Assembly (NCBI GenBank): GCA_963768205.1
Contig: CAVYHB010000003.1
Location: 55,346 to 119,345 of the forward strand
DNA length: 64,000 nt
Origin: an uncultured Alphaproteobacteria bacterium
Lineage (GTDB): Bacteria > Pseudomonadota > Alphaproteobacteria > Rhodobacterales > Rhodobacteraceae
Reading direction: 5' to 3'
In this document: piece by piece, positions 1 to 64,000 of the stretch
How the letters are laid out: each line of letters opens with the position of its first letter
Numbering within the stretch: position 1 is the first letter of the stretch
Notes under the pieces: model-generated
Told to the model about the DNA's origin: nothing
What the model saw: the letters and a program-made list of their open reading frames with translations, nothing else
Databases searched by the model: none
Made by a program: the position numbers and the translations under genes

Positions 1-1530
1 ATTACAACGGCGTCGTCGACAACATGCGTCTTGCCGACGGCGCGCTCTGGCCGATGCCGATCACCCTGGATGTGTCCGAGAAATTCGCCGAGACCGTCGA
101 AGTGGGCCAGGACATCGCGCTGCGCGATCAGGAAGGCGTGATCCTCGCCACGATGACGGTCACCGACAAATGGGTGCCGAACAAGGCGCACGAGGCCGAG
201 AAGGTCTTTGGCGCCGACGACATCGCGCACCCGGCCGTCAACTACCTGCACAACACCGCCGGCAAGGTCTATCTCGGCGGCCCGATCACCGGCATCCAGC
301 AGCCGGTGCATTACGATTTCCGCGCGCGCCGCGACACGCCCAACGAATTGCGCGCCTATTTCCGCAAGCTCGGCTGGCGCCGCGTCGTGGCGTTCCAGAC
401 CCGCAACCCGCTGCACCGCGCACATCAGGAACTGACCTTCCGCGCCGCGAAAGAGGCGCAGGCCAACCTGCTGATCCATCCCGTCGTCGGCATGACCAAG
501 CCCGGCGATGTCGATCACTTCACCCGCGTGCGCTGCTACGAGGCGGTGCTGGACAAGTACCCGCCCGCGACCACGACGATGAGCCTGCTGAACCTCGCCA
601 TGCGCATGGCCGGCCCGCGCGAGGCCGTCTGGCACGGCCTGATCCGCGCCAACCACGGCTGCACCCATTTCATCGTCGGTCGCGACCACGCCGGGCCCGG
701 GCAAGAATTCCAAGGGCGAGGATTTCTACGGCCCCTACGACGCGCAGGATGCTGTTCAAGCGAGTACGAGGATGAGATCGGCACTCGAAATGGTCGATTT
801 CAAACACATGGTCTATGTGCAGGAACGCGCGCAGTACTACCCGGTCAACGAAGTGCCCGAGGGCGACACGGTGCTGGACATCTCCGGCACCGAACTGCGC
901 CGCCGCCTGGCCGAAGGCCTGGAGATCCCCGAGTGGTTCTCCTTCCCCGAAGTCGTCACCGAACTGCGCCGCACCCGCCCGCCGCGGGCCAAGCAGGGCT
1001 TCACCGTGTTCTTCACCGGCTTTTCCGGCTCGGGCAAATCCACCATCGCCAACGCGCTGATGGTCAAGCTGATGGAAATGGGCGGTCGTCCGGTGACGCT
1101 GCTGGACGGCGATATCGTGCGCAAGAACCTCTCCTCCGAGCTTGGGTTCAGCAAGGAACACCGCGACCTCAACATCCGCCGCATCGGCTATGTCGCCAGC
1201 GAGATCACCAAGAACGGCGGCATCGCAATCTGTGCGCCCATCGCGCCTTACGCCACCACCCGCCGCGCCGTGCGCGAGGATGTGGAAAGCTTCGGCGCCT
1301 TCATCGAGGTTCATGTCGCAACCACCATCGAGGAATGCGAACGCCGTGACCGCAAGGGTCTCTACAAGCTGGCGCGCGAGGGCAAGATCAAGGAATTCAC
1401 CGGCATCTCCGACCCCTATGACGTGCCCGAGAACCCCGAACTGCGGGTCGAGACAGAGGGCACGGATGTAGACAACTGCGCCCACCAGGTGATCCTGAAG
1501 CTGGAAAGCATGGGTCTGATCGCCGCTTGA
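1..1530 (+). pseudogene. sat: Bifunctional sulfate adenylyltransferase / adenylylsulfate kinase (ATP sulfurylase + APS kinase fusion). The 5' end lies outside the window and the frame is broken about 4 times between ~695 and ~790.
   Basis: The frame of ORF 24..1349 carries QTRNPLHRAHQELT, HPVVGMTKPGDVD and GRDHAGPG (ATP sulfurylase) and stays open back to nt 1. ORF 772..1530 carries the P-loop GFSGSGKSTIANAL and KGLYKLAREGKIKEFTGISDPYDVP (APS kinase). The conserved string GPG/KNSKGEDFYGPYDAQD/MLFK/EYEDEIG/LEMVDFKHM is spread over all three frames. Confidence 0.9.
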
Positions 1531-1566
1531 TCGGCCCTTGCACAGCCTGCGCTTGGGGGCGAAACG

Positions 1567-2403
1567 GTGCTCATGCGTGTCATCTCTCTTACTTCGATAC
1601 CGCCGCGATTCGACCAAATCGGGCCGACCCTTGCGTCGCTGACCCGGCAGCGCCAACCTGCCGACAAGGTCCTGCTGTACATTCCGCGCACCTACCGCCG
1701 GTTTCCCGACTACGACGGGCATCTGCCGGAGGTGCCGGACAGCGTCGAGATTCGCAGGCCCGAGCTGGATTTCGGGCCGGCCAGCAAGGTGCTGCACGCG
1801 TTACGCGATTTCCGGGGCCAGGATGTCGACATCCTGTTCTGCGACGACGACAGGTATTACCGCCCCGACTGGTCCTCGGTCTTCTTCGGGGCCCGACGCC
1901 AGCATCCCGACGCCGCGATTGCGCCGATATCCTTTGACGCATCCGTGCTTTTCGAAAGTGAACAAAAAGATCGGCCACAACCCCGTGCCCGACAACGCAA
2001 GCGTTCGACCGATATCCTGTACCAGATCGAGATGCTGATCTGGCGGCTGCGCGGATTGGGCAGCAGGAAGGTCGAGCCGCCATCGCACAAGTTCATCAAG
2101 CGCCCCGGCTATCGCGATATCTTCCAGGGCTACGGCGGCGTTCTGGTCAAGCCGCATTTCTTCGACGACGACGTGTTCGACATTCCGCCCGTGCTGTGGG
2201 CAGTCGACGATATCTGGCTGTCGGGGATGCTGGCCAAGGCGGGCACGCCGATCTGGGCGCCGGCCAACATCCGCGGGCCGCGCACCCTGAACACCACGCT
2301 CACCGATCCGCTCTGGCAGGCGGTGATCGACGGGGCCGATCGCAAGTCCGCAAACTGGCAGTGCTTTTGCCACATGCGCGATACCTACGGCATCTGGCCT
2401 TGA
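1567..2403 (+). CDS. Putative GT-A-type glycosyltransferase-like protein (paralog 1); family not securely recognised.
   Basis: Intact 278-aa ORF. It carries ISLTSIPPRF, an acidic DxD-like FCDDD motif and VDDIWLSGML. It is about 45-50% identical by eye to the next ORF. Confidence 0.45.
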   Translation: MLMRVISLTSIPPRFDQIGPTLASLTRQRQPADKVLLYIPRTYRRFPDYDGHLPEVPDSVEIRRPELDFGPASKVLHALRDFRGQDVDILFCDDDRYYRPDWSSVFFGARRQHPDAAIAPISFDASVLFESEQKDRPQPRARQRKRSTDILYQIEMLIWRLRGLGSRKVEPPSHKFIKRPGYRDIFQGYGGVLVKPHFFDDDVFDIPPVLWAVDDIWLSGMLAKAGTPIWAPANIRGPRTLNTTLTDPLWQAVIDGADRKSANWQCFCHMRDTYGIWP

Positions 2404-2470
2404 GTTGGCCGGTTGACGCCCCCGCCCCGCGGCGTCATCAACCGCCCGACCGCAATGCCACGGGCGCCCC

Positions 2471-3304
2471 ATGCTGATCCTGACGCTTTCGACCATTCCG
2501 CCACGCTTCGGCGACCTTTACGGCGCGCTGGAACGGCTGAAACGGCAAACCGTGCAGCCCGACCGCATCATCGTCTACGTCCCGCGCCGATACCGGCGCT
2601 TTCCCGACTACGCCGGCGACCTGCCGCGTGTCCCCGAAGGCGTCGAAATCCGCCAACCGGACCACGACTATGGTCCCGCCAGCAAGATCCTGCACGCCGC
2701 CGAAGAGTTCTGCGGCCAGGACGTCGACCTGCTGTTCTGTGACGACGACGTCGTCTATCCGCCGACCTGGATCGAGGCCTTCCGGCGCGAACGTCGACGG
2801 CAGCCGGACGCGGCGATCGCCGTGCTGGGGTTCGAGGCCACCCGACTGGGCGAGGCGACGATGCAGCGTAAGCACCAACCGCGGGCGGCAAACCACTGGC
2901 GCATCACCGACGTGGAATTCCAGGTCAGGGCGTTGTGGTACGATTTCCGCACCAGGTATTTTTCCCGCCCGGCCCTGCGCCCGGCCCGCCGAATGTTCCT
3001 GCGATCTGGCTACCGCGACATATTCGAGGGCGTCGGCGGCGTCCTGGTCAAGCCCGACCATTTCGACGACACGGCCCACGACATTCCCGATGTGATGTGG
3101 ACCGTCGACGATGTCTGGCTGTCGGGGATGCTGGCGCGCCGCGATATCCCGATCTGGGTCATGGCGCATCGCTACACGCAAGTGCCGGTCAAGACGGCAG
3201 GCATCTCCGCCCTGGCCGAAAGCGTCATCGACGGGGCCGGTCGCCATGACGCCAACAAGATCTGTTTCGATTACCTGCGGCAGAAGTACGGCATCTGGCA
3301 CTGA
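2471..3304 (+). CDS. Putative GT-A-type glycosyltransferase-like protein (paralog 2).
   Basis: Intact 277-aa ORF, colinear with 1567..2403. Shared strings include TIPPRF, RRFPDY, GPASK(I/V)LHA, GQDVD(L/I)LFCDDD, GYRDIF(E/Q)G.GGVLVKP, VDD(V/I)WLSGMLA and YGIW. Confidence 0.45.
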   Translation: MLILTLSTIPPRFGDLYGALERLKRQTVQPDRIIVYVPRRYRRFPDYAGDLPRVPEGVEIRQPDHDYGPASKILHAAEEFCGQDVDLLFCDDDVVYPPTWIEAFRRERRRQPDAAIAVLGFEATRLGEATMQRKHQPRAANHWRITDVEFQVRALWYDFRTRYFSRPALRPARRMFLRSGYRDIFEGVGGVLVKPDHFDDTAHDIPDVMWTVDDVWLSGMLARRDIPIWVMAHRYTQVPVKTAGISALAESVIDGAGRHDANKICFDYLRQKYGIWH

Positions 3305-3343
3305 TCCAAGTGCCCCGTTTGACCGCCAAGTAAGGAAAGGACG

Positions 3344-3754
3344 TTGTCCGAAACCAAAGGAATGAACCACCTTGGACTGACAGTCCGCGATCTTAATCTG
3401 ACCACGGCATTCTTTGTCGAGGTGCTAGGGTGGACCGAAACCGCCCGTGATAGGGATTACATAGGGATTACGCGCGCAGCACCGTCACCGACGGCCAGAT
3501 TCGCCTTACTCTTTGGCAGATCAAGTCGGACAACCCGGTCGCCTTTGACCGCAAGACCAATATCGGGCTACATTATGTCGCCTTGAACGTTCCCACCGAA
3601 GGCAATCATGAACGGTTGGCGAGGCTAAACCGCAAATGGCCCGGCGTGAGTGTCGAATTCATGCCGGAAGTGATGGGCTTGGGGCCACGCAAGCACATGA
3701 TGATCGCCGAACCCGGCGGCATCCGAGTTCGAGCTCTTTTGGAATGGCGCCTGA
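3344..3754 (+). pseudogene. VOC / glyoxalase-family protein, disrupted by an 11-bp tandem duplication plus one further indel near 3728.
   Basis: The N-terminus reads MNHLGLTVRDLNLTTAFFVEVLGW. After the duplication the protein continues in another frame as TVTDGQIRLTLWQIKSDNPVAFDRKTNIGLHYVALNVPTEGNHERL...MMIAEPGGIRV. The likely C-terminus ELFWNGA-stop (TGA 3752-3754) lies in the third frame. Confidence 0.7.
3451..3472. repeat. 11-bp tandem duplication inside the VOC gene.
   Basis: The sequence reads tagggattaca (3451-3461) followed by tagggattacg (3462-3472). Removing one unit restores ...ARDRDYARSTVTDGQIRL... Confidence 0.85.
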
Positions 3755-3762
3755 CCCAGGGC

Positions 3763-4644
3763 CTAGATGTTCAGATACCCGCGCATCAGGACATAGCCCT
3801 GCCCGCCAACCTTGACCCCGCTGATATTATCGCGCGGACCCAGAACCTCGACCTGCGCCTGACCCGGACGGCCCAGCCAGTGACCCTGTTCGGCGACGAA
3901 ACGCGGCGTGTCGAGATAACCCTCGGCCCAGAGATAGGCCGCCATCTCGCCGGTGGCGGACCCGGTGAACGGGTCTTCGGGCGGCATCGGCGGCGGCAGC
4001 AGCAGGCGCGCGAAGGTATCGCCGCCTTCGCTGACGCCTTCAAGCGTTACCCAGAACGGCTCTGTCACAGCGCCGCCCGAAAGACCGGCGGCCTCGTGAA
4101 ACCGCTCCAGCGCAGCCAGATCCAGCTGCGCGCGGCGCAGGGTGTCATGGTCCTTCAGGACAGTGATGCAGTGGCTGGCCCCGGTCGACACGATACGCGG
4201 CTCACCGACCACATCCTCTGCCGTCAGCCCCGCCACGGCGGCCACGATCCCGGCATCGACCCGCTTGCCGAAGACGGGGCGTTTCTGCATCATCGTGATC
4301 ATCGGCGCGGATGCGTCGCCGTCGATCTTGACCGGGATCACCCCGGCGCCGGTCTCCAGCCTGACGGATCCGCCTTTGATGCGCCCCCGGTCGAGCATCG
4401 AGGCGACCGTGGCGATTGTCGGATGCCCGGCAAACGGCAGTTCGCGTCCGGCGAGGTAGTAACGCACATGGACGTCAGCGCGGGCTGACGGCCCGAGGAA
4501 GGTGCATTCCGACAAACCGGTCTCGCGCACGATCGTCATGCACAACTCGGCATCGAGATCGGCGGCGTCGTAAATCACCGCGCAGCCATTGCCGCCGAAG
4601 GCGCGCGCCGTGAAGGCGTCGACCCAGTCGAATTCCAGCGGCAT
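3763..4644 (-). CDS. PhzF-family isomerase (phenazine biosynthesis-like protein).
   Basis: Intact 293-aa ORF. It carries VDAFT...GN.CAV, the catalytic context SECTFL, and GHPT and STG motifs typical of PhzF/YddE. Confidence 0.85.
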   Translation of the reverse strand: MPLEFDWVDAFTARAFGGNGCAVIYDAADLDAELCMTIVRETGLSECTFLGPSARADVHVRYYLAGRELPFAGHPTIATVASMLDRGRIKGGSVRLETGAGVIPVKIDGDASAPMITMMQKRPVFGKRVDAGIVAAVAGLTAEDVVGEPRIVSTGASHCITVLKDHDTLRRAQLDLAALERFHEAAGLSGGAVTEPFWVTLEGVSEGGDTFARLLLPPPMPPEDPFTGSATGEMAAYLWAEGYLDTPRFVAEQGHWLGRPGQAQVEVLGPRDNISGVKVGGQGYVLMRGYLNI

Positions 4645-4874
4645 CAGTGGACGTTGACGGGGGATAGGTCGTTCTGACGTGCCAGTACGAATGCCATCTT
4701 GCGGTCGCGCACCAGCGCCAACCGCTCTCCGGCGGCGTTGTGCACCGCGAACAGGGTCTCGACGCCCGCAGCCTGCTCCTGCACTTCGCTGGGCAGGTCG
4801 GCGACCAGGACCGGGCGGATATAGACGATGTTGCCTTGGTCCGCGGCCCCGAAATCATAAGGATGGTTCATCAC
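4644..4874 (-). CDS. DUF1150-family small protein.
   Basis: 76-aa ORF reading IVYIRPV...LFAVHNAAGERLALVRDRKMAFVLARQNDLSPVNVH. It has the usual position directly downstream of an alphaproteobacterial Hsp20 gene. Confidence 0.75.
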   Translation of the reverse strand: MMNHPYDFGAADQGNIVYIRPVLVADLPSEVQEQAAGVETLFAVHNAAGERLALVRDRKMAFVLARQNDLSPVNVH

Positions 4875-4888
4875 ATTGCTCCTTCCGG

Positions 4889-5302
4889 CTAGCCGCGATT
4901 GATCTTGATCGTCTGAACAACGCGCTCGGGCTCGGCCTTGTTCAGATCGACGTGCAGAAGCCCGTTTTCCAGTGCCGCCCCGGCGACATCCACGCCTTCG
5001 GCCAACACGAAACTGCGCTGGAACTGGCGTGCCGCGATGCCGCGATGCAGAAACACCCGGTCGTCGTCCTCCTCGGACTGGCGCCCGCGGATCATCAGCT
5101 GCCGTTCTTCCACGGTGATCGACACGTCATCTTCACTGAACCCGGCCAGCGCCAGGGTGATCCGGTAGGAATTCTCGCTGGTCTGCTCGATATTGAACGG
5201 CGGGTAGCCGTTGTTCTCGGATTTCGCGGTGCGCTCCATCAGCCGTTCCAGCTGTTCAAACCCCAGCAGATAGGGATGCGCGCCCAATGTCATCTTCGTC
5301 AT
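4889..5302 (-). CDS. Hsp20 / alpha-crystallin family small heat-shock protein.
   Basis: The internal start MTKMTLGAHPY of ORF 4889..5779 gives 137 aa. The protein carries YPPFNIEQTSENSYRITLALAGFSEDDVSITVEERQLMIRG and AALENGLLHVDL. Confidence 0.9.
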   Translation of the reverse strand: MTKMTLGAHPYLLGFEQLERLMERTAKSENNGYPPFNIEQTSENSYRITLALAGFSEDDVSITVEERQLMIRGRQSEEDDDRVFLHRGIAARQFQRSFVLAEGVDVAGAALENGLLHVDLNKAEPERVVQTIKINRG

Positions 5303-5368
5303 CTTGTCCCGTCCTTTTCGTAAAGCGACAGTGCGTTTCCGGCCCCGTTCCGGCGACCGACATGCAAA

Positions 5369-5397
5369 ATATGGGTTCGGCGGCGCGGCTCTGCAAG
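5369..5397 (-). promoter_or_regulatory. RpoH (sigma-32)-type promoter candidate for the hsp20-DUF1150 unit.
   Basis: The minus strand reads CTTGCAG-N15-CCCATAT about 70 nt upstream of the hsp20 ATG. This resembles the sigma-32 consensus CTTGAAA-N13-15-CCCCATNT. Confidence 0.45.
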
Positions 5398-5486
5398 GGC
5401 ACGCGGCGTCGCATTTTCCTTGATCGAAAGCGTATTCGGGGTAGCCTCGGGTATCCGTTTGCCGAAAATCACTCAAGGAGCAGTGG

Positions 5487-5705
5487 ATGAACGCATCGCG
5501 CGAAATGGAGGAGAACGAGGTGCTGAAGGTCGAGCTCGAGGTGCTGCGCCGCGAACACCGCGATCTCGACGAGGCCATCGACGCCCTGCAGGACAGCCAG
5601 CGCGCCGACCAGCTGCGCTTGCGGCGGCTGAAAAAGCAGAAACTGTATCTGAAGGACAAGATCGCCCAGATCGAGGACAAGCTGACGCCCGACATCATTG
5701 CATGA
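5487..5705 (+). CDS. DUF465 (YdcH-like) family protein.
   Basis: 72-aa ORF reading LRREHRDLDEAIDAL...LRRLKKQKLYLKDKIAQIE, the family signature. Confidence 0.85.
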   Translation: MNASREMEENEVLKVELEVLRREHRDLDEAIDALQDSQRADQLRLRRLKKQKLYLKDKIAQIEDKLTPDIIA

Positions 5706-5753
5706 GCCAATGGGCTGGCTATAGTGCCCGCTCTGTCAGGTAAGGGGCGCTTC

Positions 5754-6233
5754 GTGACCGTCAAAGCAGGCATCATCATGGGCAGTCAGTCCGACTGGCC
5801 CACCATGCGTCAGGCCGCCGAGGTGCTCGACGAACTGGGCGTTGCGCACGAGGTCCGCATCGTGTCGGCCCATCGCACGCCCGACCGGCTTTGGGACTAT
5901 GGCAAGGGCGCCGTAGGCCGCGGTCTTCAGGTCATCATCGCCGGCGCCGGCGGAGCCGCGCACCTGCCCGGCATGGTCGCCTCGAAGACCCGCTTGCCGG
6001 TGATCGGCGTTCCGGTCCAGACCAAGGCGCTTTCCGGCGTCGACAGCCTTTATTCCATCGTGCAGATGCCGCGCGGCTATCCGGTCGCCACCATGGCCAT
6101 CGGTGGCGCAGCCAATGCCGGGCTGATGGCGGCCGCGATCCTCGCGCTGCAGGATGCGGACCTCGCGCAGCGTCTCGACGACTGGCGCGCCGCGCTTTCA
6201 GCCTCGATCCCCGACACGCCCGTCGATGACTGA
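5754..6233 (+). CDS. purE: 5-(carboxyamino)imidazole ribonucleotide mutase.
   Basis: The protein carries [32 protein letters not shown] and PVIGVP. I prefer the GTG at 5754 because an AGGGG RBS lies 6 nt upstream; the ORF track starts at GTG 5724. Confidence 0.95.
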
Positions 6234-7303
6234 GCCGCTTCCGCAAGGCGCCGCGATCGGCATCCTCGGCGGCGGCCAGCTTGGCCGGATGCTGTCGGTC
6301 GCCGCCGCCCGCCTTGGCTACCTGACCCACATCTACGAACCCGGCGCCAACCCGCCCGCGGGCCACGTCGCCGCATCGCGTGACCACCGCGGACTACGAC
6401 GACCGCGACGCGCTCACGGCGTTTGCCGCCAGTGTCGATGTCATCACCTACGAGTTCGAGAACATCCCGACCGAGGCGCTCGACCTGCTGGAATCGCACC
6501 GTCCGATCCACCCCAACCGCCGCGCCCTGGCGATCAGCCAGGACCGGCTGTCCGAGAAGGAATTCCTGCGCGGTCTCGGCCTTGCCACCGCCCCTTTCGC
6601 CGCCATCGACGGGCCGGACGATCTGACGACTGCGTTGGCGGTTACCGGCGCCTCGGCGATCCTGAAAACCCGTCGCTTCGGCTACGACGGCAAGGGCCAG
6701 GTCCGCGTCACCGACGCCAGTCGGCCACTGATGCCCTTGCCGCGTTGCAAGGCGCGCCCGCCATCGTCGAGGGCTTCGTCGATTTCAGCCACGAGATCTC
6801 GGTCATCGCCGCGCGCGGGCAGGACGGCTCGGTCGCCTGCTTCGACCCCGGCGAGAACGTCCACCAGGACGGCATCCTGCGCACCACCACCGTCCCGGCC
6901 CCGGCGCAGAACCGGCGCGATACCGACGCGGTCCTGATCGCCGCCAACATCCTGAACGCGCTCGACTATGTCGGCGTGCTCGGGGTCGAGCTCTTCGTCA
7001 CCGCGCGAGGGCCTGATCGTCAACGAAATCGCCCCGCGCGTGCACAATTCCGGCCACTGGACCCAGAACGGCTGCGCCAGTCGACCAGTTCGAACAGCAC
7101 ATCCGCGCCATCACCGGCTGGCCGCTTGGCGACGGCACGCGCCATTCCGACGTAACGATGGAGAACCTGATCGGCGACGACATCGCCGGCCTGCCCGAGT
7201 TGGCGACGGACCCGTCCGCGCGATCCACCTCTACGGCAAGGCCGAGGCGCGGCCGGGCCGCAAGATGGGCCACGTCAACCGCATCACCAACCTGAAATCG
7301 TAA
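6226..7303 (+). pseudogene. purK: 5-(carboxyamino)imidazole ribonucleotide synthase (N5-CAIR synthetase); frame broken about 5 times.
   Basis: ATG 6226 overlaps the purE stop. Conserved blocks are spread over three frames: IGILGGGQLGRML; VTTADYDD...DVITYEFENIP; ILKTRRFGYDGKGQ; IVEGFVDFSHEISVIAARG; LIVNEIAPRVHNSGHWT; FEQHIRAI; and HLYGKAEARPGRKMGHV. Breaks lie near 6370, 6725, 7010, 7080 and 7210. Confidence 0.9.
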
Positions 7304-7360
7304 GCCAGATCTTCATCTTTGGTTTTCAAGAATTCCCGCCGGAGGCTCCGCCGCCTGCAA

Positions 7361-8141
7361 TCAGCGCGCCAGCAAGGCTCCGACGTCCAACAGGAAAGAA
7401 CGATCCTCGCCGCGCCGCCCGGCCGCCCGGTCCAGCGCGTTCGACAGGGTCAGCGAGGCATCGAAACGTCCGGTTTCCAGGAACTCCAGAACCTGCCCGA
7501 TCACGATCGGGTTCATCATCATGAAAGTATGCGTCACCGGCAGCGTCAGGTGCGCGTCCATCCCTTCGAGCCTTGGTCGAGGCGACCGACACCTTGCCGT
7601 CGTCGACCCCCTCGATCAGCGACGAATAGACCGGGTTCAGCGACTGCGATCCGGCGATGATCCCCAGTTCGAACCGCGCCTGCCCCAGCGCAAGCGGCAC
7701 CGATCCCGCATCGGTCCCAAGCTCCAGTCCGGCGGGCCCGTTGATCCATTCGAACGGCGCCAGATCGCCCAGCGCGTCGACCAGTTCCGACCCCTTGTTC
7801 GGCGGCCCCATCATCACCACGCGCCCCATCTTCGCGGGGCGGTTGCCGTCGAGCCACAGCCGGACGAGGATGCCGCCCATCGAATGCGTCACGAAATGCA
7901 CCGGCTCGGCCTTGCCACAGGCGCGCACTGCGGGCGACACCGCGATATCCACCAGTTGCTCGATCGGCATCTCTGTGGACGGATAGTCCTGGTTCACGAC
8001 GCGGTATCCGGCCCGTTCCAGCACCCCGGCCATCACCGCCATCGAACTGGAAGTGCGCGCCAGCCCGTGCAGCAGCACGACGCAATCGGCCGCCGCGACG
8101 GCGGGCATCAGAAAGGCGCAAAGGGCAAGTACGTACCGCAT
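7361..8141 (-). pseudogene. Secreted alpha/beta-hydrolase (lipase/esterase-like); one frameshift near 7560.
   Basis: It begins with the signal-like [18 protein letters not shown], followed by VVLLHGL and the nucleophile elbow HSMGG. The C-terminus [33 protein letters not shown] lies in ORF 7361..7561. Confidence 0.8.
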
Positions 8142-8219
8142 GGCCCTCACATAGTCGCTTCCCGGTGCCGCGACGAGGCCCCTCTTGCGGCACGTCGCGT
8201 CACGGGTCAAGCTTCGTCC

Positions 8220-8669
8220 ATGTCCCGCCCCGTTCGCCTTGCCGTGCGCGCCCTGATCCTGCACGAAAACCGCCTGCTGTTGGTCAACGCCTGGCCCGAT
8301 GGCCAAAGCGACCTGTGGTGCGCCCCCGGCGGCGGGGTCGAGCCGAACCGGTCGCTGCCCGACAACCTGATCCGCGAGGTGCACGAGGAGACCGGCCTGA
8401 CCATCGCCGTCGGCACCCCGGCCCTGGTCAACGAATTCCACGATCCGGATCGCCCGTTCCACCAGGTCGACATCTACTTCCGCTGCACCATCGCCGCGGG
8501 CGTGCTTTCCGACGACTGGACCGACCCCGAGGCGATCGTCACCCAGCGCCATTTCTTCGCCCGCGACGAACTCACCTCGATCCGTTACAAGCCCGACAGC
8601 CTGCCGCAGGCCGCCTGGGCCGATCCCGCCACGATCACCTACGACCCGATCGAACTTCTGGTGCGTTGA
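8220..8669 (+). CDS. NUDIX hydrolase.
   Basis: The internal ATG 8220 of ORF 7521..8669 gives 149 aa. It carries the Nudix box [24 protein letters not shown]. Confidence 0.85.
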
Positions 8670-8719
8670 CCGGGGTCCCGTCGATCACGGAATGCCGGGC
8701 CGGCTGGCCCGTTCAGCGC

Positions 8720-9566
8720 TCACCGTCCCTGCGCCAGGACCGATATCGCAACCCCGCCCAGGACCAGGGCGCTTGCGACGACGAATTTCAGCGTCACCGC
8801 CTCGCCCAGGAACGCAACGCCCCCCGCCAGAGCGATCACCGGCACCGACAATTGCGCCACCGCCGCGACCGAGGCCGCCAGCTGCGGCAGCACACGGTAC
8901 CAAAGCGCGTATCCCATGGCCGAGGTCAGCACCCCCGAGATCACCGCCAGCAATACGCCCTCCGGTGTCGCCGGAACCGCATCAGGCTGGACCGGTATCG
9001 CCAGCAAATCGCCAGCACAAGGGTGCCGCCAGCACGAAGTTCGCCGCCGTCGATCGCAGCGGCTCGCCCGAAAGCCGCCCGGTCAGCGAATAGATGCCCC
9101 AACCCAGCCCCGCCGCCACCATGGCGAGTCCGTATGGCACCGACCCCGAGGCCCCGCTGCCCGGCCACAACAGCCAGGTCAGCCCGGCAAAGGCCAATGC
9201 CGCCCCCAGCCAGCGCCGCGCCGGAATTGGTTCGCGCGCCACCAGCGCGCCGCCGAACATCGTCACTTGCACCGTTCCGAACAGGATCAGTGCGCCGACC
9301 CCGGCGTCGAGCGCGATGTAGGCGGTCGAGAAGGCCACCATGTAGAGGCCCAGGGACAGCACGCCCGTAAGCCGGTACGGCCCGCCAACTCCAAGCCGCT
9401 TGTCGCGCCACAGCACCAGCAAGGCCAGCGCCAGGGCGCCAGAGGCCACCCGGATCGTCGCGTAGGCCAGTGGCTCGATCTGGGCCTCGGTCAGCGCCGC
9501 GCGGTTCAGCACCGAATTGGCGGCAAAGGCCACCATGACCAGCGCCGTCAGCACGAACAGCCTCAT
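8720..9566 (-). pseudogene. EamA/DMT-family transporter; one frameshift near 9000.
   Basis: ORFs 8982..9689 (from MRLFVLTALVMVAFAANSVLNR) and 8720..9007 (AMGYALWYRVLPQL...ALVLGGVAI) together give about 10 hydrophobic segments typical of EamA repeats. Confidence 0.8.
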
Positions 9567-9597
9567 GCCGCGTCCGGTCCGACGCTGGCGTCGCTCG

Positions 9598-11256
9598 TCA
9601 TTTCGCGCAGTCACCGTTGTTCGAGGGCACGGTATCGACCGGCGGTACCTGCGCCGTCGGGAACCAGACCGGCGCCATCCGCCAGCCAAGCCCCAGTGGC
9701 GCGGCGGTGTCGCGGGTCAGGTGCAGAAAGCCGTGGCGGCTGGCAGTCGCGATCTCGGCCCGCGCCACGTCCTGCCCGAAGGGCCGGTCGTGCGGATAGC
9801 CGTAGCTGCATTCCACCATGACCTCCGGCAGCGTTGCCATGGCGATCTGCGGCAGGTTGGAATAGTCCAGCGCGGTCCCGCCGTTCCCGGCTACCACCAT
9901 CCGCGTCAGGAAGGCGTCATCCGCGCCAAAAAGGTCGACTTGCTGATAAAGGTGCTGATGCCCGGCCAGCATGAAGCGTGGCAGGCATGCCGTCGACTTC
10001 CCTTCGCAGGCCGTGACCGAGGCATTGAGTGAGGCGATGATGGCACCGTCTCCCACATGCGGCCGGTTGGCCCGGCCAGTAGCGGGATCGTAATAGACCA
10101 GCTTGACCGCCGGGTAATGCGCCAGCCAGGCCTTGTCCGCCACGCCATCTTCTGCCGCCGCATCGAACGCGCCGAAGGCCTGTCCAGGTTGCGAGGTGTC
10201 GACCACGTAAAACCGGAACGGCGGCACCGAGGTGTCGTCCGCCGGGGCGATGTCGAAGGACCAGGTGTCGAAATGGTTGAGGCAGCCGGCAACGCCCGGT
10301 GGCGCGAACATCCGGAACCAGCCGTCCCCGAACCATTGCCGCGTCGTCACCCGCTTGCCATCGACAAACTGCGTCGTCGTCTCGCAGCTTTCATGGTTGC
10401 CGCGCACGAAGACGAACGGCGATGTCAGCAGCAGCGGCTGTGACGGGATCAGGAATTCCTGAAGCCAGTACTCGAACCGGTCCGAGGTGTCGGCGGGCTG
10501 GGTCCAGAATGGGTCCCCCTCGAAAAAGTAATGGTGATCGCCGCCATGCATCACGAAATCCGGCGTCATCGCAGCGGCATTCTGCGACATCGGGCGCAGC
10601 GGCCAGACTCCGCGCCCGTCCGCGCGGCTCCCGTCCTGCGCCACGCCATCGTCCGCGCAGTCCTGCCAGCCGCGGCTGCCCTTCGCACCATCCTGGCCGC
10701 GGCAGCCGCTGTCGGCGGTAAAGATCGCTTCCAGCCCGGCGCCGTTGCGCCGCCCCAACCGCCCTGGCCCGGGCATCTGCGCCGACGCATCGTCGGGATA
10801 GACCGGCAGCACCGTGCCCGGATCGGCAACAAGCGCCAGGCTGACGCTATCCGCCGCCGGGTCCAACGCTGCGGCGCAGATCGCCACGAGATAATGCTTG
10901 CCGCGGGTGTAGGCACCGGACGCGCCGTCGCGATACCGTCCGACCAGCGTGCCGCGGGTCTCGACCGCCGCCTTCGCCCCTGACACAGCGACGGCACCGC
11001 AGCTTTGTCGTGCAGCTGTCATCGGATCATCGGCAGAATTGGGGTCGACGTCGCCATTCGCCATCAGCACGAACCGCGCCTCGACCAGCGGCTTGCGCGC
11101 ATCGGTCGAGCCCGGCACGATCTGCGTCCAGAAGGCCAGCACCTCGTTCGCCTTGCCGGACGGATTCGGCACATCGGCAATCGGCGGCTCGGGCTGGGCC
11201 AGCGCCACACCGTGGCCAAGTATCATCAAGACGGCGAAAATCGCGAGCTTGCGCAT
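9598..11256 (-). CDS. Secreted calcineurin-like metallophosphoesterase with a roughly 250-aa N-terminal domain of unknown type.
   Basis: The start MRKLAIFAVLMILGHGVALA (signal peptide) has a GGAGAAAGAG RBS upstream. Phosphoesterase motifs are HGGDHHY, VRGNHE and AGHQH. Confidence 0.6.
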   Translation of the reverse strand: MRKLAIFAVLMILGHGVALAQPEPPIADVPNPSGKANEVLAFWTQIVPGSTDARKPLVEARFVLMANGDVDPNSADDPMTAARQSCGAVAVSGAKAAVETRGTLVGRYRDGASGAYTRGKHYLVAICAAALDPAADSVSLALVADPGTVLPVYPDDASAQMPGPGRLGRRNGAGLEAIFTADSGCRGQDGAKGSRGWQDCADDGVAQDGSRADGRGVWPLRPMSQNAAAMTPDFVMHGGDHHYFFEGDPFWTQPADTSDRFEYWLQEFLIPSQPLLLTSPFVFVRGNHESCETTTQFVDGKRVTTRQWFGDGWFRMFAPPGVAGCLNHFDTWSFDIAPADDTSVPPFRFYVVDTSQPGQAFGAFDAAAEDGVADKAWLAHYPAVKLVYYDPATGRANRPHVGDGAIIASLNASVTACEGKSTACLPRFMLAGHQHLYQQVDLFGADDAFLTRMVVAGNGGTALDYSNLPQIAMATLPEVMVECSYGYPHDRPFGQDVARAEIATASRHGFLHLTRDTAAPLGLGWRMAPVWFPTAQVPPVDTVPSNNGDCAK

Positions 11257-11320
11257 AATCTCTTTCTCCAAATAATGATTTCGTGCAACCCAGCCAGCCT
11301 CGCCAGCTTGGGACCCTGCG

Positions 11321-12310
11321 TCAAGCCCTGCGGTGGGTGAACACCGACCAGCCGGTGCGCCGCGCAAGAAGTTCCAGCGCACGCGAGGCAAGCTGCGAAT
11401 TGCCCACCTTGTTCAGCCCCGGCGACCAGCAGCCGATGGCCGCCTCGCCCGGCGACACCGCCAGAATACCGCCGCCGACCCCACTTTTGCCGGGCAGACC
11501 GACGCGATAAGCGAACTCACCCGACCCGTCGTAATGGCCGCAGGTTAGCATCAGCGCGTTGATCTGGCGCGCCATGCGTTCCGATATCGCCCGCGGCCCG
11601 TCCGGCCCCAGCCGCCCGCCAAACGCCAGGAACCGCCCCGCCAGCGCCAGTTGCCGGGCGGTCATCGCGATGGCGCATTGGTGAAAGTAGACGCCGAGCG
11701 TCAGTTCCGGCGCATGGGCGACGGTGCCGAAATCACGCATGAAATTCGCCAGCGCCACGTTGCGAAAGCCGGTTTCGGTCTCGGATTTCGCCACTGCGGG
11801 GTCGATGGCGATATCCGCCTCGCCGGTCAGGAAGTGCATGAAGGTCAGGATCTGCGCCAACGCCTCCTTGGGCTGCGACTGGGCCAGGATGCTGTCGGTG
11901 ACCACGATGGCGCCCGCGTTGATGAACGGATTGCGCGGAATGCCCTTTTCGTATTCCAACTGCACGATAGAATTGAACGGATCGCCCGAAGGCTCGCGCC
12001 CGACGCGGTTCCACAACTGCTCGCCGGTCTTGCCCAGCGCCAGCGCCAGCGCAAAGACCTTGCTGACGCTCTGGATCGAGAACCGCGTATCGGCATCGCC
12101 CGCCGCAATGACCTCGCCCTCTGCCGTCACCAGCACCAACGCGAACTGGTTCGGATCGACGCGGGCCAGTTGCGGGATATAGGCGGCAACCTCGCCCCGC
12201 TCGGTCTCCGCCGCCATCTCCTCGGCGATCTCGGCGACGATGGTGCGCAGGGTCTCGGTGGGGACGGATTGGGTGTTCACGGTGTGTGTCCGATCAGGGC
12301 GTTGGACCAT
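11321..12310 (-). CDS. glsA: Glutaminase A.
   Basis: The protein carries [34 protein letters not shown] and [11 protein letters not shown]. The true start may lie downstream of 12310. Confidence 0.95.
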
Positions 12311-12316
12311 CTATAG

Positions 12317-12345
12317 AAAAGGGGCCACCCAATGACAGCCCCTTA
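12317..12345. repeat. Degenerate copy of the groEL terminator hairpin, at the left border of the AT-rich islet.
   Basis: aaaaggggccacccaatgacagcccctta matches aaaaggggccgcccgaaggcagcccctta (13142-13170) at 25 of 29 positions. Confidence 0.7.
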
Positions 12346-12630
12346 CCTTCGATGTGAAAGGCTATCCAGCTATCGCAGGTGCATTTTCAATCCGTAGCGC
12401 GGGTCTGCTTTTAGCCCAAAGGGACATCTCTATCTGAGCAATAATTCAGTTGTTCGAAGGCTCATGGGAACTGAATTGTATGTCGAACGGCATCGTGCCG
12501 AAGCTAGCGGCGGCCTTGAAATAAAGTCCCTCTGGAACCGCGAAGTTTTCAAATATTCGCCCAGATTGCGTGGTCTGAATTGCCCAGAACAATGAGTCGA
12601 TCAAAACCCTCAGCGCGCCGGAGTACACCA

Positions 12631-13035
12631 ATGAAATTGACCGCGATTATTGTCTCTACAATCTGCCTATTGACCACTAGTCAAGCGATGGCGCAGCAAA
12701 AGAAATTCGTTGGCTATATCATCAAATCAAAGACCGAAGTTGTCGAAGGTGTATTATTGGTGGATGGCTATTCCCCTAAAGAATTACTTGCCTTTGTCGG
12801 ACAAGACTGTGCGAGTGGTCAGTTAGGGGCGCTCAAATACGTTGGAAAGCTGTACAAAAGACGCGGGAACATCTTTCAGAAATTTCAAACCTCTTGCAAA
12901 GGCGGCCCGAGCCCTCGTATTGGGAACACTTCACAGGTCGCAGTTGAAGTTGAGCGTATGCCTGACGGGCGGAACATGACAGAATATACGTATTCGGAGC
13001 GCGGCAAATTGGCGTATACACGTTACATTCGGTGA
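12631..13035 (+). CDS. Orphan small secreted protein (hypothetical) in an AT-rich islet.
   Basis: GGAG lies 7 nt upstream of ATG 12631. The signal-like N-terminus is MKLTAIIVSTICLLTTSQAMA and the protein is 134 aa. I recognise no family. Codon usage is visibly AT-richer than in neighbouring genes. Confidence 0.5.
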   Translation: MKLTAIIVSTICLLTTSQAMAQQKKFVGYIIKSKTEVVEGVLLVDGYSPKELLAFVGQDCASGQLGALKYVGKLYKRRGNIFQKFQTSCKGGPSPRIGNTSQVAVEVERMPDGRNMTEYTYSERGKLAYTRYIR

Positions 13036-13138
13036 ATTTCGCTCTCAGCTCACAATTTCACTAACTAGGCAGTGAGTTTGTCAGCCTGGCATGTAAGTCG
13101 TCAACGGCAGCGGAGTCCGCACTGCTACTGTTCGCTTC

Positions 13139-13170
13139 AAAAAAAGGGGCCGCCCGAAGGCAGCCCCTTA
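13139..13170 (-). terminator. Rho-independent terminator of groESL.
   Basis: The minus strand reads GGGGCTGCC-TTCG-GGCGGCCCC (9-bp stem, 1 mismatch) followed by a T7 run, about 85 nt after the groEL stop. Confidence 0.8.
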
Positions 13171-13255
13171 ATCATCCACACTGAGTGGTTCTCATCATTT
13201 GGCCCAAAGGGCCAAATGACTGTCACCACCTGATCAAATCCTAATGGATTTGATC

Positions 13256-14941
<1,686 letters not shown>

Positions 14942-14959
14942 TTAGGAAAGGCGGACGGT

Positions 14960-15247
14960 TCAGGCGATCACGCCCAGAATGTCGCTTTCCTTCATGATCA
15001 GCAGCTCTTCGCCATCCAGCGTGATCTCGGTGCCGGACCACTTGCCGAACAGGATCTTGTCGCCGGCCTTGACGTCCATCGCAATGCGATCGCCGTCCTC
15101 GTCCTTGGCGCCTGCGCCGACCGCGACGACTTCGCCCTCGGCCGGTTTTTCTTTGGCGCTATCGGGGATAATCAGGCCACCTTTGGTCTTCTCGTCGCCC
15201 TCGACGCGGCGGACCAGTACCCGGTCATGCAGCGGAGTGAATGCCAT
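14960..15247 (-). CDS. groES: Co-chaperonin GroES.
   Basis: The internal start of ORF 14960..15475 gives 95 aa reading [35 protein letters not shown]. Confidence 0.98.
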
Positions 15248-15280
15248 CTGAACGCTCCCTTGGTTCATGTTGCGTGTGCT

Positions 15281-15307
15281 TTGGCACTCACCTGATGCGA
15301 GTGCCAA
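15281..15307 (-). promoter_or_regulatory. CIRCE operator (HrcA binding site).
   Basis: TTGGCACTC-N9-GAGTGCCAA is a perfect inverted repeat matching the CIRCE consensus TTAGCACTC-N9-GAGTGCTAA. It lies in the groES leader. Confidence 0.9.
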
Positions 15308-15315
15308 CAGAGCGG

Positions 15316-15343
15316 ATGTAAGCAAGCCGTCGTCCGCTGTCAA
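15316..15343 (-). promoter_or_regulatory. Sigma-70-type promoter candidate of groESL.
   Basis: The minus strand reads TTGACA-N16-TTACAT immediately upstream of CIRCE. Confidence 0.55.
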
Positions 15344-15461
15344 CACGCCTTTCGGGAATTTTCCGGCGCATTCTCGGGGGCCGTTCCGGGGCCGTCCGAA
15401 TTCGGCCTGAACGGGTGTGCTATACTCTTCGCCATCAAAAGCCAAGCAGGGGACAAAGGCC

Positions 15462-15758
15462 ATGATCCTTCGCATCTTTCAAGTCACCACCGAGCCGGGC
15501 AAAGAAGCCGAATTCCGTGACTTCTTTCTCAACACGGCAATCCCGCTGATGCTGAGGACCGACGGGCTGGAGCAGTTGTTGCCCGGTTTGCCGCGACCCG
15601 ACAAGCCCGACACCTTCTGCATGGTCATGGTCTGGCGCGATCTTGATGCGCTTAGGGCCTTCGTCGGCGAGGACTGGTCGAAACCGCACATCGCGCCCGA
15701 CGAGGCAGGTATCGTGAAGGACCGGTCGCTCAGCCACTACGAGCTTGTCCCGACCTGA
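15462..15758 (+). CDS. ABM (antibiotic biosynthesis monooxygenase)/Dabb-like small protein.
   Basis: From ATG 15462 the protein reads [22 protein letters not shown]...[19 protein letters not shown], the ferredoxin-like ABM pattern. The assignment is tentative. Confidence 0.5.
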
Positions 15759-15799
15759 CCCGGCCCGCGCCGCGCTCTGCAATCGTCGTCTCGCGGCGT

Positions 15800-16465
15800 C
15801 TACTCCAACGCATCCGCCCAATCGGCCAACCCGCGCCGCCCGGCCTCGGTCAACGCGAACACTCCGCGCTCAACTCGGGCGAACCAGCCATAGTGATCGT
15901 CGGCCATGATCCGGGTCGCCGACGCGACCCCGGTGTCCGCCTTTACCGCCGCGCCACGCGCCGCCCCGTATTCCGCCAGGTACATCGCGCAGCGCAGCGC
16001 ATCCTGCCGATACCCGGTCACGATCCCGTGCCGCGTCGCCCCGCCGTCGTTCGGATCGCCCCGGCGACGGGCGAACTCGCGCAGCAGTCTCTGTTTGCGC
16101 TTTGCCGATTTGCGCGGACTGTACGGCCCGGGATCGGCATGAACCTCGACCAGCCCGTCCCGCGCCCGTACCGTCACCACGCCCAGCCCCAACCGGCGGC
16201 ACAACGCGACATTCGCTGCAAGCGCCCTGGCCTGTTTCGGGCGCGGCACCGCGATGTAGACCAGATCGCTGATCGAAAGCCGCGCGATCGCCTGGTGCAG
16301 CAGGGCCAGCGAAAACCCCAGCTTCAACTCGACGATCACCGGGTCCTCCCCACCGCGCACCGCCACCAGGTCGGCGGCGCCGATCTCGCCCTTCACCTCG
16401 TACCCCTGCCGTTGCAGGAACGCCTTCACAGGGGCGTATAGATCGGTCTCTTTAGGGCTCGACAT
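15800..16465 (-). CDS. DUF2161-like protein with a PD-(D/E)xK nuclease-like core and a C-terminal wHTH-like region.
   Basis: From ATG 16465 the protein is 221 aa. The arrangement GEIGAADLVAV...PVIVELKLGF fits a D...ExK nuclease motif. Confidence 0.5.
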   Translation of the reverse strand: MSSPKETDLYAPVKAFLQRQGYEVKGEIGAADLVAVRGGEDPVIVELKLGFSLALLHQAIARLSISDLVYIAVPRPKQARALAANVALCRRLGLGVVTVRARDGLVEVHADPGPYSPRKSAKRKQRLLREFARRRGDPNDGGATRHGIVTGYRQDALRCAMYLAEYGAARGAAVKADTGVASATRIMADDHYGWFARVERGVFALTEAGRRGLADWADALE

Positions 16466-16593
16466 GGGCCAAAACCTATCCGCCCACAGCCGCCCTGTCA
16501 GCGAAAACCTGCTATGCGCCCCGTGCCCGTGACAAGCTGTCTCACCCGGCCTATAGAGACGGCAAATCGCAGCCATTCAGACGGACGTACCCG

Positions 16594-17514
16594 ATGACAA
16601 TCCAGGTTTTTGGCCATAAATCCCCCGACACCGACAGCACCGGGTCGCCCATCATCTGGGCCTGGTATCTCTCCACCCACCGTGACCAGCCTGCCGAACC
16701 CGTCCTGCTGGGCGAACCCAACACCGAGGCCGCGTTTGTTTTGCAGCGCTGGGGTTTCGGCAAACCGCAGATCATCGACGACGTTACCCCCGGCGCCAAG
16801 GTCGTCATCGTCGACACCAACAACCCCGCCGAACTGCCCGCCGGCATCAACGACGCCGATGTGATCCAGATCATCGACCACCACAAGCTGACCGGCGGAC
16901 TGGAAACAAAGGGTCCGATCGACATCACCATCAAGCCGCTGGCCTGCACCGCCACCATCATGCACAACCTGATGGGCGAGAATGCCGCCAAGATGCCCGA
17001 CAATATCAAGGGCGCGATGTTGTCCTGCATCCTGTCGGACACGCTGGAATTCCGCTCGCCCACCACCACCGATCAGGACCGGCAACTGGCCGAGGATCTG
17101 GCGAAAGACCTCGGCATCAGCATCCCCGACTACGCGGCAGAGCTATTCGCCGCCAAGTCCGACGTCAGCCGGTTCTCGGCCGCAGAATTGCTGCGTATGG
17201 ACAGCAAGGAATACGAGGTCGGCGGCGTCAGCTTCCGGGTCTCGGTGCTGGAAACCACGTCTCCGAAAACCGTGCTCGACCGCAAGGACGAGATCATGGC
17301 CGCGATGCCGCAGGTCGCGGACGAGGACAAGGTCAACGAAGTGCTGCTTTTTGTCGTCGACATCCTCAACGAGGAAGCCACCCTGCTGGTGCCCAACGAC
17401 CTGACCAAGCGCGTCGCTCAGGCCAGTTTCGGCGCAACGGTGACAGGCGACACCGTGGTCCTGCCCGGCATCATGAGCCGCAAGAAGCAGATCATCCCGA
17501 ACCTGAAACTTTAG
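16594..17514 (+). CDS. ppaC: Family II (Mn-dependent, DHH) inorganic pyrophosphatase.
   Basis: Intact 306-aa ORF carrying GHKSPDTDSTGS, VDTNNP, IIDHHK and CILSDTLEFRSPTTT. Confidence 0.93.
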   Translation: MTIQVFGHKSPDTDSTGSPIIWAWYLSTHRDQPAEPVLLGEPNTEAAFVLQRWGFGKPQIIDDVTPGAKVVIVDTNNPAELPAGINDADVIQIIDHHKLTGGLETKGPIDITIKPLACTATIMHNLMGENAAKMPDNIKGAMLSCILSDTLEFRSPTTTDQDRQLAEDLAKDLGISIPDYAAELFAAKSDVSRFSAAELLRMDSKEYEVGGVSFRVSVLETTSPKTVLDRKDEIMAAMPQVADEDKVNEVLLFVVDILNEEATLLVPNDLTKRVAQASFGATVTGDTVVLPGIMSRKKQIIPNLKL

Positions 17515-17517
17515 CCG

Positions 17518-18205
17518 TCACGCGGCAATGACAGTCAGCCAGCGGCTTTCGGTGGGGACGTAACCTGCATGGTTTAGTGCCCGAACCACGGCCGACATAT
17601 GCGCTGCGCCGTAGACGACTGCCACTGACGCGCCCGGTCCTGCGTCTTCAATCACCCGCGCGAGCGTTTCGCACAGCCGGGCGTCGCGCTCGATCAGCAG
17701 CGCGCGCAAAAATGGCGCGCTGCGGCAATTCCAAATCAGTATCTCGTCGCGCGACGGAAAGTCGTCCTGTCCCTGCGCGCGCCAGCGACCCACGGGTGGC
17801 GGTCAGTCTTTGCCAAAGCCCGGCGGCGGGATAGGCCACCTGTGCCGCCAGGCGCCAGGGCCAGGTGATCTCACGCCAGCAAGCCTCGAACTCAGCAGCG
17901 TCCATATCTGCCCGGATGGCCCGCTTGCCATGCGCCTCGAACCTCTCCCGAGGCTGGACCACCAGCCCCAACCGCGCGGGGCCGATCCAGCGGTAGGACG
18001 CGGTCAGCCGCCGCGCGATCCGTGATCCGACGCCCTCGTAGATTACGAAATCATGCGCCGCCGCCTCCGTGTAGACCGCGTCGAAGAACCCGGCCTCGCC
18101 CACATGCACCATCGGAAACAGCGTAACTTCGGCACCACCGCCCCGGCATGCCAGCCTGTGCCGCGCCGAACGCAAGCCGATCACCGAGCTTTCAAGAAAT
18201 TGCAT
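17518..18205 (-). pseudogene. TraB/GumN-like family protein; one frameshift near 17790.
   Basis: ORF 17648..18205 carries LFPMVHVGEAGFF and ORF 17518..17793 carries VAVVYGAAHMSAVVRALNHAGY. This resembles the GTxHxG ... GAxHLxG pattern of TraB/GumN. The assignment is tentative. Confidence 0.4.
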
Positions 18206-18532
18206 CTGCCACCACCGGCGCTTCTATGGCCAAAGTCTTGCGTGGAATACAGGCAGGTTGTTGACCAGATCCTGTCCGCGAAATGACGATTTCCAAAGAC
18301 AGCCGACCCCCGAGACCAACAGCCTTCCGGCCAAAGCAAGTGGGTTTCTGGCCCGCTCACAACCGCCCTCTCCTCTTTGCAAAGAGACACTCCCCCGCCA
18401 GAGGCGTCCGGACCCAAAGCACACGCCGCACTGCAGCATGCTCTTGCACGTCCAGCGTCCGGCCCTACAAGGGTCCTACAAGACTCTTACACTTCTCATA
18501 CGCCGCGTTTTCGCCCCGAAAGGCCTCGCCAC

Positions 18533-19405
18533 ATGACGCAGATCATCGAAACCCTGGCCCAGGTTTCCGACCGCTACGACGCCGTTCTCTGCGATCTCTG
18601 GGGCTGCCTGCACAACGGACGCCGCGCCTTTCCCGACGCCGTGACGGCGCTTCAGGGTTTCCGCGCCAAGGGCGGCACCGTCGTGTTGCTGACCAACGCG
18701 CCGCGCCCCCGCGACCAGGTGGCCTTGCAACTCGACGGGCTCGATGTGCCGCGCGACTGCTGGGACGTCATCGTCACCTCGGGCGACAGCGCCCGGGCCG
18801 CGATGTTCGAGGGTGTCGTCGGCGAAAAGGTCCACTTCATCGGCTACGAGCGCGACCTGACGTTCTTTGAAGTCCCCGCTATCGTTGACAATCCGGTGGA
18901 CATCCAGCGCGTGCCGCTGGACCGGGCCGAAGGTCTGGTCGTCACCGGCCCCGAAGACCCTTATGCCGATCCCGCCGTCTACCGGCCGCAGTTTCTACAC
19001 GCCAAGCAGAAGGGCATGAAGCTGCTGTGCGCCAACCCCGATGTGGTCGTGGACTACGGCGACAAGCGGCAGTACTGCGCCGGCGCTCTGGCGCAGCTTT
19101 ATGCCGAGATGGGTGGCGAGAGCCTTTATTTCGGCAAGCCGCACCCGCCGATCTACGACCTCGCCCGCCGCCAACTCGCCGCGATGGACAGGCTGCCCCC
19201 CGACGCGCGCATCCTGGCCATCGGCGACGGCATCAGGACCGATGTCGCCGGCGCCATGGGCGAGGATATCGACGTCCTGTTCATCACCGGCGGTCTTGCG
19301 GCAGAGGAGACCGGGACCGGCCATCAGCCGGCCCAAAAGGCGCTAGCTACTTATCTCGAAAAAGAAATGTACAGCCCTCGCTACGCGACCGGCTATCTCC
19401 GGTAG
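18533..19405 (+). CDS. HAD-superfamily hydrolase, subfamily IIA (TIGR01459-like).
   Basis: From ATG 18533 the protein carries YDAVLCDLWGCLHNG, LLTNAPR, GKPHPPIY and AIGDGIRTDVAGA. Confidence 0.75.
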   Translation: MTQIIETLAQVSDRYDAVLCDLWGCLHNGRRAFPDAVTALQGFRAKGGTVVLLTNAPRPRDQVALQLDGLDVPRDCWDVIVTSGDSARAAMFEGVVGEKVHFIGYERDLTFFEVPAIVDNPVDIQRVPLDRAEGLVVTGPEDPYADPAVYRPQFLHAKQKGMKLLCANPDVVVDYGDKRQYCAGALAQLYAEMGGESLYFGKPHPPIYDLARRQLAAMDRLPPDARILAIGDGIRTDVAGAMGEDIDVLFITGGLAAEETGTGHQPAQKALATYLEKEMYSPRYATGYLR

Positions 19406-19469
19406 GACGCGGCCTCGCAATAATATTGCGGAAACATCACGCCAAACAAACTAAAATTACTTTCGGGGC

Positions 19470-19498
19470 TTGCGACAGGCGCGCGCTTGGTTTATGCT
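19470..19498 (+). promoter_or_regulatory. Sigma-70-type promoter candidate for the MaoC-like gene.
   Basis: TTGCGA-N17-TATGCT lies about 30 nt upstream of the preferred start at 19527. Confidence 0.45.
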
Positions 19499-19526
19499 GC
19501 ACCGCAACATGAACCCGAGGTCCTCC

Positions 19527-19970
19527 ATGCTCGACAACCAGCCACGCGGCACGATCTGCATCGAAGACATGGAAATCGGCATGCGCCGGTATCTTCAGAA
19601 AGAAGTGACCGACCGCGACATCCAGCTGTTCGCCGAGATTTCGACCGACCGCAACCCGGTCCACATGGACGACGCCTATGCGATGGACACGATCTTCGAG
19701 GGCCGCATCGCCCATGGAATGCTGACCGCCTCGCTGATCTCTGCCGTGATCGGAGAGCAGCTGCCCGGCCACGGCGCGGTCTATCTTGGGCAAAGCCTTA
19801 AATTCATGGCCCCCGTCCGCCCCGGCGACACAGTTTATACCGAGGTGACAGTGCGCGAGATCGACCACTCCCGCCGCCGCGTGACCCTTGATTGTCACTG
19901 CATGGTGGGCGATACGGTCGTCCTCAAGGGCGAAGCGCTGGTTCTGGCGCCCAGCCGCAAGTTCGACTGA
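19527..19970 (+). CDS. MaoC-like (R)-specific enoyl-CoA hydratase / dehydratase.
   Basis: GAGG lies 6 nt upstream of ATG 19527. The hot-dog motif is FAEISTDRNPVHMDDAYA...GRIAHGML. Confidence 0.85.
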   Translation: MLDNQPRGTICIEDMEIGMRRYLQKEVTDRDIQLFAEISTDRNPVHMDDAYAMDTIFEGRIAHGMLTASLISAVIGEQLPGHGAVYLGQSLKFMAPVRPGDTVYTEVTVREIDHSRRRVTLDCHCMVGDTVVLKGEALVLAPSRKFD

Positions 19971-20002
19971 CCACGGGGGTATCGCCCTCGCCCTGGGGGA
20001 CG

Positions 20003-20936
20003 ATGCGCACCTTCACCACCTGGACCGGCCTGACCGAAGACGCGCGCGGCGCGACCGCCGCCATCGGCAATTTCGATGGCGTCCACCTTGGGCACCAGGC
20101 GGTGATCGACCTTGCCGGCCGGGCCGCCGATGCCCCCCTCGGCGTCGTCACGTTCGAACCGCACCCGCGCGAGGTTTTCGCCCCAGACGCCCCGCCCTTC
20201 CGCCTGATGAGCGCCGAAACCAAGGCGCACCGGCTGGAAAAGCTGGGTGTCGAGCTGCTGTACCAGCTTAACTTCACGCCCGATCTCTTTCGCCTGACGC
20301 CCGAGCAATTCGCCCGCGATGTGATCCACCGGGGCCTCGGCCTGAACCACGTCGTCGTCGGCCGCGATTTCTGCTTCGGCAAGGGCCGCGCCGGCAGCTC
20401 CATCGACCTTCAGGCTTTCGGCAAGGACATGGGGTTCGGCGTCACCGTCGCCGACCTGATCGAGAAGGACGGCGTCGAAGTGTCCTCGACCTCGATCCGC
20501 AAGGCCCTGACCGAAGGCCGCCCGCGCGACGCCGCCACGATGCTGGGCCACTGGCACCGGATCGACGGCGATGTCTTGCATGGCGAAAAGCGCGGTCGCG
20601 ACCTGGGCTATCCCACCGCCAACATGTCGATCGACGGTCTGCACCCGCCGCGCTTCGGCGTCTATGCCGTCAAGGTCGACGTGCTGACCGGACCGCACAG
20701 GGGCAGCTACAACGGTGCCGCCAGCATCGGCGTGCGGCCGATGTTCGGCGGCGAACGTTGCGAACCTGGAAACCTACATCTTCGACTTTTCGGGCGATCT
20801 CTACGGCGAGGATCTCAGCGTCGCCCTGGTGGATTTCCTGCGCCCCGAGATGGAATTCGACACGGTCCGCGCCCTGACCAACCGGATGGACGCCGACTGC
20901 GCCCGCGCCCGCGCGATCCTGCGCGACATAACATGA
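20003..20936 (+). pseudogene. ribF: Bifunctional riboflavin kinase / FMN adenylyltransferase; one frameshift near 20755.
   Basis: The main frame carries AIGNFDGVHLGHQ, VVTFEPHPREVF, SSTSIRKAL, GEKRGRDLGYPTAN and ASIGVRPMF. The C-terminus NLETYIFDFSGDLYGEDLSVALVDFLRPEMEFD lies in ORF 20715..20936. Confidence 0.92.
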
Positions 20937-21403
20937 AAGACCCGATCCAGCGCGACGGTCTGCGCGAAAAATTCTGGGAAAGAGTGCCGCTGAAGAACCT
21001 TGCCAAGAAGGAATGGGAGGCGCTTTGCGACGGCTGCGGCAAGTGCTGCCTGAACAAGCTGGAAGACCCCGACACAGGCGAGATCGCCTTCACCCGCGTC
21101 GCCTGCCGCCTGCTGGACGACGAAACCTGCCGCTGCGCGCAATACGACATCCGCAAGCAGTTCGTGCCCGATTGCGTCGTGCTGACGCCCGGCAACATCA
21201 GCAAGATCGCCTACTGGATGCCCACGACCTGCGCCTACCGGCTGCTCTACGAGGGCAAGCCGCTTGCAGGACTGGCACCCGCTGATCTCGGGAACGCCCG
21301 ACACCGTGCACAAGGCGGGCATCTCGGTGAAGGGCTGGACCGTGCCGGAATTCGAAGTGCCGGAAGAGGACTGGGAAGACCACATCGTCGAGGACCGCTG
21401 TAG
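20933..21403 (+). pseudogene. ycgN: YcgN (UPF0260) family protein; frameshift near 21262 and probably another near the 3' end.
   Basis: The first frame carries KEWEALCDGCGKCCLNKLEDPDTGEIAFTRVACRLLDDETCRCAQY and [31 protein letters not shown] follows in ORF 21264..21620. Confidence 0.85.
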
Positions 21404-21405
21404 CC

Positions 21406-22448
21406 ATGTTTTTCGCCTCCGACAACACCGCGCCGGTGCACCCCGACGTCATGGCTGCACTGACCCGCGCCAACGAGGGCTACACCCCGTCCTACGGCAA
21501 CGATCCGATCATGGACGAGGTCCGCACCCGTATCCGCGAGCCTCTTCGAAGCCCCCGACGCCGCGGTGTATCTGGTCGCCACCGGCTCCACCGCCAATGT
21601 CCTTTCGCTTGCCTGCCTGACCCCGCCGTGGGGTGCGATCTACTGCCATCGCCTCGCGCATATCGAAATCGACGAATGCGGCGCGCCCGAATTCTACACC
21701 GGCGGTGCCAAGCTGAAACTGGTGGGCGGCGACCACGCCAAAATGACCCCCGAGACCTTGCGCGCTGCGGTCGAGGCGACACCGCACGGTGATGTGCACA
21801 GCGTGCAGCGCGGCGCGGTCTCGATCACCAACGTGACCGAACGCGGCACCGTCTACACCTCCGCCGAAGTCGCCGCACTTGTGCGCCGTCGCCAGCGATC
21901 ACGACCTGCCCTGCCACATGGACGGCGCGCGATTTGCCAATGCGCTCGTGGCCACCAGCGCCGCGCCGGCCGAGATGACATGGCGCGCGGGCATCGACAT
22001 TCTCAGCTTCGGCGGCACCAAGAACGGGCTGATGGGGGTCGAGGCAGTGGTGATCTTCGACCCCGCGAGAGCCTGGGAGTTCGAGTTGCGCCGCAAGCGC
22101 GGCGGGCACCTGTTTTCCAAGCACCGCTACCTATCGGCGCAGATGCTGGCCTATCTGACCGACGACCTGTGGCTTGACACCGCGCGCGCTGCCAACCGCG
22201 CCGGGGCGCGTCTGTCCGAAGGCATCGCAGCGATTACCGGCGCCGCCCTGACCCATCCGACCCAGGCCAACATGGTCTTCGCCGAATGGCCCAAACTTTT
22301 GCACCTGCGCGCATTGAAGGCCGGTGCCGCCTACGAGGTCTATCCCGACGGCGCACCAGACGCCGCAATCCTGCCCGCGAGACTGGTGTGCAGCTGGTCA
22401 ACGACCGACGATGACATCGACGCTTTCGTCAGCCTTCTGAAAGGCTAG
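21406..22448 (+). pseudogene. ltaE: Low-specificity L-threonine aldolase; frameshifts near 21545 and 21880.
   Basis: Conserved pieces are split across three ORF pieces in two frames: [19 protein letters not shown]...YGNDP; [13 protein letters not shown]...HIEIDECGAPEF; and HMDGARFANAL...DILSFGGTKNG. Confidence 0.85.
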
Positions 22449-22451
22449 GGG

Positions 22452-23052
22452 TCAGATCTTCCCCGCCAGGTGCGCGTCAAGATCGTCCAGCCGGTCCTGT
22501 CCCCAGAACCGCTGATCGCGGTCGGTGATGTAGAACGGCGCGCCGAAGGCACCCCGGCTCACCGCTTCTTCCAGGTTGGCGGCGTAGGTCTCGGCCCCCT
22601 CCAGCATGCCACTGTCAGCCAGGGCCGGATCAAAGCCCGCCCCCTTCAGACACTCACGGATCACCGTATCTTCGGCGATGTCCTTTTCCTCGGCCCAGCA
22701 GGCCGCCGTCAGCCGCATGCACCAGCGCCCCGATATCGCCGCCGCCCGCCTTTTGCGCCGCGATGATCGCATAGGACGACGGCGCCGGATTGGTCGGCCA
22801 ATAGCTGGGTTTCAGGTTGATCGGCAACCCGGCCTTCGCCGCCTGCCGCGTCAACTCCTGCACCCGGTACTCCTGCCGCGAGGGATGCCGATCCTTCGGC
22901 GGAACGCCCCCGGTTCGACCGAACAGGGCGATGACGTCCAGCGGCTTGTAGTCCACCGTCGCGTCATGGCTTGCCGCGATCTCTTCCAACCGTGTCCCGG
23001 CCAGGTATGTGAATGGCGACACCGTCGCGAAAAAATAGTCGATATGTGCCAT
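22452..23052 (-). pseudogene. 2-hydroxychromene-2-carboxylate isomerase / DsbA-like thioredoxin-fold protein; frameshift near 22720.
   Basis: The N-terminal frame reads MAHIDYFFATVSPFTYLAG. The C-terminal frame carries GAFGAPFYITDRDQRFWGQDRLDDLDAHL. Confidence 0.8.
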
Positions 23053-23160
23053 CCTGATCCCCTTTGGCGCGCCTGCATTGTTTGCAAGACCGTAGTGGGG
23101 TGGTAGGGGGTGTCAACGCCTGCGATTCCGTGCCTTGACCGACCGGGGACCTCTGCCGCC

Positions 23161-24189
23161 ATGCCAACCACTGCCGAACCGAAGCTCATTTCGGGCAATG
23201 CCAACCGCACGCTCGCCAACGCCATCGCCCGCCGCATGTCGATGCACCGCGGCATCAACGTCGGCCTGGTCGACGCCCGGGTCGAGCGGTTCAACGACCA
23301 GGAGATCTTCGTCGAGGTCTTCGAGAACGTGCGCGGCGAGGACATGTTCATCATCCAGTCGACCTCGAACCCGGCCAACGACAACCTGATGGAACTGCTG
23401 ATCATGACCGACGCGCTGCGCCGCTCGTCGGCCGCGCGCATCACCGCGGTGATCCCCTATTTCGGCTATGCCCGCCAGGACCGCCGCACCAAGGCGCGCA
23501 CGCCGATCTCGGCCAAGCTGGTGGCCAACATGATCGTCGAGGCCGGGATCGAGCGGGTGCTGACGCATGGACCTGCACGCCGCCCAGATCCAGGGCTTCT
23601 TCGACATTCCGGTCGACAACCTCTATGCCTCGCCGGTCTTCGCGCTGGACATCGAGCACCAGTTCAAGGGCCGGCTGAAGGACGTGATCGTGGTCTCGCC
23701 CGACGTCGGCGGCGTGGCCCGCGCCCGCGAACTGGCCAAGCGCATCGGCTGCGCCGCTCGCCATCGTCGACAAGCGCCGCGAGAAGCCCGGCGAGATTGC
23801 CGAGATGACCGTGATCGGCGACGTGTCGGGCAAGACCTGCATCATCGTCGACGACATCTGTCGATACCGCCGGCACGCTGTGCAAGGCCGCCGAGGTCCT
23901 GATCGAACAGCGGCGCCAACGAGGTGCATTCCTATATCACCCACGGCGTTCTCTCCGGCCCGGCCGTCGGAGCGCATCGACCAACTCGGTGATGAAAAGC
24001 CTGGTGATCACCGACAGCATCGAACCGACCGAAGCCGGTGCAAGAACGCCCGCAACATCCGCATCGTGCCCGACCGCGCCGATCTTCGCCCAGGCGATCC
24101 TGAACATCTGGAACGGCACCTCGGTCTCGTCGCTGTTCGAAACCGACACGCTCGGCCCGATCTACGAAGGTACCTACACCCCGATCTGA
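23161..24189 (+). pseudogene. prs: Ribose-phosphate pyrophosphokinase; about 6 frameshifts.
   Basis: Conserved blocks are scattered over three frames: [12 protein letters not shown]; [11 protein letters not shown]; [19 protein letters not shown]; [12 protein letters not shown]; [19 protein letters not shown]; [13 protein letters not shown]; IIVDDI; VITDSI; and SVSSLF. Confidence 0.92.
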
Positions 24190-24278
24190 GGGGCCTTTTT
24201 CTCTTTCAAAATACGCAACATCCGCGCCCATGCACCCGCGCGCCGTCGATCTTCCGGGCTCACCCTGCGGCCCGCGCC

Positions 24279-24304
24279 AAAAATGGCGTGCGGCGCAGCC
24301 GCAC
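24279..24304 (-). terminator. Possible terminator downstream of the H-type lectin gene.
   Basis: The minus strand forms the hairpin GTGCGGC-TGC-GCCGCAC, followed after 4 nt by TTTTT. Confidence 0.35.
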
Positions 24305-24324
24305 CTTTGGATCGCCTTGTCCGG

Positions 24325-24675
24325 CTAGTACAGATCCCACTCTTCCTCGTGCGCAAGCTCGCCGATGGCGAACCAGTCGGCGCGGACCCGGGCCACCCGG
24401 GTGTCGCCCCAGGTGCGGAACATGATGTCGAACCCCTTCTCGGTGATCTTCTCGGCGGTGATATCGGCGCGCTGGTTGGTCTTCTCGTCCATGTCCCACA
24501 TCGACAGGCTGACCTGCACGATCGGCGGCGCACCGAACGGTTCGCTGAACCTGACCCGTTTGCGCTGCATTCGCGGGCCGCTGCCGGTCCACATTTTGCC
24601 ATCGTTTTCGAAATCCGAAAACAGCACGTGGCTGCCGTGATCGACCCCAACAAGATGATTGCGAATGCGTTTCAT
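24325..24675 (-). CDS. Small H-type lectin domain protein.
   Basis: Intact 116-aa ORF reading [23 protein letters not shown]...[29 protein letters not shown]. This matches the H_lectin domain pattern as I remember it. Confidence 0.6.
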
Positions 24676-24801
24676 CTGACCCTCGTGCGGACTGAATGGC
24701 GCGGCATTGTGGCAAAACTTTGATGCTGGAATGGAAACGGCCCCGCGAATATGTGCAGGGCTGTTTCCAATTCGTTAACGATTTCCGGTGGCTGCGCTGT
24801 G

Positions 24802-25197
24802 TCAGACCATGTCTTCGGCCAGATGTGCCAGGTCGGCAAGCGCCTTGGCCGTGGCGTCGCGCGCCGTGTCCGTGGTCTGGGCGTGGGCCTCTTCGGCCTG
24901 CTCGCGCAGCCGGTCCAGGAACTCGGGCGTCACGTCGGCGCGCGGCACCGCCTGCTCGGCCAGCACCGAGACGCTGGTCGGAGTAACCTCGGCAAACCCG
25001 CCCGACACAACGTATTCCTGGGTGCCTTCGCTGCCCGTCGCCTTGACCACGCCGGGGCGTAGTGTGGTGATGATCGGCATGTGATCCGCCATCGCGGTCA
25101 TGTCGCCCTCGGAACCGGGGATCTGCACTTCGCTGGCCTGCATCGAGGCCAGCTTGCGCTCTGGCGAGACCAGGTCGAACTGTATCATATCGGCCAT
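24802..25197 (-). CDS. atpC: F1 ATP synthase epsilon subunit.
   Basis: 131-aa ORF reading [16 protein letters not shown]...GGFAEV, last gene of the atpHAGDC order. Confidence 0.93.
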
Positions 25198-25209
25198 GAT
25201 GACCCTTCC

Positions 25210-26640
<1,431 letters not shown>

Positions 26641-26659
26641 CTAACTCTCCGGTTGTCTT

Positions 26660-27532
26660 CTAGAGCGCCTCGGCGCCGGAAATAATTTCGATCAGCTCGT
26701 TGGTGATGACGGCCTGGCGGCTGCGGTTGTACTCGATCGTCAGCCTGTCGATCATGTCACCCGCGTTGCGCGTGGCGTTGTCCATGGCGCTCATCCGGGC
26801 GCCCTGCTCGGAGGCGGCGTTCTCCAGCAGCGCCGCGAAGATCTGCGTCGCCACCGCGCGCGGCAGCAGCTCCGCCAGGATCTCGTCCTCGCCGGGTTCG
26901 TATTCGTAGAAGGTCGACGGCGCGTTCTCGTCCTGTTCGAACTTGGCGGGGATGACCTGCACTTCGGTCGGGACCTGGCTGATCACCGACTGGAACGTGT
27001 TGTAGAAGATCGTCGCCACGTCGAATTCGCCGGCCTCGAACCGGGTCAGCACTTCCTTGGCCACGTCTTGCGCATTGGCGTAGCCGACGCGCTTCACGTC
27101 GCTCATGTCGATGTGCTTGACGTTCAGCTTGCCGTAGTCGCGGCGCAACTGTTCGCGGCCCTTCTTGCCGACCGTCAGGACCTTCACGGTCTTTCCGGCA
27201 GCCTGCAGCTTTTCGATCTTTGCCTTGGCGGCGCGCACGATGGTCGAGTTGAAGCCACCGCAAAGCCCCCGCTCCGAGGTCATCACGACGATCAGTTGGG
27301 TCTGATCGCTGCCGGTCCCGGTCAGCAGCTTCGGGCCACCCTCGTTGCCGCCGGCGCCCGCCGCAAGCCCGGCCATCACGGCGTTGAACCGTTCGGTATA
27401 GGGGCGCGCCATTTCGGCCGCTTCCTGGGCGCGGCGCAGTTTCGCAGCCGCGACCATCTGCATGGCCTTGGTGATCTTCCGCGTCGATTTGACGCTGGCG
27501 ATCCTGTTCTTCAGGTCCTTGAGGTTTGGCAT
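26660..27532 (-). CDS. atpG: F1 ATP synthase gamma subunit.
   Basis: Intact 290-aa ORF beginning [36 protein letters not shown] and ending [15 protein letters not shown]. Confidence 0.97.
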
Positions 27533-27559
27533 GTATCCAATCCTACCTTTCGGCCAGCT

Positions 27560-29100
<1,541 letters not shown>

Positions 29101-29661
29101 TTATCCGACCTCTTTCATTGAATTCTGAAGGTTCGCGAGCTTCGAGCGGATCGACGTGTCGATCATCTTCGAGCCCACCTTGACTACAAGACCGCCGATG
29201 AGGCTTTCATCGACGGCCAGATTGATCTTCACATCCTTGCCCACAGAGGCCTTCAGCGTCTTGGCCAGCTTGTCCTGTTGCGCCTTGGTCAGCGCCTTGG
29301 CGGCGGTCACGTCGGCGGTCACTTCGCCCTTCTCGTCGGCGATCAGGCCGCGCAGCGACCGCACCAGCTGCGGCAGCACGAACAGCCGGCGCTTGGTCGC
29401 CATCAGGCCCAGCAGGTTGGTAGCATTTTCCGACAGGCCCATCTTCTTGGCGATCGCGGTGATCGCCTCGCCCTGGTCGTCGCGCGAATAGATCGGCGAT
29501 GCGATCAGGTCGCGGAAATCTGCGCTGGCATTCAGCGCGGCCTCCAGCGCGTCGACATCGTTTTCGACGGTGGGCAGCGATTTTTCTTCCTTGGCCAGTT
29601 CGAAGATGGCCGTGGCGTAGCGCGCGGCAATGCCGGTCGAAATCGAAGCTGTCTCGGACAC
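29101..29661 (-). CDS. atpH: F1 ATP synthase delta (OSCP) subunit.
   Basis: A GTG start at 29661 follows a GGAAGG RBS. The protein carries [14 protein letters not shown] and [21 protein letters not shown]. Its stop abuts the atpA start. Confidence 0.9.
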
Positions 29662-29970
29662 GTCCACCCTTCCGATGTTCTGGCCCCGAAACGTACTCGC
29701 GAAGCGCGATCCAGGGCAACATAAGTTACGCGCCTGTCGCGCACGCCGTCGAAATCGGCGCCGGTCTAGCAGAGCAATTTGCAGCCCGCAACCGGCTTGG
29801 CATCGACCCTGAAAAACGAAACACGCGCGATAACAGTGGCTTACCGACCACACGCCGGAAAGCATGGTAAAATGTTCGCCCGGAACACCGCATTTTTTTG
29901 TCAGGATTTGCCAATTCCCGCCGCACAGGCGAAACCGGCGGGTGGATAGCCCGATCAGCGCGACAGGATT

Positions 29971-30712
29971 TCAGACCGGTTTGGCCTCCGGCACCGTCAG
30001 CCCTTCGAGCACCCGCAGCGGCCTGCGGACCTTCTCGGCAAGGCCCTTGGGCCGGGCATATTCCTCGATACTGGCCTCGACCATCAGAACGCCGCCCGCG
30101 AACCGCGACGATATCCGCCGCCCGGTACGTTCCCAGAAGGCGCCTGTCTTCAGCCAGAACCGCCGGTCCGACGGCGGCTGGAACAGCGCCGCCACATGGC
30201 GCTCGGGGACAAAGCCATGGCGTTTGAGCTGGTTTTCAAGCTGGCCCAGCGAATAGGGCCGGCCGAAGCCGAACGGCGTCTTGTCGCGCCGCGCCCACAG
30301 ACCGCCGCGGTTCGGCACGATGAACAGCGCCCGGCCGCCCGGCGCCAGCACCCGCTTGCATTCTTCCAGCACCGCCGAGGATTCTCGCTGGTTTCCAGCC
30401 CGTGCAGCAGCACCAGCTTGTCGACCTGGCCCGTCTCCAGCGGCCACAGCGTTTCCTCGCACAGCACCGAGACATTGGGCTGCCCGGCGGGCCAGGGCAT
30501 CACTCCCTGCGGCCCCGGCATCAGGCCGACAACCCGCGTGGCACTTTGAGGTAGGGCCGCAGCAGCGGCACGGCAAAGCCGAAGCCGACCACCGTCTGGC
30601 CGCTTGCCTTCGGCCACAGATGCACCACCTGATCGCGTATGGCCCGCTGCGCCGCACGGCCAAGGCCGGTCCGGTAGTAGAAATTCCGCAGGTCGAGCAC
30701 GTCCAGATGCAT
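29971..30712 (-). pseudogene. Class I SAM-dependent methyltransferase; frameshifts near 30540 and 30390.
   Basis: The N-terminus is [29 protein letters not shown] and [25 protein letters not shown] follow in other frames. It is divergent from gloB. Confidence 0.75.
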
Positions 30713-30773
30713 TGCGGCGCGCTTTCAGATCGGCAGATTTGGCCGTAGCATACCGACCAAGAAGGGAAACGCC

Positions 30774-31541
30774 ATGCCTCTCGAGATCGTCACCGTCCCC
30801 TGCCTCACGGACAACTACGCCTTCCTGGTCCATGCGTCCGAAACCGGCGAAACCGCCATGGTCGACGTGCCCGAGGCCGGCCCGATCCGCGATGCGCTGA
30901 AAGATCGCGGCTGGACGCTCAGCCACATCTTCATCACCCACCACCACGCGGATCACATCGACGGCGTCGACACCCTGCGCGGCGAAACCGGGGCCACTGT
31001 CGTCGGCGCCAAGGCCGATGCGCACCGCCTGCCCGACCTCGACATGGCGGTGTCCGACGGCGACATCTTCCGGTTCGCCGATCACGAGGTACACGTGCTC
31101 GACGTCTCGGGCCACACCGTCGGCCACATCGCCTATCACATCCCCGACGCCCACGCCGTCTTCACCGCCGACAGCCTGATGGCGCTGGGCTGCGGGCGGG
31201 TGTTCGAGGGCACGCCGGAACAGATGTGGCAGTCGCTTTCGAAGCTGGCCGGGCTGCCCGAGGATACGGTCGTCTATTCGGGCCATGAATACACCGCCAC
31301 CAACGCCCGCTTCGCCCTGACGATCGAGCCCGACAATGCCGCTCTTCAGGCCCGCGCGAGGGACGTCGAGGCGAAGCGCGCCAAGAGCGAGGCCACCGTG
31401 CCCTCGACTCTCGCAGAAGAGAAGGCGACCAACCCGTTTCTGCGCGCGCACTTGCAACGGGTGAAGGACGCCATAAATATGCCACAAGCATCGGATAGCG
31501 AAAGTTTCGCTGAGATCCGGCAGCGCAAGGACCGGTTCTGA
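30774..31541 (+). CDS. gloB: Hydroxyacylglutathione hydrolase (glyoxalase II).
   Basis: Intact 255-aa ORF carrying [28 protein letters not shown] and TNPFLR. Confidence 0.95.
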
Positions 31542-31730
31542 AGGCTATTCCCCGATCCTACGCAGCGCGTTGCCAATCTGCCCGGAAAATCGGCGTCAAA
31601 TATATTTGTGACCGGTTTTGAAAAGAAAATCCTTGAAGCGCGGCCAGGAAAACCGAACTTTAAGAGGTAGAGGCCATGGTGAGGATGCGGCCCCGGCCCA
31701 TACCCCGCCCAAGTGTAAGGAGCACGCAAC

Positions 31731-34052
<2,322 letters not shown>

Positions 34053-34073
34053 TCCGCAATCATAAGGCCACAA

Positions 34074-34105
34074 GGGCCGCGCGCCCCCGGTGCGCGGTCC
34101 CTTTT
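34074..34105 (+). terminator. Rho-independent terminator after clpA.
   Basis: GGGCCGCGC...GCGCGGTCCC (stem with a 1-nt bulge) is followed by TTTTGTTG, about 20 nt after the clpA stop. Confidence 0.7.
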
Positions 34106-34319
34106 GTTGTGGGCGCCTAGCGTAAAGAAGCCTCGAAGGACACTGACGCCCCGCGCATTCGGTCAGTTTCCGCCGGTTTCACGGTTCCGCCACCTATACG
34201 TGGCCGGCACATCGTGGTTCGTGTTAAGGTTGAGTTGTGGAAATTCTATCTACCACACCGTGCGCTGTCTTATCTTGGCACGCCACCTGCAATTTGAACC
34301 CAGCAAAAGGAGCCGAGTC

Positions 34320-34682
34320 ATGGCACGCGGCGATTTCAACTACATTCCGGTCAATCGAACATTCAATGCCGGCAACCCAACATTCGAACGGAACTTCACG
34401 GTCGAGCTTTCCGGCTCGCAATCAGTGGTCGATGACGGCTATCTGCTGATCACGGTTCGAAGCGTCGATGCCGCCAGCCACCAGATCCTGATCAACGGCA
34501 ATCAGCTAAGCGGCTTTGACATCCCCTTGCCGCCGGGCAATTCCGATGCCTGGCTGACCTACATGGACCGGATTCAACCCGGCGCCCTGCAAGGAGGCAC
34601 CAACGAGCTGGAAATCCGGCGCATCGGCAATGACAATTTCGTCGTGAAAGACGTTGTCGTGCATTGGCGCGAGGCTGGCTGA
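34320..34682 (+). CDS. Orphan 120-aa protein (hypothetical; beta-rich by composition).
   Basis: AGGAG lies 7 nt upstream of ATG 34320. The protein reads MARGDFNYIPVNRTF...NELEIRRIGNDNFVVKDVVVHWREAG. I recognise no family. The upstream 200 bp is visibly AT-richer than its surroundings. Confidence 0.5.
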   Translation: MARGDFNYIPVNRTFNAGNPTFERNFTVELSGSQSVVDDGYLLITVRSVDAASHQILINGNQLSGFDIPLPPGNSDAWLTYMDRIQPGALQGGTNELEIRRIGNDNFVVKDVVVHWREAG

Positions 34683-34774
34683 CCATAGTCGAACCCTAAC
34701 AGGTTCGCTTGGCTCGGCGTAGTGAAGTTGGCGTTAGCTCGCCGCTTGGCCCGACGGGCGCGCCAGGATAGCCA

Positions 34775-37420
34775 CTACTTCTCGGTCAGCTTCAACTCGA
34801 TCCGTCGGTTCTGTGCTCGGGCCTCTGCGGTGTCCGCCGCATTCAGCGGCTGGTATTCCCCGAACCCGGTCGCCGCCAGCCGATCCGGCGGAAAGTCGAG
34901 AACGTCGGTCATGTACCGCACCACCGACAGCGCCCGCCCCTGGCTAAGTTCCCAGTTGTCGGCGTATTTGCCGCCGCCCGAAATCGGCACGTTGTCGGTG
35001 TGTCCGTCGATACGAACCACCCAGTCGATCTCTGGCGGGATATCGCCCGCCACGTCGCGCAGTATCCCGGCGACGCGTGCGATCTGCGCCTCGCCCTCGG
35101 GCGACAACGTCACGTCGCCGATCTCGAACAGCACTTCCGATGAGAACACGAACCGGTCACCCTCGATCCGCACGCCCTCGCGGTCTTCCAGCAGCGCCCG
35201 CAGCCGCCCGAAGAATTCGGACCTGTAGGCCTCCAGCCGCTTGGTCTCTTCCTCCAACCGCTTGCGTTCGGCCTCCTCAAGCGCCGCCCTCGCCCGCTGC
35301 TCGGCGGCGACCTTGGCCAGTGCAATGTTCAACTGGCTGCCCAGCGTCTGAATCTCGACCTGCGCTGCTTCGTCCTGCTCGATTGCGGCGTCCAGCAACG
35401 CCTGAAGCGACCCCAGTTGCGCCCGCAATTGCGCCACTTGCTGATTAAGCAGTTCTTCCCGGCGCTGCGCCTCGTCCGATATCGCCTCCCGCTCGCTCAG
35501 CGCGGAATTGGCGGTGGCCAGCAGCACTTCCATCTCCTGCGCCCGGGTCAGCGCCGCATCGGTCGCCTGCTCGGCAGTCGTCTTGGCTGCCAGCGCCGAG
35601 GCCAGCCGCTGCCGCAGATCCGCCTCGTCACCGACCGACCCTTGCAATGCCTCGACCTCGGCCAGCGCCTGCGCCAGCGCCGCGTCGCGGTCGGCCAGAT
35701 TGCCCTCAAGCTCGGTTTTTGCCAGCAGCGCCTCGGCCAGCCGGTCGTCCAGATCGGCCCGCGCCGCCCGCGCCGCCGCCAGCAAGGTCAGCGTCTCCTC
35801 GGCCTCCTTGCGCTTGGCCTCAAGCGCCAGCGTCATCGCTGTCAGTTCGGTGTCCGCGGCCTTCAGCCGCTCCCGCAACGCCGCCGCCGCAGCCGCCTCG
35901 GCCAGGCGCGCCGCCTCCTCCTCGCTCAACCGCGCCTCGACCCCGGTAAGCCGTTCGCGCAACCGCTCGGCAGCCGCCGCCTCGGCCAACCGCCGCGCCT
36001 CCTCGTCGCTCAACTCGGTTTCCAACGCCGCCAGGCGCTCGCGCAATTGCTGCGCCGCCGCCTGCTCCAGCAGCCGCGCCGCCTCTTCGTCGGTCAGGTT
36101 CTGCTCAACCGTCGCCAGGCGCTCCTGCAACGCGGCCAGCGCAGCCTTCTCGGCAATCCGCGCCGCCTCGGTCTCGGTCATCGCCGCTTGCGTATCGGCC
36201 AGCCGCTTGCGCAACTCCTCTGCCGCGGCCAATTGCGCCAGCCGCTCGGCCTCGGTTTCGGTCAGCGTCGTGTCAAGGTCGGCCAGCCGCTGCTGCAACG
36301 TGGCCGCCGCCGCCTGCTCGGCCAGCCGCGCCTTTTCCTCTTCGCTCAAGCTCACTCGCACCGCCGCCAGTTCCGCCTGCAACGCCGCCATTGCCGCCGC
36401 CGACCCCTCGCCCGTGGCCGTCGCTTCGGCCAGCGCCGCCTCCAGCCGTTCCAGCCGCGAGGCCAGGCTTCGCTGTTCGATCGACCCGGCCAGCACCGCG
36501 GCCTCCGAGGCGCCAAGCGCGGTTTCCGTCTCCGCCAGCCGGTCGCGCAATTCGCCCAGCAGCGACAAAGCATCGGCGCGCGCGCCCTGCTCCTCGGCCA
36601 GGCTCGCCTGCAACGCCAGAATCTGCGATTGGAATTCCTCACCGCGCGTCACCGCCACGGCCCGGGCCGAACTTTCCTGGCCCAGCGCCGCCGTCAGTTG
36701 CGCCAGCCGCGTGTTCAACTCCGCATTCTCGCCCTGCGACCCCTCCAATTGCGCCAAGGCATCGGCCAGAGAGGCCTCGCGCGTCGCCACGTCGCGGCGC
36801 AGGTCAGCCACCAGCGCCTCCAGCGCCTCGCGCCGCGCCGCGGCCAGCCGCGCCGCTTCGGCCTGCGCGTCGATCTCGTCCCGCGACGCGGCCAGCGCCA
36901 GTTGCAGCGCCTCCTGCTCGGAGATCAGCCTCGCATTCTCGCCCGCTGCCGCCTCCAGGTCGGCGGTCAGCGCGACGCCCTCGGCCCGCGCCGCGTCACG
37001 TTCGGACAACAGTGAAGCGACCTGCGCCTCGAAGCTGGTGATCCGCGCCGACTGCGCCGCGATCTCGGCAGCCTGTTCGGCGGTGCGCGGTCTGCAGCGC
37101 CGCGATCAGTGCGGCCTGCGCCGTCTTGCGTCGTCGCGCGCATCGGCCAGCGTGGCGGTCAGGCCCGAATCTCTTCTTCGAGATTAAAGGCGCGTTGCTG
37201 TTCCAGCCCCAGCGCCTGCGGCCAGCGCGTTGACCTCGGCGGTCAGCGTCGTCGAGCTCGGTTTCCTGCCCCGAGATCGTTTCGCGCAGCACGAACTGCA
37301 CGACCATGAAGATCGTCAGCACGAACATCAGCACCAGCAAGCAGCGCCGGTCATCGCATCGACGAAACCGGGCCAGATGCTGCCCGACACGCGCTGCACC
37401 GATCTGCGGGTCAGCGCCAT
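34775..37420 (-). pseudogene. MotB-like protein of about 880 aa: N-terminal plug/TM, a roughly 550-aa coiled coil and a C-terminal OmpA-type peptidoglycan-binding domain. The first ~410 nt carry about 7 indels; the remainder (34775..37009) is intact.
   Basis: ATG 37420 follows GGAAGGG. The N-terminus reads MALTRRSVQRVSGSIWPGFVDAMT + LLVLMFVLTIFMVVQFVL; compare the E. coli MotB YADFMTAMMAFFLVMWL with its essential Asp. The C-terminus reads FSSEVLFEIGDVTLSPEG...RIDGHTDNVPI...NWELSQGRALSVVRY...ATGFGEYQP...NRRIELKL, a canonical OmpA_C domain. Confidence 0.8.
35846..36349 (-). repeat. Six tandem 84-bp (28-aa, four-heptad) coding repeats inside the coiled coil.
   Basis: Residues 221-388 of ORF 34775..37009 form the units L(S/T)(E/D)(E/T)EAxRLAExAAAxxLRERLAxxxxx. 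Examples are LSEEEKARLAEQAAAATLQQRLADLDTT and LSDEEARRLAEAAAAERLRERLTGVEAR. Confidence 0.85.
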
Positions 37421-37464
37421 GGCCTAGCCCTTCCGGCGGCGCCCGCGGGCGCCGTCGTCGCGCG

Positions 37465-38627
37465 TCATGCATCGCGCACCGCCTTGGTCAGCGCGGCAAG
37501 GTCGACGCGCAGGTCGGTCGTGGTTTCCTGCCGCCCGGCCGACATCTCTTCGAGGATGCGCAGCAGCTGCACGTCGATCGACCGCAGCCGCATCCGGCTT
37601 TCGGCGTCGACTGCCCTCGCCGTCGCCCTGCGCGTCTCCAGCACCTCGAACAGCTGTGCCTGCCCGTCGGCGATCCGGTCCAGCGCACTCGGCCGCCGGC
37701 GTCGTCGCCGGTCCATCCGCTCGGTCATCCGCTCGATCGCATCGGCCAGCTTGCCCAGCCGTTCGTCGACCATCGCGCGGCTGACGTCGGACTGCGTGAA
37801 GATCGTCTGCAGCGATTCCATCTGCTCGGCCATGTGGTCCAGCACCGCGACCACGGCGCCCTGGTCCGCCGCCGCCCTCGCCGTCGCCGGTGGAAAAGCC
37901 CAGCCGGGTGATCGTCGACAGCCATTCCTCCAGCTCGCGGTAGAACCGGTTCTGCCCGTGGCCGGCAAACAGCTCCAGCAGGCCCACGACCAGCGATCCC
38001 GCCAGCCCCAGCAGCGACGAGGAAAACGCAACGCCCATGCCGCCCAGCTGCGCCTCGAGCCCGGTCATCAGCCGCTGGAAGACGGCCATGCCGCCCTCGC
38101 CCTCGTGCGGCGCCAGCGACTGGATGGTCTCGACCACCGCCGGAACCGTTGTCGCCAGGCCATAGAACGTGCCCAGAAGGCCAAGGAAGATCAGCAGGTT
38201 GACGATGTAGCGCGTGATGTCGCGCAGCTTCGTCGATCCGGGTCGCGACCGAATCCAGGATCGACCGGGCCGAGCTCGCGCTGATCTGCATCCGCGCCCC
38301 GCGCGTGCGCAGCAGCGCCGCCAGCGGCGCCAGCAGCCGCGGCGTTCCGATACTCCTCGCGCGCGCGGCTGTCCGCGGCAAAGCCGACGATCCAGTTGCA
38401 CCGAGGTGACCAGCTGCAACACCTGCCAGAAACAGGCCAGCACGCCGATCAGGAAGACAAGAACGATGAAGCCGTTCAGCCAGAGGTTGGCCAGGAACAC
38501 CGGCAGGACCGCCGGCAGCGCCAGCACAGCCGCCCACGGCCACCAGCACCAGCACGACCAGCATCAGGAGAATCTGACGCACCGGCTGAGAAAAGTACGG
38601 CTCGACCTCGCGATCCGGCTGGTCCAT
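37465..38627 (-). pseudogene. MotA/TolQ/ExbB-type proton-channel protein with a C-terminal helical extension of about 150 aa; about 4 frameshifts.
   Basis: The N-terminus is MDQPDREVEPYFSQPVRQILLMLVVLVLVA. The channel core reads ITRYIVNLLIFLGLLGTFYGL...GVAFSSSLLGLAGSLVVGLLELF. The tail reads VLDHMAEQMESLQTIF...RLRSIDVQLLRILEEMSAGRQETTTDLRVDLAALTKAVRDA. The pieces lie in ORFs 37725..39233, 37424..38527 and 37465..38031. The stop lies 44 nt before the MotB-like start. Confidence 0.75.
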
Positions 38628-38644
38628 CTGGACGTGTCCTGACC

Positions 38645-39247
38645 TTATTTTGCTGTGCGCAAGATAGGTGGAACGCCGACGTGCCAACACCCGTTCTGTG
38701 TTGCACCTATATTGCGCAGAACTTGCACCCTTTTTGCCAGCCAGCTGCAGATCGGCATCCTCAATGCCCAGCTCGGCCAGGTGGGATCGGCGGTGTTGTA
38801 CAGGTATTCGGTGTTCGGCCCGCGCCCGCCGACGGCACCGGCGATGATGCCGGCCTGTTCCTCCAGCGGCAGGCCGCCGCAGTACTGCACGTGATCGGTG
38901 TCGACCACGTAGGTCACCGCCTCGACGCGGCGTCCGTCGTGCAGGTCGATATGCAGCGCCTTCTCCAGATAGGCCGACGAGATCAGCTCGCGTTCGCGCA
39001 GGTAGTCCAGCGTCGCTGGCGCGGTCTCGGACGGCACGCAGAACGCCAGCCCGTGACAGCAGGCTCCGGCATGCTCGTCCAGCGCCAGCACCAGTCCCGG
39101 CGCCTGCGGCGTGCCGCGATGGTGGATCGAGCGCATGCAGAACGTCCGCGCATAACCCGGCAACGTCGCCAGCACCCGTTCGGTGAAGGCAAAGCCCGGG
39201 TTCCACATCAGCGAGCCGTAGCCGAACACCCAAAGCGGTTGATCCAT
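38645..39247 (-). pseudogene. chaC: ChaC-family gamma-glutamylcyclotransferase; paired frameshifts near 38785 and 38745.
   Basis: From ATG 39247 the protein carries LWVFGYGSLMWNPGF, LVLALD and RERELISSAY. The segment HLAELGIEDADLQ lies in another frame. Confidence 0.85.
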
Positions 39248-39313
39248 GTGAACTGGTCCTTTCCTCTGCCGCTCTATAATCACAGCAGGTACGGGGGCGT
39301 CAAAGGGGGGCAG

Positions 39314-40223
39314 ATGCGGGCATTGGTGATCGTGATCGGCCTCGCGGCGCTGCTGTGGTCGGGTTACTGGCTGATCGGCGCGAGCCGGGCGACGAAAGGC
39401 ACGCGCGACTGGCTCGATGCACGCTCTGTCGATGGCTGGATGGCCGGGGCGGCCGACATACGCACCCGCGGTTTTCCCAACCGCTTCGACACCACTCTGA
39501 CCGAACCGCGCCTCGCGCTGCCCTCGGGACAGGCCGTCTGGTCGGCGCCGTTCCTGCAGATCCTGACGGCTCAGCTACAAGCCCGAACATGCGATCCTGA
39601 TATATCCAGAAAGCCAACAATTTTCGGTCGCCGGGGTGTCGTTCGATGTCCGGGACGCAAAAATGCAGGCCAGTGCAATCCTTGACGGGAGCGCGCTCGA
39701 CCGCGCCAACCTTGCCGCCGAGGACCTGTCGCTTGTCTGGAACGCCCGCACCCTGACGGCGGGCAGCGCGCTGGCCGCGATCCGGGGCACGGCGGCGCGC
39801 AGTCTGAGCTATGATCTGGGCATCGTTCTCGAAGCGGTCACTATCAACGGACCGCAGGGAATTGTCTTGGTCGACAGGATCGCGCTTGAAAGCGCCATGC
39901 AACTCAGCGCCCCGCTCGACCTGTCTGCCCCGGACGCCCCCGCCGTGCTGCAATGGACAATCGACCGCCTTCAGGTCGTGGCCGAAGGCGACACGGCCCG
40001 CCTGTCGGGAGAAGTGTCGTTCAAGCCATCGGGTCCCGCCGGCACGCTGATCGTCGCGGACGGCGGACGCGACGCGGTTTTGCGTCTGGGCGTGAGGCTC
40101 GGGCTGTTGACGGAAGAAGAACTGAACCGCCTGGGCCGCGACCCCGGCCTGGATCTGACGTTCGCCATTCGGCCCGGATCGCTCCGCCTGCTAAATGGCG
40201 GATCGCCCCGAACGCTCGATTAA
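39314..40223 (+). pseudogene. DUF2125-like membrane-anchored protein; one frameshift near 39575.
   Basis: The N-terminal anchor is MRALVIVIGLAALLWSGYWLIGA. The protein continues as KPEHAILIYPESQQFSVAGVSFDVRDAKMQAS in the frame of ORF 39636..40223. The family assignment is from memory. Confidence 0.5.
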
Positions 40224-40283
40224 CTATCTGTTAAAAAGAGGAAAATATTTCGCGCGCGAAACATTCTGCGGTGCAGCGAAGGG

Positions 40284-41258
40284 TCAGCGGCAATAGGCTC
40301 CACCGCCCCGGTGCTGGGCCACGTCCAGGTGGATGTGGTCCTGATGATACCGGTCGGCGTTCGGCCCCAGCACCGTCTTGAACGGCCCGCATGCGTTGCG
40401 GTGCACCGCTTTCAGGATCTTGCCCTGCACCTTGTCGCCCCAGCCCTTCAGCACCGTCAGCGCGACGCCATTCTTCAGGACGATGGCCGAGATGTCGATG
40501 GCGTTGCCCTTGCCATGCTCGCTGACCCGCGCGCCGCGCACGTTGTTGCGGGTCCGGCAGGAATAATGCGCCGCCACCTTCAGCGAAGCAACGCCGCCGC
40601 CCAACCGACCCACCGCGGGCTTCACCGTCCCCGTCACCCACCGTTTCAAAGCCGTGGCCGAGCGGCAGTTCAGCGTTGCGGGCGTGCTTAGCGTGACGCC
40701 GTCGACCGAGGTGATGCGGACCGGGTTCGCCACGCCGCAGCCCGCCAGTCGCCCGGCGATCGGCGACAGCGCCTGCCCCTTGATCGCGTTGTCACCACAG
40801 ACCGCCCCCTTCGGCCCGGCCACCACCGGTGCCGATGGCTGCGAGCGGACCCCGGCGGCGCGGACCATGAATTGGCGCTTCAGGTTATCGGGGCGGATGT
40901 CGGGGCGCGGCGACACGCGCACCGCGTTGCCCGCCGAGGCCAGCACCACGCGGGCCGGTTTCGCGGCGACCACCGGCAGATGCGGCGGTTCGGTGACCGG
41001 CGCCGAATTCGGGCGCGGCACCGGGAGCGGCGACCGGGCCAGACCCGGCCCGACCGGCGGCAGCGTCGCCAGGGCCAGCACCACCGCCCGGGTGGTTTCG
41101 GGGCTCCGCGTGTTGTCGCCGGTCCGGGTCGCATCGAGGGCCTGGACCATGCCGGGCCGCATCTCGGGGCGGATCGAGCCGGCCGGTGCCTCGGCCAAGA
41201 CCGGACCCGCGATGGTCCCGGCAACCGTGAACATCAGACCTGCCACCCAGCGCTTCAT
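40284..41258 (-). CDS. Extensin-like C-terminal domain family protein (periplasmic).
   Basis: The ORF has a signal peptide and a Pro-rich linker. The C-terminal domain reads CRSATALKRW...YSCRTRNNVRGARVSEHGKGNAIDISAI...ACGPFKTVLGPNADRYHQDHIHLDV. Confidence 0.85.
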   Translation of the reverse strand: MKRWVAGLMFTVAGTIAGPVLAEAPAGSIRPEMRPGMVQALDATRTGDNTRSPETTRAVVLALATLPPVGPGLARSPLPVPRPNSAPVTEPPHLPVVAAKPARVVLASAGNAVRVSPRPDIRPDNLKRQFMVRAAGVRSQPSAPVVAGPKGAVCGDNAIKGQALSPIAGRLAGCGVANPVRITSVDGVTLSTPATLNCRSATALKRWVTGTVKPAVGRLGGGVASLKVAAHYSCRTRNNVRGARVSEHGKGNAIDISAIVLKNGVALTVLKGWGDKVQGKILKAVHRNACGPFKTVLGPNADRYHQDHIHLDVAQHRGGGAYCR

Positions 41259-42175
41259 TCCTTGGCCACTCCTCGTCCGAAATCCGGGGCGTCGGTATCC
41301 TGGCCCGCCTGGATAATGCCCCGCCTTATTGCACGGGTGCGGGTAAAATAAGCATGAAGATGGTCGCCGTCACCCTTGCGGATCGCCCGTTGCAGGGCAA
41401 AGAGTTCCTCGGTGAACCGCCCGAGGATTTCCAGCGTCGCCTCCTTGTTGGTCAGGAACACGTCGCGCCACATGGTCGGATCGCTGGCCGCAATGCGGGT
41501 GAAGTCGCGGAACCCGGCGGCGGAATACTTGATGACCTCGCTGTCGGTTACGCGCCGCAGGTCGTCGGCGACCCCGACCATGGTGAACGCGATCAGGTGC
41601 GGCGCGTGGCTGGTCACCGCCAGCACCAGATCGTGGTGATCGGCGTCCATCGTTTCGACATAGGCACCCAGCGCGTACCAGTAGTCGGTCAGCCGCTGCA
41701 GCGCCGCCGGATCGGTCGCCTCATCGGGGATCAGCAGGGTCCAGCGATTGCGGAACAGCTCGGCAAAGCCAGAGCGCGGCCCGGAATGCTCGGTCCCCGC
41801 CAGCGGATGGCCGGGGATGAAATGCACGCTTTTCGGGATATGCGGCGCGACCTCGGCCACCACATGGCGCTTGACAGAGCCGACATCGGTTACCGTCGCA
41901 CCTTGTTTCAGATGCGGGCCGATTTCCTTGGCAAGCGCACTCATCACCCCCACCGGCACCGCCAGCACCACCAGATCGGCATCCTTCACCGCCTCGGCGG
42001 CGGTCTCGGTCACCCGGTCGCAGAACCCCATCTCGACCACCGTGGCGCGGGTCTCGGCGGATCGCGCGGTGCCGACGATCTCGCGCGCCAGCCCGTCGCG
42101 GCGCATCGCGTGCGCCATGGACGAAGCGATCAGCCCCAGCCCGATCAGGGCCACGCGGTCGTAGATCACGCTCAT
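41255..42175 (-). CDS. tyrC: Prephenate/arogenate dehydrogenase.
   Basis: From ATG 42175, which overlaps the hisC stop, the protein carries [14 protein letters not shown] (Rossmann fold), [20 protein letters not shown] and SHAPHL. Confidence 0.9.
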
Positions 42176-43260
42176 GTCCGCGCGTCCTTGAACCCGGCAA
42201 TCGCGTGTACGGTGCGGCGGCACGAGGCCTCGTCGCCGACGGTGATCCGCAGGCAATGCGGCAGCTTGTAGCCCGCGACCCGGCGCACCAGGATCCCGGC
42301 CTCCTTGAGATGCACGTCGCAGGCGTCGGCCTCGTCGGCATCGTGAAACCGGGCGAGGATGAAGTTGGCGCAACTGGTGTCCGACGGCACCCCAAGACCG
42401 GCCAGCGCCTCGGCCATCCAGGCCCGCATCCGCTGGTTCTCGGCCAGGCAATGCCTGGCATAATCGCGATCCCGCACCGCGGCCTCGGCGGCTTCAAGCT
42501 GGGCGACGCCCAGGTTGAACGGCCCGCGGATGCGGTTCAGCGTGTCGATGATCTGACCCGGGCCATAGCCCCAGCCGATGCGTAGGCCGCCCAGGCCGTA
42601 GAGCTTCGAGAAGGTGCGCGTCATGAGCACGTTGTCGCGGCCGTCGATCAGCGACACGCCGCCGTCGTAGCCCTCGACATATTCCGCATAGGCCCCGTCC
42701 AGCACCAGCAGGGCGCGCGGCGGCAGGCCCTCGGCCAGCCGCGCCAGTTCGTTGCCGCCGATCATTGTGCCGGTCGGGTTGTTGGGATTGGCGATGAAGA
42801 CCAGCCGCGTCCTGTCGGTACAGGCATCCAGCAGGTGACCCACGTCGGTGACGCGGTCGGTCTCTTTCGCCTCGACCGGCGTGGCCCCGGCGGCCAGTGC
42901 CGAGATCCGGTACATGGCAAACCCGTGCTCGGTATGCAGCACCTCGTCGCCCGGTCCGGCATAGGCCTGGCACAGGAAATGGATGATCTCGTCCGAGCCG
43001 GTGCCGCAGATGATCCGGTCGGGATCGAGGCCATGCACCTCGCCGATGGCGCGGCGCAGCGAGGCATGGTCGGTCGGCGGATAGCGGTGCAACCGGCGCG
43101 ACGCCCGGGCGAAGGCCTCGATCGCCTTGGGGCTGGGGCCGAACGGGTTTTCGTTCGACGACAGCTTGACCACCTCGTCGCGGCCCTCCAGCGTCGACTG
43201 CCCGCCCTGGTACAGGTCGATCTCCATGATGCCGGGTTGCGGCTGGATGGTCTGGGACAT
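42172..43260 (-). CDS. hisC: Histidinol-phosphate aminotransferase.
   Basis: Intact 362-aa ORF carrying [27 protein letters not shown] and [16 protein letters not shown]. Confidence 0.95.
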
Positions 43261-43354
43261 GCGGCGGGCCTTCTCGGTTCCGCGTTCTAATAGCGGGGAC
43301 GGTCCGTCCTGACCAGAGGCCAGTCACCGCCGCCAGCCTATGTGGCTGCGCGGA

Positions 43355-44776
43355 TCAACTGGCCAGCACGTTGCGGAACTGCCAGGGATCGGTTTCATCG
43401 ATATCCTCGGGGAACTGGTCCCAGCGGTCGGTCAGCGGCGTCCAGTCGGTATAGTGCGCCTCGACCGGACCAAGGTAGGGGCGCTGCACTTCCAGGCACC
43501 TTGCGTGATCCATCTCGTCGGTTTCGACAATCCCGGCCTTCGGGTTCTCCAGCGCCCAGACCATGCCCGCCAGCACCGCAGAACTGACCTGCAAGCCGGT
43601 TGCGTTCTGGAACGGCGCCAGGTCGCGGGTCTCTTCCATCGACAGGCGCGAGCCGTACCAGAGCGCATTTTTTTCATGGCCGTAAAGCAGCACGCCCAAC
43701 TCGTCGATGCCCTCGACGATTTCGTTCTCGTCAAGGATATGGTGTTTCGCCTGCGCCCGTCCCGCACCGAAACATTCGTGCAAGCTGAGCACCGCGTCGT
43801 CGCTGGGGTGATAGGCGTAGTGGCAGGTCGGGCGGTAGTCCGGGTTCGCGCCGGAGCCGACGGTGTAGTAATCGGAAATCGAGATCGCCTCGTTATGCGT
43901 CACCAGAAACCCGAATTGCGGCCCCGGCGTCGGGCACCATGTGTGCACGCGGGTGATGGCACCGGGGCGTTCGAACCAGATGCCGGCCTGGCAGCCGGTT
44001 TCGTAGCTGTGCGACGTCTCGGGCATCCATGTCTCATGCGTCCCCCAGCCAAGCTCGGCGGGCTGGAAGCCCTCCGAGATGAACCCTTCGACCGACCAGG
44101 TGTTCACGAACACGCCGCGCGGCTTCGGCTGGCGGCGGGCCTGAGTGTCACGCTCTGCGATATGGACGCCCTTGACGCCGAGGGACTGCATCAGCTTTGC
44201 CCATCCCTCGCGATCGACTGGGACGGTTGCGTCGCGCCCGGTATCGCGGGCCAGCGACAGCATCGCCTCCTTGACGAACCAGGACACCATGCCGGGGTTG
44301 GCGCCACAGCAACTGACCGCCGTGCTGCCGCCCGGGTTGGCTGCCTTTTCGTCGCGCACTTTCTGGCGCAGGGCATAATTGGTGCGGTCGGCATTGTCGG
44401 GGGTCTCGAAATAGAACCCGGCCCAGGGTTCGACAACGGTGTCGATATAAGGCACCTCCATTTCGCGGCAGAACGTCATCAGGTCGAGCGACGAAGTGTC
44501 GACGGAAAGGTTCACGCAAAAGCCGCGGCCCCGCTCGAAAACCCCGCCCAGCACCTCGCGGTAATTGTCCTTGGTGATCGCCGTTTCCAGATGCCGGATG
44601 CCGCGCTGTGCAAGGAAGTTGTGCGCCGAATGCTGCGGCTCGATCACCACCATCTTTTTTGCATCATATTCGAAATGCCGTTCGATCAGCGGCAGCGTGC
44701 CACGCCCGATCGACCCGAAGCCGATCATCACGATGGGGCCGTCGATGTGGGCGTAGACGGGGTAATCGGTGGTCAT
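43355..44776 (-). CDS. hss: Homospermidine synthase (bacterial, saccharopine-dehydrogenase-like).
   Basis: Intact 473-aa ORF carrying IVMIGFGSIGRGTLPLIERHF, CCGANPGMVSWFVKEA and GTHETWMP. Confidence 0.9.
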   Translation of the reverse strand: MTTDYPVYAHIDGPIVMIGFGSIGRGTLPLIERHFEYDAKKMVVIEPQHSAHNFLAQRGIRHLETAITKDNYREVLGGVFERGRGFCVNLSVDTSSLDLMTFCREMEVPYIDTVVEPWAGFYFETPDNADRTNYALRQKVRDEKAANPGGSTAVSCCGANPGMVSWFVKEAMLSLARDTGRDATVPVDREGWAKLMQSLGVKGVHIAERDTQARRQPKPRGVFVNTWSVEGFISEGFQPAELGWGTHETWMPETSHSYETGCQAGIWFERPGAITRVHTWCPTPGPQFGFLVTHNEAISISDYYTVGSGANPDYRPTCHYAYHPSDDAVLSLHECFGAGRAQAKHHILDENEIVEGIDELGVLLYGHEKNALWYGSRLSMEETRDLAPFQNATGLQVSSAVLAGMVWALENPKAGIVETDEMDHARCLEVQRPYLGPVEAHYTDWTPLTDRWDQFPEDIDETDPWQFRNVLAS

Positions 44777-44892
44777 CGGTGTCGCTCCGGGGTTGCGGTG
44801 GCCTGCATCTTCGGCCCAGATGGGCAGGATCGGCGCGCTTCTAATCGGAGAGCCGCGCGGCGACCACCCGAAAACGCCACGCTGGGAGGCGA

Positions 44893-45366
44893 TTGATGCC
44901 GGAGCTGCAAGAGGTCGCCTACGAAAACCTGTCCGCGATCCTCGCGCTGAAGGTAAAGGACAGCCAGCAAGGCCTCGTCGCCTCTGCCGAGCGCACCGTG
45001 GCCCAGACCGCCTATGCCCCCTTCACCTGGACGCGCGGGATATTCGAGGGCGGCAAGGCCGTGGGCCTGATCGCCCTGGTCGACATGCGGCCCGACCACC
45101 CCGAGGTCGAGCCGGAGGATCCCGAGGACGCCGTCTTTCTGTGGCGGCTGATGATCGACGCTGCCGCACAGGGCAAGAGCTACGGGCGGTTCGCGATGCA
45201 GGCGGCCTTCGCCCAAGCCCGCGCCTGGGGCCGCGGCACCTTCTGCACAAGCGTCGTGCCACGCGACGACTCGGCGCTCGGGTTCTACGAACGGTTCGGC
45301 CTGCGCCCCACCGGGCGCATCATCGACGGCGAACTGTTCCTGCAAGGCCCCGTCCCGGCGGACTAA
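44893..45366 (+). CDS. GNAT-family N-acetyltransferase (possibly polyamine-directed).
   Basis: 157-aa ORF carrying LWRLMIDAAAQGKSYGRFAMQAAF...GFYERFGL, the acetyl-CoA binding motif A pattern. It is divergent from hss. Confidence 0.7.
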   Translation: MMPELQEVAYENLSAILALKVKDSQQGLVASAERTVAQTAYAPFTWTRGIFEGGKAVGLIALVDMRPDHPEVEPEDPEDAVFLWRLMIDAAAQGKSYGRFAMQAAFAQARAWGRGTFCTSVVPRDDSALGFYERFGLRPTGRIIDGELFLQGPVPAD

Positions 45367-45397
45367 TCCGGCCCTGCCCTTGCCGTTCCCGCCATGA

Positions 45398-45412
45398 GAA
45401 CATATGATGAAC
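45398..45412 (+). promoter_or_regulatory. Alphaproteobacterial-type SOS (LexA) box.
   Basis: GAACatatgatGAAC is an exact GAAC-N7-GAAC direct repeat. It overlaps the first ATGs of the radical SAM ORF. Confidence 0.65.
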
Positions 45413-46648
45413 ATCATGGTCATGAGTCTGAACAAAAAGTTAGCGATTCTGTCGGATGCCGCCCGCTACGACGCCTCCTGCGCGTCCTCCGGCACCACCC
45501 GGCGCGACAGCCGCGACGGCAAGGGGCTGGGCTCGACCGAGGGCTCAGGCATCTGCCACGCCTATGCGCCCGACGGGCGCTGCATCAGCCTGCTGAAGAT
45601 CCTGATGACGAACTTCTGCATCTACGACTGCGCCTATTGCGTGAATCGCGTCTCCTCCAACACCCCCCGCGCGCGGTTCAGCGTCGAGGAGGTCGTCCAC
45701 CTCACCACCGAATTCTACCGCCGCAACTATATCGAGGGGCTGTTCCTGTCCTCCGGCATCATCCGCTCGCCCGACAAGACCATGGAAGACATGGTCAACA
45801 TCGCCCGCACCCTGCGGACGCGTGAGAATTTCCGCGGCTACATCCACCTGAAAACCATCCCCGACGCCGCCCCCGACCTGATCGAACAGGCCGGCCTCTA
45901 CGCCGACCGCCTGTCGATCAATGTCGAACTGCCGACCGACATGGCGGTAAAGGCCTATGCTCCCGAAAAGAACCCCGGCACGATCCGCGCCGCCATGGGC
46001 GACGTAAAGGCGCGCCGCACGGTGGCTAAGGACCGCAGCCACACCGGCAAGCGCCCGCCGAAATTCGCCCCCGCCGGCCAGTCGACGCAAATGATCGTCG
46101 GCGCCGACGGCTCGAACGACGCCACGATCCTCGGCCAGGCGACCCGGCTTTACGGCGATTACGGGTTGAAGCGCGTTTACTATTCGGCCTTCTCGCCGAT
46201 CCCCGACGCCAGCGCCAAACTGCCGCTGATCAAGCCGCCGCTGGCGCGCGAGCACCGGCTTTACCAGGCCGACTGGCTGCTGCGCTTCTACGGCTTCGAT
46301 GTGGACGAGATCACCGGGGTCGCGACAGGCGGCAACCTCGACCTCGACATCGATCCGAAACTCGCCTGGGCCCTCGCCCACCGGGCGCTGTTCCCGCTGG
46401 ACGTGCAGCGCGCCGACCGCGAGATGCTGCTGCGCGTGCCGGGGTTCGGCACGCGCACCGTGGGGCGGATCCTGGCCACCCGGCGGCAGCGGACCCTGCG
46501 CTACGAGGATCTGCAGCGGATGGGCGCGGCGCTGAAAAAGGCGCGGCCCTTCATCACGGTGCGCGGCTGGACACCCGGGGCGCTGACCGACAGCGCCGAC
46601 TTGCGCGCCCGCTTCGCACCGCCGGCGGAGCAACTGACGCTCTTTTGA
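45404..46648 (+). CDS. Putative DNA modification/repair radical SAM protein (TIGR03916-like).
   Basis: The protein carries AILSDAARYDASCASSG, the radical SAM cluster motif CIYDCAYC, and the helix-hairpin-helix-like tail LLRVPGFGTRTVGRIL. The true start is probably ATG 45416 or 45422, downstream of the SOS box. Confidence 0.85.
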   Translation: MMNIMVMSLNKKLAILSDAARYDASCASSGTTRRDSRDGKGLGSTEGSGICHAYAPDGRCISLLKILMTNFCIYDCAYCVNRVSSNTPRARFSVEEVVHLTTEFYRRNYIEGLFLSSGIIRSPDKTMEDMVNIARTLRTRENFRGYIHLKTIPDAAPDLIEQAGLYADRLSINVELPTDMAVKAYAPEKNPGTIRAAMGDVKARRTVAKDRSHTGKRPPKFAPAGQSTQMIVGADGSNDATILGQATRLYGDYGLKRVYYSAFSPIPDASAKLPLIKPPLAREHRLYQADWLLRFYGFDVDEITGVATGGNLDLDIDPKLAWALAHRALFPLDVQRADREMLLRVPGFGTRTVGRILATRRQRTLRYEDLQRMGAALKKARPFITVRGWTPGALTDSADLRARFAPPAEQLTLF

Positions 46649-48156
46649 TGGAAACGGTCAACCTGCCCCGGATCGGCACCGAAAGTGCCTGGCGCGATGC
46701 GGCGCGCGGCCTGATGCACCGCGCGGTGCCGCCGGAGCATGTGCTTTGGATGTTCGCAGAGAATTCGACGGACGATCTTTTCTCTTGCCCGGTTCGCGCA
46801 GCGGACCGGGCCGCACCCGCCCGCCCCCCAGACGGGGGCGATTGCGCCCCCTCGGGCGGACCCGGCCCTCTGTACCGAAGTCGTTTCTCGATCTCGCGGA
46901 AACCGTCGTCTGGCACGCCGATCCCGAACGGTTCGCCCGGCTTTACGCCTTTCTCTGGCGGCTGCAGGACACGCCCCGCCTGATGGCTGACCGCGGAGAC
47001 GCCGACCTGGCGCGGTTGCGGCTGATGGAAAAGAACGTCCGCCGCTGCGCGCACAAGATGAAGGCCTTCGTGCGGTTTCGCGATGTCGGCCAGCAGGACG
47101 GGCGCCGCCAGTTCGCCGCCTGGTTCGAGCCGACGCATCACACCGTCGAGCCCACCGCGCCTTTCTTCACCCGCCGCTTCGCCGACATGGACTGGATCAT
47201 CGCGACACCTGACGTCACGGCGCGGTTCGAAAACGGCCGTCTGTCGCTGGAGGACGGACACCCGAAACCCGACTTGCCCGAGGACAGCGCAGAGCAGCTT
47301 TGGGGCACCTATTTCCGCAACATCTTCAATCCCGCACGGCTGAAGGTGCAGGCGATGACCTCTGAAATGCCGCGCAAATACTGGAAGAACATGCCCGAGG
47401 CGCGGCACATCCCGCAGCTTATCGCCGGGGCCGAGGCCCGCGCCCGCGAGATGCAGCTTGCCGCCCCGACCCTGCCACCAGTGCGCGCGGAAAAGATCCT
47501 GCAGCGCGCTCAGGCGACGCAAGGATGTGCCGTGCCGGAGACCCTGGACAATTTGGCGCGCGGCCTGCGCGGCTGCACCCGCTGCCCGCTTTACCGCGAT
47601 GCCAGGCAGGCGGTGCCGGGCGAAGGGCCGCCGGACGCCCGGCTGATGATCGTGGGCGAGCAGCCGGGGGATCAGGAAGACCAGCAGGGCCGGCCGTTCG
47701 TCGGGCCCGCCGGCCAGCTTTTCGACCGGGTAGCGCGGGAGGCGGGGCTCGACCGGCGGGCGGCCTATGTCACCAATGCGGTGAAGCATTTCAAGTTTCG
47801 CAGCGCAGGGCAAGCGCCGCCTGCACCAGCCGCCGAACCGCACCGAGATCGAGCATTGCAAATGGTGGCTGGAGGCCGAGATCGAGCTGGTGAAACCGGA
47901 TCTGATCCTGGCGATGGGAGCGACGGCCCTGCAAAGCCTGACGGGCAGCCGCGAGGGGTTGCTGAAGCGGCGCGGCCAGATCGAGGCGACCGGGTACGGC
48001 CCGGTCTTCATAACGGTGCATCCCAGCTATCTGCTGCGGCTGCCGACGGCGGAATTGCGCGACGCGGAAACCGCAAAGTTCCGGGCCGATCTGTCACGGG
48101 TATCGGATTCTGTTGGCAGCCTGAGAACGCCTCTCGCAAGATGCAGAATTTTCTAG
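46645..48156 (+). pseudogene. DUF4130 domain fused to a family-4-like uracil-DNA glycosylase superfamily domain (TIGR03915/TIGR03914-like); 2 frameshifts (46.75-46.87 kb and ~47808).
   Basis: The start overlaps the radical SAM stop (ATGA). The DUF4130 part reads ERFARLYAFLWRL...HKMKAFVRFR...FAAWFEPTHH. The UDG part reads CTRCPLY...PGEGPPDARLMIVGEQPGDQED..GRPFVGPAGQL...YVTNAVKHFKF, then GKRRLHQPPNRTEIEHCKWWL...ILAMGATA...FITVHPSYLLR in ORF 47890..48156. Confidence 0.8.
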
Positions 48157-48196
48157 AAAATTCTGGCCCGTGGAAAAATTTTCCAGAAAATTTTTC
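48144..48196. repeat. Cluster of three AT-rich palindromes between the convergent UDG-like and rpsD genes.
   Basis: The first is CAGAATTTTCTAGAAAATTCTG (48144-48165), a perfect 22-bp palindrome that contains the UDG stop TAG. The second is TGGAAAA-A-TTTTCCA (48171-48185). The third is GAAAA-T-TTTTC (48186-48196). Confidence 0.85.
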
Positions 48197-48215
48197 GCCC
48201 CGCCGCACCGACATG

Positions 48216-48240
48216 AAAAAGCCGCGCCCAAAGGCGCGGC
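48216..48240 (-). terminator. Rho-independent terminator of rpsD.
   Basis: The minus strand reads GCCGCGCC-TTTG-GGCGCGGC followed by TTTTT, about 28 nt after the rpsD stop. Confidence 0.8.
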
Positions 48241-48267
48241 CCGTGCAATGTCGGATGAGAAACCCGA

Positions 48268-48889
48268 TCAGTTCTTGGCGTAGAATTCGACGACCAGGTT
48301 CGGCTCCATCACCACCGGGTAGGGCACGTCGCCCAACGTCGGAGTGCGGGTGAAGGTGGCGGTCATCTTGTTGCCGTCGACGTCCAGGTAGTCGGGCACG
48401 TCACGCTCGGCCAGGCCTTGCGGCTTCCAGCACGATGGCCAGTTGCTTGGACCGGTCGCGGATCTCGATCACGTCGCCTTCCTTGACGCGGTAGCAGGGG
48501 ATGTTGACCCGCTTGCCGTTCACCGTGACATGGCCGTGGTTCACGAACTGGCGCGCGGCGAACATGGTCGGCACGAACTTGGCGCGGTAGACCACCGCGT
48601 CGAGGCGGCGCTCCAGCAGGCCGATCAGGTTCTCGCCGGTGTCGCCGCGGACCCGCTCGGCCTCGGCATAGATGCGGCGGAACTGCTTTTCGGTCAGGTC
48701 GCCGTAATAGCCCTTCAGCTTCTGCTTGGCGCGCAGCTGGATGCCGAAGTCGGACAGCTTGCCCTTGCGGCGCTGGCCGTGCTGGCCGGGGCCGTAGTCG
48801 CGGCGGTTGACCGGGGATTTCGGACGACCCCAGATGTTCTCGCCCATCCGGCGGTCGAGCTTGTACTTGGCAGAGGTGCGTTTGGTCAC
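48268..48889 (-). pseudogene. rpsD: 30S ribosomal protein S4; one indel near 48420.
   Basis: A GTG start at 48889 follows GAAGGAG. The protein begins [37 protein letters not shown]. The C-terminus [46 protein letters not shown] lies in a second frame. The length is 622 nt. Confidence 0.95.
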
Positions 48890-49049
48890 CGTCTGATCTC
48901 CTTCGTTCAGGTTTCGAAGGGCGTTGTCCTCTCTCCGGATTTGGCCGGAGCGACAGGGATCCCCTTGCGGGGGCCACCAACACCAACAAATGCATGCCCC
49001 GGCCATCGCTGACCGGGACGGGGGGCTTATACGCCGCGAATCCCGGGTG

Positions 49050-50111
49050 TCAATGCCGGTAGCGCAGGATCGCCGCCTCGGAGGTGGTCAGGGCGCGGCG
49101 CGCATAGGCGCCGTAGACGCTGGGATCGGCGTCGATACCGGGCACACAATCCAGCAGGGCGTCGCGCTGATCGGGCTGCACGTCGCCCAGCGGCATCGAG
49201 GCCGGGTGGAATGTCTCGGTCTCCAGCCCGTTGGCAAAGACGACCTGGTGCCGGTCGAGCAGCAGGTGGACATAGGTGATCTCGCTCACGCTGCGGTCGA
49301 CCATGATCGTGCGGTCGTTGATCAGGTCGCGCGCCATGACCAGCACCTCGGTCGTGTTGAACAACGTCAGCGCCTGGGCGCCCTTTACCAGCAACCGGTG
49401 CCGGGGCGAGACCAGCAGGTCGCCGTCGGGCATGTCGATCCCCATCGCCCCGCTGCGAATGCGGATCGGGCGCAGTTCCGGCATCGCCACGAACCGCGCG
49501 CCGCTCATCCTGCGGCGGCCGATCCAGCGGATCTGCTGCGGTCCGTCGTCCTTGGTCAGGACCAGGTCGTCCTCTTGCAGGTCGCGGACCAGCCGGGGGC
49601 CGTCGGGCGTGGCGATCCGGGTGTCCGGGGTGAAGCAGATGACCGAGGGCACGGCGTCGCCGGTCCGGTTCAGGTGGACCACGTGGTCGGTCACATGAGT
49701 CACCCACAGATCGACCCCGGCGGGCGGCATCTGGTCGAGGAACATGACCAGCGGCGGCCTTCCGTCGGACACGTCGATCAGGGTGGCGGTGTAGCGGTGC
49801 AGCCCGTCGGTGACGGCAAACCCGGTATCGAGGACCGGGTCATCCGGATCGGGGATGTTGGCAAGCGGACCGTATCCGACAGAATCGCCCAAAAGGCGGC
49901 GCACCGCCTTGGACGCGTGCGCCCTCAGGTTCGCCGTCTCCTCGGAATGGCCCAGGACCAGAACGCTGTTGGGGCCATCCATGCGCACGGTCTCTCCGGA
50001 CCATTGCCACGTCGCCCCGACGATCAACGCGTCAAGCGGCGCTGCCGCAAGACCGTCCAGTTCCGTCTGTGACCAAGAGATGACAAACGTGCCACGAAAG
50101 CCCGTCATCAT
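49050..50111 (-). CDS. Hint (hedgehog/intein-like) domain protein with an unrecognised N-terminal domain of about 155 aa.
   Basis: Intact 353-aa ORF reading [43 protein letters not shown]...SPRHRLLV...[20 protein letters not shown], the Hint_2-type pattern common in Rhodobacterales. Confidence 0.75.
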
Positions 50112-50197
50112 GCCTCAATGCCTGCCGTCTTCTTTTTATTAACAGGACGCTAGCACGGCCTGTGGATATTGTTAATACTTTGGTAACAAATTTCGGT

Positions 50198-51114
50198 TCA
50201 GAAGCGGATTTGCAACCGCACCGAACCGATGACCTGCGCCTCGGGCTGCGCCTCGAACTCTCGCCCAGCTAGGTCAGGCCGTAGAACACCGAGGATTTTT
50301 CGCCCTGCCAATGCACGCCCGCCCGCACCCGCTGGCGGCTGTCGGTCAGCTGGTAGCCATTGTAGGCGGGCAGGTAGATGCTGTGTTCCACATGGGCGAT
50401 ATCGGCCCCCAGCACGAAGGCAAGCCCGGTCGCATCGCCGCGCGTGCCGCGATTGCGGTGCCCGGTCGCCACGTCGCGCAGCATCAGCTCGCCATTGCCG
50501 ACCTGCCCGAACCGGATGTCGCCGCCCAGCCGTACCAGCGTCTCGGCCCCGGCGCGAACCTCGACAAAGGGCCGGACCTCGACATTCGGAGTGATCCGGA
50601 ACGGACGTCCCGCCTCGACAGAGCCGGTGGGGTGAAAGCCGTTGCCGATCTGATCTTCGAGCACATTCGGCATCGGCGCGCCGAAAAGCTTGTGGATTTC
50701 CCTTTGAAAATCGCCGATTCCGGTCTGCGGCCCGGTCACGACCATGTCGGCGCCCAGGCTGATCTCGGTGCCCCTGCGCTGGAAATGGGTATGTACGCCG
50801 AACGACAGCGCGCCGACATAGCGCCGGTCGCCGGGCGCAGGGGCCGAGATATTGTCGGGCGCGATGATGTCCGAGCGGAAGCGATACTCGATGATCTCGC
50901 CCGCGCGTTCGGGCCGCGCGCCGTCCCAGCCGAAGCCGGTTACCTTGCTGACGAAATACGACCCGGTCCGCCAGCGGTCCGAATTGTCGCCAAGGTAATC
51001 GTTGGTGAAGAGCCGCCCCCAGCCCAGCGTCTCGCGCCCCTGGGACTGCGCCTGTGGCACGCAAAGCAGCAAGAAGGCGGTGAACCCGGCCAGGAGGAAT
51101 CGCGTCATTGGCAC
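50198..51114 (-). pseudogene. Outer-membrane LpxR/DUF2219-like protein (putative lipid A deacylase family); frameshift near 50275.
   Basis: The signal peptide is MPMTRFLLAGFTAFLLLCVPQAQS, followed by FTNDYLGDNSDRWRTGSY. The beta-barrel-like C-terminus REFEAQPEAQVIGSVRLQIRF lies in ORF 50198..51064. The family assignment is from memory. Confidence 0.5.
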
Positions 51115-51212
51115 CCCGAACGTCTGTACGCCCCCCAGCGTGCAGTCATCATATCGGGAGCGGCCGAAGCGAGACAGCGGAAAAGGTCAGAGGATCGCGA
51201 TTTCGTGGCGCA

Positions 51213-53517
51213 TCAGCCACATTTCGAATAGCCGCAGTTGCCGCAGGTCATGCAGCCTTCGATCATCCGCATCTCGAAGCTGCCGCAGGACGAACAGGCC
51301 GCCCCGCGTCCGCCGAGATTGACCACCTCGGCCTGCGGGATCGGATTTCAGCCCCATCCCCTCGCCGTCGATGAAACCGATGGCGATCAGGTGCCGCTCG
51401 ATCACGCCGCCGATGGCCGCCAGGATCGCTGGGGATGTACTTGCCCTGCATCCAGGCCCCGCCGCGCGGATCGAACACCGCCTTCAGTTCCTCGACCACG
51501 AAGGACACGTCGCCGCCGCGCCGGAACACCGCCGAGATCATCCGGGTCAGCGCCACGGTCCAGGCGAAATGCTCCATGTTCTTGGAGTTGATGAAGATCT
51601 CGAACGGCCGCCGCTGCCCGCCGACCATGATGATCGTTGATGGTGATGTAGATCGCATGTTCGCTGTCGGGCCATTTCAGCTTGTAGGTATTGCCCTCCA
51701 GCTGCTGCGGCCGGTCCAGCGGTTCGGACATGTAGACGACATCGCCATGCGGCATCGCGCGGTTCGGCGGGCTCATGTGCGACGACTTCGGGCGCGCCTC
51801 GTCCGTCTTCTTCTCTCGGAAACACTCAGAACCGATCCGGTCACATCGTTCGGCCGGTAGGTCGTGCAGCCCTTGCAGCCCTGGTCCCAGGCCGCCATGT
51901 AGACGTCCTTGAACGCCTCGAAGGAGATATCCTCGGGGCAGTTGATCGTCTTGGAAATCGACGAATCCACCCATTTCTGCGCCGCCGCCTGCATCCGCAC
52001 ATGGTCCAGCGGCGCCAGCGTCTGGGCGTTGACGAAATGCTCCGGCAGCTCGGCGTCGCCGAACTTTTCGCGCCACATCTGCACGGCGTAGTCGACCACC
52101 TCTTCCTCGGTGCGGTGCCGTCCTTCTGCAGCACCTTGCGGGTGTAGGCATAGGCAAAGACCGGCTCGATCCCCGACGACACGTTGCCCGGCGTAAAGCG
52201 AGATCGTCCCGGTCGGCGCGATCGAGGTCAGCAGCGCGTTGCGGATGCCGTGCTCGGCGATGGCCTCGCGCACGTCCGCGTCCATGTGCGTCAGCGACCC
52301 GCTCGCCAGGTAGGGCTCGGCATCGAACAGCGGAAACGCCCCCTTTTCCTTCGCCAGATCGCACCGAGGCCAGATAGGCGGCGCGGGCGATGCGCGTGCA
52401 GCCAGTGCTCGGTCTGACGCGCCGCCTCCTCCGAGCCATAGCGCAGGCCCACCATCAGCAGCGCATCGGCCAGCCCGGTCACGCCCAGCCCGATCCGCCG
52501 CTTGGCCTGCGCCTCCTCGGCCTGCTGCGGCAGCGGAAAGCGCGAGGCGTCGACAACGTTGTCCATCATCCGCACGGCGACGGCGACCAGATCGGCCAGC
52601 GCCGCCTCGTCGATGCCCGGCGCCGTCCTCGAACGGCCGATCCACCAGCCGCGCCAGGTTGATCGAGCCCAGCAGGCAGGCGCCATAGGGCGGCAGCGGC
52701 TGTTCGCCGCAGGGATTGGTCGCGGCGATCGTCTCGCAGTAGGTCAGGTTGTTCAGCCGCGTTGATCCGGTCGATGAAGATCACGCCCGGCTCGGCATAA
52801 TCATAGGTCGCGCGCATGATCCGGTTCCACAGATCGCGCGCCTGAACCGTGCGGTAGACCTTGTCCGTCGAAGACCAGATCCCACGATCCGTCCGCCTTC
52901 ACCGCCGTCCATGAACGCATCGGTCACCAGCACCGAGACGTTGAACATGCGCAGCCGCGCCGGGTCGGACTTGGCCGCGATGAACTCCTCGATATCCGGG
53001 ATGATCGCAGCGCATCGTCGCCATCATCGCGCCGCGGCGCGCTGCCGGCCGACATGATCGTGCGGCACATCGCGTCCCAGACATCCATGAACGAAAGCGG
53101 CCCGCACGCATCCGCCGCCACGCCCTTCACCTCCGCGCCCTTGGGCCGGATGGTCGAAAAATCGTAGCCGATGCCGCCGCCCTGCTGCATGGTCAGCGCG
53201 GCCTCCTTCAGCCCCTCGAAGATGCCGCCCATGCTGTCGGGGATCGTGCCCATGACGAAGCAGTTGAACAGCGTCACCGACCGCGCCGTGCCGGCCCCGG
53301 CCGTGATCCGGCCCGCCGGCAGGAACCTGAAATCCTCAAGCGCGTCGTAGAACCGGTCTTCCCAGTCGCCGGGCGTGTCCTCGACCTTTGCCAGCGCGCG
53401 GGCGATGCGTCGCCAGGTATCCTCGACCGTCTCGTCCACCGGGGTGCCGTCGGCCTGCTTCAGCCGGTACTTCATGTCCCAGATCTGTTCGGCGATGGGG
53501 GCGGCGAAACGGGTCAT
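51213..53517 (-). pseudogene. nrdJ: Adenosylcobalamin-dependent (class II) ribonucleotide reductase; at least 10 frameshifts.
   Basis: The N-terminus is MTRFAAPIAEQIWDMKYR. Conserved blocks are spread over all frames: TLFNCFV; GGGIGYDFSTIRPKG; RGAMMATLRCDHP-like; [17 protein letters not shown]; KRRIGLGVTGLADAL; TSIAPTGTISL; SSGIEPVFA; SISKTINCPED; KGCTTYRPN; and PFEIFINSKN. The Cys-rich C-terminus is CSSCGSFEMRMIEGCMTCGNCGYSKCG-stop at 51213. Confidence 0.9.
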
Positions 53518-53669
53518 GCGGATGCGGTTCCAATCGGCTGTGGGCAGGCTATCTAGGCTAGCGGCTGCGCAGCGACGGACCAATCCAAAAGCGACGGATA
53601 CAAGGTTTTGTCGGTGGCTGTGGCCGAATCGGCGCAGGGGTTTTACACTACCACATGTAGGGGGAACGA

Positions 53670-54101
53670 TTGAAGAACAAACTGCATCTGGTCAAGTTGT
53701 CGGTAGGCACCGAAAGCGTCGAAAGCCTGGAGGACTGGCACCGCAATCCGCGGTCGCAGGGCCCCGACGGGCTGCCGCGCCATGTCACGCGGATGTGGCC
53801 GAAACGCGCGGCGGAATTGCTGGACGGCGGCAGCATCTACTGGGTGATCAAGGGTATTGTCCTCTGCCGCCAGCGCATCCTGCGGCTGGACGAAGTGACG
53901 CGCGGCGACGGCATCCGCCGCTGCGCCATCGTGCTGGACCCGAAGCTGGTGCGCGTCGCCGCCACGCCGAAGCGGCCGTTCCAGGGCTGGCGCTACCTGC
54001 CCGGTGCCGAGGCGCCGCCCGACCTGCGCGGAGCCCGCGCGTCCGAGGATGAATTGCCGCCCGACCTGAATGCCGCCCTGGCCGAGATCGGCGTGCTCTA
54101 G
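53670..54101 (+). CDS. DUF1489 family protein.
   Basis: A TTG start follows AGGGGGA. The 143-aa protein reads KLHLVKLSVGTESVESLEDW...GGSIYWVIKG, as in alphaproteobacterial DUF1489. Confidence 0.65.
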   Translation: MKNKLHLVKLSVGTESVESLEDWHRNPRSQGPDGLPRHVTRMWPKRAAELLDGGSIYWVIKGIVLCRQRILRLDEVTRGDGIRRCAIVLDPKLVRVAATPKRPFQGWRYLPGAEAPPDLRGARASEDELPPDLNAALAEIGVL

Positions 54102-54118
54102 GGACATCGGAGACGCCC

Positions 54119-54833
54119 GTGTCGATCCTGCTGGAAATCTGCGTCGACACCATCGAGGGCGCCCGTGCCGCCTGCCGCGGCGGGGCGGGACGCAGTCGAA
54201 TTGTGTTCGGCGCTGTCAGAAGGCGGCCTGACGCCCTCGGTCGGCCTGATGCGCGCTGCCGCAGACCTGCCGGTTCCGGTCCATGCGATGATCCGGCCGC
54301 GCGGCGGGCTGTTCCATTTCGCGTCCGAGGACGAAGCCATCATGCTGGCAGATATCGCCGCGGCGCGCGACGCCGGATTGGCGGGCGTGGTGCTGGGGGC
54401 GCAAGGCGCGGACGGGTCGCTGGAAATCGACTTGCTGGCCCGGTTATCGGATGCGGCAAACGGCATGGACCGGACCCTGCACCGGGTGATCGACGTGGTG
54501 CCCGATCCGCTGGCAGCACTCGAGCAGGCGATCGCGCTGGGGTTCGAACGGGTGCTGACCTCGGGCGCGAAGCCCGAGGCGCCGGATGGCACCGGCCTTA
54601 TCGCGAAGATGGTGGCGCGGGCGAACGGACGGATTTCGGTGATGCCCGGGTGCGGGTTGACGCCGCAGAATGTCGGCGCGGTGATCGCCGCGACCGGAGT
54701 GCGCGAGGTTCATGCCGCCTGTTCGCGCCCGGCGCCCGGCGACCGCGCATTTTCCGATTTCGACCCACCGGGCGGGCGGTATGGGACCTCGGAGGCGGAT
54801 GTGCGGGCGATGGTCGCGGCGATAAGGCGCTAG
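54119..54833 (+). pseudogene. cutC: Copper homeostasis protein CutC; one frameshift near 54185.
   Basis: The N-terminus is SILLEICVDTIEGARAA. It continues as VELCSALSEGGLTPS...VHAMIRPRGGLFHF...HRVID...RVLTSG...VMPGCGL in ORF 54165..54833. Confidence 0.88.
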
Positions 54834-55522
54834 ACGTTCAGCTTGCACATCAGGGCTGCCAGCGTCCCGCGTTCAGCGTCGTCCCAGCCGGCCGTGCGCG
54901 ACCGGAACAGTGTGGCCTGGCTTTGATGGATCAGCCCGTCGCCGAGGATCTTCAGGTGGTTGGCGCGCAGCGTCTCGCCGGTCGAGGTGATGTCGGCGAT
55001 GGCCTCGGCGGTCAGGTTGCGCACCGCGCCCTCGGTCGCGCCCTGGCTGTCGACCAGCACGTAATCGGCCACCTGGTCCTTGCAGGAACTCGCGCACCAG
55101 TCGGTGGTACTTGGTGGCGATGCGCATCCGCTGGCCATGCACCTTGCGGAACGCCGCAGCCGCCGCGTCGAGATCGTCCAGCGTGTCGACATCGACCCAG
55201 GCCTGCGGCACCGCGAGGATCAGGTCGGCCTGGCCGAAGCCAAGGCCGGTGATCTCTTCGACAGCGTTTTCCCAATGCGCCAGCTTCTCGTGCACCAGGT
55301 CCGATCCGGTGACACCGAGATGAATGCGGCCCGCATGCAGCTCACGCGGAATCTCGCCCGCCGAAAGCAGCACCAGCTCCACACCCTCGACGCCCGTCGA
55401 CCTGTCCCGCGTATTCGCGGCTCTGACCCGGCCAGCGACAGGCCGATGCCGCGCGCGCCGAACCAGTCAAAGGTCTTTTCCATCAGCCGCCCCTTCGACG
55501 GCACGCCCAGCTTGATCGTCAT
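54830..55522 (-). pseudogene. hisG: ATP phosphoribosyltransferase, short (HisZ-dependent) form; frameshifts near 55420 and 55085.
   Basis: The N-terminus is MTIKLGVPSKGRLMEKTFDWF. LLSAGEIPRELHAGRIHLGVTGSDLV and IATKYHRL follow, then LVDSQGATEGAVRNLTAEAIADITSTGETLRAN. The 231 codons are typical of short HisG. Confidence 0.9.
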
Positions 55523-56616
55523 GAGCCGAGCTCCAGCGTCAGGGCCGGGCGGATCACGCCGCCGACGGCGGGCACCGCGCCGACGCCGCCCAGCGCGCGG
55601 GTCAGCGCGTCGTAGCGTCCGCCGGAGGCGACAGGAGGCAGGTCGGGGCGGGCGTCGGCGTAGAAACCGAAGACGAAGCCGTCGTAATATTCCATCGAGG
55701 TGCGACCATAGCTGCCCTCGAAATCCAGCCCGGCAACATCCAGCCCGTGCGCATCCAGCGCGGCGATCCGCCGTTCGATGCGGGCCACCGCCTGCGAGAT
55801 CGTCGGCAGGTCTACGGCCAGGTCGCGCAGGCGGCTTAGCGCGGCAGGCAGTTTCAGTCGCAGGCTGATGATCTCGTCCAGCAGCTCGACCTCGCCCTGG
55901 CTGACCGGCGGTTCGGCGGCATCCTCGACCAGCGCCGCGACCCGCGCCTCGATCTCGGCGGCGCTGCGCAGGCCGATGACCGGCACGTCCGCGTCAAGCA
56001 CCGCACCGCCCGACGCGCACCGCTCCAGCAGGGCCGCACGGCTGCGCGGCACCTCGCTGCGGCCGGAAAACCGGTCGAGCAGGGCGCGGAACCGGCGCGG
56101 TCGCCAGATGTGGCGCGATAGCGCGGCCTTGCGCCGGTCCGAGGTTTCCAGCCCTTGCACGGCGGCCATCAGAACGCCGATATCGCCGGTGGCGGGATGC
56201 AGGTTCAAGGGCGCAAGCAGATTGTGGAACAGCGCGAAGACCTCGGCATCGGCATCCGCCGGGTCGGCGCCGTCGAAGATCTCAAATCCGACCTGGTCGA
56301 ATTCGCTGGGCCGGTCGCTGCCAAGTTCCTGGGTGCGGAACACCTTGCCCGCATAGGCATAGCGCGCGGGGCTGCGCCGGTTGGCGATGTGCATCTGCAC
56401 CACCGGCACGGTGAAGTCGGGGCGCAGCATCAACTCTCCCGCCAGCGGGTCGCGGGTGGTGTAGGCGCGGGCGCGGATATCCTCGCCGTAAAGGTCAAGC
56501 AGGGTTTCGGCGGGTTGCAGGATCGGCGGATCGACCGGGTCGGCGCCGTGGTCGACGAAGTGCTGAAGCAGCCGCGCCTGTTCGGCGTCGAGCGATCTGG
56601 GCGCGGGGTCCGGCAT
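55519..56616 (-). CDS. hisZ: ATP phosphoribosyltransferase regulatory subunit (HisRS paralog).
   Basis: From ATG 56616 the 365-aa protein carries LRPDFTVPV, FRTQE...SEFDQVGFEIF and ASGGRYDAL. It overlaps hisG and abuts hisS. Confidence 0.88.
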   Translation of the reverse strand: MPDPAPRSLDAEQARLLQHFVDHGADPVDPPILQPAETLLDLYGEDIRARAYTTRDPLAGELMLRPDFTVPVVQMHIANRRSPARYAYAGKVFRTQELGSDRPSEFDQVGFEIFDGADPADADAEVFALFHNLLAPLNLHPATGDIGVLMAAVQGLETSDRRKAALSRHIWRPRRFRALLDRFSGRSEVPRSRAALLERCASGGAVLDADVPVIGLRSAAEIEARVAALVEDAAEPPVSQGEVELLDEIISLRLKLPAALSRLRDLAVDLPTISQAVARIERRIAALDAHGLDVAGLDFEGSYGRTSMEYYDGFVFGFYADARPDLPPVASGGRYDALTRALGGVGAVPAVGGVIRPALTLELGS

Positions 56617-58236
56617 CAGAGGTTCTTTTCGGTTTCGCCGATGAATTTCGACACGAAGGCTACCAGATCGGCGCGCGCGATTTCCTGCTGCGCTGGCTGC
56701 GCCTTCCATTCCTCGTTGCTTTCGATCTCCTCGGCCAGCCGCTTGCCCAGCACCAGGTCCTTGACCACGACGACGCCGCGCGCCTTCTCGTCCGAGCCTT
56801 CGATGATCGCCAGCGGGCAGTCGCGCTTGTCGGCGTATTTCAGCTGGTTGCCGAAGTTCTTCGGGTTGCCGAGGTAGACCTCGGCGCGGATGCCCGCGGC
56901 GCGCAATTCGGCGGCCATCGTCTGGTAGTCGGCCATCCGGTCGCGGTCCATCACGGTGACCAGCACCGGGCCGTGCTCGTCGGCCGTCGACCGGCCCTTC
57001 TCGCGCAGCGCCGCCAGCAGCCGGTCGACGCCGATGGAGATGCCGGTGGCCGGCACGGACTGGCCGGTGAAGCGTTTCACCAGGTCGTCATAGCGCCCGC
57101 CGCCCGCCACGCTGCCGAACTGGCGCGGGCGGCCCTTTTCGTCGGTGATCTCGAAGGTCAGTTCGGCCTCGAAGACCGGGCCGGTGTAGTAGCCGAGACC
57201 GCGCACGACGGAGGGGTCGATGACGATGCGGTCGGGGCCGTAGCCTTGGGCGGCGAGAAGGTCGGCGATCGTTCCGAGCTCGTCCACGCCTTCTGCCCAT
57301 ATCGGATCCCGACCATGCCGACATGGATCGCCACCGATTTCGAACGTAAGCTTCGCTTGGCAGCTCATCGCGGTCAGACAGCATCATCGCCGCAGCAGCA
57401 TTCGTCACTCTCGATCGGCGCTCTTGTGATCGGCGCTATGGATGCCGCGGATCAGCTAGCGCTCTCACGTCTCGTCCGCGAACCATACGATGCTGACTGC
57501 TCGCTAAGCCCTGCGCCGTCGGTGAAATCGCCGCTTTCGTCCTTGCGACCCTTGCCCAGCAAGGCGCGCACGCCGTCCGGCCCCAGCCGGTCCAGCTTGT
57601 CGATGGCGCGCGAGACGATGCCGCGCTCGTGGGCGAACTTCTCGGGTCGGACGGGTCGAGGATGCCCGCGACCTCCATCACCCCGTTCAGCACCTTCCGG
57701 TTGTTCACCCGGATGATGTAATCGCCGCGCTCGATGCCCACAGCCTCCAGCGTATCCGCCAGCATGGCGCAGATCTCGGCATCCGCCGCCACTGTCGCAG
57801 TCCCCACCGTATCGGCATCGCATTGATAGAACTGCCGGAATCGCCCCGGTCCCGGCTTTTCGTTGCGCCAGACCGGGCCCATCGCATAGCGCCGGTAGGG
57901 TGTCGGCAACTCGTTGCGGTGTTGCGCGTAGACGCGCGCCAGGGGCGCCGTCAGATCGTAGCGCAGCGCCAGCCAGTCGCCGGGTTTTTCGCTGTCGGCG
58001 TCCTCCTGCCAGGCGAAGACGCCCGCGTTCGGCCGGTCGACGTCGGGAAGGAACTTGCCCAGCGCCTCGACGGTTTCGACCGCCGAACTTTCCAGCGCGT
58101 CGAAGCCGTAGCGGTGGTAGACCTCGGCGATCTTGGCCAGCATCGCGTTGCGCTCGGCCACTTCGGCGCCGAAGTAGTCGCGGAAGCCCTTCGGCGTCTC
58201 GGCCTTGGGTCGCGGCGCTTTTTTCTGCTTGGCCAT
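56616..58236 (-). pseudogene. hisS: Histidine--tRNA ligase; several frameshifts between ~57290 and ~57680.
   Basis: The N-terminal frame carries [48 protein letters not shown]. The C-terminal frame carries [28 protein letters not shown] and [11 protein letters not shown] plus the anticodon-binding region. Confidence 0.93.
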
Positions 58237-58353
58237 GCGGGGCGGGTCCATGGGTTGGGTGGTTTGCGGCGCGGTCTAGCGGAAGGGCGAAGGCGGGGCA
58301 AGAACGGCGGTTTGGGGTTGCCAACCGGGCGGGCGGCGCGGTTAGTGGCGCAC

Positions 58354-58560
58354 ATGAGCGACGAGATCGACAAGTTGCAGGAAAAGGTCGCGCATTTGCA
58401 GCGGCTGACCGACGACCTGTCGGACGTGGTCAGGACGCAGGGTGCCGAGATCGACCGGCTGACGCGGAGGGTCGAGATGCTGATGATGCGCGAGGCGGAA
58501 CGCGAGGCCGACGGCAGCGGCACGGTCCCGCTGGCCGACCAGAAGCCGCCGCACTGGTAG
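58354..58560 (+). CDS. slyX: SlyX family protein.
   Basis: From ATG 58354 the 68-aa protein reads [39 protein letters not shown]. Confidence 0.8.
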
Positions 58561-58570
58561 CGGGGCGGGC

Positions 58571-59014
58571 GTGCTGAGACGGCTGGCATTGTGGAGCGCG
58601 TTCGGGCTGAGCCTGATGCAGGCGGTGTTCTTCGCCGGCGCCGCGGTGCTGCCTTTGCAGACGGTCGGGCCGCCCGCCTTCGACCGTCCGCTGATCCGCG
58701 AACAGATGTGGGCGGCCAGCGGCCAGCCGATGTTGTACCTGATGACCGTCGCCGTGCTTCTGCTGGTCGCCCTGCCCCGACCCCGGATCCTGCGGCGCGG
58801 CCCGGTTGCGCTGGCGCTTGTTCTGATGCTCGGCGCGCATGTTGTGCTGCTGATCGAGACGCCGCTGCTGATCAAGGGCGGCGAGTTGGCGATGGCGCAG
58901 GGCGCGGCGAATGCGGTCCTTATGGCGACGCGGGTCGCCTCGACCGCGCTGGCCGCCCTGTCGACCTTTCTGGTGGCGCGGATCGTCGTCGTTCAGTTGC
59001 TGCGCGCGGCGTAG
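58571..59014 (+). CDS. Hypothetical integral membrane protein (about 4 TM segments).
   Basis: 147-aa ORF with four hydrophobic stretches. I recognise no family. It overlaps the 3' end of the convergent lipoprotein gene by 22 nt. Confidence 0.45.
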   Translation: MLRRLALWSAFGLSLMQAVFFAGAAVLPLQTVGPPAFDRPLIREQMWAASGQPMLYLMTVAVLLLVALPRPRILRRGPVALALVLMLGAHVVLLIETPLLIKGGELAMAQGAANAVLMATRVASTALAALSTFLVARIVVVQLLRAA

Positions 59015-60048
59015 GCGACGACCTCGCCGTTGTGCAGGAACATTTCCAGCCAGTCGCCGCTGTCACCGAAGCCGCGGTAGACGCTGACGAAGGCGGTCTT
59101 GCGGGCCAGCCGGTTGGCCTTGCGTTCCGGGCAGGGCTTGCCGCGCCGGGCGCCGCAAAGCCGCAGCTTGACCGTCTCGTAGGCGGCGTCGGTTTCTGAA
59201 TAGGGGTTCGTGTTCAGCGGGTTGTAGCGGGTGGCCTCGTGCACGGCAGAAGTGCCGAACAGCGCCAGAGCGGCGTTGAACTGGCGGGCGCAGTTGTCCT
59301 TGAATCCGGTGATGAACTGCGGTCGCATCGCGATGCTGGACGGGTCGCTGTCGATCAGCCGGTAGGTCCCGGCGCCTTCCGAGCGCGCCACCTCGATGCC
59401 CAGCTTGCGCGGTGCGACGCCGCAGACCCTGGCGATCTGGCCGAACGGCAGACCGGCGACCGGGCTGCCCGCGGGTGTCAAGGCGGCGAGGGCCGGGTCG
59501 GGCGGTTTGTCGGCCTCGCGCGGCGCGAAGAGGCTGCCGCGGCGCGCGACCGGGTCGGCCGCAGGTTCGGGCGTTGTCGCGGCGTTGGCGACCGGTGTTT
59601 CGGCTGCCGTCGCCTCGCCCGGCACGCGCTTGACGAGAAATCCGAAAAGGCGTGGTTGGCGCGAAGGGGCGGGAGCGGTGCCGCCGGCTGCTCTCACCGC
59701 TGCGATTTCAGCGTCGGTCATCGACGGGCCGGGCTGGGGCGTTTCCGCCTCGTCTTCTGACCCCGTCATGGCTGTCTGCGTGCCCGGAACCAGCGCGGGC
59801 GGCGCAGGTCCGGGGTTTGCCAGGAAGCCCAGGAACGACCGGGCCGGCGGTGCAGTCTCGACCGACGATGCCGCAGGTGCGCCCGTTTCAAGTGGCGCGG
59901 CGCCGGCTTCCGTGCCGGTCGTCGGCGGCTGCGTGGACGACCCCGGCGGGGCACAGGCCGCGACAAGAACGCAGAGCGCGATGGCGAGGCACCACCCCGG
60001 TAGGGCCAGACGACGGTTTGGCGGCCAATTCATCCCCAGGTTCTTCAC
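58993..60048 (-). CDS. Hypothetical lipoprotein with a Pro/Ala-rich linker and a conserved-looking C-terminal domain.
   Basis: The lipobox-like LVAAC follows a hydrophobic N-terminus and the ORF is 351 aa. I recognise no family. Confidence 0.5.
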   Translation of the reverse strand: MKNLGMNWPPNRRLALPGWCLAIALCVLVAACAPPGSSTQPPTTGTEAGAAPLETGAPAASSVETAPPARSFLGFLANPGPAPPALVPGTQTAMTGSEDEAETPQPGPSMTDAEIAAVRAAGGTAPAPSRQPRLFGFLVKRVPGEATAAETPVANAATTPEPAADPVARRGSLFAPREADKPPDPALAALTPAGSPVAGLPFGQIARVCGVAPRKLGIEVARSEGAGTYRLIDSDPSSIAMRPQFITGFKDNCARQFNAALALFGTSAVHEATRYNPLNTNPYSETDAAYETVKLRLCGARRGKPCPERKANRLARKTAFVSVYRGFGDSGDWLEMFLHNGEVVAYAARSN

Positions 60049-60164
60049 ATCATCATCATGTGCGAGCGGTCCCGTTCAGGCAACCAGTTCGTCCCGGTCC
60101 GTCAAGGATGCGCAGCAATCCACTCAACGGCGCATTGATTCCTTTACGGATGCGACCGACGCCA

Positions 60165-61085
60165 TCAGGCCGTCTCCCAATCGGCGGCCAGCCGTTCCGC
60201 AGTGTCGCCCGCCATCGCGGAACGGACAAGCGCAACATGGCGATCTGCCAAGCGCGGGCGGCTGCCTTCACCGGGCAAGGCAAGCGCCGCCTTGTGCTGC
60301 TTGTTGAATTCCCGCCCGGTTTCACCCGCCGCCTTGCGGACCGCAAGTTCGCGAAGGACCTCGATTTGCCGGGTGTCGAGACCTTTGTGCACCTTTTCGG
60401 AAGGCACCTCGATGCCATCGGGATGAACCCCGCACTCGGACAAGAGATCGCCCACGAAGGCCGCCACACCCGCGCGGATCGCTTCGAACGGTTTCACGCG
60501 GATGTCGATGCAGGGCCGCGACGCCTGAAGCCGCGCCAGCAAATCGTCGAAGCGGAAGGACGGGATATCGACGCGGTCGAGGAACCCGGCGTAGTCCTCG
60601 GCAGTTTCAAGGTGCCGCACCGCCTCGGAATAGAAGCCGAGCAGCAGGCTGTCCAGCGATCTGGTGTAGAGGATCGCCGTAATATCGCCGGGTGACAAGC
60701 CGGTCGTCAGCCCGGCGAGGTTTTCGCCGGCCGAGGGGTAGAAACGCGCGGGATCATTGCCCCAGGCCAGCTCTCGGTGAACCGTGACGCCGAGCAGGTT
60801 TTCTTCCGAGATCAAGAGCAGCTTGGCCCCGCTTGCCGAGGCGCGGCGCAGCAGGCGTCCGTTGAGTTCGCCAAGGCGGGCGACATCGCCTTCGGTCGGA
60901 ACGCCGTCATTCAGGTGCTTTTGCAGGCCGCGCATCCGGCGCCGCAGCCGTTTCAATCCGTCGGGCCATTCGGCGTTCAGAAAATAGACGCCGTGGTCGC
61001 GCAGCTGGCCGGTATTCACGGCGAGACTTTGTTGCAGCAACGTCGTGCCGGTCTTGTGGACGCCGAGATGATAGACGACCTTCAC
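60165..61085 (-). CDS. Sulfotransferase-fold-like P-loop protein (tentative).
   Basis: Intact 306-aa ORF. N-terminal HLGVHKTGTTLLQQSL resembles the PAPS 5'-phosphosulfate-binding loop. YTRSLDSLLLGFYSE resembles the 3'-phosphate-binding RxxxxxS motif. Confidence 0.4.
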   Translation of the reverse strand: MKVVYHLGVHKTGTTLLQQSLAVNTGQLRDHGVYFLNAEWPDGLKRLRRRMRGLQKHLNDGVPTEGDVARLGELNGRLLRRASASGAKLLLISEENLLGVTVHRELAWGNDPARFYPSAGENLAGLTTGLSPGDITAILYTRSLDSLLLGFYSEAVRHLETAEDYAGFLDRVDIPSFRFDDLLARLQASRPCIDIRVKPFEAIRAGVAAFVGDLLSECGVHPDGIEVPSEKVHKGLDTRQIEVLRELAVRKAAGETGREFNKQHKAALALPGEGSRPRLADRHVALVRSAMAGDTAERLAADWETA

Positions 61086-61107
61086 CGTGCATACCCTTGC
61101 GAACCGG

Positions 61108-64000
61108 TCATGTGTCCTCGACAGTCACCACGCCGCCCAGCGATTTCAACGCGCCCTTGATCTGCGGATTGAGGTGGAAATGGTCACCCAACGATATCTC
61201 GACCTCGCCGGGCAAGTCGGGGGCCATCAGGCACATCTGCACCGGGCCGCGCGCCCGGCTCTTGGCTTCCGCCGTGGCCCGTTCCAGCAGGGCGGCGACG
61301 CTGGCGATGGCGCCGGGTTCGTCGACGAAGACGCGCAGGCCCATGCCGCCGGCGTCGGCCGCGACCGTATCAATCGGAACGATCGAGCGGGCCAGCAGTT
61401 TCAGCTGCTCGCTTTCCATCGTGGCCTCGACGGTCAGCACGACATTTGCCCCGGCGTCCAGATGCTCGCGCGCGGCCTCCAGCGTGTCGGAAAAGACCGT
61501 CACTTCGTAAAGGCCGGACGGATCGGAAAGCTGCACGAAGGCAAAGCGGTTGCCTCGGGCCGATTTGCGTTCCTGGCGGCCCGACACGGCACCTGCCAGC
61601 TTGGCCATCAAGGGCGCGCGTTCGGCGCGTTCGGCAACCTCGGCCAAGGTTATGACGCCCTTGCGTTTCAGCGGGCCCATGTAGTCGTCAAGCGGGTGGC
61701 CCGACAGGTAGAAGCCGATGGCGACGTGTTCCTGGGCCAGGCGTTCGTTCGGCAGCCAGTCGTCCACCGGGCTGAGGCGCGGTTCGGGAAGGTCGTCGCC
61801 GGCCTCGCCGAACAGCGACACCTGGCTTGACTGGCGCTGGTCGTGGACCGCCGCCGAGTAGCCGACCAGCGCGTCGAGGCTGGCAAAGATCCGGTGACGG
61901 TTCTGGTCGAGCTGGTCGAAGGCGCCGGCGCGGGCCAGCATCTCCATCGGGCGCTTGCCGATGCGTTTCAAATCGACGCGACGGGCGACATCGAAAAGGT
62001 TGACGAAGGGCTTGTCGGCGCGGGCCTCGGTGATCAGCTTCATCGCCTCGACGCCGACATTCTTCAGCGCGCCCAGGGCATAGACGACGCGGCCCGCATC
62101 GACCGAGAACGTCGCCTGGCTGCGGTTCACGCAAGGTGGCACGATCTCGATCTCAAGCCGCCGCCGCACTTCTTCGGCATAGACCGCCAGCTTGTCGGTC
62201 AGGTGCAGGTCGCAATTCATCACGCCGGCCATGAACTCTACCGGGTGGTTCGCCTTCAGCCATGCCGTCTGGTAGCTGACCACGGCATAGGCGGCGGCGT
62301 GGGATTTGTTGAAGCCGTAGTTGGCGAACTTGTCCAGGAGGTTCCAGACCTCGACCGCCTTGGCCTTGTCGACGCCATGATCCTGCGCGCCCTTCAGGAA
62401 CTTGGGTCGCTCCTTGTCCATCTCGGCCTGGATCTTCTTGCCCATGGCGCGGCGCAGCAGGTCGGCGCCGCCAAGCGAATAGCCCGCCATTTCCTGCGCG
62501 ATCTGCATCACCTGTTCCTGGTAGACGATGATGCCCTGCGTTTCGTCCAGGATATGGTCGATCGAGGGGTGCAGGCCCTCGCGGTCGGAAAGCCCGTTCT
62601 TGACCTCGCAGTATTTCGGAATGTTCTCCATCGGGCCGGGGCGATAGAGCGCCACCAGCGCGATGATATCCTCGATGCAGGTCGGCTTCATGCGCCGCAG
62701 CGCGTCCATCATGCCCGAGCTTTCGACCTGGAACACGCCGACGGTCTTGGCGCTGGTGTAAAGCTCGTAGGTGGCTTCGTCGTCCAGCGGGATCGCGGTG
62801 ATGTCGATGTCGAGGCCGCGCAGCTTCAGCAGGTCGAGGGCGTTCTGGATCACCGTCAGGGTCTTCAGGCCAAGGAAGTCGAACTTCACCAGCCCCGCCT
62901 GCTCGACCCATTTCATGTTGAACTGGGTCGCGGGCATGTCGGATCGGGGATCGCGGTAGAGCGGCACCAGCTCGTCGAGCGCCCGGTCGCCGATCACCAC
63001 ACCGGCGGCGTGGGTCGAAGCGTTGCGCAGCAGTCCCTCGACCTGCTGGCAATAGGTCAGCAGGCGGTTCACCACCTCTTCGTTCTTGGCCTCCTCGCGC
63101 AGGCGCGGCTCGTCGGCCAGCGCCTTCTCGATGCTGACCGGCTTGACGCCCTCGACGGGGATCATCTTCGACAGCCGGTCGACCTGGCCGTAGGGCATCT
63201 GCAACACACGGCCGACGTCGCGGACAGCGGCCTTCGACAGCAGCGCGCCGAAGGTGATGATCTGTGCCACCTTCTCGCGGCCGTATTTTTCCTGCACGTA
63301 GCGGATCACCTCTTCGCGGCGGTCCATGCAGAAGTCGATGTCGAAATCGGGCATCGACACCCGTTCGGGATTCAGGAAGCGCTCGAAGAGCAGGCCGTAG
63401 CGCAGCGGATCGAGGTCGGTGATGGTCAGGGCGTAGGCGACCAGGGATCCGGCACCGGACCCGCGACCGGGCCCGACCGGTATGTCGTGGTCCTTGGCCC
63501 ATTTGATGAAGTCGGCGACGATCAGGAAGTAGCCGGGAAAGCCCATGCCTTCGATGATGCCCAGCTCGAATTCCAGCCGTTTCTCGTAGTCCTCGACCGG
63601 GGCGGCGTGCGGGATGACGGCAAGCCGTTCGGCAAGGCCCTCGCGGGCCTGACGGCGCAGCTCCTCGACCTCGTCATCGGCGAATTTCGGCAGGATCGGG
63701 TCGCGGCGTTCGACCTTGAAGGCGCAGCGCCGGGCGATCTCGACGGTGTTCCGGGTCGCTTCCGGCAGGTCGGCGAACAGCGTCACCATCTCGGCCTGGC
63801 TTTTGAAATAGTGCTGCGGGGTCAGGCGGCGGCGCGGTTCCTGCTGGTCGACATATGCGCCCTCGGCGATGCAGAGCAGGGCGTCGTGGGCCTCGTACAT
63901 CTGGGCCTTCGGGAAATGCACGTCGTTGGTGGCGACCAGCGGAACGCCCTTTGCATAGGCGGTCTCGACGAACCAGCGTTCGGTCGCGCGCTCCGCCTCG
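61108..64000 (-). CDS. dnaE: DNA polymerase III alpha subunit; the N-terminus lies outside the window.
   Basis: The ORF is open to the window edge (translation continues upstream of the listed Met as ...PLVATNDVHFPK). It carries GFPGYFLIVADFI, PVGPGRGSGAGSLVAY, MPDFDIDFC, FNKSHAAAYA and the OB-fold tail. Confidence 0.97.
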   Translation of the reverse strand, partial: EAERATERWFVETAYAKGVPLVATNDVHFPKAQMYEAHDALLCIAEGAYVDQQEPRRRLTPQHYFKSQAEMVTLFADLPEATRNTVEIARRCAFKVERRDPILPKFADDEVEELRRQAREGLAERLAVIPHAAPVEDYEKRLEFELGIIEGMGFPGYFLIVADFIKWAKDHDIPVGPGRGSGAGSLVAYALTITDLDPLRYGLLFERFLNPERVSMPDFDIDFCMDRREEVIRYVQEKYGREKVAQIITFGALLSKAAVRDVGRVLQMPYGQVDRLSKMIPVEGVKPVSIEKALADEPRLREEAKNEEVVNRLLTYCQQVEGLLRNASTHAAGVVIGDRALDELVPLYRDPRSDMPATQFNMKWVEQAGLVKFDFLGLKTLTVIQNALDLLKLRGLDIDITAIPLDDEATYELYTSAKTVGVFQVESSGMMDALRRMKPTCIEDIIALVALYRPGPMENIPKYCEVKNGLSDREGLHPSIDHILDETQGIIVYQEQVMQIAQEMAGYSLGGADLLRRAMGKKIQAEMDKERPKFLKGAQDHGVDKAKAVEVWNLLDKFANYGFNKSHAAAYAVVSYQTAWLKANHPVEFMAGVMNCDLHLTDKLAVYAEEVRRRLEIEIVPPCVNRSQATFSVDAGRVVYALGALKNVGVEAMKLITEARADKPFVNLFDVARRVDLKRIGKRPMEMLARAGAFDQLDQNRHRIFASLDALVGYSAAVHDQRQSSQVSLFGEAGDDLPEPRLSPVDDWLPNERLAQEHVAIGFYLSGHPLDDYMGPLKRKGVITLAEVAERAERAPLMAKLAGAVSGRQERKSARGNRFAFVQLSDPSGLYEVTVFSDTLEAAREHLDAGANVVLTVEATMESEQLKLLARSIVPIDTVAADAGGMGLRVFVDEPGAIASVAALLERATAEAKSRARGPVQMCLMAPDLPGEVEISLGDHFHLNPQIKGALKSLGGVVTVEDT

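Follow-up and report, generated by a model that had tools for sequence, protein, structure and literature searches.

Conserved gene pair encoding an ExbB/TolQ/ZorA-like membrane protein and a wall-binding coiled-coil protein in Rhodobacterales

Gene pair and reading frames

The window (the whole stretch of 64,000 nucleotides analysed, from an uncultured member of the Rhodobacteraceae) carries two genes on the minus strand: gene A (37424..38627, starting at ATG 38627), which encodes an ExbB/TolQ/ZorA-like channel subunit, and then gene B (34775..37420, from ATG 37420 to stop 34775), which encodes a protein with a TolR/MotB-like transmembrane (TM) helix, a coiled coil, and an OmpA-like domain. 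Gene A was delimited by tblastn and frameshift-aware alignment with intact homologues (82% identity), and gene B by NCBIfam NF006542, frameshift-aware alignment, and orthologues from 80 loci. The original prediction, made from the sequence alone, had described a co-directional pair of a MotA/ExbB-type and a MotB/OmpA-type gene. The pair was confirmed: the peptides LLGTFYGL, SSLLGLAGSLVVGLLELF, WPGFVDAMT, and LLVLMFVL were all found in the minus-strand translations of 34.7-38.7 kb, and both start codons hold. The 44-nt gap between the genes hinges on accepting a stop of A after ...AVRDA at 37465-37467, that is, on rejecting a frameshift near 37469. The guide protein P0004 adds this frameshift and moves the stop of A to 37424-37426, 3 nt before the ATG of B; the corresponding gaps in homologues are 1-3 nt.

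A chaC-like gene (38645..39283, minus strand; Pfam ChaC, E 1e-43) lies directly upstream of A. It is a syntenic neighbour, and its membership in the A-B system is only putative. The window genes that were checked are housekeeping genes (ATP synthase, Clp, GloB, ChaC, prephenate dehydrogenase, rpsD, dnaE, glutaminase, and APS kinase), with no flagellar, Tol, Ton, or gliding genes among them.

Both genes are broken by indels, as had been noticed before, with about seven counted in 37.02-37.35 kb. Frameshift-aware alignment located six there, in the N-terminal part of B (37344, 37247, 37219, ~37165, ~37130, and ~37085), and seven or eight in A (38531, 38398, 38352, 38228, ~37870, 37707, ~37688, and ~37469); a GC3 frame plot independently reproduced the frame jumps in both genes. 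The approximately 14 indels fall within 1.5 kb (37080..38535, no strand assigned) and are packed more densely than any others seen in the window; the neighbouring 2.3 kb of B showed none. This clustering would suit decaying pseudogenes, in which the indels are real and no working A-B pair exists in this organism, a reading that we consider highly improbable. The indels are single- or double-base changes outside homopolymer runs, and frame breaks of like kind occur elsewhere in the window, once in rpsD, twice in atpA, at least six times in clp, and also in a methyltransferase; rpsD, atpA, and clp are essential genes. The fragments of A and B are free of in-frame stops and not unusually rich in substitutions, and by the long ORF of B the net frame set at ATG 37420 has been regained. 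Because rpsD, atpA, and clp are equally broken and the fragments are ~80% identical to intact homologues, we conclude that the frameshifts in A and B are sequence errors. The intact 744-codon ORF (34775-37009) shares its frame with ATG 37420, as predicted (both tblastn frame -1; both 1 modulo 3).

The channel subunit and the wall-binding subunit

After homologue-guided correction of 7-8 single- or double-base indels, gene A encodes ~395-398 aa, in line with the 392-410 aa of intact homologues, of which more than 8000 clusters exist in that size range. The core (approximately residues 1-245; 37890..38627, minus strand), defined by AF2, Foldseek, and invariant residues, contains four hydrophobic helices (~19-42, 50-72, 136-160, and 195-219), a TM2-TM3 loop of only ~60 residues, and the motifs FLGLLGTFYGL and AFSSSLLGLAGSLVVGLLELF. 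An AF2 model that drew on 86 diverse homologues had a mean pLDDT of 84.2, with values above 90 across most of the core. When this model was submitted to Foldseek against the PDB, the top 50 matches were ExbB, TolQ, and ZorA chains only, with probabilities of at least 0.9 (mostly 1.00) and target-normalised TM-scores up to 0.61 at E-values of just ~0.01; the ExbB/TolQ targets (215-230 aa) covered ~205-227 columns of the model. Among the 86 sequences, T152 (the Thr of GLLGT), G148, G151, G155, G206, and F227 are invariant. The fold matches and the invariant Thr bear out the stator-like nature ascribed to A. According to the model, A has the ExbB/TolQ/ZorA fold, conserved Thr-bearing channel helices, and a conserved helical tail.

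At the level of sequence, A is very divergent and only weakly connected with the canonical families. The Pfam MotA_ExbB profile scored 12.9-17.5 bits, below its cut-off of 22.9. Alignment with hhalign against single E. coli sequences gave probabilities of 46% for ExbB, 29% for TolQ, and 6% for MotA, the ExbB and TolQ matches spanning only the GLxGTxWG motif. The best HMM matches were ZorA models: PADLOC matched the family member P0028 to ZorA1 (E 4.5e-10) and ZorA3 (E 3.5e-8), and NCBIfam ZorA_3 and ZorA_4 matched A weakly, the ZorA scores of 15-23 bits lying far under the NCBIfam cut-offs of 100-500. A is nearer to ExbB/TolQ/ZorA than to MotA.

The C-terminal helical extension of ~150 aa (37424..37889, minus strand), which had been predicted, was recovered from the AF2 helices and a conserved end motif. 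In the model it comprises three helices (254-305, 308-333, and 340-387), and the hydrophobic-helix topology indicates that it should be cytoplasmic. The tail ends in the motif DAESRMRLRSIDVQLLRILEEMSAGRQE, which is invariant in Rhodobacterales, and the pattern LRNID...GR...ELR persists in most aligned members, to ~33% identity. The Sinorhizobium tail lacks the end motif, so that an output borne universally by the tail is not assured.

Gene B encodes ~882 aa (stop codon 34775-34777) and scores 804 bits with NCBIfam NF006542 (PRK09039.1-1, "peptidoglycan -binding protein"), whose cut-off is 388. Its N-terminus (37285..37420, minus strand), defined by translation and the motif in orthologues, joins a short, basic segment in the cytoplasm to the TM helix IWPGFVDAMTGLLLVLMFVLTIFMVV, with the codon of the TM Asp, Asp21, at 37358-37360. 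The motif W-P-[GAV]-[FY]-V-D, including this Asp, was found in 75/75 Rhodobacterales, in 116/116 gamma/beta-proteobacterial orthologues, and in S. meliloti. At the other end lies an OmpA/MotB-type peptidoglycan-binding domain (34805..35131, minus strand; Pfam PF00691, E 6e-15), the nearest solved domains of which by PDB phmmer are those of MotB (6ysf, E 2e-17), PomB (3e-15), and MotS; the match to MotB/PomB extends over the helix preceding the domain. The MotB-type signature and the OmpA-type end assigned earlier thus both withstood the analysis, and B, judged from its sequence, combines one TM helix bearing an invariant Asp with a peptidoglycan-binding domain of the MotB/PomB type.

Composition and hydrophobic periodicity define a coiled coil between these two parts (approximately residues 46-745; 35190..37284, minus strand), which should be periplasmic. 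A coil was indeed predicted, but its length is nearer to 700 residues than to the ~550 proposed. It is proline-free and consists of 27% A, 16% L, 15% E, and 9% R, and a 3.5-residue hydrophobic period dominates 9/10 of the 70-residue windows across it. The coil contains 28-residue, four-heptad repeats of the form L[ST][ED]EEAARLAE.AAA..LRERL, and Tandem Repeats Finder and a protein repeat listing revealed six copies of an 84-nt tandem repeat (35864..36332, minus strand). B varies from 342 to 1126 aa over the orthologues and from 435 to 1126 aa within Rhodobacterales, the latter range being accounted for by the 28-residue repeats; in the basal members, B is 342-446 aa long with a coil of ~150-250 residues. 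In view of this variation, the giant coil has arisen by lineage-specific expansion and is not a fixed ruler. A straight coil of 700 residues would measure ~100 nm and therefore could not stand upright in the periplasm in the manner of a simple stator stalk. The earlier idea of a very long rigid spacer needs to be revised.

Conservation of the pair and its probable role

Both A and B were detected by tblastn in 80/80 Rhodobacterales loci, and B immediately follows A in every one of these with readable downstream DNA. The adjacency also occurs in Nitrococcus and Inmirania (Gammaproteobacteria) and in Sinorhizobium; one Rhodospirillaceae contig is an exception, with A but no adjoining B. The pair occupies a single syntenic site in the order chaC-A-B (chaC lies directly upstream in L001-L003), and within the Rhodobacterales loci a ChaC match lies at most 6 kb from the pair in 76/80, DUF2125 in 71-73/80, and Clp in 62/80. 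The family comprises 595 representative clusters at E below 1e-30. No relatives of the pair were found in IMG/VR viral contigs, and matches in the plasmid collection were only on 3.5-4.6 Mb replicons, one of which proved on inspection to be a mislabelled chromosome. The best reading is that the pair is vertically inherited, housekeeping, and not mobile. The pair had been predicted to be neither flagellar, Tol/Ton, nor Zorya, and neither the window nor any of 88 related loci has flagellar, Tol, Ton, or Zorya effector genes next to it. The two genes are co-conserved, their key residues are conserved, and in none of these loci do they belong to a known flagellar, Tol, or Ton cluster.

We found no paper on the family in the literature, and its database names are generic ('biopolymer transporter ExbB' for A and 'peptidoglycan -binding protein' for B), in agreement with the earlier statement that no function has been assigned. 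The family is already in the databases, where its own NCBIfam models, PRK09039.1-1 to -5, cover B; the Nitrococcus orthologue of B passes NF006543, and that of S. meliloti bears the product name 'peptidoglycan -binding protein'. These are naming models only, without function, partner, or mechanism, and A has no model of its own.

Some sources call the members 'flagellar motor protein MotA' and 'chemotaxis protein MotB', and these names, together with the MotB-, PomB-, and MotS-like domain of B, would agree with a MotAB paralogue that serves as a spare flagellar stator or as a specialised one. This is extremely improbable, given that the fold search matched ExbB/TolQ/ZorA and not MotA/PomA, that the hhalign probability for MotA and the TM2-TM3 loop are both small, that a coil of 150-900 residues replaces the plug and linker of MotB, and that the pair lies inside a flagellar gene cluster in 0/88 loci. 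A motility transposon screen in Phaeobacter inhibens recovered the motA and motB of the flagellar cluster but no second stator pair (PMC11974857).

The ZorA matches of A, a PADLOC match of B to ZorB3 (4.5e-20), and the C-terminal helical tail of ZorA itself (PDB entry titles name ZorA tail deletions) raise the possibility of a reduced or ancestral Zorya-like anti-phage sensor of envelope damage, with effectors elsewhere or missing. Defence systems are usually sporadic and located in islands. The pair, however, occupies the same syntenic position in the core genome in all Rhodobacterales loci retrieved, neither the window nor any related locus examined has a ZorC/D/E/F/G-like gene next to it, and the viral-contig and plasmid results, the low ZorA scores, and the position of the long coil on B also speak against such a sensor, which we regard as very unlikely.

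A passive tether or scaffold of the envelope, in which B links the inner membrane to the wall and A is a chaperone or anchor without ion-driven movement, also appears unlikely. It would be consistent with the very long, variable, repeat-built coil, which is like structural spacer proteins, with the high divergence of A from working motors, and with the absence of a conserved output-partner gene beside the pair. On the other hand, alpha-, beta-, and gamma-proteobacterial members that share 33-35% overall identity all retain the TM Asp of B and the channel Thr/Gly of A, a constancy that is hard to explain without ion-coupled chemistry, and the conserved, predicted cytoplasmic tail of A would have no role.

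We favour, with a probability of roughly 0.6, the interpretation that A-B is an uncharacterised housekeeping, wall-anchored, ion-driven motor of the MotA/ExbB/TolQ/ZorA-type family. From the solved ExbBD, TolQR, MotAB, and ZorAB complexes, we infer by analogy its 5:2 stoichiometry and rotation. Five A subunits would surround a B dimer, and the A ring would turn relative to B as the proton-motive force takes the B Asp through protonation and deprotonation; B itself would be held still by its OmpA-like domain on the cell wall. The output, mechanical or signalling, may be the conserved cytoplasmic tail of A, as in ZorA, rather than a periplasmic TonB/TolA-like partner. The coil of B would be a parallel dimeric stalk that could reach the wall in the basal members, and the repeat-lengthened coil of Rhodobacterales would have to run obliquely or along the wall. 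The most likely role is a housekeeping one in the envelope, for instance in sensing or maintaining how membrane and wall stand to each other; involvement in motility or phage defence is unlikely.

Comparison with known motors

The pair resembles MotAB/PomAB in its abutting genes, A before B, in the MotB-like wall-binding domain and its preceding helix, and in the probable topology of A (N-terminus in, four TM helices), deduced from the hydrophobic segments and the model. It differs in that A has neither the large cytoplasmic torque-generating domain nor a fold or profile match to MotA, in that the coiled coil of B begins right after the TM helix without plug and linker, and in that the genes lie outside any flagellar context.

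GldLM, of gliding and type IX secretion, is a motor of the 5:2 type whose two-copy subunit bears a long periplasmic shaft; GldM is built of folded periplasmic domains instead of coiled coil and has no wall-binding domain. No search made with A or B gave a sequence or fold match to GldLM.

ZorAB (PDB 8qyd and 8vvn) shares an A subunit with an ExbB-like fold and a C-terminal helical tail, and a B subunit that combines a TM Asp with a wall-binding domain of the OmpA type. In contrast to Zorya, where the long coil is on A, the tail of A here is just ~150 aa long and split into three helices, and the pair stands at its core-genome site without ZorC/D/E/F/G genes rather than in a defence island.

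Structurally, the core of A is best matched by ExbB-ExbD/TolQ-TolR (PDB 5sv0, 9ddm, and 9kpz), with which A has the GL(F/L)GT(V/F)WG motif in common. A differs from ExbB/TolQ in apparently having four TM helices instead of three and in its extra tail, no TonB or TolA transducer gene adjoins the pair, and B ends in an OmpA/MotB-type domain instead of the small periplasmic domain of ExbD/TolR. The TM segment of B (P-x-x-D, followed by a Leu/Val-rich helix) presumably resembles those of TolR and ExbD. In its domain logic, B may resemble a single chain that unites TolR with a TolA-like helical region and a Pal-like domain.

Reading frames of the A–B region

In the sequence as given, the intact ORF of gene B (34775–37009, minus strand, 744 codons) is preceded by a patchwork of fragments in differing frames, and the jumps of the coding frame in a GC3 frame plot coincide with the fragment boundaries. 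The peptide strings quoted in the original prediction, which described a stator-like pair with indels in both genes, are all present in the three-frame translation of 34.7–38.7 kb. Gene A, encoding the channel subunit, was read by frameshift-aware dynamic programming against intact homologues. It starts at ATG 38627 on the minus strand and encodes about 397 aa, interrupted by 7–8 indels (38531, 38398, 38352, 38228, ~37870, 37707, ~37688, and ~37469, minus strand). Frameshift-aware alignment of gene B, on the same strand, gave about 882 aa from ATG 37420 to the stop codon at 34775–34777, with six indels between 37344 and ~37085. ATG 37420 lies in the frame of the long ORF, in agreement with the prediction. 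The 44-nt gap that it placed between the two genes holds only if the frameshift at ~37469 is not accepted; with this frameshift accepted, A stops 3 nt before the ATG of B. The corresponding gap in intact homologues is 1–3 nt.

The broken frames could be taken to mean that A and B are real pseudogenes. The evidence speaks against this, because essential genes nearby are broken likewise. Comparison of the proteins of the syntenic Halocynthiibacter and Roseovarius loci with the whole window showed one break in rpsD (48271–48889). The same comparison showed two breaks in atpA (27563–29100), six or more in clp (clpA/B; 31704–34049), two in a methyltransferase gene (29965–30712), and one in the DUF2125 gene. 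No breaks were detected in the aminotransferase, prephenate dehydrogenase, gloB, atpG, OSCP, and chaC genes of the window, nor across 34.8–37.0 kb, the 2.3 kb adjoining the indel cluster. The indel density is very uneven, with about 14 indels in the 1.5 kb between 37.08 and 38.53 kb, and the indels lie outside homopolymer runs. The fragments of A and B are about 80% identical to intact relatives and contain no internal stops. Since breaks of the same type occur in the genes for ribosomal protein S4 (rpsD) and the ATP synthase alpha subunit (atpA), lesions that no organism can carry, we judge from the sequence that the A–B indels are sequence errors and not the result of gene decay, and that the window carries many small errors of this kind.

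Fold and conserved residues of A and B

An initial structure prediction of A from 17 close homologues was unusable (pLDDT 48), and the run was repeated with 86 diverse sequences. The resulting AlphaFold2 model, built on homologues down to 32% identity, had a mean pLDDT of 84, exceeding 90 over most of the membrane core, and the predicted core has the fold of the solved A subunits. In a Foldseek search of the model against the PDB, the top 50 matches were all ExbB, TolQ, or ZorA chains, with no MotA or PomA chain among them. The probabilities were at least 0.9 (1.00 for most) and the TM-scores per target reached 0.61, with E-values of only about 0.01. The model contains four hydrophobic helices (approximately residues 19–42, 50–72, 136–160, and 195–219), followed by three more long helices (254–305, 308–333, and 340–387). 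The latter make up a tail of about 150 residues with no counterpart in ExbB (244 aa), TolQ (230 aa), or MotA (295 aa).

Sequence models barely see A. The Pfam MotA_ExbB model (PF01618) gave 12.9 bits with the window protein and 15.1–17.5 bits with three intact members, below its gathering cut-off of 22.9, and a profile search against PDB sequences returned only spurious matches of coiled-coil and designed proteins to the tail. Alignment with the single E. coli ExbB, TolQ, and MotA sequences by hhalign yielded 46%, 29%, and 6%, respectively, the ExbB and TolQ alignments being weak and restricted to the GLxGTxWG motif. The strongest sequence link was to the ZorA models of Zorya in PADLOC (E = 4.5e-10 and 3.5e-8, with the family member P0028). 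It is the predicted structure that settles the identity of A as an ExbB/TolQ/ZorA-fold protein.

Gly148, Gly151, Thr152, Gly155, Gly206, and Phe227 are invariant among the 86 sequences, and Ser203 is conserved in at least 90% of them. Thr152 is aligned with the threonine of the GLFGTVWG motif of ExbB/TolQ. The two channel-lining helices of A thus carry the conserved polar and small residues of the superfamily, G-x-x-G-T and Ser/Thr on the last transmembrane helix. On the last tail helix, the motif DAESRMRLRSIDVQLLRILEEMSAGRQE is invariant in Rhodobacterales and is recognizable as LRNID...GR...ELR in most aligned members at 33–40% identity; it is not obvious in the Sinorhizobium protein. A is a divergent membrane protein of the ExbB/TolQ/ZorA fold in which both the channel residues and the additional tail are conserved.

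In its partner B, a coiled coil links a TolR/MotB-like Asp helix to a MotB-type wall-binding domain. The reconstructed protein passed the NCBIfam model NF006542 (PRK09039.1-1, 'peptidoglycan -binding protein') with 804 bits against a cut-off of 388. The N-terminus, MALTRRSVQRVSGSIWPGFVDAMTGLLLVLMFVLTIFMVV, consists of a basic segment and a transmembrane helix carrying Asp21. The sequence W-P-[GAV]-[FY]-V-D was found in all of the 75 complete Rhodobacterales proteins, in 116 of 116 gamma- and betaproteobacterial orthologues, and in S. meliloti, and none of the 192 orthologues inspected lacks the transmembrane Asp. That the pair is a passive tether is unlikely, because the Asp, Thr, and Gly residues are invariant across very distant members. 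The C-terminus is an OmpA domain (Pfam E = 6e-15) of the MotB-type, peptidoglycan-binding kind found in flagellar stators, and its nearest solved relatives in a phmmer search of the PDB are flagellar MotB (6ysf, 2e-17), PomB (3e-15), and MotS. The match to these proteins reaches into the helix preceding the domain. The NCBIfam models of MotD, MotS, and MotB also match B, all below their own cut-offs.

The middle of B, about 700 residues, has no proline (27% Ala, 16% Leu, 15% Glu, and 9% Arg), and a 3.5-residue hydrophobic period is dominant in nine of the ten 70-residue windows spanning it. The coil begins right behind the transmembrane helix, so that the plug and linker of MotB have no equivalent in B. 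It contains six tandem repeats of 28 residues (84 nt each; 35864–36332, minus strand). The length of B is 342 aa in Sinorhizobium, 425–446 aa in most Gammaproteobacteria, and 435–1126 aa (median 622) in 75 Rhodobacterales species (loci L004–L083), the window protein (882 aa) lying in the upper part of the latter range. The repeats and this length range suggest that the coil has undergone repeated expansion and contraction across Rhodobacterales. With a rise of about 0.15 nm for each residue, the Sinorhizobium coil (150 residues) is computed to be about 22 nm long and could plausibly bring the wall within reach, whereas the 700-residue coil of the window protein, about 100 nm, cannot stand upright in the periplasm. 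The Rhodobacterales coil must be oblique, lie alongside the wall, or be folded back. With a nearly threefold difference in length among close relatives, it is no length ruler.

Distribution and gene neighbourhood

A word-indexed search found more than 8000 clusters of A homologues at 90% identity (best match 82% identical), named 'biopolymer transporter ExbB' or unnamed in their sources, and likewise more than 8000 clusters for B. A profile search of 1.84 billion representatives placed 595 clusters (50% identity) in the A family at E < 1e-30, the majority with alignments over the full length. The named members include Rhodospirillales, unclassified Alphaproteobacteria, and Nitrococcus, and some are called 'flagellar motor protein MotA'. 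The genome scan, which returned the best 80 of at least 580 matches, all of them Rhodobacterales species, is blind to the distant distribution; distant members were found through the representative search, cluster look-ups, look-ups of encoding contigs, and the plasmid collection. A search of 2.9 million viral contigs found no relative.

Both A and B were detected by tblastn in all 80 Rhodobacterales (best 80 of at least 580 matches). In every locus with readable downstream DNA, B is the next gene after A. Adjacency of A to a single-transmembrane, Asp-bearing B gene, seen in 80 of the 80 loci and in four distant taxa, is strict, and the pair is inherited with the core genome. Of the 80 loci, 76 have ChaC, 71–73 DUF2125, 62 Clp, and 38 an M23 peptidase near the pair. 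Gene order in the window is the same but inverted: atpG-atpA-OSCP-methyltransferase-gloB-clp-[DUF7383]-B-A-chaC-DUF2125-extensin_C-tyrC-aminotransferase ... rpsD. The DUF7383 ORF (34104–34682, plus strand) is convergent to B. The M23 peptidase gene lies within 6 kb of the pair in its 38 loci and, in two of the related loci (L002 and L003), occupies the position of the DUF7383 gene of the window. The window itself gave no match to the peptidase. In the Gammaproteobacteria Nitrococcus and Inmirania, the pair is kept among unrelated neighbours and thus behaves as a self-contained two-gene module.

One Rhodospirillaceae metagenome contig (L084, 6964–9330) has A with no MotB-like gene downstream, where a 41-codon ORF is followed by RodZ-like genes on the opposite strand. 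Either a genuine variant or an assembly artefact could account for this. Upstream of A, this contig encodes a different, proline-rich OmpA-domain protein, and an inositol monophosphatase gene and a Sel1 gene are located just upstream of A.

In Sinorhizobium meliloti (L088; CP090106.1, 3079322–3091996, a plasmid-collection record), A (368 aa, 'MotA/TolQ/ExbB proton channel family protein') abuts B (342 aa, 'peptidoglycan -binding protein'). The PLSDB record, 'Sinorhizobium meliloti Ak57 plasmid pSymB', is evidently a mislabelled chromosome, with a length of 3.72 Mb and the genes rpmE, purE, thiE, and rgsF. Four further PLSDB entries look similar, three from Sinorhizobium (about 3.52 Mb) and one from Shinella (4.6 Mb).

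Within the region 3334–7973 of L088, the S. meliloti pair is located two genes downstream of rgsF (SMc03995), whose position was checked with published primers, which match L088 at 3962 and 4456. RgsF, which carries Sel1 repeats, is essential and belongs to the growth zones at the poles and septum (PMC7327166). By arithmetic on published coordinates, the ChvI-binding fragment F10, which derives from an in vitro screen for the ExoS/ChvI envelope-stress regulon, falls inside the A orthologue SMc03993 (PMC3687685). We regard these as two weak leads, neither being evidence of function. The mapping relied on coordinates and not on locus tags. In the gene order of L088, the gene between rgsF and SMc03993 encodes an inositol monophosphatase, which conflicts with the description of SMc03994 as ribosomal protein S21 (PMC9611204); one of the two assignments is probably wrong. 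The Rgs proteins of S. meliloti do not include a MotA-/OmpA-like pair: RgsC is an M15 peptidase, and RgsD is a pilin-like wall binder. The sole connection of the A–B pair with this group is its closeness to rgsF.

Role of the pair and its relation to known motors

By analogy with the solved ExbBD, TolQR, MotAB, and ZorAB complexes, we infer that the pair would assemble as A5B2, with the B dimer inside the ring of A, where its Asp would be opposite the Thr and Ser residues of A. Driven by proton flow, A would then rotate stepwise around B, which would be held stationary by its attachment to peptidoglycan. The output probably lies on the cytoplasmic side, as in ZorA, given the conserved tail of A and the lack of a TonB/TolA-like partner gene.

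We favour an envelope-related housekeeping role, based on the wall anchor, the universal vertical inheritance, and the two weak leads from S. meliloti. More specifically, the pair might represent an unrecognized class of 5:2 motors with a housekeeping function, from which ZorAB may have been recruited. The long, in-plane coil of its wall-anchored B dimer would be a mechanical probe or torsion element for the relation between membrane and wall. The proton-driven rotation of A would report to, or act on, cytoplasmic partners through the tail, tying the proton-motive force to wall growth or envelope stress. We consider this whole proposal improbable as it stands, at roughly 15%; the proximity of rgsF and the ChvI fragment in SMc03993 are weak pointers towards it. 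Nothing here yet shows a surprising function for the pair.

Flagella, TonB-dependent uptake, outer-membrane maintenance, gliding, and Zorya immunity are all powered by ion-driven motors of the 5:2 type, and each newly understood branch reveals another bacterial way of spending the proton gradient. The present pair occupies one site in every Rhodobacterales genome retrieved (the best 80 of at least 580 matches), the order to which the abundant marine roseobacters belong, and the family extends to rhizobia and several Gammaproteobacteria under the misleading names ExbB, MotA, and MotB. Databases already see it, with five NCBIfam naming models for B and A named ExbB. Literature searches found no published study of the family. 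The pair is unmentioned in the CenR regulon paper of Rhodobacter sphaeroides and in the parts seen of two 2025 surveys, one of MotAB and its non-flagellar relatives (mBio, PMC12505986) and one of periplasmic force transducers (MBE, PMC12204202). The question of interest is what task a tailed, wall-anchored motor, neither flagellar nor defensive, performs in roseobacters and rhizobia, and the orthologue in the genetically tractable S. meliloti makes its role directly testable.

The original prediction had described the pair as non-flagellar, with no Tol-Pal or TonB genes nearby, and as not a recognizable Zorya locus, and each of these points is borne out. A spare flagellar stator would explain the MotB-type domain of B, but the evidence speaks against it. 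Neither MotA nor PomA is among the fold matches of A, and the MotA-type torque-generating domain is missing (6% with MotA in hhalign). The window and the related loci contain no flagellar genes, and a motility screen of Phaeobacter inhibens recovered only the motA and motB of the flagellar cluster (PMC11974857). The same study reported that an 'orphan second copy of motA', which may or may not be a member of the A family, is more than 12-fold up in ctrA and cckA mutants.

A Zorya-like defence sensor would fit the PADLOC Zor matches (A, 4.5e-10; B, 4.5e-20), which show relatedness but not membership of Zorya. The evidence speaks against such a sensor as well. No ZorC/ZorD (type I), ZorE (type II), or ZorF/ZorG (type III) effector gene accompanies the pair, whose neighbours are chaC and the DUF7383 gene in the window and only housekeeping genes in the related loci. 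The syntenic site is fixed, no relative turned up among the viral contigs, and the NCBIfam models ZorA_2, ZorA_3, and ZorA_4 gave A only 15–23 bits against cut-offs of 100–500.

As for Tol-Pal and TonB, no TolA/TonB transducer gene was found beside the pair in any locus examined, and B ends in an OmpA-type domain instead of the periplasmic domain of ExbD/TolR. The pair belongs to a known kind, the ion-driven MotA/ExbB-type motor, and we do not claim a categorically new thing. We rate it as an uncharacterized, large, and old branch whose domains are arranged unusually. The arrangement is a new combination, in which a ZorA-like, tailed A is joined by a B that fuses TolR-like, TolA-like, and Pal-like parts.

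Follow-up and report, generated by a model that had tools for sequence, protein, structure and literature searches.

The closest described relatives of the locus examined here are two-gene operons of the COG4277-COG1573 type, catalogued as a "putative UDG base-excision repair operon", and NCBIfam has models for all three of their parts (TIGR03916, rSAM_link_UDG; TIGR03915, SAM_7_link_chp/DUF4130; and TIGR03914, the UdgX-family domain). PMC8565304 describes SOS regulation of this UDG/HhH-protein operon, through lineage-specific LexA motifs, as earlier reported in Alphaproteobacteria and Verrucomicrobia; the same paper extends it to Bacteroidetes, and cites binding and expression data for other Alphaproteobacteria. 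Acinetobacter has no LexA, and there the DdaA DNA-damage regulon includes the radical SAM and TIGR03915 genes (PMC12392091). In several phyla the family responds to DNA damage, through unrelated regulators. An AlphaFold 3 model of a DUF4130-radical SAM pair (bioRxiv 10.64898/2026.08.19.745780) shows a predicted interface of 3,666 Å2, and its channel is narrow, favouring single-stranded nucleic acid. The statement in the first-pass annotation that both lesion and chemistry are unreported still holds for the searchable literature, in which we found no substrate, product or mutant phenotype for the radical SAM family; the searchable open-access literature likewise yielded no paper naming both UdgX and radical SAM.

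UdgX itself is biochemically well studied and serves as a tool for uracil detection. It excises uracil and then remains covalently bound to the abasic site (PMC4787834, PMC10359453), and its motif A is GEQPG, with Q in place of the A/G of family 4 (PMC10359453). The M. smegmatis enzyme stands alone, at about 210 aa, with neither a radical SAM nor a DUF4130 gene as its neighbour; the M. smegmatis UdgX query sequence had its best database match at 97% identity. To our knowledge, the only DNA-repair radical SAM enzyme that has been characterised well is spore photoproduct lyase (SplB), whose homologs are SOS-regulated in some lineages, as the COG4277 operon is. Abasic sites are also shielded by the SRAP/HMCES/YedK proteins. 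These share with UdgX an SOS-associated covalent attachment to abasic sites (SRAP-SOS link, PMC3765255), but the likeness is a functional analogy only, as their fold is unrelated and they form a Cys thiazolidine link rather than the His-C1' link that UdgX makes after base excision.

The locus in the window (the whole 64,000-nucleotide stretch of DNA analysed) is an ordinary copy of this widespread two-gene DNA-damage-response operon (Table 1); it is one more ortholog, and nothing beyond that, of a type with published SOS control. Its novelty was overstated, all of its parts being in NCBIfam and its regulation in print (above). All three models score above their cut-offs here, LexA control is predicted, and there is no substantive difference from the catalogued cassette; as given, this copy carries indels that break gene 2 and a 59-nt palindromic insert. 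The radical SAM gene, which has a 49-nt gap on its 5' side, and the gene for a DUF4130-UDG-fold fusion protein are translationally coupled, the radical SAM protein being adjoined by its TIGR03915/DUF4130 partner with gene 2 beginning at the gene 1 stop codon. The two genes had been said to overlap as ATGA; they do overlap, but the junction reads TGATG and only 1 nt, at 46648, is shared. In 56 of 75 orthologous loci the stop of one gene and the start of the next overlap by 1 or 4 nt, and gene order, coupling and fusion all agree with the orthologs. The cassette lies in core-genome synteny in relatives (tyrA-hisC-homospermidine synthase-GNAT-cassette-rpsD), and an Rfam scan of 44500-49200 returned sub-threshold noise only.

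Table 1. Features of the two-gene operon, in window coordinates
Feature	Position	Strand	Basis or remark
-35-like hexamer TTGCCG	45380-45385	+	sigma-70-like promoter scan
LexA operator (alphaproteobacterial SOS box), GAACATATGATGAAC	45398-45412	+	exact match, predicted
-10-like hexamer TATGAT, within LexA box spacer	45403-45408	+	promoter scan
Radical SAM gene (TIGR03916, rSAM_link_UDG)	45416-46648	+	probable start; longest ORF 45404-46648
CIYDCAYC (CxxxCxxC cluster)	45617-45640	+	in radical SAM gene
Putative HhH motif VPGFGT	46436-46453	+	in radical SAM gene
Gene 2 segment 1, N-terminus of TIGR03915/DUF4130 protein	46648-46831	+	tblastn of intact orthologs
20-nt insertion relative to closest relatives, frameshift 1	46832-46851	+	DNA alignment with L081 and L082
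Gene 2 segment 2, other frame: rest of DUF4130 and N-terminal UdgX half	46852-47800	+	TIGR03915, Pfam DUF4130, TIGR03914
Rest of DUF4130 domain	about 46872-47402	+	within gene 2 segment 2
CTRC	47574-47585	+	gene 2 segment 2
GEQPG	47655-47669	+	gene 2 segment 2
NAVKHF	47775-47792	+	gene 2 segment 2
Extra base, frameshift 2, between HFKF and GKRRLH	47801 (approximate)	+	tblastn, DNA alignment
Gene 2 segment 3, C-terminal UdgX half	47802-48156	+	PDB matches to UdgX, TIGR03914
KRRLH	47812-47826	+	gene 2 segment 3
EHCKWW	47851-47868	+	gene 2 segment 3
HPSYLLR	48019-48039	+	gene 2 segment 3
Gene 2 stop as given	48154-48156	+	end of segment 3

As first annotated, an exact GAAC-N7-GAAC direct repeat lies in front of the radical SAM gene, and this architecture, a tetranucleotide that recurs in the same orientation after a 7-nt spacer, is indeed the alphaproteobacterial LexA operator type (PMC3323433, PMC8565304). 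The pattern occurs three times in the window where 1.73 matches are expected, an excess that is not significant (at least three in 25 of 100 shuffles); at the window rate about 0.001 matches would be expected in the 49-nt intergenic gap that holds the box. The annotation had named lack of conservation upstream of orthologs as grounds for rejecting the operator. Conservation is nearly complete: an exact box is present at 79 of 80 alphaproteobacterial loci and a box with a single mismatch at the last one, the orientation is identical in 77 of those 79, and the consensus of the ortholog boxes is GAACATATAGTGAAC. Around the 80 orthologous loci, 82 exact boxes fall in the 80-nt upstream zones, whereas the 703 kb of flanks contain only 15. 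Two distant representatives, examined for other LexA motifs, lie on short contigs whose upstream DNA is not informative. The box was also described as overlapping the first ATG codons of the gene; it does cover those at 45404 and 45407 of the longest open reading frame, but alignment with orthologs makes the ATG at 45416, 3 nt past the box, the probable start.

The only sigma-70-like match found by consensus scan in 45200-48400 is TTGCCG-17 nt-TATGAT (9 of 12 positions). A TTG is present 16-19 nt 5' of the box in 58 of the 66 class-A orthologous loci; a second class, of 12 loci, has its -35 directly next to the box, and TATAGT is the commonest hexamer at the -10 position of the orthologs. Because the box overlaps this conserved -10 element and an ATG usually follows closely (0-7 nt 3' of the box in 63 of 75 loci), the arrangement suggests that the box is part of a functional, LexA-occluded and probably leaderless promoter. 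LexA binding, damage induction and the site of the transcription start at this locus are what we infer from the DNA sequence.

The radical SAM protein scores 579.3 bits against TIGR03916 (cut-off 343.5), and about 918 clusters at 50% identity match it with E below 1e-30. The CIYDCAYC cluster that had been noted is present, and each of its cysteines (C68, C72 and C75) is kept in 90% or more of 50 diverse family members. The HhH-like tail also ascribed to the protein is weak by sequence (Pfam HHH_5, E=1.4e-4 and 22.7 bits with a gathering score of 27 bits; RuvA HhH, E=0.07 in a PDB sequence search), but an AF2 model built from 50 diverse sequences (pLDDT 87) gives a confident helical C-terminal domain there, and homologs of the protein carry HHH_3 matches. 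An alternative AF2 model from 32 close homologs (pLDDT 56) was discarded. The protein has no meaningful sequence match in the PDB, and a Foldseek search of the PDB with its fold returned generic barrel matches only (TM ≤0.44). Since it is thus without an informative relative, its substrate is a guess.

Gene 2 is disrupted as given, and its product was recovered as three segments (Table 1). Against TIGR03915 (cut-off 112.25) the middle segment reaches 187.5 bits and the rejoined protein 209.6 bits, and Pfam DUF4130 matches with E=7.7e-38; DUF4130 has no meaningful sequence match in the PDB. For TIGR03914 the two halves score 177.6 and 126.6 bits, each below the cut-off of 189.95, and the protein rejoined by frameshift correction scores 316.4 bits. 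The best PDB matches of the third segment are M. smegmatis UdgX (6ajo and 6ail, E about 3e-16), and its GKRRLHQ aligns with the GKRRIHK of 6ajq and 6ajo, including the crosslinking histidine, a loop residue kept in almost all fused orthologs. Across the whole domain the CxxC, GEQPGDxED, NAVKHFKF, GKRR(I/L)H and HPS(S/Y)LLR elements of M. smegmatis UdgX (6ajo, 6ail, 6io9) align. The GEQPGDQED (from 47655) and HPSYLLR motifs reported earlier were both found, the latter matching motif B, HPS(S/A)(L/V)(L/V)R, with Y at the fourth position. The alignment thus shows that the domain retains GEQPG, the crosslinking histidine within GKRRLH, and HPSYLLR.

The domain had been called family-4-like. The fusion to DUF4130 and the UDG fold are both there, but by sequence the UDG half is of the UdgX family, of the predicted DNA-crosslinking type, and not canonical family 4. 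Canonical family-4 UDG (UDGa) has GE(A/G)PG and lacks the KRRIH insertion, whereas this domain has GEQPG and a KRRLH insertion, and we rejected that assignment; the rejoined protein, at 126.6 bits, barely passes the 125.3-bit cut-off of the broad UDG_fam4 subfamily model. The earlier suggestion that the UDG half may serve as a sensor instead of working as a turnover glycosylase is in keeping with the UdgX assignment, since UdgX stays covalently on the abasic site after uracil excision. Unlike the standalone M. smegmatis protein, the domain here forms the C-terminal third of a fusion protein, about 490 aa long, that is coupled to a radical SAM gene under a LexA box. Most alphaproteobacterial loci examined likewise have a UdgX domain fused to the radical SAM partner protein behind a LexA box; in about 10 of 80 loci gene 2 encodes DUF4130 only, with no UdgX domain within 4 kb. 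A UdgX fused to a radical SAM partner behind a LexA box gives a concrete, testable context for both proteins.

We favour the reading that this is a LexA-repressed, SOS-inducible two-gene operon with a UdgX-tethered radical SAM mechanism, and give it as a whole a probability of roughly 60%. The parts and their families, the conserved arrangement of operator and promoter, the coupling and the fusion come from the present analysis; UdgX crosslinking, the predicted DUF4130-radical SAM complex and SOS regulation elsewhere are taken from other work. As the operator overlaps the -10 element, LexA bound there would block RNA polymerase; transcription would start at or a few bases from the ATG, probably giving a leaderless or near-leaderless mRNA. 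Gene 1 would encode a radical SAM enzyme that binds DNA through a helix-hairpin-helix domain at its C-terminus, and gene 2 a fusion of a DUF4130 adaptor with a uracil-DNA glycosylase domain of the UdgX type. DUF4130 would dock on the radical SAM enzyme, and the UdgX domain would locate a uracil in DNA (during SOS, a likely source is deaminated cytosine in exposed single-stranded DNA) and cut out the base, the histidine of the KRRLH loop then keeping the domain covalently on the abasic sugar. This adduct could protect or mark the site and tether the radical SAM enzyme to it, and 5'-deoxyadenosyl-radical chemistry might follow on the DNA at or next to the site; the substrate and the whole of the radical step we infer. 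The modules can occur apart, and therefore the radical step cannot strictly depend on the UdgX adduct. A bolder and quite tentative proposal is that UdgX has its missing physiological partner in the radical SAM-DUF4130 module, which would process or release the covalent adduct or else act, at stalled forks, on the shielded abasic or uracil site of single-stranded DNA. Were this true, the SOS response would gain a new repair pathway, and spore photoproduct lyase would be joined by only one further kind of DNA-repair radical SAM chemistry.

A different view of the radical SAM protein makes it a spore-photoproduct-lyase-like "dark photolyase" for UV pyrimidine photoproducts, with the UDG then removing uracils that arise from deaminated dimer cytosines. 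Control of the operon by DNA damage in several lineages would suit such a role, and SplB is, as is presumed of the protein here, a CxxxCxxC radical SAM enzyme that acts on DNA. We nevertheless consider this unlikely, as the two have no detectable specific relationship in sequence or structure: spore photoproduct lyase is absent from the NCBIfam matches up to E=5 (the next matches, MqnE, ThiH, CofH and HydE, share the cluster motif only, with E above 0.003) and from the top 50 Foldseek matches in the PDB. The HhH tail and the obligatory DUF4130 partner set SplB further apart, true SplB (COG1533) is an SOS gene separate from COG4277 in PMC8565304, and a photolyase role leaves unexplained why the UdgX domain should be of the crosslinking kind rather than a turnover glycosylase. 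The pair could instead be a damage-induced DNA-modifying or mutagenic system, acting for example on thymine or uracil in single-stranded DNA, and not a repair system at all. [quoted passage not shown] However, there is no known modification product, no conserved catalytic residues were found in DUF4130 (bioRxiv 10.64898/2026.08.19.745780), and fusion to a uracil-excising domain better fits lesion processing, which makes this reading improbable.

The state of gene 2 raises a further alternative, that it is a recent pseudogene in this strain whose frameshifts are real, so that the radical SAM gene alone, if anything, is functional. The two mutually cancelling frameshifts noted in the first-pass annotation are seen in the sequence as given, in which translation from the ATG at 46648 reaches a stop at 46983, and gene 2 could therefore be inactive in this strain. 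The inserted 20 nt are homopolymer-rich with a GGGGGCG/CGCCCCC hairpin, and such an insertion is no simple homopolymer miscall. On the other hand, the three segments have no internal stops and the protein is 73-77% identical to intact orthologs, and both gene 2 (484 aa) and rpsD are intact in relatives with a 95% identical radical SAM protein. Essential or core genes elsewhere in the window are frameshifted as well, with atpD running through three frames, many changes in nrdJ and +1 nt at 48424 in rpsD. Sequencing error is the likely cause, because the closest relatives are intact and these other genes are also affected, and we think real inactivation rather improbable. By far the least probable is that the cassette is an anti-phage system in which covalent binding by UdgX traps uracil-containing phage DNA. 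The UdgX-uracil-DNA crosslink is irreversible, and one Moraxellaceae regulator governs both DNA-damage and defence genes; against this, the PADLOC defence-system library gave zero matches, the core-genome synteny conserved in relatives is unlike that of a mobile defence island, and LexA control is kept across the entire class.

Sequence quality at the locus is poor. The 59-nt insert is AT-rich, lies at the 3' end and is absent from the closest relatives. As for the other GAAC-N7-GAAC matches in the window, the one at 26924 is inside the atpG coding sequence and was rejected as a chance match, and the one at 53664 falls between nrdJ and a small + strand open reading frame (53670-54101) that we take to be possibly DUF1489-like.

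The cassette of a radical SAM gene followed by a DUF4130–UDG gene (gene 2) behind a GAAC-N7-GAAC box was correctly described in the first-pass annotation. Its reading as an SOS-controlled repair cassette is supported by the conservation of the box at orthologous loci (below) and by published SOS control; the cassette is not new, since NCBIfam models exist for all three of its parts, the DUF4130–radical SAM–UDG association was remarked in 2013 (PMC3765255), and, according to PMC8565304, earlier work had reported SOS regulation of the operon in Alphaproteobacteria (within the Caulobacter SOS regulon) and in Verrucomicrobia, to which that paper adds Bacteroidetes. In Acinetobacter, which is without LexA, the radical SAM and TIGR03915 genes rely on DdaA, an activator of the WYL family (PMC12392091). 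No substrate, product or mutant phenotype of the cassette is reported in the literature searched, and any mechanism for the radical step is a guess. The refinements added here are the UdgX identity of the UDG domain, the promoter layout, the lack of a specific tie to spore photoproduct lyase and a reading of the frameshifts as probable artefacts.

The 49-nt gap between the GNAT acetyltransferase ORF and the cassette contains GAACATATGATGAAC at 45398-45412, a GAAC-type direct repeat of the kind described as the LexA motif of Alphaproteobacteria (PMC3323433, PMC8565304). Taken alone, the window's count of such repeats is within chance (3 matches vs 1.73 expected, with at least 3 in 25 of 100 shuffles), and one of the two other sites is internal to the atpG coding region. 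It is position and conservation upstream of orthologs that set this box beyond chance. The first-pass annotation had staked its reading on such conservation, and among 80 orthologous loci (Rhodobacterales, Rhizobiales, Acetobacteraceae and other Alphaproteobacteria; radical SAM proteins 64-87% identical to the window's) an exact GAAC-N7-GAAC lies directly 5' of the radical SAM gene in 79, 77 of them oriented as in the window and 2 inverted, and the remaining locus has a box with one mismatch. The 80-nt upstream zones of these loci hold 82 boxes vs 15 in 703 kb of flanking DNA, and the consensus is GAACATATAGTGAAC.

A 6-nt inverted repeat, CCATGA ... TCATGG with central CATATG (45391-45419), brackets the window's box and may be due to chance. 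A second exact GAAC-N7-GAAC, GAACGATTGAAGAAC at 53664-53678 (+), is found where nrdJ (-) and a 143-aa, possibly DUF1489-like ORF (53670-54101, +) diverge; this site may be a further LexA operator or a chance match.

TTGCCG and TATGAT form the sole sigma-70-like site in 45200-48400. In class A orthologs a TTG stands 16-19 nt 5' of the box at 58/66 loci and the commonest hexamer within the box is TATAGT; the 12 class B loci have the -35 directly adjoining the box, with a -10-like element 3' of it. The box-to-ATG distance is 0-7 nt in 63/75 loci, most frequently 2 nt, and a Shine-Dalgarno sequence therefore has no space. From this layout of box, promoter and ATG we infer that LexA would occlude the promoter and that the transcript would be leaderless or nearly so. 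The start codon that appears to fit the ortholog layout is ATG 45416 (MVMSLNKKLAIL...), which aligns with ortholog N-termini; ATG 45404, within the box, does not.

The radical SAM TGA shares one base with the gene 2 ATG at 46648, so that the junction reads TGATG rather than the ATGA overlap given earlier, and 56/75 loci keep such a stop/start overlap, 1 or 4 nt long. Most orthologs have the DUF4130–UdgX fusion (470-500 aa). At about 10 of the 80 loci the partner consists of DUF4130 alone and no UdgX domain occurs within 4 kb, yet the LexA box is present; the system can thus do without its UdgX module. Such partners, ~278 aa long and 3' of the radical SAM gene, occur in loci L004, L005, L007, L010, L024, L030, L031 and L062. 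Here UdgX is fused to DUF4130, whereas the characterised mycobacterial UdgX is standalone and has neither a radical SAM nor a DUF4130 neighbour; in the Mycolicibacterium loci L085, L087 and L088, likewise without these two genes nearby, UdgX adjoins alpha/beta-hydrolase, GntR regulator and, in some strains, catalase genes. The open-access UdgX literature searched makes no mention of a radical SAM link, probably because the characterised protein is standalone and lacks these neighbours. A 2026 preprint (bioRxiv 10.64898/2026.08.19.745780) predicts a high-confidence DUF4130–radical SAM complex; it describes a nucleotide-binding fold that resembles RecJ but has no catalytic residues, and a channel narrow enough to suit single-stranded nucleic acid. 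On these grounds the core unit is the radical SAM protein plus DUF4130, with UdgX a frequent, physically tethered accessory.

Gene 2 matches TIGR03915/DUF4130, the UDG superfamily and, most specifically, TIGR03914, whose present NCBIfam name is 'UdgX family uracil-DNA binding protein'. Its three frame segments, rejoined into a 495-aa protein, score 316 bits on TIGR03914 (cut-off 190) and 210 on TIGR03915 (cut-off 112); the broad family-4 model gives 126.6 bits against a cut-off of 125.3. The glycosylase domain had been called family-4-like; the UDG fold holds, family 4 is barely passed and UdgX fits best. The best PDB matches of the C-terminal segment are M. smegmatis UdgX structures (6ajo, 6ail, 6io9 and others; E ~3e-16), and CxxC, GEQPGDxED, NAVKHFKF, the KRRLH loop with its histidine (GKRRLHQ against UdgX GKRRIHK) and HPSYLLR all align. 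Judged by its sequence, the UDG half of gene 2 is UdgX. The UdgX loop histidine attacks the sugar once uracil is excised, forming a covalent protein-DNA link, and its mutation returns ordinary glycosylase turnover (PMC4787834, PMC10359453). It is kept in almost all fused orthologs; in one, L049 (Gluconacetobacter liquefaciens), GTERIQ replaces KRRxH and HPS motif B is also lost. This lineage may have lost crosslinking ability, since histidine to glutamine restores turnover in M. smegmatis UdgX.

The radical SAM protein scores 579 bits on TIGR03916 (cut-off 343.5), and C68, C72, C75 and the N-terminal Cys22 are nearly invariant in the family. A helix-hairpin-helix signal near its C-terminus is weak (HHH_5 E=1.4e-4, below the gathering score; RuvA E=0.07). 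A sequence search of the PDB found no relative, and for a confident AF2 model from a diverse alignment (pLDDT 87) the structural matches are confined to radical SAM barrels of a generic kind (HydE, PFL-AE, biotin synthase, lipoyl synthase, HydG, ThiH, viperin), all at TM <=0.44. The label 'SplB-like' (PMC3765255) is unsupported beyond superfamily membership, because spore photoproduct lyase is absent from the top 50 structural matches and from NCBIfam matches up to E=5.

Each intact ortholog aligns across three frames of gene 2. In the closest relatives, L081 and L082 (radical SAM proteins 95% identical, same synteny), gene 2 (484 aa) and rpsD are intact, and relative to them the two cancelling frameshifts noted in the first pass are indeed present, as +20 and +1 nt (together 21 nt). 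The gene 2 segments have zero internal stops and the protein is 73-77% identical to orthologs. The 20-nt insertion contains a perfect 7-bp GC hairpin (GGGGGCG-ATTG-CGCCCCC) with C and G homopolymer runs on either side. Core genes of the window are frameshifted too: atpD (25150-26640, -) runs through three frames within ~40 codons near 26000-26100, nrdJ (B12-dependent ribonucleotide reductase, about 51400-53583, -) changes frame repeatedly, and rpsD carries one base too many. The window thus appears to carry clustered indel errors, and any pseudogene call in it calls for caution; the gene 2 frameshifts are most likely such errors, and gene 2 may, less probably, be a very recent pseudogene.

Features of the cassette region (indels relative to L081/L082)
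Feature	Position	Strand	Context
GNAT acetyltransferase ORF	44893-45366		upstream of cassette; Pfam Acetyltransf_1 on syntenic L081/L082 gene
-35-like TTGCCG	45380-45385	+	sigma-70-like promoter scan
-10-like TATGAT	45403-45408	+	inside box spacer; 17-nt spacer from TTGCCG
CIYDCAYC	45617-45640	+	radical SAM gene
+20 nt	46832-46851		frameshift 1, gene 2; variable, poorly conserved loop of TIGR03915 domain
+1 nt	~47801		frameshift 2, gene 2
+1 nt	48108		gene 2 stop codon shifted
+59 nt, AT-rich	48140-48198		gene 2 3' end
Palindrome 1 of 59-nt insert	48144-48165		CAGAATTTTCT/AGAAAATTCTG
Palindrome 2 of 59-nt insert	48173-48196		GAAAAATTTTC-ca-GAAAATTTTTC
+1 nt	48424		rpsD (48268-49006, -); last 48 codons out of frame

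The 59-nt insert, absent from L081 and L082 and without a match in an Rfam search, is AT-rich amid 65% GC DNA. The gene 2 stop codon as given falls in this insert, which separates gene 2 from the terminator of the convergent rpsD and consists of two tandem units of ~30 nt, each with one perfect palindrome.
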